A stretch of DNA of 35,973 nt, taken from positions 1 to 35,973 of the IMG/VR virus record IMGVR_UViG_3300014890_000016; one strand, given 5' to 3'. Position 1 is the stretch's first letter. Every line of letters starts with the position of its first letter. The position numbers and the translations under genes were made by a program. The stretch comes from a virus. Lineage: Duplodnaviria; Heunggongvirae; Uroviricota; Caudoviricetes. This document shows positions 1 through 35,973 of this stretch, piece by piece. The notes beneath the pieces were generated by a model. It made no database searches and was not told where the DNA came from. It worked only from the letters and a program-made list of their open reading frames with translations.

Positions 1-1005
1 TTAATCCCCCGTGGACACTGCGTGGACACTTACGCCACCTTTCAGCGGATTAAGGGCCACCGCATCCTGCAGGTAATCCGGTGCAAAATGTGCATACGCC
101 ATTGTTTGCTGAATGGTTGCGTGGCCAAGAATCTTCTGAAGCGCAATAATGTTTCCTCCGTTCATCACAAAATGGCTGGCGAACGTATGCCGCAGCACAT
201 GTGCAGCCTGACCTTTTGGCAAATCGGGCTTAACTCTTTTCAGCGCCAGGCAGAATTCCCGGTACTTCACCTCAAACAAGCTGCCTGTTTCTCTGGTTCT
301 GATCGCCTCACAAACCGCCTGCGAAATTGGCACCGTTCTCTTCCGGCCATTTTTGGTTTCAAGAAACGTCACTCGGTTATGAACTATCTGTTCACCACGG
401 AGCTTACAGGCTTCACTCCAGCGTGCCCCAGTGCTTAAACACAAAAGAGCAACACGCCAGTAATCGCCCTCCAATGTATCGAGCAATAACGCAACTTCCT
501 TCTGTGACAGGAACGCCATTTCTCGTGGAGATACATAAAGAATAGAAATTCCCCTTACCGGATGTTCTGCATCCCAAAGACCTATTTTTTTCAGCACGGT
601 AAACATTCCGGATAACCGATTCATGTACCTGTTAGCAGATGACGGTTTCAATCCATCAGCTATCTTTTGAGAACGCCACGCGATAATTTTCAGCTTATCA
701 AGATCCACAGCCTGCATATCAGCGCCAAGCTCATTGATTATGTTGCGCAGTTGTTTTCGGTCTTCTTCCGCCTTACGTCTGTGCTGGCCGTGATACATCC
801 ACCACAACTCAAGCAAATCATTTAGCGTTCGACGATCACGGTAGCCCTGTATATATTCCCGCTTTTCAGCGTTCGCCATGATGTAGCGTTCAGTGGCCAC
901 CGCTACCGATTTTTTGTCAAATACCTTACGCACGCGCTTTCCCTTGCGTCCGTTCGGCCTGATGTCCAGCAAATAACGACCATCTTCGAGCTTCTTAATC
1001 GACAT
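1..1005 (-). CDS. int: Tyrosine integrase, P2 Int-like
   Basis: Translation from the ATG at 1005 starts MSIKKLEDGRY (P2 Int starts MAIKKLDDGRY) and ends LNPLKGG..VHAVSTGD; GGAGGG Shine-Dalgarno upstream of that ATG. The track start at 1020 is a TTG upstream. Confidence 0.9.
   Translation of the reverse strand: MSIKKLEDGRYLLDIRPNGRKGKRVRKVFDKKSVAVATERYIMANAEKREYIQGYRDRRTLNDLLELWWMYHGQHRRKAEEDRKQLRNIINELGADMQAVDLDKLKIIAWRSQKIADGLKPSSANRYMNRLSGMFTVLKKIGLWDAEHPVRGISILYVSPREMAFLSQKEVALLLDTLEGDYWRVALLCLSTGARWSEACKLRGEQIVHNRVTFLETKNGRKRTVPISQAVCEAIRTRETGSLFEVKYREFCLALKRVKPDLPKGQAAHVLRHTFASHFVMNGGNIIALQKILGHATIQQTMAYAHFAPDYLQDAVALNPLKGGVSVHAVSTGD
8..35. repeat. Putative attL core, overlapping the 3' end of int
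   Basis: GTGGACACTGCGTGGACACTTACGC here resembles GTGGTCACTGTGTGGACATACGC at 34793..34815; the P2-type att core lies at the int 3' end (established). Confidence 0.4.
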
Positions 1006-1101
1006 AGCGAAGCCCTCCAATGAACCGCTTTACAATTTCTCCAGCTTCTTCCCAGCAACAGTCGGACCAGACAAATAACAGATCCAACCAGTTTTCTGGC
1101 C

Positions 1102-1416
1102 TCAGCGGAGTAATTTTTGGTTTGTTTCGGTTGAATCCTGATCGCCCTCCAAATTGCAGGAGCCATCATGAGAGAGAGGCGGGGCAATTTGTCCCGCAGC
1201 TTCGCCAGTTTGTCCGGTCATTAACCACAAAGTGTATTTATGAAACACAGGAATACGAATCACTCTCTCAACCAGCTCTGCTCTAGCAGGCTGATGCCCC
1301 GTTTCGTATTTCTGAATAGTGTTCAGTGGAATCCCTGTAATATCAGAGAACTGACGCCTGTTCAGCCCCTCAGCCTCCCTCATCCTCTGAAGCTTTTTTG
1401 AATAATCCATTGACAT
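1102..1416 (-). CDS. C: Immunity repressor, P2 C-like
   Basis: About 104 aa with HTH region LNRRQFSDITGIPLNTIQKYETG and the motif FHKYTLWLMTGQ...GQIAP matching P2 C (FTKYTLWFMTNQ...GQIAP). Start ambiguous between ATGs at 1410, 1416 and 1425; the 154-aa track ORF is an over-extension. Confidence 0.8.
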   Translation of the reverse strand: MSMDYSKKLQRMREAEGLNRRQFSDITGIPLNTIQKYETGHQPARAELVERVIRIPVFHKYTLWLMTGQTGEAAGQIAPPLSHDGSCNLEGDQDSTETNQKLLR

Positions 1417-1425
1417 GTTTCTCAT

Positions 1426-1537
1426 GTGAGAAATATACTCCTTTCTAAGTTGAGAAATGTTAAAACACATCGAATAGCCAAAATAAGCCCATATAAGCCA
1501 TTTTGAGCAATTCGAGCGAATTAAGGAGATTACCACA
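1426..1537. promoter_or_regulatory. C-cox divergent promoter/operator region with direct repeats
   Basis: Intergenic between divergent C and cox; direct repeats GTGAGAAAT and TTGAGAAAT about 26 bp apart, resembling the P2 arrangement of C operators as direct repeats. Confidence 0.45.
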
Positions 1538-1825
1538 ATGAGCGAATCAGAGCTTGAGGGGTTCATTCAGGTAGCACCATATCCACTTGAAGCGGTGCCA
1601 TATCAGCTATTCGCCAAGATGATTGGCCGCAAAGAATCAACCGTCAGAACCATGATTGACGCTGCAAAGCTACCAACGATTGACTTTGTAAAACCAGGTT
1701 CAGCAAAGACGCGAGCATCAGAAAACTGGGTATATCTGCCAGCATTTAACGCAGGTATGCGCAAAGCGTTTTTTGATCAGCCGAAAGAGCGCCGCGACGC
1801 ATGGTTGCTCTGGCTGGGTCTTTGA
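1538..1825 (+). CDS. cox: Cox-like excisionase / directionality factor
   Basis: 95 aa; PYQLFAKMIG..TVRTMID..KLPTIDF...ENWVYLPAFN...LLWLGL parallels P2 Cox (IPYQEFAKLIG...GEYWVYLPAWN...WLMWLGL); AAGGAG Shine-Dalgarno. Confidence 0.85.
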   Translation: MSESELEGFIQVAPYPLEAVPYQLFAKMIGRKESTVRTMIDAAKLPTIDFVKPGSAKTRASENWVYLPAFNAGMRKAFFDQPKERRDAWLLWLGL

Positions 1826-1846
1826 CGAGGATTTTTATGAGACAAC

Positions 1847-2178
1847 AACGTAATTCACGCTTCCGCAACGGCGCAGAACGCCACGCTAACCGTTTCGCTA
1901 CCAGTGCATCACGCAGCAGCTCTCGCTACAGCCTGAGCGAAACGCACGCAACACCAGACGGACACGCTGTAAAACAAACCGGCGAGCACACCTGGCTGAT
2001 TGAGAAAGCCGGAATCGTGGTCCACAAATGCCCGCGCAATCCGTTTACCGGAAACCGCATTTTTGCACTAAGCAGCGGCGACAATCAGTTCGGACAGGAT
2101 TTCACATTGTACGAAGCACTACGCACGGTTGATCGTCTGCTTCGCGGGCAAGGTTTTATTAAACAGGCTGACTTATAA
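1847..2178 (+). CDS. Hypothetical early protein with basic N-terminus
   Basis: ORF with GAGGA Shine-Dalgarno 7 nt upstream of ATG; in early operon after cox; no family recognised. Confidence 0.5.
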
Positions 2179-2188
2179 CAGGTGCTTT

Positions 2189-2476
2189 ATGACCAAAGAC
2201 TATGCACAAGGTGTATTTATCCGCTTTATTGATTTTCGCGGTGAACTGTTATTACGCGCATCCGCTATTGATGGAGTGGCTCCGGCGGGGAGAAACGGAA
2301 CCGCTGAAGCCACTTACGTTTATCTGAACGGCACTCGACTGCTTGTGGAACTTCCGTACCAGACCGTACGAGAAATCATTAGCGAAGCTGAAAAGGCACG
2401 TCAGGTTAATGGCGATAACCCCTATATCGAAATTATTTGTATGGATTCAGAAGCAGAAATCCAGAAGACAGATTAA
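2189..2476 (+). CDS. Hypothetical early protein
   Basis: 95-aa ORF in the co-directional early operon; no family recognised. Confidence 0.5.
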   Translation: MTKDYAQGVFIRFIDFRGELLLRASAIDGVAPAGRNGTAEATYVYLNGTRLLVELPYQTVREIISEAEKARQVNGDNPYIEIICMDSEAEIQKTD

Positions 2477-2486
2477 AGGGTGTGCG

Positions 2487-2729
2487 ATGGACAAAGAATA
2501 TAAAGCTCTCGTCAATAAAGCACTTGAGCGTTTTCATTTTCGCTTAAACACATCAGGGCTTCACGCCGAACACGCAGCCCATGATTCATTAGCAAGGGCA
2601 ATCAGAAGCCTTTATGACGTGGCTTTTTACGCTGACGATTTGGATGCAATTAACGAACTTTCCGAACTCGTCTGCGCTGCAGAATGCGGAGAACGCATTG
2701 AACCGTATAAACTGGGGAATATCGCATGA
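2487..2729 (+). CDS. Hypothetical early protein
   Basis: 80-aa ORF in the early operon; internal ATG chosen over the longer track ORF that overlaps the previous gene. Confidence 0.45.
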   Translation: MDKEYKALVNKALERFHFRLNTSGLHAEHAAHDSLARAIRSLYDVAFYADDLDAINELSELVCAAECGERIEPYKLGNIA

Positions 2730-2839
2730 GCATATTTATGTCATGGCTTGTTCTGATTATTTCGGTGGCCTGCGCAATCGGGATTATGCGAATTATTCAT
2801 TCAGTGAAAAAGATTGAGAATTTTTACTCTGACGAATAA
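2726..2839 (+). CDS. Small hydrophobic peptide (37 aa), putative membrane protein
   Basis: ATGA start/stop overlap with the upstream ORF; translation MSIFMSWLVLIISVACAIGIMRIIHSVKKIENFYSDE has one predicted TM helix. Below the ORF-track size cutoff. Confidence 0.3.
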   Translation: MSIFMSWLVLIISVACAIGIMRIIHSVKKIENFYSDE

Positions 2840-2932
2840 CAGCACAAATAAAACACCAGATTAAATAAGAAAACGTGAAAACCATCCGAATTAGCGGAGG
2901 CATTCACACACGTAAATAATGGAGATACAAAA

Positions 2933-3343
2933 ATGAACGCAAAAGAAAAAGGCATTGTAACTGCGCTAAAAAATATATCGAAGACCGCAAACAGAGCCAT
3001 TCAGGATGCAACAAATGCAGGAATGATTGGGCCTGCCACCACAGCCATGATGATAGCAAGAGTAACCGCCGAAGCAGCCGAAATTATCGAAAAACAGGAT
3101 GCTGAACTAACGGTTCTCAGAACACAACCAGTCACCGGACTGGATTTGTCTAACACCGGACGCCTTATTTACACAATTGGCTCGGAGCCACAGCAATACA
3201 CCATTATCGCCGGATTACAGGATAAATACCTGATCACTCCTCACCCCATAAGGGAATCAGAAATTCTGACAAATCTCCGCCTGATAGAGCGCTCTCAAGT
3301 CGCATTCATTGATGACGCACAGCGCACCGTATTTAACGCATAG
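2933..3343 (+). CDS. Hypothetical early protein
   Basis: 136-aa ORF with GGAG Shine-Dalgarno; no family recognised. Confidence 0.55.
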   Translation: MNAKEKGIVTALKNISKTANRAIQDATNAGMIGPATTAMMIARVTAEAAEIIEKQDAELTVLRTQPVTGLDLSNTGRLIYTIGSEPQQYTIIAGLQDKYLITPHPIRESEILTNLRLIERSQVAFIDDAQRTVFNA

Positions 3344-3367
3344 GGTTACTGGACAAAAGGGGGCGCA

Positions 3368-3571
3368 ATGGCAATTAAGCGTTTTTCCGTCATTCGTTTC
3401 ACATCCAGAGGGCGTGAATACGAAGTTGACGAACGGCTGATTAAAACGCTCGACCGTCACCGTTCGCAACCTGACGCGCATCACATTTATCTCACTGACG
3501 ACACTTACTTCTGCGCCACCAACGTGGTGCAGGTGAACCTTATCCGACAGGTACAGGAGTCACGCAGATGA
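3368..3571 (+). CDS. Hypothetical early protein
   Basis: 67-aa ORF with G-rich Shine-Dalgarno; stop overlaps next start. Confidence 0.5.
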   Translation: MAIKRFSVIRFTSRGREYEVDERLIKTLDRHRSQPDAHHIYLTDDTYFCATNVVQVNLIRQVQESRR

Positions 3572-3813
3572 CCATTCTGGACTACATCGCCGCCAATCCG
3601 GGTTGTAGCGGTGGAGAAATCGCCGCCGCGCTGAATACCCCAACCACAGCCATTAATGCGGAGTTACGCCGACTCTGGCGCGACGGCTTAGTCATCAGAG
3701 AAGAACGCAAAACAGGCGGTCGGTTCTCTTACCAGGTAAACCCGATGCCGTTCGGGTGTGGCAACCCACTTACTCACATGTTTAACCAGCTACTGAAGGA
3801 AGCCAGAGCATGA
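3568..3813 (+). CDS. Hypothetical protein, possible winged-helix DNA-binding
   Basis: ATGA coupling to flanking ORFs; segment SGGEIAAALNTPTTAINAELRRLWRDGLV resembles a wHTH recognition region (inference). Confidence 0.5.
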   Translation: MTILDYIAANPGCSGGEIAAALNTPTTAINAELRRLWRDGLVIREERKTGGRFSYQVNPMPFGCGNPLTHMFNQLLKEARA

Positions 3814-4109
3814 GCACCATCAACCACCAGGAACTACGCGAACTGGCGACAGACCTGCAACGAATGGCAACGCATCAAAAATTACTGGCGTTTCGCGCAA
3901 TGCTCTCGTCGTCTGCTGTGCTGGCACTGCTGGATGAGCTGGAGCACGCCAGAACCATGGTTCCAGCCATTCGCCTGACGCTCCATCATGAAATCGCTGA
4001 TTTCTGTGCACCACTGGGTTCACCTGGCGAACCGGAAACACCGGAAGCAATGCAGCGAGAGCTGCTGCAACGCATCGACAAGGTTTTTGATTTTTTCCTT
4101 AACCAGTAA
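3810..4109 (+). CDS. Hypothetical early protein
   Basis: 99-aa ORF translationally coupled (ATGA) to the upstream gene. Confidence 0.5.
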   Translation: MSTINHQELRELATDLQRMATHQKLLAFRAMLSSSAVLALLDELEHARTMVPAIRLTLHHEIADFCAPLGSPGEPETPEAMQRELLQRIDKVFDFFLNQ

Positions 4110-4120
4110 GGGACCAGAGC

Positions 4121-4267
4121 ATGCACAAAGCCTTTGAACGATGGATGCATCAGCGTTACGGCAACCACTACGACCTGACAAGAGATACCGATGGCTACTA
4201 CTGCCGCGAAATTGTGAAACGAATGTTTGAAGTGTGGTGCCACCACCGCGGTTTATACGCCGTGTAA
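4121..4267 (+). CDS. Small hypothetical protein (48 aa)
   Basis: Short ORF filling the gap between neighbouring early genes; weak ribosome-binding site. Confidence 0.25.
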   Translation: MHKAFERWMHQRYGNHYDLTRDTDGYYCREIVKRMFEVWCHHRGLYAV

Positions 4268-4294
4268 AGCACCACCGCTAACGAGGTAAAAAAT

Positions 4295-4855
4295 ATGCAT
4301 AACTTCAAACTCAAACCAATAGGTACACCTGGCGTGGCTCCGGCACATGTAAAGCCATGGACACAACAGGAAGATGAAATGCTTATCTCGCTTTATCCGG
4401 AGTGCAACACACGCCAGATAACCGAACAAATTCAACGAACCCATGACGCAGTTATGCACCGACTTAGTTTTTTACGTGATCGTGGATTGATTGGTCGCAA
4501 GAAAAAGACTCTGAGTGCAAAGGAGATCACCTTTCTCATCGAAAACCGCCGCACCAGAACGGCACGGGAACTGGCCGCCGAGGTGGGATGCACCATTCGC
4601 ACCGTACAAGTGCACCTGAAAAAACGTGGTTACAGCCTGCGAAAATGCGGAGGACTCCACCACCTGACCAGATACAGCGATCACCTGGTGGAACTGGTGA
4701 CTGAACTACATGATGAGCAGCACATGACGTTCGCCATGATAGCAAAACACATTAGTCACACACTGCAAATAAAAGTCACCACTCGCACAGCACGTTTTCT
4801 TTACGGTCGCCGCACCGCCGCCGACGCCGTGCTGTACGAGCTATTACCAAACTGA
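4295..4855 (+). CDS. Hypothetical protein with possible HTH segments
   Basis: 186-aa ORF with GAGGT Shine-Dalgarno; followed by an intrinsic terminator. Confidence 0.55.
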   Translation: MHNFKLKPIGTPGVAPAHVKPWTQQEDEMLISLYPECNTRQITEQIQRTHDAVMHRLSFLRDRGLIGRKKKTLSAKEITFLIENRRTRTARELAAEVGCTIRTVQVHLKKRGYSLRKCGGLHHLTRYSDHLVELVTELHDEQHMTFAMIAKHISHTLQIKVTTRTARFLYGRRTAADAVLYELLPN

Positions 4856-4975
4856 GTAATCATCATGCACACACAAAAAAACCGCTTGCCATGCCGCAAT
4901 CAGTCAGGTTACATTTCCGCTGCATCTCATAAAACGGGTGCCGGGATTGGAACCCCGCAGACTAACAGAGCGCAC

Positions 4976-4997
4976 AACCGCGCCAGCGGTTTTTTTG
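4976..4997 (+). terminator. Rho-independent terminator inside the early region
   Basis: AACCGC-gcca-GCGGTT hairpin followed by a run of seven T. Confidence 0.5.
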
Positions 4998-5175
4998 TGC
5001 GTACCGTATCGCCACGTCTTTTTCGCACACGAATTATGGTGGGGCGTACAGGGCCAGCATCAGCTGGGCCGGGTCCTCTGTTAGCCGGTAGTTCCAACCC
5101 TGTGCGTCTCACCACCCTGAGCTTGGAACCTCTGGATGGTGAGTTTTCAAAACTGACTAACAGAGAGGCCACACC

Positions 5176-5406
5176 ATGGCAAACCGCAAACAGCACCGCG
5201 CTATCGCGGAGCGTCGTCACATCCAGACTGAAATCAACCGTAGACTTTTCCGCGCATCACGCGTCGCGCAAATCATGCACATCAATATGCTGCATGAGCG
5301 CAGTCATGCGCTATCAAACACTTATTCCGCCTCTGTTTTTAGCTATCTGGCGGATGATTTGTACGAGCTTCAGCAGCTCATCCAGCAGCAAAACAAACTC
5401 CATTAA
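5176..5406 (+). CDS. Hypothetical protein
   Basis: 76-aa ORF with GAGAGG Shine-Dalgarno 7 nt upstream; sits after a structured non-coding stretch. Confidence 0.4.
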   Translation: MANRKQHRAIAERRHIQTEINRRLFRASRVAQIMHINMLHERSHALSNTYSASVFSYLADDLYELQQLIQQQNKLH

Positions 5407-5478
5407 TTCCTGTTCCGGGCCTTTCCTGCACCTTGCGGCGGGAGGCCTTCGCACATCTGTAACAAGAGGATTGCCGCA

Positions 5479-5844
5479 ATGATTCTCGCCAACGACTTTC
5501 TTGAATACCTGCTCAACACAGAGCGTGATCTTGCCGTTCGCGTGCGTGAACGTTATGACATGCACCTGAAATCCCTGCCTGTACCGCAGCTCGCTGACGG
5601 AAAGATTGTTATTGATGGTCGCTACATGATTGACAGCCACGAGGGAAATTACAGGCTTTACCGCATTGAAGGTGGCACCCCGTACGTTATTGGCATTTAC
5701 CAGCGCCCATCCTCCGCAATCGTCGATGTGATTGCCGACAGCATCCGCATCACACATCGCCATGCCGACACAGAAGACACCGTGCTGGAAATTCAGCGGC
5801 TGGCTACAGTCTGCCGCGACACCCTGAATGGCATGACGAAGTAA
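5479..5844 (+). CDS. Hypothetical protein
   Basis: 121-aa ORF with AGAGGA Shine-Dalgarno, immediately upstream of gpA. Confidence 0.5.
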   Translation: MILANDFLEYLLNTERDLAVRVRERYDMHLKSLPVPQLADGKIVIDGRYMIDSHEGNYRLYRIEGGTPYVIGIYQRPSSAIVDVIADSIRITHRHADTEDTVLEIQRLATVCRDTLNGMTK

Positions 5845-5850
5845 ATCACT

Positions 5851-8673
5851 ATGACGGCAGAGTACATCAGGGACTGGCAACAACCGCGCCACGCAGTGGG
5901 GCGTGAAGGAACGGGGATCCCCGCTCCTGAATCCGCGCTTTCCTCCTGGCTGGGTGCCTACCGGGTAGAGAACGAGCGCCGCCAGGAAATGGCTGATGCG
6001 GCGTTCTCCGCCACGCCGCTGGGCAACCTGATTAATAAAAGCCTGGACGCACAGGAAAAACAGGACAAAACCATCACACTGGCAGGAGACGCCAGAAAAC
6101 AGGCACGCGGCGCGGTGGGTGAAGCCATGGTCTCGCTGCGCCTGCTGCCGTCCTATCTGCGCGATCCGCTTATTCGCCACCTCTCCTTCCTGCGCAAAAA
6201 ACAGGAAGCTGATCGCCGGAAAGGCAAAAAGAGCTGGCAGGCGGAACGCTATGCACGCGGAACCCTGCGCAAAATATTCGAACGTCTGGATCGCACTGAC
6301 GGACGCTGGCTGACACCGGGTTATCGCTCCCTTGCCGGACGCGAACGCCTGGACGATTTGCTTTACCTGCCGCAGCTCAACAAACACCAGATACAGACGC
6401 TGGCCACCATGACGGCGGCGATGTTCAGCAGCACCTTCGAAAAACTCTGCGATGGCTTTGGCGCGACCGATGGCGAACTGACCATGGATGTAACGCTGAA
6501 GGCGTATCAGATGCTGGCCCGCATGGCGTTACACCTGCACATCATGCCTCCACATTATGACGCACTGACAACAGATAAAGACCGGAGGAACGAACCGGAC
6601 ACGGAGCTGCTGCCGGGCGCAATCCTTCGCCTGACCTGTGCGGAATGGTGGAAACGCAAACTGTGGCTGTTACGTTGCGAGTGGAGAGAAGAACAACTCC
6701 GCGCCGCCTGTCTGGTTTCCAGAAAAACATCACCCTATCTGAGCCAGGACGCGTTAAGCGAGTTTCGCGCACAGCGCGAGAAAACACGCGATTTCCTGAA
6801 AAGTTTCATACTGGAAAATGAAGACGGGTTCACGATTGATCTCGAGACGGTGTATTACGCGGGAGTAAGTAACCCGGTTCACCGTAAGGCAGAAATGATG
6901 GCCACCATGAAGGGGCTGGAACTTCTGGCCGAAGCCCGTGGCGACAAAGCGGTGTTTCTTACTGTCACCTGCCCGTCAAAATACCACGCCACAACGGAGA
7001 ACGGTCATCCGAATCCCAAATGGAACGGGGCCACAATGCGCGACTCCAGCGATTACCTGGTTAACACGTTTTTTGCGGCGGTCCGCAAAAAACTGAACCG
7101 CGACGGCCTGCGCTGGTATGGCATCCGCACGGTGGAGCCTCATCATGACGGCACCGTGCACTGGCATATGATGGTCTTTGCACATCCGGAAGAAATCGAC
7201 AGCATCGTGGCCATCACCCGCGATATTGCCATTCAGGAAGACCGCCACGAGCTGGGCAATGATATTACTCCGCGCTTTAAGGCGGAGTATGTCGACGGCT
7301 CAAAAGGCACACCAACCAGCTATATCGCGACCTACATCGGAAAGAACCTGGACAGCCGCGCCGTGGATGGCATCGACCCGAAAACGGGCAAGCCACGCGT
7401 TGACCACGAAACCGGAAAATCAATGGCCGAGAGTGTGGAGCGCGCCATCGGCTGGGCGCGCCTTCACCGGGTCCGCCAGTTCCAGTTCTTTGGCATCCCC
7501 TCCCGTCAGGTGTGGCGTGAACTGCGCCGCCTTGCCAGCCAGATGGCACGCAACCCGGAAGGCCCGCAACGACTGAAGGATGACGCAATGGATGCAGTGC
7601 TCGCTGCCGCTGATGCCGGGTGTTTTGCCTCCTACATTGAAAAACAGGGCGGCGTACTTGTTCCACGCAAAGACTACCTGATTCGCACCGCCTACGACCT
7701 CGCAGATGAGCTGAACGATTACGGCGAACAGAGCGTACAGATTTACGGGATCTGGTCACCACTCATCGGGGAGTCTTCCCGTGTGTGCACACATCCGGAT
7801 AACTGGAAGCTGGTAAGACGTAAACCGGAAGCGGAAGACAGCGCCCGCGAAAATGGTTTTGACCTTCAGGGCGGCCCTGCCGCCCCTTGGACTCGTGGCA
7901 ATAACTGTCCCCGTGTACAGGAAACGGACAACAACGGGACAGAACAGCCGGAAGAACGGCCAGCACCGTGGCCGCAGCTCCCTGACGGCGTTGAAGTGAA
8001 CGAATGGATGCGCTCACTGAAACGGCACGAACGCCGGGCGCTGATGCGTTCGCTTCGTGACAAACAGGCAAAAAACAGCAGTGATGAAATGCAGAGCTGG
8101 ACACAGAGCCGCAAACAACAGCGGCCTTTGCCTGATAACCACGAGTTACTCGCTAAAGAATGGCGGGAGTCTGCTGAATCTCTCGGCCTGCATATCGGTG
8201 AACAGCAGATACTGCACCTGTTACGGGGCGGCAGTCTGTACGTTGACGGCAGCATCATTGCACCGCAGGGATTTGAAATTGTGCGCAAACCGGATACCCG
8301 CCCGGACAGCCGAATCGCGCAGCTCTGGCAGCGCCTGAGCCGTAATCACGGCGTAAGCAGCACGGAGATCCGTCATAACCCGGTCGCCAGCTATCTGGCA
8401 CAGCTGGGGGCATCAGACCCCGAAGCCGCCGCACGCCTGGCATCCACACTTCAGCAGGACCAGAACCCTATGAAAACACCCGTTACCGTGCTTTCTGACA
8501 TGCTGCGCGCCATCCGTGACGCAGAGCACGCACAGAGAATCAGTGAAACCACTGAACGCGCTCGCCGCAAAGCAGACCTGCTGCGGGGTGGCCTGACCAG
8601 TGGAAACAAAAAACAGACAGAAACGGGATTCACAAATCCCGTAAATGAGCAAAAAACGCGCCGCGATATATGA
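5851..8673 (+). CDS. A: Replication initiation endonuclease, P2 gpA-like (rolling-circle HUH nickase)
   Basis: 940 aa; HUH motif region TVHWHMMVF and tyrosine motif YIATYIGKN typical of the P2 A family; about 180 aa longer at the C-terminus than P2 A. Confidence 0.9.
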   Translation: MTAEYIRDWQQPRHAVGREGTGIPAPESALSSWLGAYRVENERRQEMADAAFSATPLGNLINKSLDAQEKQDKTITLAGDARKQARGAVGEAMVSLRLLPSYLRDPLIRHLSFLRKKQEADRRKGKKSWQAERYARGTLRKIFERLDRTDGRWLTPGYRSLAGRERLDDLLYLPQLNKHQIQTLATMTAAMFSSTFEKLCDGFGATDGELTMDVTLKAYQMLARMALHLHIMPPHYDALTTDKDRRNEPDTELLPGAILRLTCAEWWKRKLWLLRCEWREEQLRAACLVSRKTSPYLSQDALSEFRAQREKTRDFLKSFILENEDGFTIDLETVYYAGVSNPVHRKAEMMATMKGLELLAEARGDKAVFLTVTCPSKYHATTENGHPNPKWNGATMRDSSDYLVNTFFAAVRKKLNRDGLRWYGIRTVEPHHDGTVHWHMMVFAHPEEIDSIVAITRDIAIQEDRHELGNDITPRFKAEYVDGSKGTPTSYIATYIGKNLDSRAVDGIDPKTGKPRVDHETGKSMAESVERAIGWARLHRVRQFQFFGIPSRQVWRELRRLASQMARNPEGPQRLKDDAMDAVLAAADAGCFASYIEKQGGVLVPRKDYLIRTAYDLADELNDYGEQSVQIYGIWSPLIGESSRVCTHPDNWKLVRRKPEAEDSARENGFDLQGGPAAPWTRGNNCPRVQETDNNGTEQPEERPAPWPQLPDGVEVNEWMRSLKRHERRALMRSLRDKQAKNSSDEMQSWTQSRKQQRPLPDNHELLAKEWRESAESLGLHIGEQQILHLLRGGSLYVDGSIIAPQGFEIVRKPDTRPDSRIAQLWQRLSRNHGVSSTEIRHNPVASYLAQLGASDPEAAARLASTLQQDQNPMKTPVTVLSDMLRAIRDAEHAQRISETTERARRKADLLRGGLTSGNKKQTETGFTNPVNEQKTRRDI

Positions 8674-8715
8674 AGCGCGCATAAAACAGGCAAAAACGGG
8701 ATTTCAGAATCCCGT
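8623..8715. repeat. Two copies of a 20-bp palindrome ACGGGATT-N4-AATCCCGT
   Basis: Copy 1 at 8623..8642 lies inside the last codons of gpA; copy 2 at 8696..8715 is just upstream of the parM-like gene. Confidence 0.4.
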
Positions 8716-8749
8716 AAACGATTAATTAATCAACATAAGGAAAAGCGAC

Positions 8750-9709
8750 ATGAAAATTTGTATCGACGACGGCTCCACCAACATCAAGCTGGCATGGACT
8801 AAGAACGGCGAACGCCGCAACGCCATCAGCCCGAACAGCTTCAAGTCGGAATGGTCTGCGCCGTTCGGTGGCACGCAGCCCGCGAACTACATGCTTGATG
8901 GCGTGCGCTATGGTTTTGATCCGGTCAGCGATCGCTTTGTCCAGACGACCGACACGCAATACCAGTACAGCGATGTGAATGTCATTGCCATTCATCACGC
9001 GCTGGTCAAATCAGGCATCACGCCACAGGAGGTGGATGTGGTTGTCACCCTGCCACTGAGCGAGTATTTCGACACAAACGCACAGCCGGACATGGCCAAC
9101 ATCAACCGCAAAAAAGCGAACGTTATGCGCCCGGTGGAGTACCAGAACGGCGAAGCATTCACTATCCGTAACGTACGGGTTATGCCTGAATCCATTCCGG
9201 CTGGCTTTAAGGCACTGGCTGACATGAGTCCGTTTGAATCCCTGCTGATTGTGGATTTGGGCGGAACCACGCTGGATGTGGCAAAGGTTCAGGGGCAACT
9301 GGCAGGTATCAGCCAGGTGTTTTGCGATCCACACGTAGGCGTTTCCCTGATGGCCGATGCAGTACTCTCGGTGATGGCCGCTAACGGTATGCGTACCAGT
9401 CACCACATCGCCAATACCATTATCGAACATCGCCATGATGAAGCCTGGCTGCGCCAGCACATCCACAATGACACGCATTACGCCAGCCTGATGGCGGTTA
9501 TTCGTGAAAAGGAAGAAACACTGAAACAACGCGTGATCCGCGCGCTGGCGGTTTTTTCGGGTTACGGGCGGGTGATGGTTGTCGGTGGAGGGGCGGAGAT
9601 TGTAGCACCCGCTATCCGCGAAGCCTGCGGAGTTAATGCGACTTTCATCGCGGACGGGGTGCCACAGTTTGCTCTGGTTAATGGGCTGTACGCAATGGAC
9701 AAGGAGTAA
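8750..9709 (+). CDS. parM: Actin-like ATPase of the ParM/StbA family
   Basis: 319 aa; MKICIDDGSTNIKLAW, ISPNSFKSEW, QYSDVNVIAIHHAL, VMPESIPAG, IVDLGGTTLD, SGYGRVMVVGGGAE and LVNGLY align along the whole length with plasmid R1 ParM as recalled. Confidence 0.85.
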   Translation: MKICIDDGSTNIKLAWTKNGERRNAISPNSFKSEWSAPFGGTQPANYMLDGVRYGFDPVSDRFVQTTDTQYQYSDVNVIAIHHALVKSGITPQEVDVVVTLPLSEYFDTNAQPDMANINRKKANVMRPVEYQNGEAFTIRNVRVMPESIPAGFKALADMSPFESLLIVDLGGTTLDVAKVQGQLAGISQVFCDPHVGVSLMADAVLSVMAANGMRTSHHIANTIIEHRHDEAWLRQHIHNDTHYASLMAVIREKEETLKQRVIRALAVFSGYGRVMVVGGGAEIVAPAIREACGVNATFIADGVPQFALVNGLYAMDKE

Positions 9710-9713
9710 ACCA

Positions 9714-10028
9714 ATGACGACACCAACCAGACGGATAAGTTTCTATCTGAAGCCTGCGGCCGTCAAGAGTGAACAGGAGGCGTGCAATTACCTCGACAGC
9801 CTGCCAGCCTCCGAACGCAGCCGCGCGCAACGCGCGGCTTTTCTGGCCGGACTGGCTCTTATAAAACGCACCCCCGCGTTGGCGTATTCGCTGGCAGAAT
9901 GGTCAGAAGACGAAATACGGATGCCATCGCTACCAGCACAGCCTGAAAAACCGGCGCAACCAGCAGCAGACAGCGCCCCCCATATGCAGCAGGTGAAAAA
10001 GAATATTCAGGCGTTTTTCCCGAAGTGA
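9714..10028 (+). CDS. parR: ParR-like DNA-binding adaptor
   Basis: 104 aa directly after parM with AAGGAG Shine-Dalgarno; N-terminus RRISFYLKP...LDSLPASERSRAQRAAFLAGLAL parallels R1 ParR (RRTIAFKLNP...LDSIPQGERSRLNRAALTAGLAL). Confidence 0.7.
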   Translation: MTTPTRRISFYLKPAAVKSEQEACNYLDSLPASERSRAQRAAFLAGLALIKRTPALAYSLAEWSEDEIRMPSLPAQPEKPAQPAADSAPHMQQVKKNIQAFFPK

Positions 10029-10042
10029 AAACAGGAGTAACT

Positions 10043-10330
10043 ATGCCCACCATTACCAAAGAATGGTTACAACGTAAAATCACAGAGTTTAAATCGTGGC
10101 GCGAAGACATCCCGTTCGGTCTTGATGAAGACGATCACAATATGTTAATCGCACTGGAAATCGCACTTGCATCACTGGAAGCAGAGCCAGTGGCATGGAT
10201 GCACGCAAATAATCCTATTGGAATACCGGCGATAACAAGAAGTAAAGATGTTGCAGACAGCTGGCGCTCTAAGGGATGGAATGTATTGCCTCTTTATTCA
10301 CTGACCCGCTCCATCAATTTATGCCATTAA
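10043..10330 (+). CDS. Hypothetical protein
   Basis: 95-aa ORF with CAGGAG Shine-Dalgarno; no family recognised. Confidence 0.5.
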   Translation: MPTITKEWLQRKITEFKSWREDIPFGLDEDDHNMLIALEIALASLEAEPVAWMHANNPIGIPAITRSKDVADSWRSKGWNVLPLYSLTRSINLCH

Positions 10331-10341
10331 TGGAAGTAATC

Positions 10342-10701
10342 ATGATGAAAGATAATTCCGGAAGCCAGCGTGCATCAGTTGCAGTTATGGTAATGATTAA
10401 ATTTGTGAAACAGTACACCGGAAAGCCAATCTCACTCCGGCAATTAAGCAAAGAAACCGTTTCACTGTCATATCTGGAGCAAATATTCAGATATTTACGG
10501 GAAAGTAGCTTGGTAAAAGCCACACGCGGCCCGGGTGGTGGATATATCCCAACAAAAGAAAATTACAGTGTTGGTGATATTGTCCGGGCAATGAAATGTT
10601 CCGGATTATATACACAGCACGTTATTCTGGCTGCACTGGATAATATTTCTTTAACCAGCCTGCAAGAAGACACAAATTATCAGTTGTCTGCCATTGAATA
10701 A
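10342..10701 (+). CDS. Rrf2-family winged-helix transcriptional regulator, short form
   Basis: ISLRQLSKETVSLSYLEQIFRYLRESSLVKATRGPGGGY matches the Rrf2/IscR signature; no Cys cluster, so probably not Fe-S binding. Start could also be the ATG at 10330. Confidence 0.65.
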   Translation: MMKDNSGSQRASVAVMVMIKFVKQYTGKPISLRQLSKETVSLSYLEQIFRYLRESSLVKATRGPGGGYIPTKENYSVGDIVRAMKCSGLYTQHVILAALDNISLTSLQEDTNYQLSAIE

Positions 10702-10704
10702 GAA

Positions 10705-10749
10705 AACCCGGAACGGGTGCGCAAATTCTTTGTGCGCCCGTTCCGGGTT
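10705..10749. terminator. Hairpin between convergent operons, terminator mainly for the leftward operon
   Basis: 13-bp perfect arms AACCCGGAACGGG / CCCGTTCCGGGTT; a T-rich tract follows only on the minus strand. Confidence 0.5.
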
Positions 10750-10769
10750 GGACAAGCGAAGCGCGTCAG

Positions 10770-11027
10770 CTATCCAGCCTGCAACAACTCCAGCGCCATC
10801 TGTTTTTCTTCCGGGCGCATCCGTTCAATCAACAGCTTTAACACACCGTGATCCAGCCCGCTGGGCACCAGTGTGTGCGAGTAGGTCAGATTCATCACCC
10901 AGGTATGTCCGCACTCGAGACGGGTGCAACGGTAATACACATCAGCAAACTGATCGGTTTTCCAGGCTGTTTTCTCAATCACTGCATGTGCACCGCAGCA
11001 ATGACATCGCGCTTTCTGTCTGCGCAT
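10770..11027 (-). CDS. ogr: Ogr/Delta-family zinc-finger late transcription activator
   Basis: 85 aa from ATG at 11027 with GGAGG Shine-Dalgarno; C-x2-C, 22 residues, C-x4-C spacing identical to P2 Ogr. Confidence 0.65.
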   Translation of the reverse strand: MRRQKARCHCCGAHAVIEKTAWKTDQFADVYYRCTRLECGHTWVMNLTYSHTLVPSGLDHGVLKLLIERMRPEEKQMALELLQAG

Positions 11028-11092
11028 TTTCCACCTCCCGGAACAGCGTTTTACTGCCGCCGATTTTACCCGCTCTTTCCCCATACCGCACA

Positions 11093-12127
11093 TCACTCCA
11101 TGGGTTCATCAAAATCAAGAATAAATTTCACCTCCCCCAGTCGCCTGATATCCGGGTCACTGTTGATCCCCTCCATAATCAGACGGCGCATCGGAATAAC
11201 CTCATCCCTGTAATATGCCTCGCGGGATTTAAGTGGGTCGCCAAGCCCGGCCGTATTTGCGGGAATGATGCCTGCAAGTCCGGGTGGAAAACGGTGCGCC
11301 ACGAGCTGATCCTGAGCACTGATGGTTTTTATATTCAGGAACTCATCTTTTGTACCTGAATCCCCGATAGGGATCACCTTAACGCCTTCTTTGTCTCCGC
11401 CAGGTATATTGATAAACATGGATTTAAAATTGCCCGCCCCTTTTGAGGCCTCTATCTTTTTACGGAATTCCGCCTCGAGCTCGGGATCCATGTCCGGGTC
11501 AGTGGAATACAGGATATAACCAAGATGTGCGCCGTTCTTGTAATACTTGCGGCGAAAGCGGGTGGCATCCACATTCAGCATGGCAGATTCCATCCCGTGA
11601 ATATAATCCGGGACACCGTAAACCTGCTGTTGCGGGTCATAAATGGCCACAAACACCACTTCACCTGACGGATACACGAGATCTTCCAGTGCCGCCTGCA
11701 CAATCACCGTGCCCCCCTCGTTGTTGCGCCGCAGGTACAGAGAAGGCAACGTATGCAGGCGCACCACCCGACCAAAGCCATTACGTACTTTAAGCAACCC
11801 CATATCCCCGAATATCAGCAGATTGGTCACTGCTGCCGCCATGGCGGCGTGTGTCATACCACCACCACCCCGAAAACCCTGCATGATCATATTGACGCGC
11901 GCACGCAATACCGCGCCGTGATACGGCGCGATATTGGACAACATGGCAAGATCCATGCGCTCAATGGGCGGCGTGTACCAGCCGTTATAGCCATCCCAGA
12001 GCGAGCCGTAATAACAGCCCCATGCAGCAACCGGTTCAGGGTCACCAAATTCAATAAACGTCATTTTGCTGGCTGTTTTTTTTGCCACGCCATCGTGTAG
12101 CACGGGGGATTTTTTCTTTTTACTCAT
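11093..12127 (-). CDS. Q: Portal protein, P2 gpQ-like
   Basis: 344 aa; position and orientation as in P2, downstream of and overlapping the terminase gene. Confidence 0.85.
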   Translation of the reverse strand: MSKKKKSPVLHDGVAKKTASKMTFIEFGDPEPVAAWGCYYGSLWDGYNGWYTPPIERMDLAMLSNIAPYHGAVLRARVNMIMQGFRGGGGMTHAAMAAAVTNLLIFGDMGLLKVRNGFGRVVRLHTLPSLYLRRNNEGGTVIVQAALEDLVYPSGEVVFVAIYDPQQQVYGVPDYIHGMESAMLNVDATRFRRKYYKNGAHLGYILYSTDPDMDPELEAEFRKKIEASKGAGNFKSMFINIPGGDKEGVKVIPIGDSGTKDEFLNIKTISAQDQLVAHRFPPGLAGIIPANTAGLGDPLKSREAYYRDEVIPMRRLIMEGINSDPDIRRLGEVKFILDFDEPME

Positions 12128-13907
12128 CTGACAGGATCCATGTTGATTTGCGCTTGTGCTTATAGTTCAGGGGTTCATTACTTGCGGCATGAGCTATGGC
12201 AAAGAAGATGTCAGCGTGCCCGGTTTCTTCGCTACGTTCAGCGGTAAAAGTAACTTTATTGCCACTGTTGGTGGATTCCTGACGAATGGCCAGAAATGAT
12301 GCCGGAATATCCGTGGCTCCCTCATCCCACTCAATACGGTTGGCGTAAATCAGATCCAGCATCTTCATCACCAGGCGGTTTTTGGATTCAACGCTGTAAT
12401 GAATGGCCACTGTTTCACGGCGGGCAAATCCCTGAACCAGCTCAAAGACACCATAGCCAAGCCCGGTAACATCAATGCCGATAAACGTCATGTTATAGCG
12501 CGCCTTAATGCTGCGGATACGCTCTGCCATAAACTGGAATGACATGCTGCGCCAGTGGTGTTTTTCCAGCACGCGGAATCGTTCTGCCGCAACCAGCGGC
12601 GGTGCCAGCACCACAAACGTGGCGTTATCGCCGGAGCGCGCAGGGTCAAAGCCACCCCACACTTCACGGTTTCCAAATGGCATGGCATCTTCCGGGTGAA
12701 AATCCTCCCACGTACTGACATCAACGCCACAGCGCACGAGGTCATCGAATTTAAAGACGCTCTCTTTGTCATCCACAAACACGCACATATACAACATATT
12801 GAATGCTGTTTCGTTATATCGCTCGCGCAGCTCGTCAATGTTGGCAAGGTTAAAGCCGCCGGCAATGGCATCTTCCATTGTCACCACATAGCGCCACTGA
12901 CCATCCGGGCATTCGCGCCCGCCATCGCGCAGTTCATCAAAGGACGGGAACTCAACCCCTTTTCGTTTCGGGTCGCCTTTGCGCCATTCATCGCCAGACC
13001 AGAACGGGTAGCCCTGGTGTGTTTTGGATGACGGCGTGGAGAAGTAGGTAATGCGCCAGTGCGAGTGGGTGGCCATACCGGACGCCACTTCATTGAGGCG
13101 ACGAAAAGCGGGGATCCACAGATATTCGTCAATGTACAGGTGGCCGCTGTTTGACTGCGCCGTATTGCTGTTGGTCGCCAGAAAATACAGTTCAGCAAGA
13201 TTACTTAACTTAACCGGGTTGCCTTTAATGGGAATGCCAAATTCCGTCTGTGCAATCTTAACGATATAGGTGCGGAACACTTCGGCCTGGCGTTTTGATG
13301 CCGATAAAAATATCTGTGTGTCGCCGGTTAATACCGCATCTTCAAATGCCTCAAACGCGAAGTAATATGTCGCCCCAATCTGACGAGATTTAAGCAGGTT
13401 GCGTACACGGCGGAATTTGTTTTCACGCAGATGCAACTGATAAGCAAACAATTTTTTCGTAAACGGCTCAAAACTTTCAGCAGTCAGTCCGGAAACGTCA
13501 TTAGCTTTGCGGGGGCGCTCTTTCTTACCTGCACCTTTTTCTCCGCGTTCTTCTTTTCCATAACGACCAGACTGGGGAATATCCGCTCCCATTCGTTCAA
13601 TCTCGGCCATTCGTTCCGCGTGCTTGTTCCTGACCGACATCAGTTTGACGTGATGGCCAATCAGGCGATCGAGTTCATCGTGTTCTTCCGGCGTTTTATG
13701 ATCACGCTCCGCCAGTACAGCGAGACGACGGGCGATAACATCCTCCACGCCTTCAGTATTAAGCTGCGTGTACCACTCAAACTTTGTCGCCCAATAATAA
13801 ACAATTCGCGGGCTGTTTAGTCCGAGCTTCTTTTGTATTTCTTTTGGTGTGTGTCTTTTCAGATAGAGCGATTTTGCAGCAGCAATCACCTCATCAGAAT
13901 ACGCCAT
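12120..13907 (-). CDS. P: Terminase large subunit (ATPase), P2 gpP-like
   Basis: 595 aa; divergent from the O-N-M-L operon as in P2; Walker-type and nuclease-type regions present. Confidence 0.85.
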   Translation of the reverse strand: MAYSDEVIAAAKSLYLKRHTPKEIQKKLGLNSPRIVYYWATKFEWYTQLNTEGVEDVIARRLAVLAERDHKTPEEHDELDRLIGHHVKLMSVRNKHAERMAEIERMGADIPQSGRYGKEERGEKGAGKKERPRKANDVSGLTAESFEPFTKKLFAYQLHLRENKFRRVRNLLKSRQIGATYYFAFEAFEDAVLTGDTQIFLSASKRQAEVFRTYIVKIAQTEFGIPIKGNPVKLSNLAELYFLATNSNTAQSNSGHLYIDEYLWIPAFRRLNEVASGMATHSHWRITYFSTPSSKTHQGYPFWSGDEWRKGDPKRKGVEFPSFDELRDGGRECPDGQWRYVVTMEDAIAGGFNLANIDELRERYNETAFNMLYMCVFVDDKESVFKFDDLVRCGVDVSTWEDFHPEDAMPFGNREVWGGFDPARSGDNATFVVLAPPLVAAERFRVLEKHHWRSMSFQFMAERIRSIKARYNMTFIGIDVTGLGYGVFELVQGFARRETVAIHYSVESKNRLVMKMLDLIYANRIEWDEGATDIPASFLAIRQESTNSGNKVTFTAERSEETGHADIFFAIAHAASNEPLNYKHKRKSTWILSDE

Positions 13908-13994
13908 AAATAAACCTCACCTGCTGATGCAATTTTAATTTATGCATTTTCAGCAAAGGCTTTTTTAAAAACGAATATCGCTTTTCGGTATTTT

Positions 13995-14018
13995 TCGGAT
14001 ATATGCGCATATCCGAAA
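13995..14018. promoter_or_regulatory. Inverted repeat centred in the P/O divergent late-promoter region
   Basis: TTCGGATAT-N6-ATATCCGAA, 9-bp perfect arms, roughly 100 bp from each start codon. Confidence 0.4.
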
Positions 14019-14101
14019 GTACCGGAAATTAATCAGATGACGACATTTTTATTTCTCCGTTAAATAACGCCAGTTTAATTTTTATCAGCGGATTAATTCA
14101 G

Positions 14102-14998
14102 ATGACGAAGCAGAAAACAGACTGGGTTGTGGTTGCCACATCAGGCCCCACCATCGACGGTCGGGAAATTGATCCGAAGTGGCTGACAGATGCCGCCGAG
14201 GTTTACAACCCGGACGAGCGAGCCGCCATGCTCTGGCCATATCACGCCGATTCCGGATGGCGTGCCTTCACCAATAACTACGGCCTTGTTGATGCCCTGA
14301 AAGTCGAAAAATTTGGTGACAAGGTGCAGCTTAAAGCACGCCTGATCCCAAATCGCTTCCTGATTGAAGCCAATAAGGCCGGGCAGAAACTTTTTACCTC
14401 CATTGAGGTGCGGGAAAACTATCTGGGCACGGGCAAATTCTTTGTGTCCGGTATCGCCGTGACGGATACCCCGGCCAGCATTAACACCACACGTCTGCAG
14501 TTTTCCATGGGGGAAACCATCCATATGGGCAGCGCAGAGGCGCTGAATTTTACGCTGCAGCCTGATGATGAGCAGGCAAAGCGCAACTTCTTCTCCCGCT
14601 TCTTCTCATCTGACAACCACCAACAGGGAATCTACCAAGCCATGAACGAAGAACAGTTCAGCCAGTTAATGGGCGCTATTAATAAAACCAGCGAACGCCT
14701 GGACAAGCTGGAAGAAAACGTCGCGCAGTTCAGCACGAAGGATGCCCCGAAAGATACCGGTGATAACAAGCCGGAAGGCAGCGCCGGCGATCAGGGGCAG
14801 GACAACGCAGAACCGAACAACAAGGACGAGAAAACCTTCACGCTGACCACCGAGCAGGGCGAAAAGCTGTTCTCCACGGTGAACGCTATCGCGGAGAAAG
14901 TCACCAGTATGGAAACCGCATTTGCTGAACTCAGCAAGGATGCCACGAAGCTGCCGGGTAACAATCCGGCCGGTGGCGAAACTTTTAACCTGGTGTAA
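14102..14998 (+). CDS. O: Capsid scaffolding protein, P2 gpO-like
   Basis: 298 aa; first gene of the rightward head operon; acidic C-terminal half. Confidence 0.8.
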   Translation: MTKQKTDWVVVATSGPTIDGREIDPKWLTDAAEVYNPDERAAMLWPYHADSGWRAFTNNYGLVDALKVEKFGDKVQLKARLIPNRFLIEANKAGQKLFTSIEVRENYLGTGKFFVSGIAVTDTPASINTTRLQFSMGETIHMGSAEALNFTLQPDDEQAKRNFFSRFFSSDNHQQGIYQAMNEEQFSQLMGAINKTSERLDKLEENVAQFSTKDAPKDTGDNKPEGSAGDQGQDNAEPNNKDEKTFTLTTEQGEKLFSTVNAIAEKVTSMETAFAELSKDATKLPGNNPAGGETFNLV

Positions 14999-15012
14999 CC
15001 GGAGAGAACGCA

Positions 15013-16026
15013 ATGAACATGACACCAGAAGCACAAAAGCTGGTTAACCAGTACCTCAGCGAACTGCAAAAAACATTCAGTGACTGCGCTGTCTCAGGCG
15101 ATCGCACTTTTTCCCTGACCGAACCGCGCAGCATTGCCCTGCGTAAAGCCCTGCTGGAAAGCACGGAATTTCTGAATTTCACCACCTGCATGGATGTTCC
15201 GCACCCGCAGGGGCAGGTCGTCACCGTGGGCGAATCCACGCTGCGCACCGGTCGCGTGAAAAGTGGTCGTTTCGCCAAAGGTTCTGGCATCAAAGGCAAC
15301 GAATTCAAACTCGTTGAAACTGATTCCTGCTGTGTGATCACCTGGGAACAACTCGCCATCTGGGCGAATGCCGGCAGCCCGCAGGAATTTTTCAATCTGA
15401 TGAACTCCGCCGCCGTCACCAACTTTGCGCTGGATATGCTGCGCATTGGCTTTAACGGTAAAACAGCCGCAGAAAACTCCGATCCTGAAAGTAACCCGAA
15501 CGGTGAAGACGTCAACATCGGCTGGCATGAAATCGCCAAAAAATGGGGAGAACGGCCCGGCAATACCTCCCGTATTCTGACGGACGCCGTTACCCTGGGC
15601 GAAGGCGGTGATTATGTCGGCCTTGATGCCATGGCCTCAGACCTGATCCGCACTTACATCCCGGCGCAATATCACAACGATCCTCGCCTTACCGTGCTGG
15701 TTGGCGCAGACCTTGTGGCTGCTGAAGAACTGCGCCTCTACAACAAAGAGGACAAGCCCACCGAAAAAGTAGCCGCACAGTTGCTGACGAAGAACATCGC
15801 AGGCCGCAAGGCCATCATTCCGCCGTTTATGCCGGGTAAGCGTATGGTGGTGACCATGCTGCCAAACCTGCAGATCCTGACGCTGAAGGGGTCCCGCCGT
15901 CGTAAGGCAGAAGATGTGGGCGATCGCAAACAGTTCGAAAACTCATACTGGCGTTATGAGGGCTACGCCCTGGGCGATCCGAATTTATATGCTGCCGTGG
16001 ATGAGTCTGCGGTAACCATCGCCTGA
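15013..16026 (+). CDS. N: Major capsid protein, P2 gpN-like
   Basis: 337 aa; FNGKTAAENSDPESNP...DVNIGWHEIAKKW...GEGGDYVGLDA parallels P2 gpN. Confidence 0.85.
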   Translation: MNMTPEAQKLVNQYLSELQKTFSDCAVSGDRTFSLTEPRSIALRKALLESTEFLNFTTCMDVPHPQGQVVTVGESTLRTGRVKSGRFAKGSGIKGNEFKLVETDSCCVITWEQLAIWANAGSPQEFFNLMNSAAVTNFALDMLRIGFNGKTAAENSDPESNPNGEDVNIGWHEIAKKWGERPGNTSRILTDAVTLGEGGDYVGLDAMASDLIRTYIPAQYHNDPRLTVLVGADLVAAEELRLYNKEDKPTEKVAAQLLTKNIAGRKAIIPPFMPGKRMVVTMLPNLQILTLKGSRRRKAEDVGDRKQFENSYWRYEGYALGDPNLYAAVDESAVTIA

Positions 16027-16043
16027 TAAACGGAGCGCACGGT

Positions 16044-16754
16044 ATGCCAACGCCAATGCAGCGACAACGTGCCCGACAGATGGATGAGCGCCGTGCAGCA
16101 CTCATGACCAGAACGGACGGGAGCGCCGTCAGTACAGAGAGCCAGCACATTAAGCTGCTGGCACTGAATAACGACATCAGACAACTGCACAACATGGAGC
16201 TGCTGTCTGACAAGCTGGAATTCAAGCGGAACACGCTGCTGCCCCGCTGGCTGCCACACGCACAGGGTTATCTGGAGGGTGAGCGCGTCTATCAGAATCC
16301 TATTCTGGTGTACTGCATCATCTGGCTGTTCGATACCGGGCAGTTTGAGCTGGCGCTGCGGTGGACTGACATTGCCATTGAGCAGGGACAGAAGACGCCG
16401 GAGAACTTCAAAAGCGAGCTGCCAACGTTTGTAGCCCATTTCATTCTTGAATGGGCCGAAACCGAAGCTGAACGCGGGAACAGTATCGCGCCATATTTTC
16501 AGCAGGTGTTTGAAAAAATCCGCGACAAATGGCGTGTGAATGAACGTCTTGCTGCCCGCTACTGGCGCTTTGCAGGCGTCCAGCTGCTGCGCGGCGATGA
16601 CGGTAAACCGCTGGCCAGTGCAATTAATGATCCGGGGATACTGCAACAGGCCGACCAGTGTCTGGAGCGGGCTGCCTGGCTGCATCCCAAAATTCAGGTG
16701 AAGACTCTGCGCCAGCGCATTGCCGCAAGACTGCGCGCGTTGCAGGGCACGTAA
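16044..16754 (+). CDS. M: Terminase small (endonuclease) subunit, P2 gpM-like
   Basis: 236 aa; position after the capsid gene as in P2. Confidence 0.8.
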   Translation: MPTPMQRQRARQMDERRAALMTRTDGSAVSTESQHIKLLALNNDIRQLHNMELLSDKLEFKRNTLLPRWLPHAQGYLEGERVYQNPILVYCIIWLFDTGQFELALRWTDIAIEQGQKTPENFKSELPTFVAHFILEWAETEAERGNSIAPYFQQVFEKIRDKWRVNERLAARYWRFAGVQLLRGDDGKPLASAINDPGILQQADQCLERAAWLHPKIQVKTLRQRIAARLRALQGT

Positions 16755-16852
16755 ACGACTCCCAACAACCGGGCGGGCGCGGTGGAGGTGTGCCGGCAAA
16801 AGCCATCAGCACACTGCGGAAACCGGTCAGTCCGCCTTTCCACGGAGTGAGC

Positions 16853-17347
16853 ATGTTTGACGGGAAAAGCATTCACTATCAGCAGGCCATTATTCAGAAC
16901 GATGGATTCTGGCCGGATATTGATGCCGGTGATTTTGAAAAGAGCCGCAGCATCCCCGCCGTCACGTCACACGAAACGGTGCTGACGGCGCTGCTTTGCG
17001 CGGTGACAGAGATTAACACTGAACTGGCTGCACGCCGTGAATACTGGCAGGAACAGGGCTACATCCGGGCCACTGATATTCCGGGTTACACCGTGTTGCA
17101 ACCAGAGCCGCGCAACACGGATGCACAACCTCAACGAATGCAGAACCACATTACAGCACTGTACACCAAGGCTGTGTATGCACGCGCAAAGGCCGATCTT
17201 TTGCCGGAATCTGCCAGCGTGGGGCGGCGCGAGGCGCAGTCATCAACAGAAGCCAGCGAGAGCCGCCGGACGTTGCTGGCTGAAGCAGCCATGGCGGTGC
17301 GGGCGCTGCTGGGCCGACCGCGCGCCTCCATTGCACTGATTGATTAA
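16853..17347 (+). CDS. L: Head completion/stabilisation protein, P2 gpL-like
   Basis: 164 aa from internal ATG with GGAG Shine-Dalgarno; call rests on synteny and size. Confidence 0.65.
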   Translation: MFDGKSIHYQQAIIQNDGFWPDIDAGDFEKSRSIPAVTSHETVLTALLCAVTEINTELAARREYWQEQGYIRATDIPGYTVLQPEPRNTDAQPQRMQNHITALYTKAVYARAKADLLPESASVGRREAQSSTEASESRRTLLAEAAMAVRALLGRPRASIALID

Positions 17348-17356
17348 GGAAATGGT

Positions 17357-17830
17357 ATGACGCAACTCGCCAGCCTGACGGCATTCATTGAAAACAATCT
17401 GCCGGCACGCGCACGCATTCCGTTCACCAGTGACATGGATGATATCACGCTCGTTCCGTTTACGAAGTCGCTGGGGCACGGGCAGTTATGCACACAGGTT
17501 CGAAAATACACAGCCATTCTGTGCTGGGACGCATGGCCCTATCGTCAGCTCGATCCGGATTTGGTGTTTTCTCTGGTTGAAGCCTGGCTGGCAGACAACG
17601 GCGGCGACCTGCGCCAGCGCCTGGCACCGGATGCGCCAGCCGTTGACGTCGAAGTGGATGATGAAAATGAAGTGGCATGGCTGGAAATCAGTCTGCCGCT
17701 GGTTGATCCCATCACCCTGATTGAGGACGAAAACGGTCCCATCCCCAGAGGCGGGAAACGTTACCAGCTGGAAAAACCTGAAATATGGGTGGCTCAGGCG
17801 CATCAGCTTCACTGTCAGGTGATGCCATGA
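17357..17830 (+). CDS. R: Tail completion protein, gpR-like
   Basis: 157 aa; LVFSLVEAWLADNGGD resembles P2 gpR LLIVPVLAWLRENQPD; ATGA overlap with next gene. Confidence 0.55.
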   Translation: MTQLASLTAFIENNLPARARIPFTSDMDDITLVPFTKSLGHGQLCTQVRKYTAILCWDAWPYRQLDPDLVFSLVEAWLADNGGDLRQRLAPDAPAVDVEVDDENEVAWLEISLPLVDPITLIEDENGPIPRGGKRYQLEKPEIWVAQAHQLHCQVMP

Positions 17831-18540
17831 CGCGCCCCGTGATTAATGAATCACAGCTCCGGCAGGTTCGTCGCGCCATCAGAGAGGCAGAGCTTCCGCC
17901 AGCAAAGGCCAGAAAGCTGTTGGTTCGTATTGCGAAATACGGCCTGATGCCGGCTGCACGGCGCAATGTGAAAGCACAGCGAACACCGGAGGGGGCAGCC
18001 TGGGCACCACGAAAAAGACCGGATAAAGCCCGCGGCAAGTATAAAAACAAAATGCTGCTGGGACTGCCAAAACTGCTGGCCATCAGGGTTGACAGCGACG
18101 GGAAAAGTGTCCGCCTTTTCTTCAAAAAGGGGGACTACAACACCGGATCTCATGGTGGGGCAGTAGCATGGGTGCAACAGCACGGTGCAACCATCAAAGG
18201 CCGCGCCACAAAACGCCGGGACAACGAAGCCATGCGCACCCGCCCCGCCACACGACGGCAGGCGGAGCGGCTTCTTTCTCTGGGCTTTCGGGCCCCCGTC
18301 GGCGCAGTCAGCAAAAAAACCGGACGCAGGGGGCGCAGAAAGCCCTCCCTGAAATGGATTATGGAAAACATGAGTATGGCGCAGGCCGGGCTGGTGATCA
18401 GCATTCTGAAAGGCGAGCAGAAAAAGCGTGTATGGGAAATAAAAATCCCCTCCCGCGCATTTCTGGGCGCCAGCGATGCTGAATTTGCCCGCATTCTGGA
18501 AGCGCAGTTGCGCAGCCTGCATTACGGCGGCACGAGATAA
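17827..18540 (+). CDS. S: Virion morphogenesis / tail completion protein, gpS-like
   Basis: 237 aa, basic, follows the R-like gene as in P2. Confidence 0.6.
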   Translation: MTRPVINESQLRQVRRAIREAELPPAKARKLLVRIAKYGLMPAARRNVKAQRTPEGAAWAPRKRPDKARGKYKNKMLLGLPKLLAIRVDSDGKSVRLFFKKGDYNTGSHGGAVAWVQQHGATIKGRATKRRDNEAMRTRPATRRQAERLLSLGFRAPVGAVSKKTGRRGRRKPSLKWIMENMSMAQAGLVISILKGEQKKRVWEIKIPSRAFLGASDAEFARILEAQLRSLHYGGTR

Positions 18541-18559
18541 CAAAATCAGGAGACAAATT

Positions 18560-19708
18560 ATGACCTGGCCATCTGTCACGATTGAACAGTACAACACATT
18601 CAGTAGCTCGCCGGACGGCGTGGAAAATACGCTGCTGTTTGTGGGCAATGCACAAAACAACAAAGGTAAGGTTCTGCCGGTCAATGCCAACAGTGATCTG
18701 GATGAATTGCTGGGAGCGAACGCCAGCCCGCTGAAGAATTTCCTTCAGTCCGCACTGACCAATGCCGGACAGAATGCCTTTTTCTATGTTGCCGTTCTGC
18801 CGGAAGCAGGCAGGGGCAAAGAAGCGACGCCAGCCTGCCAGGCATGGCGGAACACCGTACTGGCGGCTCAGGAAACTGTTTCAGTTGAAGGCGCGGTGAT
18901 CACCGAACCAGTCAGCACGAAGGATGACATCAACGCCATACAGGCATTACGTCAGACCATCATCAATAAATATCAGCGCCGCATCTGGTTCATCCTGACC
19001 ATCGCCGCCAACGACAACAGTAAAACCTGGGCGGAATACGTTGCCGAACTGACCACGCTACAGAAAGGCATTGCAGCTCCGCAGGTCATGCTGGTTCCGG
19101 AGATTTTTGGATTTGAACCGGGCGTTCTTGCCGGTCGTCTGTGTAACAGCGCCGTCACCATTGCTGACAGTCCGGCACGTGTGGCAACCGGGGCCCTGTC
19201 CGCACTGAAAACCACAGAACGCCCGAAAGACAGCGCAGGGCAGGCAATTGATCTCGCTACCCTGCAGGCACTGGCAGCCGCCCGCTACAGCGTGCCCATG
19301 TGGTATGCCGACTATGACGGCCTTTACTGGGCCGACGGCGTGACACTTGAGGTTGAAGGCGGGGACTACAACGTCATTGAGCATGTCCGCATTGCTGATA
19401 AGGTGGCGCGCCGCGTACGGCTGATGGCCATCCCCAAAATTGCCGATCGCTCACTGAACAGCACACCAGGCAGCATTGCCGCACATGAAACGCTGTTTGC
19501 CCGCCCGCTGCGTACCATGGCGAAATCCACGCAGATTAACGGTGTCACCTTTCCGGGTGAAGTGAAATCGCCACAAAAAAGCGATGTAACCATCACCTGG
19601 CAGGACGAAAAGACAGTCAGCATCAGCATTGTTGTCCGCCCTTACGCCTGCCCCAAAACCATCAAAGTGGGCATTCAGCTGGACAAATCTCTGGAGGAGA
19701 ACGCATGA
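18560..19708 (+). CDS. Putative tail sheath protein
   Basis: 382 aa with AGGAG Shine-Dalgarno; size and position before a tube-sized ORF in a tail with J/I baseplate genes. Assigned by context. Confidence 0.45.
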   Translation: MTWPSVTIEQYNTFSSSPDGVENTLLFVGNAQNNKGKVLPVNANSDLDELLGANASPLKNFLQSALTNAGQNAFFYVAVLPEAGRGKEATPACQAWRNTVLAAQETVSVEGAVITEPVSTKDDINAIQALRQTIINKYQRRIWFILTIAANDNSKTWAEYVAELTTLQKGIAAPQVMLVPEIFGFEPGVLAGRLCNSAVTIADSPARVATGALSALKTTERPKDSAGQAIDLATLQALAAARYSVPMWYADYDGLYWADGVTLEVEGGDYNVIEHVRIADKVARRVRLMAIPKIADRSLNSTPGSIAAHETLFARPLRTMAKSTQINGVTFPGEVKSPQKSDVTITWQDEKTVSISIVVRPYACPKTIKVGIQLDKSLEENA

Positions 19709-20160
19709 CAACCCGCATTAACGGCATGGCCTTTGATGTTTATGTTGGCGGAACGGATATCCGCGTAAAAAACATTTCGCTGGATATCAGCGACGAAAGC
19801 GCCGTGGCCAAAACCCGTGGCATCCCTGACGGCAAACTGCGCGGTCCCGTCAGTGCCGAAGGTGAAATCGAAATGAGCACCCGCAGTTTTAACCAGCTCG
19901 GGGAAGCGGCCGCTCAGGCGGGATCGTGGCGTGACCTGCCATCAATGGATTTTGTGTTCTACGCCAACACAGGCACCGAAGAAATCCGCGTTGAAGTCTT
20001 CGGGTGTGAGCTGATGCTTTCGAATCTGTTAAGCATTGACACCGAGAGCGCGGATCTGACCACGCACAAAATCAAGTACGTGGTGGCAAGCCCTGACTTT
20101 GTGCGTATCAACGGCGTGCCCGTTCTCTCGGAGAACGACGTGCGCGGGCTGATGGGGTAA
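19705..20160 (+). CDS. Putative tail tube protein
   Basis: 151 aa, ATGA-coupled to the sheath candidate. Assigned by context. Confidence 0.45.
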   Translation: MTTRINGMAFDVYVGGTDIRVKNISLDISDESAVAKTRGIPDGKLRGPVSAEGEIEMSTRSFNQLGEAAAQAGSWRDLPSMDFVFYANTGTEEIRVEVFGCELMLSNLLSIDTESADLTTHKIKYVVASPDFVRINGVPVLSENDVRGLMG

Positions 20161-20163
20161 ACC

Positions 20164-20460
20164 ATGCAGGAGCATGAACGCACCATCATCACCCTGAGCA
20201 TTCTGGGCGGAATCGCTGCCGCAAGTCGGGTGCTGGCTGGCGCAGAGCCGATTACATTGCGGCTGTTTGTGGGCCGAACCCTGCTGGGGAGCGCGCTGGG
20301 GGTTTCTGCCGCCGCCCTGCTGGTTCGTTACCCGAACCTTGACCCACTGGCCATTGCCGGCGCAGGTACCGCAATGGGCGTTGCCGGTTACCAGATTGTG
20401 GAGATCTTCCTGCGCCACATGCGCCGGAAGCTGGACGAAAAAGAGAACAAAGAGGAGTAA
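20164..20460 (+). CDS. Putative holin
   Basis: 98 aa with three hydrophobic segments and a charged C-terminus (RRKLDEKENKEE); upstream of an M15 peptidase. Confidence 0.5.
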   Translation: MQEHERTIITLSILGGIAAASRVLAGAEPITLRLFVGRTLLGSALGVSAAALLVRYPNLDPLAIAGAGTAMGVAGYQIVEIFLRHMRRKLDEKENKEE

Positions 20461-20465
20461 CCGCA

Positions 20466-20573
20466 ATGCAGTCCCGCAGGGATCAGAAAGCCGCTGTCAT
20501 TGTCTGGAAAATTATCCGGGCGTTGTGGCGCTGGTTGCGTAAACCTCAACAACCCCATAAGGAGCAAAAATGA
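20466..20573 (+). CDS. Small cationic amphipathic peptide (35 aa)
   Basis: MQSRRDQKAAVIVWKIIRALWRWLRKPQQPHKEQK; GAGGAG Shine-Dalgarno 8 nt upstream; stop overlaps the endolysin ATG. Confidence 0.35.
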   Translation: MQSRRDQKAAVIVWKIIRALWRWLRKPQQPHKEQK

Positions 20574-20911
20574 AACTCTCCGATAAGCAACAACAATTTA
20601 CCGTCATGATCGGAAAGCTCATCCAGTTTGCCCATCAGCGCGGTTATGGCCTGACGTTCGGTGAGGCGTACCGCACGCCAGAGCAGGCAAAACTCAACGC
20701 ACAAAAGGGATCAGGCATCACCAACAGTCTGCACTGCCAGCGACTGGCGGTGGATTTTAATCTGTTTATTAACGGTGAATACCAGACCCGCACAGAGGCT
20801 TACCGCGAACTGGGCGAGTACTGGGAATCCCTCGGCGGCGCATGGGGCGGTCGTTTTAAAAAACGCCCGGATGGCAATCATTTCAGCCTTGAGCACGACG
20901 GTGTGCGCTGA
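20570..20911 (+). CDS. Endolysin, peptidase M15-type
   Basis: 113 aa; His...Asp...His zinc-site pattern (SLHCQRLAVDF ... DGNHFSLEH) as in T5-type M15 lysins. Confidence 0.7.
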   Translation: MKLSDKQQQFTVMIGKLIQFAHQRGYGLTFGEAYRTPEQAKLNAQKGSGITNSLHCQRLAVDFNLFINGEYQTRTEAYRELGEYWESLGGAWGGRFKKRPDGNHFSLEHDGVR

Positions 20912-20975
20912 TTTTACGCTTAATAAGCCTTCCTGCAGGCTTATTAAGCCCTCTTATTCTTGACATTAACAGGAC

Positions 20976-21269
20976 ATGATGATGAACGATAAAAACACCC
21001 AAATCACCGCAGAGAACGCCATCACTTTACAGGTCGGCGAGCATGAACTGACGTTTATTCCGACGGTGAAAGACTACAACGACCTGCAGAACGACTTCAT
21101 GCCGGACAATAAAATTGCACCACTGAAAAACTACCTGCGCCGCATCGTGATTAAAGAGCACCGCGATCTGCTGAACCAGTTGCTGGAAAAACCGGGAATG
21201 CCGGCCAGTCTGGCAACTGCCGTGAATAACGAGTTCGTGCCGGAAGTGGAAATCACCGTAAAAAAATAA
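20976..21269 (+). CDS. E: Tail assembly chaperone, gpE-like
   Basis: 97-aa ORF immediately upstream of the tape measure gene; ends in an A-rich slippery tract. Confidence 0.55.
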   Translation: MMMNDKNTQITAENAITLQVGEHELTFIPTVKDYNDLQNDFMPDNKIAPLKNYLRRIVIKEHRDLLNQLLEKPGMPASLATAVNNEFVPEVEITVKK

Positions 21270-21457
21270 AAAGCCATCTGGGAGCCATTGATCGCAATGA
21301 CCTTACCAGGATGCTGATCCTGCGCCGCCACTGGCTGCCCGGTGAAGATGATTCACCACAGTCACTGGCTGCTGCCGTCTGGCTGGATAACCACTACTGG
21401 GAAAATATGGGTATCGCCGTCAATAACGGCATTATCCGCGCCTTTAAGGGAACGTAA
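20976..21457 (+). CDS. Predicted E+E' -1 frameshift fusion product
   Basis: Slipping -1 in GTAAAAAAATAA gives a reading frame open to a stop that overlaps the tape measure ATG. Hand-translated. Confidence 0.4.
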
Positions 21458-23553
21458 TGTCACAACAGCGCCTTGAATTACTTCTTGAACTGACAGACCG
21501 CCTGACAAGGCCGTTGCGCGCAGCCGGGCGACAGGTTCAGGGATTTGCTGCAACAAGTCGGGGGGCTTTTCGGGACATTGCTACCGGAGGCGCTGCACTC
21601 TGGGGAGTGGGTGCAGCCATTCAGGGTGCACTGATGCCAGCCATTGAAATGGACAGAGCGCTCGGTGAGGTGAAATCACTGGGCGTCGCAGAGTCCGGAT
21701 TGCGTAAACTCAGCCGCGCCGCTGTTGATTTCACTATGGAATACGGCGGAGCTGCGCAGGATTTTGTGCGTGCTTCTTACGACATCCAGTCAGCCATTGC
21801 CGGATTAACTGACGATGAGCTGTCACGCTTCACCACTGCATCAGCAACAGTGGCAGCAGCAACCAAATCCAGCAGCCAGACCATTACCGCCTACATGGGC
21901 ACCATGTACGGCATCTTTAAAGACCAGGCTGATGCCATAGGAAAAAGTAAATGGGTGGAGCAGATCGCCGGACAAACCGCCACTGCCGTGCAAATGTTTA
22001 AAACAACCGGCGATAACATGTCAGCGGCATTCACCACACTGGGTGCCAGTGCAAAAGCAGCCGGTATTGATGCGGCCGAGCAGTTCGCCGTACTGGGGCA
22101 ACTGCAGGCAACCATGAGTGGCAGCGAGGCTGGTACAAAATATAAATCCTTCCTGGCATCCGTTGGTAAAGCACAGAAAAAGCTGGGGCTTAATTTCGTG
22201 AATAAAGACGGCACGATGAAAAGTGTTGTCGAGATCATGAAACTTATCAGGGGCAAATTTGGTGATCTGTCAAAAGTGGCTGACTCTGATTTGCTGAAAA
22301 GCGCCTTTGGCTCCGATGAGGCTGTGGCCATGATTAAATTGCTCAATGCAGACATTGGCGGACTGGAAAAGAACATCGCCACGCTGGGCAATATCAAAGG
22401 TATGGATAAGGCTGTCGAAATGGCACAAGCCATGGCCGATCCGTGGGAACAGGCCGCTGCGATTATTAACGGCATTCGCATTGAAATTGGCACACAACTG
22501 TTACCCGTTCTGTATCCATTCATCCAGAAAAGCAACGAAGGCGGTAAATCCTTTGTTGCCTGGTTGCGTCTGTATCCAAACATCACACGTGCAATCGGCT
22601 TATTAAGCGCGGCACTTATTGGTGTTGCGGCGGTTGGCGCAACGGTCAATATCGTAATGGGGGTGGCGAAATTTATCTGGGTGGGATTACGCATGGTCTG
22701 GATGGCCGCAATCGCACCACTGAAATTAATCATCTTTCTGTATCGTGCCCTGAAAGTGGTTATGCTGGCGTTCTGTGCTACTGCCCGCATGGTCAGGGCA
22801 TTATATCTGGCGATGAGTATCGCCATGGGGGCGCACAATGTCAGGGCCAAAATTCAGATTGCACTGCTGAAACTGCAACGCATCGGTATGTGGCTTTATT
22901 CTGCCGCACTGGGCGCTGCAGCTGTGGCCATGAATATTTACACCGCTGTTACCGGTGGCGCAGCCGTTGCCACTCAGCTACTTTTCAGCCCGATAACGTT
23001 AATCATCCTGGCACTGGCTGCGCTGGGCGTGGGCATTTATTTTCTGATTACCCGCTGGGATGAGATCAAAGCGGCACTGATGGATACAGCCGCTTTTCAG
23101 TGGGTAACCAGTGTCATAAAAAATATAGCTGTATGGTTCGGCAATACCTGGAAAGGCATTAAAAGCGGCTGGGATGCCGTTATTAATTATTTTTCCACCC
23201 GCTCACCGCTGGAAATATTTCAGGATTATGTCCGTCTGATTAATAAATTATTTTCAGGACTATGGCGCACAATTATCGGTATGTTCAGCTCAGCATTCAG
23301 ATGGATCGCTGACAAGCTGAATATGCTCCCGGGTATAAATATTGATGTACCAGAAATTACAGATAACAGTGAGGGTTCTGTATTAACCGGTGGAAAAGTC
23401 ATTAGCGCCGGGCCAGGTGGCATTGCGGCAAAAATGCAAAATAACAGCGACAGCCAGACCACAATTGATAACTCCCGTCGCGTGGTCAATGTCAATGTGC
23501 AGGATGCATCCCCGGCCCACCTTAATGAATGGATGGAGCTGCATGCATACTGA
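21457..23553 (+). CDS. T: Tail tape measure protein
   Basis: 698 aa; Ala/Gly-rich coiled-coil N-terminal half and hydrophobic segments in the C-terminal half; follows the chaperone pair. Confidence 0.8.
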   Translation: MSQQRLELLLELTDRLTRPLRAAGRQVQGFAATSRGAFRDIATGGAALWGVGAAIQGALMPAIEMDRALGEVKSLGVAESGLRKLSRAAVDFTMEYGGAAQDFVRASYDIQSAIAGLTDDELSRFTTASATVAAATKSSSQTITAYMGTMYGIFKDQADAIGKSKWVEQIAGQTATAVQMFKTTGDNMSAAFTTLGASAKAAGIDAAEQFAVLGQLQATMSGSEAGTKYKSFLASVGKAQKKLGLNFVNKDGTMKSVVEIMKLIRGKFGDLSKVADSDLLKSAFGSDEAVAMIKLLNADIGGLEKNIATLGNIKGMDKAVEMAQAMADPWEQAAAIINGIRIEIGTQLLPVLYPFIQKSNEGGKSFVAWLRLYPNITRAIGLLSAALIGVAAVGATVNIVMGVAKFIWVGLRMVWMAAIAPLKLIIFLYRALKVVMLAFCATARMVRALYLAMSIAMGAHNVRAKIQIALLKLQRIGMWLYSAALGAAAVAMNIYTAVTGGAAVATQLLFSPITLIILALAALGVGIYFLITRWDEIKAALMDTAAFQWVTSVIKNIAVWFGNTWKGIKSGWDAVINYFSTRSPLEIFQDYVRLINKLFSGLWRTIIGMFSSAFRWIADKLNMLPGINIDVPEITDNSEGSVLTGGKVISAGPGGIAAKMQNNSDSQTTIDNSRRVVNVNVQDASPAHLNEWMELHAY

Positions 23554-23893
23554 TAAACCGCTTTACATTGATTTGCTTATCACCGGTCGCAATTTCACGC
23601 TGAACAGCGCCGCCGAACCGGTGCTGTGCAACAACAGGGAAAGCATTGCCCAGGACTGCCAGCATGCCATCATTGAAAGCGGACTGGCAACGCGCCTGCT
23701 GGCTGAAAAAAGCCCGACGCTTCGCGCCGACATTATGATGCAGATGACACTGCTGATTGAAGATGATGAGCGCATCACACCCGGCACGGTCAGTGTGACA
23801 GAGGAAACCCCGCTTTCTGGCCGCCTGCTGATTAGCGCCCACACCGAAGATTTTTTTGATCCCCTGACTTTTACGGTATCTCTTGATGATTAA
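23543..23893 (+). CDS. Putative baseplate protein, gpW / Mu gp46 position
   Basis: 116 aa, overlaps the tape measure stop and precedes the J-like gene. Assigned by size and position. Confidence 0.4.
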   Translation: MHTDKPLYIDLLITGRNFTLNSAAEPVLCNNRESIAQDCQHAIIESGLATRLLAEKSPTLRADIMMQMTLLIEDDERITPGTVSVTEETPLSGRLLISAHTEDFFDPLTFTVSLDD

Positions 23894-25070
23894 CGGCAAA
23901 CCAACCGCAGATTACGAGCGCATTCTGGCTGATAACGGCATGCCGGTAACCGAAGAACAGGCGCGTGCTGAATTTGAGGCCATCGTTAAAGACGAAGGGC
24001 TTATCACTAACACATCCCGCATGTCGCCGTTCTGGCGGTTGATTACAGCCATCACCACAAAGCCCGTGATGTGGCTGAAAGATGCGCTGGTTAATGTGGT
24101 AATGAAAAACCTGTTTCTGGCAAGTGCCAGCGGTGTATTTGTGGATGTTTTTGCATGGGCGGTAAACCTGCAGCGCAAGGCTGCCACGCACGCAGCTGGC
24201 GTGATTCGTTTCACAAAAGACGACATTGATCACGCGGTCACCGTACCGGCTGGTACGCAGATTCAGACAGAACGCATTAACGGCGTGATTTATACGCTGA
24301 CCGTTGTCAGGGATACCATTATTCCGGCAGGAATACTCAGCATGAACATCGATGTTTCTGCTGAACAGGCCGGAGCCGGGTTTAACCTCGCGCCGGGGTA
24401 TTACCGCATTCTTCCGGTGGCGATTAATGGTATCGCCGGCGTTGAGAACGACGAAAACTGGCTGACCACGCCGGGGGCCAACGAAGAAAGCGACGACGAA
24501 CTGCGTGATCGCGTTCGCAATCAGTTTAATCTTGCCGGTGCTTATCACACCGACGCTGTTTACCGGGGATTAATTGCCGGTGTTGCCGGCATCAGTGCCG
24601 ACCGCATCTATTTTTTGCATGACGCACCACGCGGCCCCGGCACAGCAAACGCTTACATTCTGCTGGATACCGGCATCGCATCCGGACCGTTCGTTGATGC
24701 AGTAAACGCATTTATTAACGATGAAGGTCATCACGGACACGGCGATGATTTGCGCTGTTTTTCCATGCCTGAAACGCGCCATGCCCTGACCGTGACACTC
24801 TGGCTGTATGCAACACTGAACCTCAACGCTGAAGAGATACAGGCTTTATTACGCAACGTAGAGAATCTGGTCCGCTGTGCGTTTCGCGAAAACAGCGATT
24901 ATGACGTTCAGAAAACATGGCCGTACAGCCGTTTCAGCATGTCCCGACTGGGCGAAGAGATCCACCAGGTATTTCCACAGGTGGAATCGGTCACGTTTTC
25001 CCTTCCGGATATTCTCAGCGACCTGGCTGTACCTCGCCTGGAATCCCTTATCGTGGAGGTGGGATCATGA
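23886..25070 (+). CDS. J: Baseplate J-like protein
   Basis: 394 aa; position before the I-like gene and the tail fibre. Confidence 0.6.
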   Translation: MINGKPTADYERILADNGMPVTEEQARAEFEAIVKDEGLITNTSRMSPFWRLITAITTKPVMWLKDALVNVVMKNLFLASASGVFVDVFAWAVNLQRKAATHAAGVIRFTKDDIDHAVTVPAGTQIQTERINGVIYTLTVVRDTIIPAGILSMNIDVSAEQAGAGFNLAPGYYRILPVAINGIAGVENDENWLTTPGANEESDDELRDRVRNQFNLAGAYHTDAVYRGLIAGVAGISADRIYFLHDAPRGPGTANAYILLDTGIASGPFVDAVNAFINDEGHHGHGDDLRCFSMPETRHALTVTLWLYATLNLNAEEIQALLRNVENLVRCAFRENSDYDVQKTWPYSRFSMSRLGEEIHQVFPQVESVTFSLPDILSDLAVPRLESLIVEVGS

Positions 25071-25702
25071 ATATTCCGGAGATGCCCGAATTCCCTCTCC
25101 CAACCTGGATGAACAAAGGAGAGCCATTAACACTGGCACATTCTTCACGTCGTTACTGGGAGAAGGTCTACAGTTGGCTGACATGGCCACTACAGCAAAT
25201 TGATGTTGATACCTGCGCAGAGCCCCTGCTTAATCTGCTGGCCTATCAGCGCAACATCACCCGCTTCAGTGGGGAGCCAGTTTCATTATTTCGCCTAAGG
25301 GTAAAACACGCGTTTATCAACGCTCAGGACTCGGGCGAACGCGCAGGCTTCGAACGCATCTTTAAGCGTCTTGGCGTGGGAGAGGTAAAAACTCTGGAAC
25401 GACAGCTGCAGCATGACTGGGACGTTATCTTACTGCGTATCAATGACACCCAGTTAAGCGAAAGCAATGCCCTGATGATGCAGCTCGTGCGCCAGTATGG
25501 CCGTACATGTAGACGTTATTTCTTTCAGGTGATTAATACAACCACCGCTCACCTGACAGCCGGCACATTTAGCGGTGATTACCGGTATTACGTGGCAAAA
25601 GCGACGATACGTCCAGGCACAATCAGATTAAACGCATCATTACAGGCAGGGCATTACGGATTATCCGTGGAGCATTACACATTACAGGCAGGTAACGCAT
25701 GA
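25067..25702 (+). CDS. I: Tail protein I-like
   Basis: 211 aa; ATGA-coupled to J and immediately upstream of the tail fibre gene as in P2. Confidence 0.5.
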   Translation: MNIPEMPEFPLPTWMNKGEPLTLAHSSRRYWEKVYSWLTWPLQQIDVDTCAEPLLNLLAYQRNITRFSGEPVSLFRLRVKHAFINAQDSGERAGFERIFKRLGVGEVKTLERQLQHDWDVILLRINDTQLSESNALMMQLVRQYGRTCRRYFFQVINTTTAHLTAGTFSGDYRYYVAKATIRPGTIRLNASLQAGHYGLSVEHYTLQAGNA

Positions 25703-27564
25703 GCACAATCATTACTGAACAATATGAAAACTGGTGCGCAGATCAGATTATCAGCGATAAACCCGCACGCCCGGACATGTTTGTTTTTGCGTATATCCCG
25801 GGACAGGATGAGTCTGCCGAAATTCCCCGTGACGAGGCTTTGCCCGATGAATCCATGATTCAGTACCGCGCGCCGGTCACTCAGTATGGACTACTGTCCC
25901 CGAATGCTGCCGCATTTTCCATTATTCTGGACACCACTATCGGTGACTTCGAATATAACTGGATTGGCCTCATGAACGAAGAAAGCGGCGTGCTCTGCAT
26001 GATTGCACACACACCGCGCCAGCAAAAAATTAAAACAGCAAACGGCGTGCAGGGAAATAACCTTATTCGCACCTTTGCCATGGAGTTTGACGGTGCGGCT
26101 GCGGCAATGCATATCGATGTCAGTGCTGATGTCTGGCAGATTGATTTTACTGCCCGACTCGCGGGAATGGATGAATCACGTCGCCTGTTGGCATTTGATC
26201 ACTACGGAGAAGCCGCTTTTCTGGGGGGCGGTTTTCAGGTCAGTTATCAGGACGGTACCGCCACTGTTGCCGCCGGCGTGGGTTATGTGGGGGGGCTGCG
26301 CGTCAGTCTGCGCGAACCTTACAGCCTGCCGGCTGCGGTCGGGGATACTCTCTGGATTGATGCAAGCTGGCAGGGATTTGTTACCGGCGAATGGAATACC
26401 GTTTTTACGTTCTGCGCCCGCAGGGAACATGCGTCCTATACAGACGGTAACGGCTTCCGACACTTTGTCGCGCCACTTGCAAAAATGACAGCAGACGGCC
26501 CACAGGACCTGCGCCCGGAGACACCCGACGAGGAACAAAGCAATGCACTGGCAGAGCACGAAAAATCCCGCAGACACCCGGATGCCACGCTGAACGAGAA
26601 AGGCTTTGCGCAGTACAGCAACGACACCGACAGCGACGCAGAGGACCGCGCCGCCACATCAAAGGCAGTAAAAGCCGTAATGGATAAGGCAAAAGGCGCT
26701 GTTGAGCGTGCCGGTGATACCATGACCGGCGAGCTGAAAATCCGTGGTGTTAATGCGCTGCGAATTTTCAACAAAGCCTTTGGTCTGATTTTTCGCCGTT
26801 CGGAAGAGTGCCTGCACCTTATCCCTACCAGTGAAGGTCAGGGCGAGAATGGCGATATTGGCCCCCTGCGTCCGTTCACCATTAATCTGCGGACGGGTGA
26901 AATATCCATGTCGCATAAAGTGTCTGTTGGCGGTGGCTCTCAGGTGAATGGTGCGCTGGGTATCGGTGTTCAGAACGCACTGGGCGGTAACTCAATTGCT
27001 CTCGGGGATAGCGATACAGGTATAAAACAAAACGGCGACGGCATTCTGGATGTTTATGCGAATGGACAGCATGTATTTCGTTTCCAGAATGGTGTGGCGA
27101 TAGCGTTAAAAAATATTCAGGCCGGAAATGCTAAAAAATTCACGTTATCCAGCGCCAACAACTCAACGAAAAACGCAACGTTTAATTTATGGGGCAATTC
27201 GTCCCGTCCTGTGGTTGCAGAGCTTGGTGATGATTCCGGCTGGCATTTTTACAGCCAGAGAAATACGGATAACAGCATAACGTTTGCTGTAAACGGTCAG
27301 ATGGTTCCATCAGACTACAGAAATTTTGATGCCCGCTACCAGACAAAGACAGGTGGCGTGCAGAATTTTCAGTACACCAGTGAGGTGTTTTATAACCCTG
27401 GTGGGAATGAGCGCAGCTGGACGTTTCGGGCACCTTCTGGTTGTGTTTTATCAGGCATTAATGTTCAGGACACTGGCAGTAACTCTGCAGATAATATCGG
27501 TGGCGTGTATTACAAGCAGGCTCAGATTTATATTAATGGTGCATGGCGATCCGTATCAGGTTAA
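25699..27564 (+). CDS. H: Tail fibre protein, P2 gpH-like C-terminal part
   Basis: 621 aa; AEHEKSRRHPDATLNEKGFAQYS and NALGGNSIALGDSDTGIKQNGDGILDVYANGQHVFRFQNGVAIALKNIQAG...WHFYSQRNTDNS match P2 gpH closely. Confidence 0.85.
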   Translation: MSTIITEQYENWCADQIISDKPARPDMFVFAYIPGQDESAEIPRDEALPDESMIQYRAPVTQYGLLSPNAAAFSIILDTTIGDFEYNWIGLMNEESGVLCMIAHTPRQQKIKTANGVQGNNLIRTFAMEFDGAAAAMHIDVSADVWQIDFTARLAGMDESRRLLAFDHYGEAAFLGGGFQVSYQDGTATVAAGVGYVGGLRVSLREPYSLPAAVGDTLWIDASWQGFVTGEWNTVFTFCARREHASYTDGNGFRHFVAPLAKMTADGPQDLRPETPDEEQSNALAEHEKSRRHPDATLNEKGFAQYSNDTDSDAEDRAATSKAVKAVMDKAKGAVERAGDTMTGELKIRGVNALRIFNKAFGLIFRRSEECLHLIPTSEGQGENGDIGPLRPFTINLRTGEISMSHKVSVGGGSQVNGALGIGVQNALGGNSIALGDSDTGIKQNGDGILDVYANGQHVFRFQNGVAIALKNIQAGNAKKFTLSSANNSTKNATFNLWGNSSRPVVAELGDDSGWHFYSQRNTDNSITFAVNGQMVPSDYRNFDARYQTKTGGVQNFQYTSEVFYNPGGNERSWTFRAPSGCVLSGINVQDTGSNSADNIGGVYYKQAQIYINGAWRSVSG

Positions 27565-27577
27565 TTAAGGAGAAATA

Positions 27578-28120
27578 ATGGAACTCGTAAACGTTACGCG
27601 TTACTACCCTGAAGACATGCCTTATGGTGAAGGCATTCAGTATTTCCGTAGTGAAGACGGGCAGGATTTTTATGAATCACTGGATAAATTCACGAAGAAA
27701 TACAAGCTGTGCACACATCCTGAAACCGGCGTTATTTATTCCATGGCGGAAGATGTATCCCGCCTTTATCCCGTTGGTTTTACCATTGTGGAAGTGGATG
27801 AACTACCGGAAGGATTTTGTATAGAAGCGCGCTGGTATTATAAAGACGGTGAAGTACTGCCGGTCCCTGTTGACTACCGGCAGCAGGCAGAGTCGGAGCG
27901 TGCGCGCCTGACAGTGATTGCCGAACGGGAAATATCCGATAAGAAGACAGATTTACTTCTGGGGATCATCAGCGATGAAGAAAAAGAAAAACTGACAGCC
28001 TGGCGCATTTACGCGAAATCGCTGCAGGCGATGGATTTCAGCCAGATTACCGATAAATCATCGTATGCCACAATTGCATGGCCGGAATTACCGCAGGATA
28101 TTAACGAGAATAAAAAATAA
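27578..28120 (+). CDS. G: Tail fibre assembly chaperone, gpG/Tfa family
   Basis: 180 aa; C-terminal SDEEKEKLTAWRIYAKSLQAMDFSQ...IAWPELP matches the Tfa consensus. Confidence 0.8.
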   Translation: MELVNVTRYYPEDMPYGEGIQYFRSEDGQDFYESLDKFTKKYKLCTHPETGVIYSMAEDVSRLYPVGFTIVEVDELPEGFCIEARWYYKDGEVLPVPVDYRQQAESERARLTVIAEREISDKKTDLLLGIISDEEKEKLTAWRIYAKSLQAMDFSQITDKSSYATIAWPELPQDINENKK

Positions 28121-29172
28121 TGAGCGCGCTGTTGACGAAAGCATTTGAGAAATGGGTTGCTGAATGCGCCGCCAGTAATTTACCGGCGCGACCTGACTCC
28201 ATTGTTTTTGCACTGATGGAAAGGGAACCATCCAGAGATGATGAAGTTGTCCCCCCTGAAAAAATCACACACACGGTAAATAATCTGCGCTATGGAAAAC
28301 TGGATCCAAACAGCATTGTCTGTAGTGCCGTTGTTGCTGATAACGAGACATTCACTTACGACTGGATTTGCCTGGTCCATCAACCCAGCAACACACTCTG
28401 CGGCGTAATTAAAACCCCGGTTCGCCACAAACTGACCGGCGAAACACTTATCCGCAATTTTGCTGTTATTTATAGTGGACTGGCCCAGGCGGCACACATC
28501 ACTGTACCTCCGGAAAGCTGGCAATTGGATCTTTTTCCTGAATTAAACAAAAAAGCACCATTGCACAGCCCCTCACTCACCGGGGAACCAACTACGCCAA
28601 CTCCTCCCGAGGATGCCGCAGATACCGAAATAGCAAATGCGAAATTTGTCCGCAAGCTACTTAAAGAAATGAGCGATTCTTTATCTGCCCCTTCTGTTTC
28701 GGGTGATCCCAAAAATTTACTGAAAACACAATCTGGCGCTTTATTTGTTGATGGCGCTCACCCGATCATCCCCAAAATGCTCGTAAGCACCATGAACTCC
28801 AATCTGGATTCATTTAAAAGCCTGCCCGATGGTTCGCGTGTTTATACCCTGAAGCTGGATGTATCAAACCCCATCGGGCAATCCTCAGTTGGCGGTATCG
28901 GAATCGCTGTTTCAGCGATGATTGAGCCGCGTTATCTCTATCAGAACCAGAACCGACAGTACATTCCTGCGCAGTATTTTGTCGGCTCTGTCTCTGCAAA
29001 TACGCGAACAATCACTATCGGAATACAGGTGGTGATGCCTGATAAACCTTACTATGCACTGGATATGTCAACACTGAAAGATATTGCCGGCGCAGATGAT
29101 GGGCCGCTCCCCTGTGTTGTGGTTATAAAAACACTAGCAGGGACAACGTTGCGTCAGAACGGAATGGGATAA
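28120..29172 (+). CDS. Second tail-fibre-like protein (shared N-terminal domain, distinct C-terminus)
   Basis: 350 aa; N-terminal ~150 aa align with the H N-terminus (PARPD..VFA, LIRNFA, SWQLD); contains KKAPLHSPSLTGEPTTPTPPED...TEIANAKFV, similar to the P2 gpH collar motif. Confidence 0.55.
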   Translation: MSALLTKAFEKWVAECAASNLPARPDSIVFALMEREPSRDDEVVPPEKITHTVNNLRYGKLDPNSIVCSAVVADNETFTYDWICLVHQPSNTLCGVIKTPVRHKLTGETLIRNFAVIYSGLAQAAHITVPPESWQLDLFPELNKKAPLHSPSLTGEPTTPTPPEDAADTEIANAKFVRKLLKEMSDSLSAPSVSGDPKNLLKTQSGALFVDGAHPIIPKMLVSTMNSNLDSFKSLPDGSRVYTLKLDVSNPIGQSSVGGIGIAVSAMIEPRYLYQNQNRQYIPAQYFVGSVSANTRTITIGIQVVMPDKPYYALDMSTLKDIAGADDGPLPCVVVIKTLAGTTLRQNGMG

Positions 29173-29196
29173 CATTTGAACGTACAGGAAAATGAG

Positions 29197-29919
29197 ATGA
29201 AATATTCTGTATGGGAGCACGCCATTCTGCGTCCGGCTCCGATAGCCATCACCTGTTCAGTGGTTTGCCTCCACCCATGGTCAGAAAATACGGGAAACAT
29301 TACACCATCAGGGCGTTACCTCAGCCCGGATAATGCTGTATCCGCGCTTTTACCTTATCTGACAGAAAACACTGAAAAAGACGTTGTGGCGCTGTTATTT
29401 TGCGCTCCGTCTGCTGGCGAGTTTTTATCACTGGCCAGACAGTTTTCGGGTGCACTTCCATTGGCGGAAGTGGGAAGAATGTCCCGCATGATCTCCAGTC
29501 AGCTTTCGCTGGCCGTGAGTAAAATGCAGCTCCCTGCAAAACCGGCAACCACACTTCCTGCAGAAGTCACGCTGTCCACACAAACCACCCGCAGCATGAC
29601 GCGGGCAGCGACTATTGCGCGGGCTGCGATCCCGACCGCTGTATCTCCGGAAACATTATCCTCGTCTCTGAATCAGTTCAGAATCGCGAGAGATAAGGCA
29701 CTACAGGAAATCACCGACCAGCAGGCCGCAATTCAGAAAAACGCGTGTCCGGTGTGGCGTTTTTTTTATACGGGCACACTAAATCAGGTTGCAGCACTGA
29801 TAAAAAAAAATATTCCACATCCGGAATGGGTTTTTACAGCTGTGATGCTGTTTGTCGGTAATGATCTTTCATCACTAAGAGAATCACTACATGACCCAGA
29901 TGATCGTTCTTGCACTTGA
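29197..29919 (+). CDS. Hypothetical protein downstream of the second fibre gene
   Basis: 240-aa ORF with AGGAA Shine-Dalgarno; Ala/Ser/Thr-rich centre; no Tfa signature. Confidence 0.4.
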   Translation: MKYSVWEHAILRPAPIAITCSVVCLHPWSENTGNITPSGRYLSPDNAVSALLPYLTENTEKDVVALLFCAPSAGEFLSLARQFSGALPLAEVGRMSRMISSQLSLAVSKMQLPAKPATTLPAEVTLSTQTTRSMTRAATIARAAIPTAVSPETLSSSLNQFRIARDKALQEITDQQAAIQKNACPVWRFFYTGTLNQVAALIKKNIPHPEWVFTAVMLFVGNDLSSLRESLHDPDDRSCT

Positions 29920-30466
29920 CGGAGAAGCCATTCTGTTACGCAACATAACCGTCAGCGCCACCATGCAACTACCGGATAAAGATATGTCCGGACAGTCAAC
30001 CAGCACCACCAGTGCCCAGCAGGGAAACAAGGCCAAGGAGCTACGCGTGTCGGGTGTTATTGATTTTAACGATGAAGCCATTCTGACCCGTATTTTTCAG
30101 CTTGCAGAAGCTACAGAAAGCAATGGGGCTAAAAAAACATACCGCATCGCCAACGCTACTGCTAAAGCGATTAATATGCGACAGGGTGTTTTTTCCGGCG
30201 GCATTGATGCCACGGAGCAGCAAGGCAAGATGCACTGGCAGGTCACCTTTACTCTCAGGGAAAAATTAAGCGTGCCGGAAAAAGCATCGGCACGCAGTGG
30301 CTCACAGAAAACAATTGCAAAACAGCAGACGCAGAACGGCAGCGAACAGGCGCCAGACAAAGGGATGAATACCCAGGATGCGTTCTGGAAAAATATCAAT
30401 GATGGTATTGGCTCCGGGCTGGACTGGATTGGCATCGGGAGCGTGAAAGAGGAAGGGAAAACATGA
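29891..30466 (+). CDS. Putative tail protein (gpU position)
   Basis: 191 aa directly upstream of and ATGA-coupled to the gpD-like hub gene. By position only. Confidence 0.35.
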   Translation: MTQMIVLALDGEAILLRNITVSATMQLPDKDMSGQSTSTTSAQQGNKAKELRVSGVIDFNDEAILTRIFQLAEATESNGAKKTYRIANATAKAINMRQGVFSGGIDATEQQGKMHWQVTFTLREKLSVPEKASARSGSQKTIAKQQTQNGSEQAPDKGMNTQDAFWKNINDGIGSGLDWIGIGSVKEEGKT

Positions 30467-32160
30467 AATTAACCCAGCGCTGTATGATTAATGGTGAGCT
30501 GGCGGAAATTGCCGATATCAGCCTTGTTCTTACCCTGAATGCTGCCGGGCGCGGCTTCATTTCTGTTAATAATCTGCCCCCCCAAAAAAGCCTTGCCGGC
30601 GCAATGATACAAATTGATCTCGGCCGTAATGGTGAGGCATGGCGCTATTTCTCCGGCTACATTGAGCGCGATCAACCCGCCGAAAATGGCTCACGCCGCC
30701 TTTTTATCCGTGAAGCAGCTGCCGTGCTGGATTTTGATTTCCCCTGCTCCATGCAACATCCAACGTTACGGGATGTACTCGATAATCTGGGTAAACAAAG
30801 CGGCATCGTTTTCATCACGCCAGATGCGGATTACGTCAGCACACCGACACCTTACATCACCCACAGCGGCAGCGGAGCACAACTGCTCAGCCAGTTGGGG
30901 CGAGCATTCAGTATCAGCGATTACGTCTGGCATCCAATGCCGGACGGTTCCGTATTTGTGGGAAGCGCACCGGATTCACGGTTTGCCAGTATTACCATGC
31001 CGGATATTCCGCAACAATACACACTCGGGCAAAGCGGCGGAAACAGCATCGACATCATGTTTATGGAAACTGTGCGACCGGGCGTGAACCTTCCGGCCGG
31101 GCGCATTACCCGTGTAGCCCTCAACAACGAGAAAATGACCCTGACATGGGAACGCCTTACCGCCACGGGTAGCCCTGTTTCCAAATCACCATTACGCAGA
31201 CAGATGGAAACACAGTTCCCGGAACTGGCCAGCGGCACTCTGCATACCCGGCTGGCGCGCGTCATTGCGCCAACGGAATCTGTCACCCTGGGCGATATTG
31301 CCGACAGCTTCCGCCCACGCTACGCCGTCGATGTGCAACTGCTTGATGAGAATGGCAACGATAAAAGCGATACGCCTGTTTATCCGGCTGTACCACTCCC
31401 CGTCCCGATGGCTGGTAGCGAGGCGGGATGTTTTGCCTACCCGCCAGCAGGCACCATCGTGGAAATATCCAACATTGAAGGGCGACCGGATAAACCTGTC
31501 ATCAGGCAAATCTTACCCGCGGGCCATAACCTGCCTGATGTAAAGCCCGGCGAACAGCTGCAGCAACAGCGCGCAGAGGTGTTTCAGCGCGTCACGACTG
31601 ACGGAAGCTGGTACAGAGAAACTGACCAGCAAATCAGGGAGCATTCAGCCAGGCGAACCATTAACAGCGATCAGGAAGAACGCACAACAACAACCAGAAC
31701 AACAACAGTCCAGGCAAACGACATAACCAGTGTTCTTGGTACCAGTAAGCTGATGACAGGCCAGACAGAACACCTTACTACCGGCAATTATGCGATCGCA
31801 GCCGGTGAGCATATCCAGATGGTAGCGCAGAATTTGCTGACTCAACTCAAAGGGGCGATATCCACTATTGAGCATGACCTCACCGAAAACGTGGGAGGCC
31901 GCAGAACATGCAGGGCAGACAGCGGTCTGGAATTTACCGCCCCGACAGTATTTATTGGTCGCGGCGGCTCGCGGGAAAAGTCCGGACTTAACCTGCTGAC
32001 GTTGCTGATCGATATTCTGGACCTGGTTCAGTTGCTGGCCACACATACAGCAAACCACACCCATAGCAACACTGGCACGCCAATGAACAGCAGCGAATTT
32101 GCAGCAGATGCCCTGCAGGCGACGAGCCTGCGCGAAAAATACGGCGACATTATCGCCTGA
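30463..32160 (+). CDS. D: Baseplate hub protein, gpD-like, with C-terminal extension
   Basis: 565 aa; N-terminal region resembles the late-control-D family pattern; C-terminal LLATHTANHTHSNTGTP is His-rich; last gene of the late operon, followed by a terminator. Confidence 0.5.
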   Translation: MKLTQRCMINGELAEIADISLVLTLNAAGRGFISVNNLPPQKSLAGAMIQIDLGRNGEAWRYFSGYIERDQPAENGSRRLFIREAAAVLDFDFPCSMQHPTLRDVLDNLGKQSGIVFITPDADYVSTPTPYITHSGSGAQLLSQLGRAFSISDYVWHPMPDGSVFVGSAPDSRFASITMPDIPQQYTLGQSGGNSIDIMFMETVRPGVNLPAGRITRVALNNEKMTLTWERLTATGSPVSKSPLRRQMETQFPELASGTLHTRLARVIAPTESVTLGDIADSFRPRYAVDVQLLDENGNDKSDTPVYPAVPLPVPMAGSEAGCFAYPPAGTIVEISNIEGRPDKPVIRQILPAGHNLPDVKPGEQLQQQRAEVFQRVTTDGSWYRETDQQIREHSARRTINSDQEERTTTTRTTTVQANDITSVLGTSKLMTGQTEHLTTGNYAIAAGEHIQMVAQNLLTQLKGAISTIEHDLTENVGGRRTCRADSGLEFTAPTVFIGRGGSREKSGLNLLTLLIDILDLVQLLATHTANHTHSNTGTPMNSSEFAADALQATSLREKYGDIIA

Positions 32161-32200
32161 ACACCAGACATAAAAGCCACATAAACGCCCCATCACGCAA

Positions 32201-32226
32201 CGCACGGTCCCGGCCGTGCGTTTTCC
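32201..32226 (+). terminator. Rho-independent terminator ending the late operon
   Basis: CGCACGG-loop-CCGTGCG hairpin followed by TTTT. Confidence 0.5.
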
Positions 32227-32702
32227 TATCCACCACCTGATTAATGCGTTCTGCGTGCCATTCTGGCGCTGTATGCACACACCGCGTAAACGGTGTGACG
32301 TAAAGCGTGAGGTGACGTAAACCGCGCTACCCCCTCCAACCCGCGGGTTTCGTGTCGAAACAGTTTTTCAGTTTTCTGCCGTGCAAAAATGACCGCCAGC
32401 CCGCGCAGTAACTAAGGGAAAAGCGAAGATCTGAAATTTCACGCCGGGAAATTTTTTGCAGTTTTCAGAGAGATTTTTACGATCCCATAAATGGCAGGAG
32501 AAATAAAACAGTATGATATTAAAAGAATTTTCATGCTTTACGCGAGACGAAAAACGATCACGAAAGGATCGCATCAAACAACCATCAAACAAAGAAGCCA
32601 GACGCGGCGCGGACTGCGTAAAATCAAGAGCCAGAATCAAACTGAAAAAAGGATCAATTCCGTGCTCTGATCGCACATGACGATCTACGCAGTAACAGGA
32701 CG

Positions 32703-32728
32703 AAAAAAACCGGCGCGAACGCCGGCGG
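32703..32728 (-). terminator. Rho-independent terminator for a leftward transcript
   Basis: On the minus strand CCGCCGGCG-TTCG-CGCCGG followed by seven T; no minus-strand CDS ends here, so it would terminate a short RNA. Confidence 0.45.
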
Positions 32729-32806
32729 AAGCGTGTATCAAATACGTAATTGGGTAATGTCTAAGGTCGGGAATTTTACATCAGAAAACTGACAAGTCTC
32801 AACGGA

Positions 32807-32836
32807 TTGAAACAAGGGAAAAAACCAGGCTAGAAT
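32807..32836 (+). promoter_or_regulatory. Candidate sigma70 promoter upstream of the hok-like ORF
   Basis: TTGAAA, 18-bp spacer, TAGAAT; about 150 nt upstream of the toxin start codon. Confidence 0.35.
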
Positions 32837-32988
32837 TCGCACGGGTGCCTTTCGGCTGATGGCTGGAGGGAATACCCGAAGGCCGGATGTGGAAAGGCCC
32901 CGGAAAACATTTTTGTTTAACCGAGGCCCTAACCATCTACCCTAGACAAGTGATAGGTTAGCGCCTCCCTGAAAAAGGAGCAAGCGCT

Positions 32989-33129
32989 ATGTCGCAAAAA
33001 TCGCTTACGGCCATTACGTTCTGCGTAACGGCAATCCTCATCATCTGGATGCTGCACGGTTCACTGTGTGAAATACGGATGAGCTTCTGGGGAGCGGAGT
33101 TTGCGGCGTTCTTACAGTGTAAGCAGTAA
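32989..33129 (+). CDS. hok: Hok/Gef-family type I toxin peptide (46 aa)
   Basis: MSQKSLTAITFCVTAILIIWMLHGSLCEIRMSFWGAEFAAFLQCKQ: one TM helix then the SLCEIR motif and an AAFL.CK C-terminus as in HokA/PndA; GGAG Shine-Dalgarno. Below the ORF-track cutoff. Confidence 0.7.
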   Translation: MSQKSLTAITFCVTAILIIWMLHGSLCEIRMSFWGAEFAAFLQCKQ

Positions 33130-33214
33130 GGAAACCGCGACGGGGGAGCAATCCCCCGTCAATCGGTTGCCAGGGTAAGGTCGATAAGGCACCCTATCTC
33201 GCAAACCTGAATGC

Positions 33215-33246
33215 AAAAAGCCCGCAGGATTAATCGCGGGCTTTTT
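33215..33246. terminator. Bidirectional Rho-independent terminator
   Basis: AAAAA-GCCCGC-loop-GCGGGC-TTTTT; ends the hok transcript and the convergent minus-strand gene. Confidence 0.55.
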
Positions 33247-33275
33247 ATTTCCAGAGAGGGTGGTTGGCTTACCGA

Positions 33276-33713
33276 TTATTCTTCATTTTCCTTTGACGTT
33301 ATTACCACAGTAGCCAGTTTATCAATCAGGCGCTCACACGCATCAACATCTTTGAGGTTTCTTAATTTGAGCTTTGCAGTTTTAGGCTCATCATCTCTGG
33401 TACAAAGGTGTAGCTCAACTTCAACATCATTCCTGTTTAACAACCCCATAATAACCCCTGCAAATTTTTTCGCCCGTGAGAGCAATTCGAACATAACACT
33501 AAGCATATCGGGTGCATTCGCAGAGAAGCAAGTCACGCGACCTATATCAAATCCATTATTTTGAAAATACTCCTCTATTGAAGAGGAAAGCTCTGAAGGG
33601 CATGTAATCCTGACACTTGCAAATCGGGACTGATGTAATGGTGTTCCCTTTAAATATTGCACTTGAAGCCTCCGCATTAAAACTACAGCACAAGTGAGGC
33701 CAAACAGCCCCAT
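33276..33713 (-). CDS. Hypothetical protein
   Basis: About 145-aa ORF divergent from com; start uncertain (TTG 33719, ATG 33713 or ATG 33677); no family recognised. Confidence 0.45.
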   Translation of the reverse strand: MGLFGLTCAVVLMRRLQVQYLKGTPLHQSRFASVRITCPSELSSSIEEYFQNNGFDIGRVTCFSANAPDMLSVMFELLSRAKKFAGVIMGLLNRNDVEVELHLCTRDDEPKTAKLKLRNLKDVDACERLIDKLATVVITSKENEE

Positions 33714-33732
33714 GAACAAAATAGAAAACGCA

Positions 33733-33766
33733 GATCGATAATATAAAACCGATCGATAAAATCGAT
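33733..33766. promoter_or_regulatory. Three ATCGAT palindromes, two containing GATC, in a divergent promoter region
   Basis: ATCGAT at 33733, 33752 and 33761 between the leftward ORF and the com-methylase operon. Confidence 0.35.
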
Positions 33767-33814
33767 CAATTTGTTATCATACCGGCAGCAGTAACCACAT
33801 AAGAGGTGCCGCAA

Positions 33815-34012
33815 ATGACGCAAAATGTACGATGCAAAAATTGCAACAAACTACTTGCCCGCGCCTCATTTCACTACATTGAAATAAAATGTCCGCGCTG
33901 CAAAACACTTAACCAGATAACGAGAGCCATTGAGCACCCCACACACATGAGGAGCTATGACCGTGGGGATCGCAATCCAGCACCAACCAGCACATACACC
34001 GGAACACACTAA
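33815..34012 (+). CDS. com: Com-like zinc-finger translational regulator
   Basis: MTQNVRCKNCNKLLARASFHYIEIKCPRCKTL matches Mu Com (MKSIRCKNCNKLLFKADSFDHIEIRCPRCKRH); AAGAGG Shine-Dalgarno; 3' end overlaps the methylase gene as com overlaps mom in Mu. Confidence 0.7.
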   Translation: MTQNVRCKNCNKLLARASFHYIEIKCPRCKTLNQITRAIEHPTHMRSYDRGDRNPAPTSTYTGTH

Positions 34013-34748
34013 GGTTTATCAGACTGACAATGCCACGCTCTGTCGTGGGAATGCGCTGGAAATATTGCCGCTGATTGAGCCAGAAAGCATTGACGCCTTA
34101 ATCACTGATCCGCCTTACAGTTCGGGCGCGACACATAAGGCCGGACGCACCAACCATGGTAGCCATGCAAAATATCTGAACGGCGAGAGCCTTCACCGCT
34201 TTGATGGGTTCGCGGGTGAAAACATGGACGCCCGTTCGTGGGCTTACTGGACACAATTATGGATGGCACAGGCACACCGCGCAGTCAGGCCGGGCGGTTA
34301 TGCCCTGGTATTTACTGACTGGCGACAACTACCAGCTTTAACCGATGCGTTTCAGGCCAGTGGTTTTACATGGCGCGGCATCATTGCGTGGAACAAGGGG
34401 AGGGGGTCACGAACACCACATACCGGATATTTCCGGCATCAGTGCGAATACATCGTCTGGGGCAGCAAAGGCCATTTAGATAAATCGCCTTCGGGGCCGT
34501 TCGACGGCTGCATGACGTTCCCGGTTATCCCGTCAAAGAAAATGCACCCGACCGGAAAACCAGAAGAACTAATGGCAGAACTGGTCAGGACTGTGAATAG
34601 CGGCGGAACAGTCCTTGATCCTTTTATGGGGTCAGGGACAACGGGTGTGGCTGCACTTAAAGCAGGACGCAAATTTATTGGTATAGAAACCAGTGATCAT
34701 TATTTTGATGTAGCAACACAACGGCTCAAAACGGCGATCGAACCATAA
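33957..34748 (+). CDS. DNA methyltransferase, N6-adenine/N4-cytosine class
   Basis: 263 aa; catalytic DPPY (ALITDPPYSSG) precedes the SAM-binding FMGSGTTG motif; target base not determinable from sequence. Confidence 0.85.
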   Translation: MTVGIAIQHQPAHTPEHTKVYQTDNATLCRGNALEILPLIEPESIDALITDPPYSSGATHKAGRTNHGSHAKYLNGESLHRFDGFAGENMDARSWAYWTQLWMAQAHRAVRPGGYALVFTDWRQLPALTDAFQASGFTWRGIIAWNKGRGSRTPHTGYFRHQCEYIVWGSKGHLDKSPSGPFDGCMTFPVIPSKKMHPTGKPEELMAELVRTVNSGGTVLDPFMGSGTTGVAALKAGRKFIGIETSDHYFDVATQRLKTAIEP

Positions 34749-34792
34749 GACAAAGCCCGCAATGTTGCGGGCTTACTCTACCTCTCGAAAAT

Positions 34793-34815
34793 GTGGTCAC
34801 TGTGTGGACATACGC
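34793..34815. repeat. Putative attR core, imperfect copy of the int-end repeat
   Basis: GTGGTCACTGTGTGGACATACGC versus 11..35; about 21 of 23 positions match, then a 2-nt indel before TACGC; lies between the methylase terminator hairpin and the flk-like gene. Confidence 0.4.
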
Positions 34816-34977
34816 TGATACAAATCCTTTTATATCAATAAATTAAATCTTTGTTTTTTTCATCAACAAGGATTTTCACGTTTGTGTTACCTGTATGAGA
34901 CGAGAGTTAACCGGACAAGTGTGCCATAATCTCGCGGCCAGGCATACTTGCGAAGATTTCAGGTATAAGGATACGTA

Positions 34978-35973
34978 ATGATACAACCTATTTCCGGCCC
35001 TCCTCCTGGGCAACCACCAGGTCAGGGAGATAACCTGCCGTCTGGCGCGGGCAATCAGCCTTTATCCAGTCAGCAACGTACTTCGCTGGAAAGCTTAATG
35101 ACGAAAGTGACCTCACTGACGCAACAACAAAGAGCAGAACTGTGGGCGGGTATCAGGCACGATATTGGTCTGTCGGGAGATTCACCGCTGCTTTCGCGTC
35201 ACTTTCCTGCCGCTGAGCATAATCTGGCGCAACGTCTGCTGGCCGCGCAAAAAAGCCATTCTGCCCGCCAGCTTTTAGCGCAATTAGGGGAGTATTTACG
35301 TCTGGGGAATAATCGTCAGGCGGTCACGGATTATATCCGTCATAACTTTGGTCAGACGCCGCTGAATCAGCTCTCACCGGAGCAATTAAAAACCATTCTA
35401 ACCCTGTTGCAGGAAGGGAAGATGGTTATTCCGCAACCTCAGCAGCGCGAGGCGACCGACCGTCCGTTATTACCGGCGGAGCACAATGCGCTCAAACAGC
35501 TGGTGACCAAACTTGCGGCGGCAACGGGAGAACCCAGCAAGCAGATCTGGCAATCGATGCTGGAACTTTCCGGGGTGAAAGATGGCGAGTTAATTCCAGC
35601 GAAACTGTTTAACCATCTGGTGACCTGGCTACAGGCGCGTCAGACGCTAAGCCAGCAAAATACGCCGACGCTTGAATCACTCCAGATGGCGCTAAAACAA
35701 CCTTTAGATGCCAGTGAACTGGCGGCGTTATCGGCATATATCCAGCAGAAATATGGCCTTTCTGCGCAATCATCGCTTTCTTCTGCCCAGGCCGAGGATA
35801 TTCTTAATCAGCTTTATCAACGGCGGGTTAAAGGGATTGATCCGCGAGATATACAACCGCTGCTTAATCCTTTTCCACCGATGATGGACACGTTGCAAAA
35901 TATGGCAACGCGTCCCGCGCTGTGGTTACTGTTAGTCGCGATTATCCTGATGCTGGTCTGGCTGGTTCGTTAA
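34978..35973 (+). CDS. flk: Flk-like flagellar regulator with C-terminal membrane anchor (chromosomal)
   Basis: 331 aa; Pro/Gln-rich N-terminus MIQPISGPPPGQPPGQ and hydrophobic tail ALWLLLVAIILMLVWLVR, as recalled for enterobacterial Flk. Confidence 0.55.
   Translation: MIQPISGPPPGQPPGQGDNLPSGAGNQPLSSQQRTSLESLMTKVTSLTQQQRAELWAGIRHDIGLSGDSPLLSRHFPAAEHNLAQRLLAAQKSHSARQLLAQLGEYLRLGNNRQAVTDYIRHNFGQTPLNQLSPEQLKTILTLLQEGKMVIPQPQQREATDRPLLPAEHNALKQLVTKLAAATGEPSKQIWQSMLELSGVKDGELIPAKLFNHLVTWLQARQTLSQQNTPTLESLQMALKQPLDASELAALSAYIQQKYGLSAQSSLSSAQAEDILNQLYQRRVKGIDPRDIQPLLNPFPPMMDTLQNMATRPALWLLLVAIILMLVWLVR

What the first reader, a model, noticed from the sequence alone, without database searches (positions are those of the whole stretch)
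33733..34748. Mu Com-like zinc finger coupled to a DNA methyltransferase
In Mu, Com activates translation of the overlapping mom gene. Here a Com homologue overlaps a conventional DPPY methyltransferase by about 56 nt, which suggests post-transcriptional gating of a prophage-encoded methylase. Three ATCGAT palindromes, two with GATC, precede the operon, recalling methylation-sensitive control of mom.
Basis: partly seen in the sequence, partly recalled or inferred. Interest (0 to 1): 0.6.

Follow-up and report, generated by a model that had tools for sequence, protein, structure and literature searches.

The report
Mu-type Com switch controlling prophage methylase

Summary
It overlaps a beta-class DPPY methyltransferase ORF (33957-34748) by 56 nt, or by 50 nt if the in-frame GUG at 33963 is the start. 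Three ATCGAT palindromes lie upstream, and all three, not two, overlap a GATC.

- The GATC triad has Mu's exact 18/13 bp spacing.
- Com is 60% identical to Mu Com.
- Positions 33922-33938 match the published bipartite Com RNA-binding motif perfectly, and it is the only match in 36 kb.
- The motif runs into a CCCCAC/GUGGGG stem (33937-33968) that buries both candidate start codons, as Mu's stem buries the mom GUG.

Across about 90 Com loci the motif forms a covarying 4-bp hairpin. Com precedes four unrelated kinds of DNA-modification gene: Mom, and beta-class, Dam-like and C5 methylases.

Two things differ from Mu. The C-activator part of Pmom is missing, and a candidate extended -10 promoter sits under the GATC triad.

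Com plus an N4/N6 methylase is already annotated in phages KS5, Smp131 and Chuche. This is therefore a new member of a known kind. Nothing has been tested experimentally, and the methylase's target sequence is unknown.

The parts
33733..33767 (.). Triad of Dam sites: GATC at 33733, 33751 and 33764, each embedded in or next to an ATCGAT. It is a candidate binding site for OxyR, the host regulator that represses Mu mom when these sites are unmethylated; the best consensus match is 33730-33766.
   Evidence: The 18/13 bp spacing is identical to the Mu Pmom triad and close to the 19/13 of agn43. The pattern is unique in the window and absent from 100 shuffles. The OxyR consensus score is 14/20, tied for the best in 36 kb, against 13 for Mu and 14 for agn43. 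The GATC positions -82, -64 and -51 are conserved in 10 of 12 distinct cassette upstream sequences, and the -51 GATC in all 12. The third ATCGAT shifts or is lost.
33753..33780 (+). Candidate sigma-70 promoter for com and the methylase: -35 TCGATA, 16-bp spacer, extended -10 TGtTATCAT. It overlaps the second and third GATC sites.
   Evidence: This is a consensus match only. Four promoter-like sites were found in the region against 3.0 expected. TTTG(T/C)TATCATA is conserved in all cassette copies. An own promoter is needed because the upstream gene is on the other strand here, and in phage Chuche a terminator-like hairpin precedes the cassette. This part is inferred.
33815..34012 (+). com: a 65-aa four-cysteine zinc-ribbon protein. 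Its ribosome-binding site is AAGAGG at 33801-33806.
   Evidence: PF10122 at 9.5e-12. It is 60% identical to Mu Com over 42 aa, E 1e-15. The cysteines at C7, C10, C26 and C29 are invariant in alignment A3.
33922..33938 (+). Predicted Com RNA target, GAGAGCCAUUGAGCACC. It forms a short hairpin with stem GAGC/GCAC, including one A-A mismatch, and loop CAUUGA.
   Evidence: It matches the SELEX bipartite motif GAGNNCC(N)2-3GAGNNCC perfectly and aligns with Mu's 19-mer target GAAUGCCUGCGAGCAUCCC (PMC6483171). It is the only match in the window on either strand, with 0.06 expected. The motif is present in nearly all of about 90 Com loci at the same place. The hairpin covaries: 95% of cells are paired against 77% when shuffled, with 49 double changes against 16, and 0 of 500 shuffles reach this.
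33937..33968 (+). Translation-inhibition hairpin. CCCCAC (33937-33942) pairs with GUGGGG (33963-33968). The loop holds AGGAG (33950-33954) and AUG 33957; GUG 33963 lies in the stem.
   Evidence: The minimum-energy fold is -14.1 to -16.3 kcal/mol, with z only -1.3. P(unpaired) is 0.03 for the AUG and 0.00 for the GUG, second lowest of 30 long ORFs, against 0.67 for com's own start. The same stem is kept in Mu and in four other enterobacterial lineages whose loops and downstream genes differ.
33957..34748 (+). Orphan beta-class DNA methyltransferase, probably acting on adenine N6. It is 263 aa from the AUG or 261 aa from GUG 33963.
   Evidence: PF01555 at 3.4e-33. It is related to M1.HpyAVI/DpnA-type solved structures, E 9e-21, and to the PADLOC type II methylase model at 1e-63, with no nuclease gene beside it. 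It is 98.5% identical to the methylase of phage Chuche. The first 19 or so residues are absent from most homologues and are encoded within com.
34753..34774 (.). GC-rich hairpin (AAGCCCGCAATGTTGCGGGCTT) just after the methylase stop, at the prophage/host junction before flk.
   Evidence: The terminator-like scan flags it on the minus strand; on the plus strand the U tail is weak. Homology with many other E. coli copies ends at 34726.

Best explanation
This is a portable 'com module' taken from the Mu mom operon and joined to a different DNA-modification gene. It sits at the att-proximal end of a P2-family prophage between pdxB and flk.

Proposed mechanism, with each step marked as shown or inferred:
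1. **Transcription (inferred).** com and the methylase are transcribed together from their own promoter in the 33720-33810 spacer. That promoter lies under three Dam sites that match Mu's OxyR/Dam switch.
   - When the sites are unmethylated, OxyR binds and blocks the promoter.
   - When they are methylated, it cannot.
   - Unlike Mu, no C-activator site is present, and the candidate promoter has an extended -10.
2. **Masked start (sequence and homology shown, function inferred).** On the mRNA, the methylase start (GUG 33963 and/or AUG 33957) is locked in the CCCCAC/GUGGGG hairpin.
3. **Com release (target motif shown, binding and activation inferred from Mu).** Com is translated from the same mRNA.
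   - It binds the small hairpin at 33922-33938, whose 3' end supplies the first two bases of the inhibitory stem.
   - This opens the stem and lets ribosomes start the methylase.
4. **Enzyme action (inferred).** The enzyme methylates DNA, most likely adenine N6 given the DPPY motif, and so protects phage DNA from restriction in the next host.
For: - **Homology to Mu.** DNA alignment with Mu and phage Chuche runs through the GATC triad, com and the hairpin. GATC spacing is identical at 18/13.
- **Com protein.** Pfam hit, and 60% identity to Mu Com.
- **Com target.** The published Com target and SELEX motif is matched perfectly, and only once in 36 kb, at the homologous site.
- **Conservation.** The motif follows the zinc finger in all 11 Com loci found through the methylase and in nearly all of about 90 Com loci overall. 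Its stem covaries.
- **Start-codon masking.**
  - The start codons are predicted to be paired, and they are among the most occluded in the window.
  - Forcing the motif single-stranded raises the fold from -16.3 to -7.7 kcal/mol.
- **Stem conserved.** The same stem with different loops and different downstream genes occurs in five enterobacterial lineages.
- **Same logic elsewhere.** In other clades the sequence 3' of the Com hairpin pairs with the downstream gene's ribosome-binding site or start region.
- **Com travels with DNA-modification genes.** It precedes Mom, beta-class, D12-class and C5 methylases.
- **Dam sites, not ATCGAT, are conserved.** The GATC positions are conserved in 10 of 12 distinct cassette copies, while the third ATCGAT shifts or is lost.
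- **OxyR match.** The consensus score equals that of the proven Mu and agn43 sites.
- **Spread.** The cassette is intact in 171 of 5426 complete E. coli genomes and in an isolated phage.
Against: - There is no experimental data for this or any Com-plus-beta-methylase cassette.
- The hairpin's folding energy is not better than shuffles (z -1.3). Its stem never varies among the close relatives, so it has no covariation support of its own.
- The window's Com hairpin has an A-A mismatch.
- The promoter is only a consensus match, at background frequency.
- The OxyR score of 14/20 is shared by one unrelated site in the window.
- Because Com is made from the same transcript as its target, the module by itself gives a delay or threshold, not an on/off signal.
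- What switches transcription on is unknown. No Mu C site and no P2 Ogr-type TGT-N12-ACA element lie in the promoter region.
- 72 of 79 related methylase loci have no Com, so the enzyme does not need it.
Confidence: 0.65

Rival explanations
1. The overlap is ordinary gene packing with translational coupling. Ribosomes finishing com unwind the hairpin and restart on the methylase. The Com protein is not needed in trans, or is a relic.
For: The methylase start lies inside com, so ribosomes translating com must pass through 33937-33968. The hairpin is not thermodynamically exceptional.
Against: The Com zinc ribbon is intact and conserved. Its specific RNA motif is kept at the right place in nearly all Com loci, and the motif's stem covaries, which passive coupling would not require. 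In Mu, by the published account cited, Com acts as an RNA-binding activator.
Confidence: 0.12
2. The ATCGAT palindromes are the methylase's own recognition sites (a ClaI-like specificity), so the enzyme regulates its own promoter by methylating it. Dam and OxyR play no part.
For: Three ATCGAT sites lie within 33 bp over the candidate promoter. The methylase's specificity is unknown.
Against: The same GATC/ATCGAT triad with the same spacing precedes Mu mom, and a close version precedes agn43. Neither has such a methylase. Among cassette copies the GATC at -51 is invariant, while the third ATCGAT moves from -54 to -50 or is lost.
Confidence: 0.06
3. Com here is a DNA-binding transcriptional regulator, as the RefSeq product name says. 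It controls the promoter rather than translation.
For: RefSeq names it 'Com family DNA-binding transcriptional regulator'. One sentence in PMC3299994 says the com-mom promoter is positively regulated by Com.
Against: Published binding work shows Com binds RNA with a defined motif, and that motif lies in the mRNA, not in the promoter. No repeat of it lies upstream of com.
Confidence: 0.03
4. The cassette is silent cargo that no longer functions in this prophage.
For: Related prophage methylases are reported as not expressed in lysogens (M.EcoGII; Hin1523 and Hia5). No activator site was found.
Against: Both ORFs, the Com motif, the stem and the GATC triad are intact and about 96-98% conserved in 171 E. 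coli genomes and in the isolated phage Chuche.
Confidence: 0.08

Closest known systems
Phage Mu com-mom operon (Dam/OxyR-controlled Pmom, Com translational activator, translation-inhibition structure)
   Same: It is homologous at DNA level. The three GATC sites have the same 18/13 spacing. The Com zinc ribbon is 60% identical. The Com RNA target sits at the same place. The CCCAC/GUGGG stem holds an in-frame GUG. com overlaps the downstream gene.
   Different: The downstream gene is a PF01555 methyltransferase, not Mom (PF25680). The stretch between the third GATC and com is 27 bp shorter, so the region aligned to Mu's T-run and TAAGAT is missing. The host phage is P2-family with an Ogr/Delta-type protein, and no Mu-type C/Mor gene appears in the sister-prophage annotation or among the window ORFs scanned. 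The hairpin loop is 20 nt rather than 11 nt and contains an extra AUG.
Burkholderia P2-like phage KS5, gp21 'Com translational regulator' plus gp20 'N-4/N-6 DNA methylase' (PMC3091744); also Stenotrophomonas P2-like phage Smp131
   Same: It is a P2-family phage with a small Com gene overlapping a roughly 250-aa PF01555 methylase. In KS5 the overlap is 23 nt by the published coordinates. In Smp131 a 'translational regulator' overlaps a 'site-specific DNA-methyltransferase'. The Smp131 methylase is 46% identical to this one and carries the Com motif.
   Different: The position in the phage genome differs: between tail genes in KS5 and after the portal gene in Smp131, against att-proximal here. 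Smp131 has GATC sites but no triad with this spacing, and the beta- and alpha-proteobacterial Com-methylase loci have no GATC within 130 bp upstream of com. None has been tested experimentally.
Mu-like prophages FluMu, Pnm1 and Hia5, and phage B3: Com plus adenine methyltransferase (PMC3299994)
   Same: A Com homologue precedes a DNA adenine methyltransferase that replaces mom, and Com-type control has been proposed for them.
   Different: By the paper's alignment with Dam and M1.DpnII, those enzymes are Dam-like. The comparable Com cargo found here, in phage UMP151, is PF02086 D12 class. The published enzymes are non-specific. This enzyme is beta-class PF01555 of unknown specificity, and the host is a P2-family phage, not a transposable one.
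agn43 (flu) Dam/OxyR phase-variation switch of E. coli
   Same: Three GATC sites spaced 19 and 13 bp apart within an OxyR-type site, with ATCGATCG cores and the same consensus score.
   Different: In agn43 the switch gives heritable ON/OFF states, by the established account. Here no such behaviour is known, and the placement over the promoter is only inferred.

Membership tests
Com family (Mu translational activator, PF10122) | Small protein with a four-cysteine zinc ribbon (CxxC ... CxxC) that matches the family profile | tested here: met
   PF10122 at 44.6 bits against a cut-off of 22.9. It is 60% identical to Mu Com. The four cysteines are invariant in A3.
Com family (Mu translational activator, PF10122) | Gene lies directly upstream of, and overlaps, a DNA-modification gene on the same strand | tested here: met
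   The overlap with a PF01555 methylase is 56 nt, or 50 nt from the GUG. The same layout holds in about 90 Com loci with four classes of downstream gene.
Com family (Mu translational activator, PF10122) | [quoted passage not shown] | tested here: met
   Positions 33922-33938 match the bipartite motif perfectly and are unique in the window. Hairpin covariation across loci is shown. The window's copy has 3 of 4 stem pairs.
Com family (Mu translational activator, PF10122) | Com binds that RNA and activates translation of the downstream gene | not testable with these tools
   This needs EMSA and reporter fusions. It is inferred from Mu only.
Mu mom-type translation-inhibition structure | Hairpin next to the Com site that pairs the start codon of the downstream gene | tested here: inconclusive
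   The stem CCCCAC/GUGGGG is homologous to Mu's, and the start codons have P(unpaired) of 0.03 or less. However, the energy z-score is -1.3, and the stem never varies among the lineages that share it.
Mu Pmom transcriptional control | Three GATC sites forming a methylation-sensitive OxyR site upstream of com | tested here: inconclusive
   The sites and their spacing match Mu's exactly. The OxyR consensus score is 14/20, equal to known sites, but one unrelated site in the window scores the same. Binding was not tested.
Mu Pmom transcriptional control | Weak promoter dependent on the phage C activator (C site, T-run spacer) | tested here: not met
   The distance from the third GATC to com is 51 bp against 78 bp in Mu, and the region aligned to Mu's T-run and TAAGAT is deleted. 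No Mu-type C/Mor gene appears in the sister-prophage annotation or among the window ORFs scanned, whereas an Ogr/Delta-type protein does.
Beta-class N6/N4 DNA methyltransferases (PF01555) | Catalytic DPPY motif N-terminal to the AdoMet-binding FxGxG motif, plus a profile match | tested here: met
   PF01555 at 115.9 bits. DPPY is at 51-54 and FMGSG at 223-227, both in invariant columns of A2. Solved relatives include M1.HpyAVI/DpnA-type, CcrM and MboIIA.
Non-specific Dam-like methylases that replace mom (Hin1523, Hia5, Nma1821) | D12-class (alpha) fold related to Dam and M1.DpnII | tested here: not met
   The window enzyme hits PF01555, not PF02086. D12-class Com cargoes form a separate cluster.
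M.EcoGII-type non-specific prophage methylase | A 349-aa enzyme, nearly identical across E. coli prophages | tested here: not met
   M.EcoGII is 349 aa, against 263 aa here. No direct sequence comparison was run.
Type II restriction-modification system | A partner restriction endonuclease gene next to the methylase | tested here: not met
   The neighbours are com upstream and the host gene flk downstream. The ORF at 33276-33719 has no PADLOC or Pfam hit. The methylase is therefore an orphan.

The most novel reading that the evidence does not exclude
In this cassette the Dam/OxyR triad appears to sit directly over an activator-independent extended -10 promoter, rather than upstream of a C-dependent one. 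It could therefore behave like agn43: a heritable ON/OFF epigenetic switch, with Com adding a translational threshold. Lysogens would then be a mixed population in which some cells express an extra DNA methyltransferase. That would give phase-variable methylomes and phase-variable protection of progeny phage.
Probability: 0.1. Interest if true: 0.65.

Novelty: new member of a known kind. Interest (0 to 1): 0.3.

Why it matters
The case shows the Mu mom control region working as a transferable cassette. The same Com gene, RNA hairpin and start-codon mask are found in front of four unrelated DNA-modification enzymes. In E. coli the cassette has moved into P2-family prophages, which are present in about 3% of complete genomes.

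For annotation, the RefSeq name 'DNA-binding transcriptional regulator' is probably wrong, and the methylase start may be the GUG at 33963.

In practical terms, such gated orphan methylases are likely to be missed in lysogen methylomes. They could still change the restriction sensitivity of released phage.

None of this is a conceptual surprise. The idea that Com controls methylases replacing mom has been in the literature since the analyses of FluMu, B3 and KS5.

Tried and rejected
- **M.EcoGII.** I suspected this enzyme was M.EcoGII. The paper gives 349 aa and does not mention Com, so I rejected that.
- **Hia5/Hin1523 class.** I checked whether it belongs to that non-specific class. It does not, because the Pfam family differs.
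- **Specificity.** I looked for the methylase's target sequence in the literature on P2-like prophage methylomes and on Bordetella phage BPP-1 Bpm, which is 53% identical. Nothing usable was found. REBASE is not available here.
- **Original OxyR/mom paper.** PMC147061 is not held.
- **P2 late promoter.** I searched for an Ogr-type late-promoter element, TGT-N12-ACA. None lies in the promoter region.
- **Rfam.** No family covers the Com hairpin or the inhibitory stem.
- **Folding energy.** As a stand-alone test the z-scores of -1.3, and -0.6 to -1.5 for Mu's own proven structure, show that this test has no power for such short hairpins.
- **Blocking simulation for Mu.** It was uninformative, because the GUG re-paired elsewhere.
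- **Defence-system scan.** PADLOC gave only generic methylase hits.
- **Not run.** Structure prediction and the large representative-protein search would not have resolved either specificity or regulation.
Full report
**Setting**

The window is an essentially complete P2-family prophage of Escherichia coli.
- It has an integrase at 1-1020 (-), a repressor-like gene at 1102-1566 (-), and a P2 gpA-type replication nuclease at 5851-8673.
- It also has ParM-like partition genes, P2-type portal, terminase and capsid genes, tail, tail-fibre and baseplate genes, and a Hok/MokW-like toxin at 32989-33129.
- The last ORF, 34978-35973, is the host gene flk. In a sister strain the same prophage lies between pdxB and flk and encodes an Ogr/Delta-type zinc-finger protein.
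- The finding therefore sits at the extreme right end of the prophage, next to the attachment site.

**Checking the observation**

All the described features are present.
- com is 33815-34012 (+), 65 aa, preceded by AAGAGG. It hits Pfam Zn_ribbon_Com at E 9.5e-12, above the curated cut-off.
- The methyltransferase ORF is 33957-34748 (+), 263 aa. It hits PF01555 at E 3.4e-33. DPPY precedes the FMGSG AdoMet motif, which is the beta-class motif order.
- Its solved relatives are M1.HpyAVI/DpnA-type, CcrM, MboIIA and RsrI.
- The overlap is 56 nt.
- ATCGAT occurs at 33734, 33752 and 33761.

Two corrections are needed.
- All three palindromes overlap a GATC (33733, 33751, 33764), not two.
- An in-frame GUG at 33963 is better placed behind the AGGAG at 33950-33954 (8 nt) than the AUG at 33957 (2 nt).

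The total number of ATCGAT sites in the window is what chance gives. The triad GATC-N14-GATC-N9-GATC, however, occurs once and in none of 100 shuffles.

**What it is: the mom control region itself**

I fetched the right end of phage Mu and aligned it with the window and with phage Chuche. The similarity is at DNA level, not only protein level.
- Mu has GATC sites at -109, -91 and -78 from the com ATG. The window has them at -82, -64 and -51. The spacing is the same, 18 and 13 bp.
- The flanking 'ATAGAAAACG' is also shared.
- Com is 60% identical to Mu Com over 42 residues.
- After the zinc finger, the two sequences align through GCC-NNN-GAGCAYCCCAC and again at GUGGG.

The literature defines what these pieces are in Mu.
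- Dam and OxyR govern transcription from Pmom, which also needs the activator C (PMC3378877).
- Com binds a short hairpin, the native 19-mer GAAUGCCUGCGAGCAUCCC. The recognition motif is CC(N)2-3GAG in the loop, and the SELEX bipartite form is GAGNNCC(N)2-3GAGNNCC.
- That hairpin lies next to, and partly overlaps, a translation-inhibition structure whose stem contains the mom GUG start (PMC6483171).

**The Com target in the window**

Positions 33922-33938, GAGAGCCATTGAGCACC, match the bipartite SELEX motif perfectly. It is the only match on either strand of the 36-kb window, with 0.06 expected. It lies exactly where Mu's 19-mer aligns. Its last two C's are the first two bases of the CCCCAC arm of the downstream stem, just as Mu's 19-mer runs into CCCAC.

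**The masking hairpin**

A small inner helix pairs the AUG, and AGGAG is in the loop.
- In the ensemble, P(unpaired) is 0.03 for the AUG and 0.00 for the GUG. For com's own start it is 0.67.
- Among 30 long ORFs in the window, the methylase start codon is the second most occluded.
- Forcing the Com motif single-stranded, a crude stand-in for Com binding, raises the fold from -16.3 to -7.7 kcal/mol and partly frees the starts.
- The energy itself is not better than shuffled sequence (z -1.3). Mu's proven structure scores no better (z -0.6 to -1.5), so this test has little power for such short hairpins.
- Support comes from conservation instead. Mu-type, window-type and three other enterobacterial Com lineages keep the same stem around loops of different length and sequence. 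Each loop has a purine-rich ribosome-binding site, and the downstream genes are unrelated.
- In those sister lineages the stem GUG is the first in-frame start of the downstream gene. That is why I favour GUG 33963 as the ancestral start here.

**Comparative evidence**

*Search from the methylase side.* A scan of one genome per species with an alignment of methylase homologues gave 79 loci.
- Only seven have a Com gene upstream, plus one cut by a contig end. They are Salmonella, a probably misassigned 'Vagococcus' contig, Acidovorax, Verminephrobacter, Brachymonas and Azospirillum.
- All of them carry the motif at the right place.
- The enzyme family therefore mostly lives without Com, and Com has been attached in a few lineages.

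*Search from the Com side.* A scan of viral contigs with a Com alignment gave 80 more loci.
- Nearly all carry the motif about 100 nt after the com start.
- The 48 distinct motif sequences aligned (of 50 instances found) form a 4-bp stem with clear covariation. 95.3% of cells are paired against 76.7% in shuffles. There are 49 double-sided changes against 16. None of 500 shuffles reaches this, and slid controls collapse.
- One caveat: the instances were collected with a pattern that restricts two of the eight stem positions to purine or pyrimidine.
- The window's copy has one A-A mismatch in this stem.

*What Com precedes.* The downstream genes fall into Mom (PF25680, 30 loci), beta-class PF01555 (25), D12 Dam-like PF02086 (21-22) and C5 cytosine methylase PF00145 (7), plus two oddities.

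*Other clades.* The sequence just 3' of the Com hairpin is complementary to the downstream gene's ribosome-binding site or start region. One example is CCUCCUGA ... UCAGGAGG in phage UMP151, and long stems enclose the AUG in the Acidovorax loci. The same logic recurs with different sequences.

**The upstream region**

- *GATC versus ATCGAT.* The three GATC positions are kept in 10 of 12 distinct cassette upstream sequences, and the -51 GATC in all 12. The third ATCGAT shifts from -54 to -50 or is lost. The Dam site, not the ClaI-type palindrome, is therefore the conserved element. This argues against the idea that the palindromes are the methylase's own target.
- *Other hosts.* The beta- and alpha-proteobacterial versions have no GATC within 130 bp upstream of com.
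- *agn43.* The known Dam/OxyR switch of agn43 has GATC spacing of 19 and 13 bp, with similar ATCGATCG cores.
- *OxyR consensus.* Against the 37-bp OxyR consensus, window 33730-33766 scores 14/20. That ties for the best in the window, against 13 for Mu and 14 for agn43, but one unrelated site also scores 14. This part is plausible, not proven.
- *Difference from Mu.* The distance from the third GATC to com is 27 bp shorter. The segment aligned to Mu's T-run and TAAGAT is missing. No P2-type TGT-N12-ACA element is present either.
- *Candidate promoter.* The only promoter-like site on the right strand and at the right distance is TCGATA-16-TGtTATCAT (33753-33780). It overlaps the second and third GATC sites and is conserved among cassette copies. 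In Mu, the tin7 mutation that creates an extended -10 makes Pmom independent of C. This offers a rationale, but the promoter call is an inference at background frequency.

**Mechanism I commit to**

com and the methylase are co-transcribed from a promoter that OxyR can occlude when the GATC sites are unmethylated. Methylase translation is blocked by the start-codon hairpin until enough Com has accumulated to bind the 33922-33938 hairpin and open the stem. The enzyme then methylates DNA, probably adenine N6 by the DPPY rule (established knowledge of the motif classes). This is most plausibly an anti-restriction function for progeny phage.

| Status | Steps |
|---|---|
| Shown | The sequence elements and their homology and conservation |
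| Inferred | Com binding and activation, OxyR binding, the promoter, the timing of expression, the enzyme's target |

I put about 0.65 on the Com-gated translation model as a whole, and less on the OxyR part.

**Comparison with what is known, and novelty**

- Com followed by a methyltransferase in place of mom has been described for FluMu, Pnm1, Hia5 and phage B3, with Com-type control suggested (PMC3299994).
- The P2-like Burkholderia phage KS5 was annotated in 2010 with a 'Com translational regulator' overlapping an 'N-4/N-6 DNA methylase' (PMC3091744).
- The P2-like phage Smp131 has the same pair.
- Phage Chuche carries this very cassette, 98.5% identical, annotated 'gpCom control of modification' plus 'DNA methyltransferase'.
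- The cassette occurs in 183 of 5426 complete E. coli genomes.

The finding is therefore a new member of a known kind. This analysis adds four things:
- the retention of the Dam/OxyR triad without the C site;
- the perfect Com motif;
- the family-wide covariation of the Com hairpin;
- the four classes of downstream gene.

The least ordinary reading still open is an agn43-like, phase-variable methylase. I rate it at about 10%.

Noticed in passing
window 4922-4996 and 5032-5119 (+): Rfam hits above the gathering score to the isrK Hfq-binding sRNA (70 bits) and the C4 antisense RNA (77 bits). They lie side by side in the early region of this P2-family prophage, which suggests a P1/P7-type antisense immunity or anti-repressor control element.
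   Followed up: no
window 33276-33719 (-), probably 33276-33662: An ORF of unknown function (phrog_14142, E 1e-50; no Pfam, NCBIfam or PADLOC hit) is transcribed divergently from com. It is absent from phage Chuche and from most E. coli copies of the cassette, whose homology begins exactly at 33731, the first GATC. The GATC triad therefore sits in a divergent promoter region here.
   Followed up: partly
window 32989-33129 (+): A Hok/MokW-like host-killing peptide gene (phrog_251, E 1e-22) lies just upstream of the cassette, as in phage Chuche.
   Followed up: no
window 34726-34760: Homology with many other E. coli copies of the cassette stops at 34726, 22 nt before the methylase stop codon. 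Methylase variants of 263 and 268 aa exist. The attachment-site boundary therefore appears to lie in or right after the 3' end of the methylase gene.
   Followed up: partly
L005 (contig NZ_JBQPOM010000071.1, labelled Vagococcus sp.): A contig assigned to a Gram-positive genus carries an 89% identical enterobacterial com-methylase cassette, so it is probably contamination or mislabelling. In it the three GATC sites have collapsed to one, apparently by deletion between the repeated GATCGAT units.
   Followed up: no
L084 1501-2700 (Mu-like prophage inserted in an Stx1a phage); also L107, L112, L116-L119: Com with the same CCCCAC/GUGGGG stem precedes a C5 cytosine methyltransferase (PF00145, E 2e-42). 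This is a fourth enzyme class under Com control. Only two GATC sites, 13 bp apart, lie within 130 bp upstream of com.
   Followed up: partly
L126, L133, L136, L141, L143, L144, L151, L153, L161, L166, L167: These Com loci carry two Com-type hairpin motifs in tandem, 22 nt apart, before the downstream gene. This fits the suggestion in PMC6483171 that more than one Com site may be used.
   Followed up: no
L162 and L163: Here Com is followed, after a gap of about 160 nt, by a protein with weak P-loop ATPase and GNAT acetyltransferase hits rather than a known DNA-modification enzyme. L162 lacks the Com motif.
   Followed up: no
RefSeq annotation of the cassette (e.g. L001 20616-20813): The product name 'Com family DNA-binding transcriptional regulator' conflicts with the published role of Mu Com as an RNA-binding translational activator.
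   Followed up: partly
window 8750-9709 and the neighbouring ORFs: ParM-like segregation and partition genes sit inside an integrated P2-family prophage. This recalls P2-like phages that are maintained as plasmids, such as KS14 in PMC3091744.
   Followed up: no
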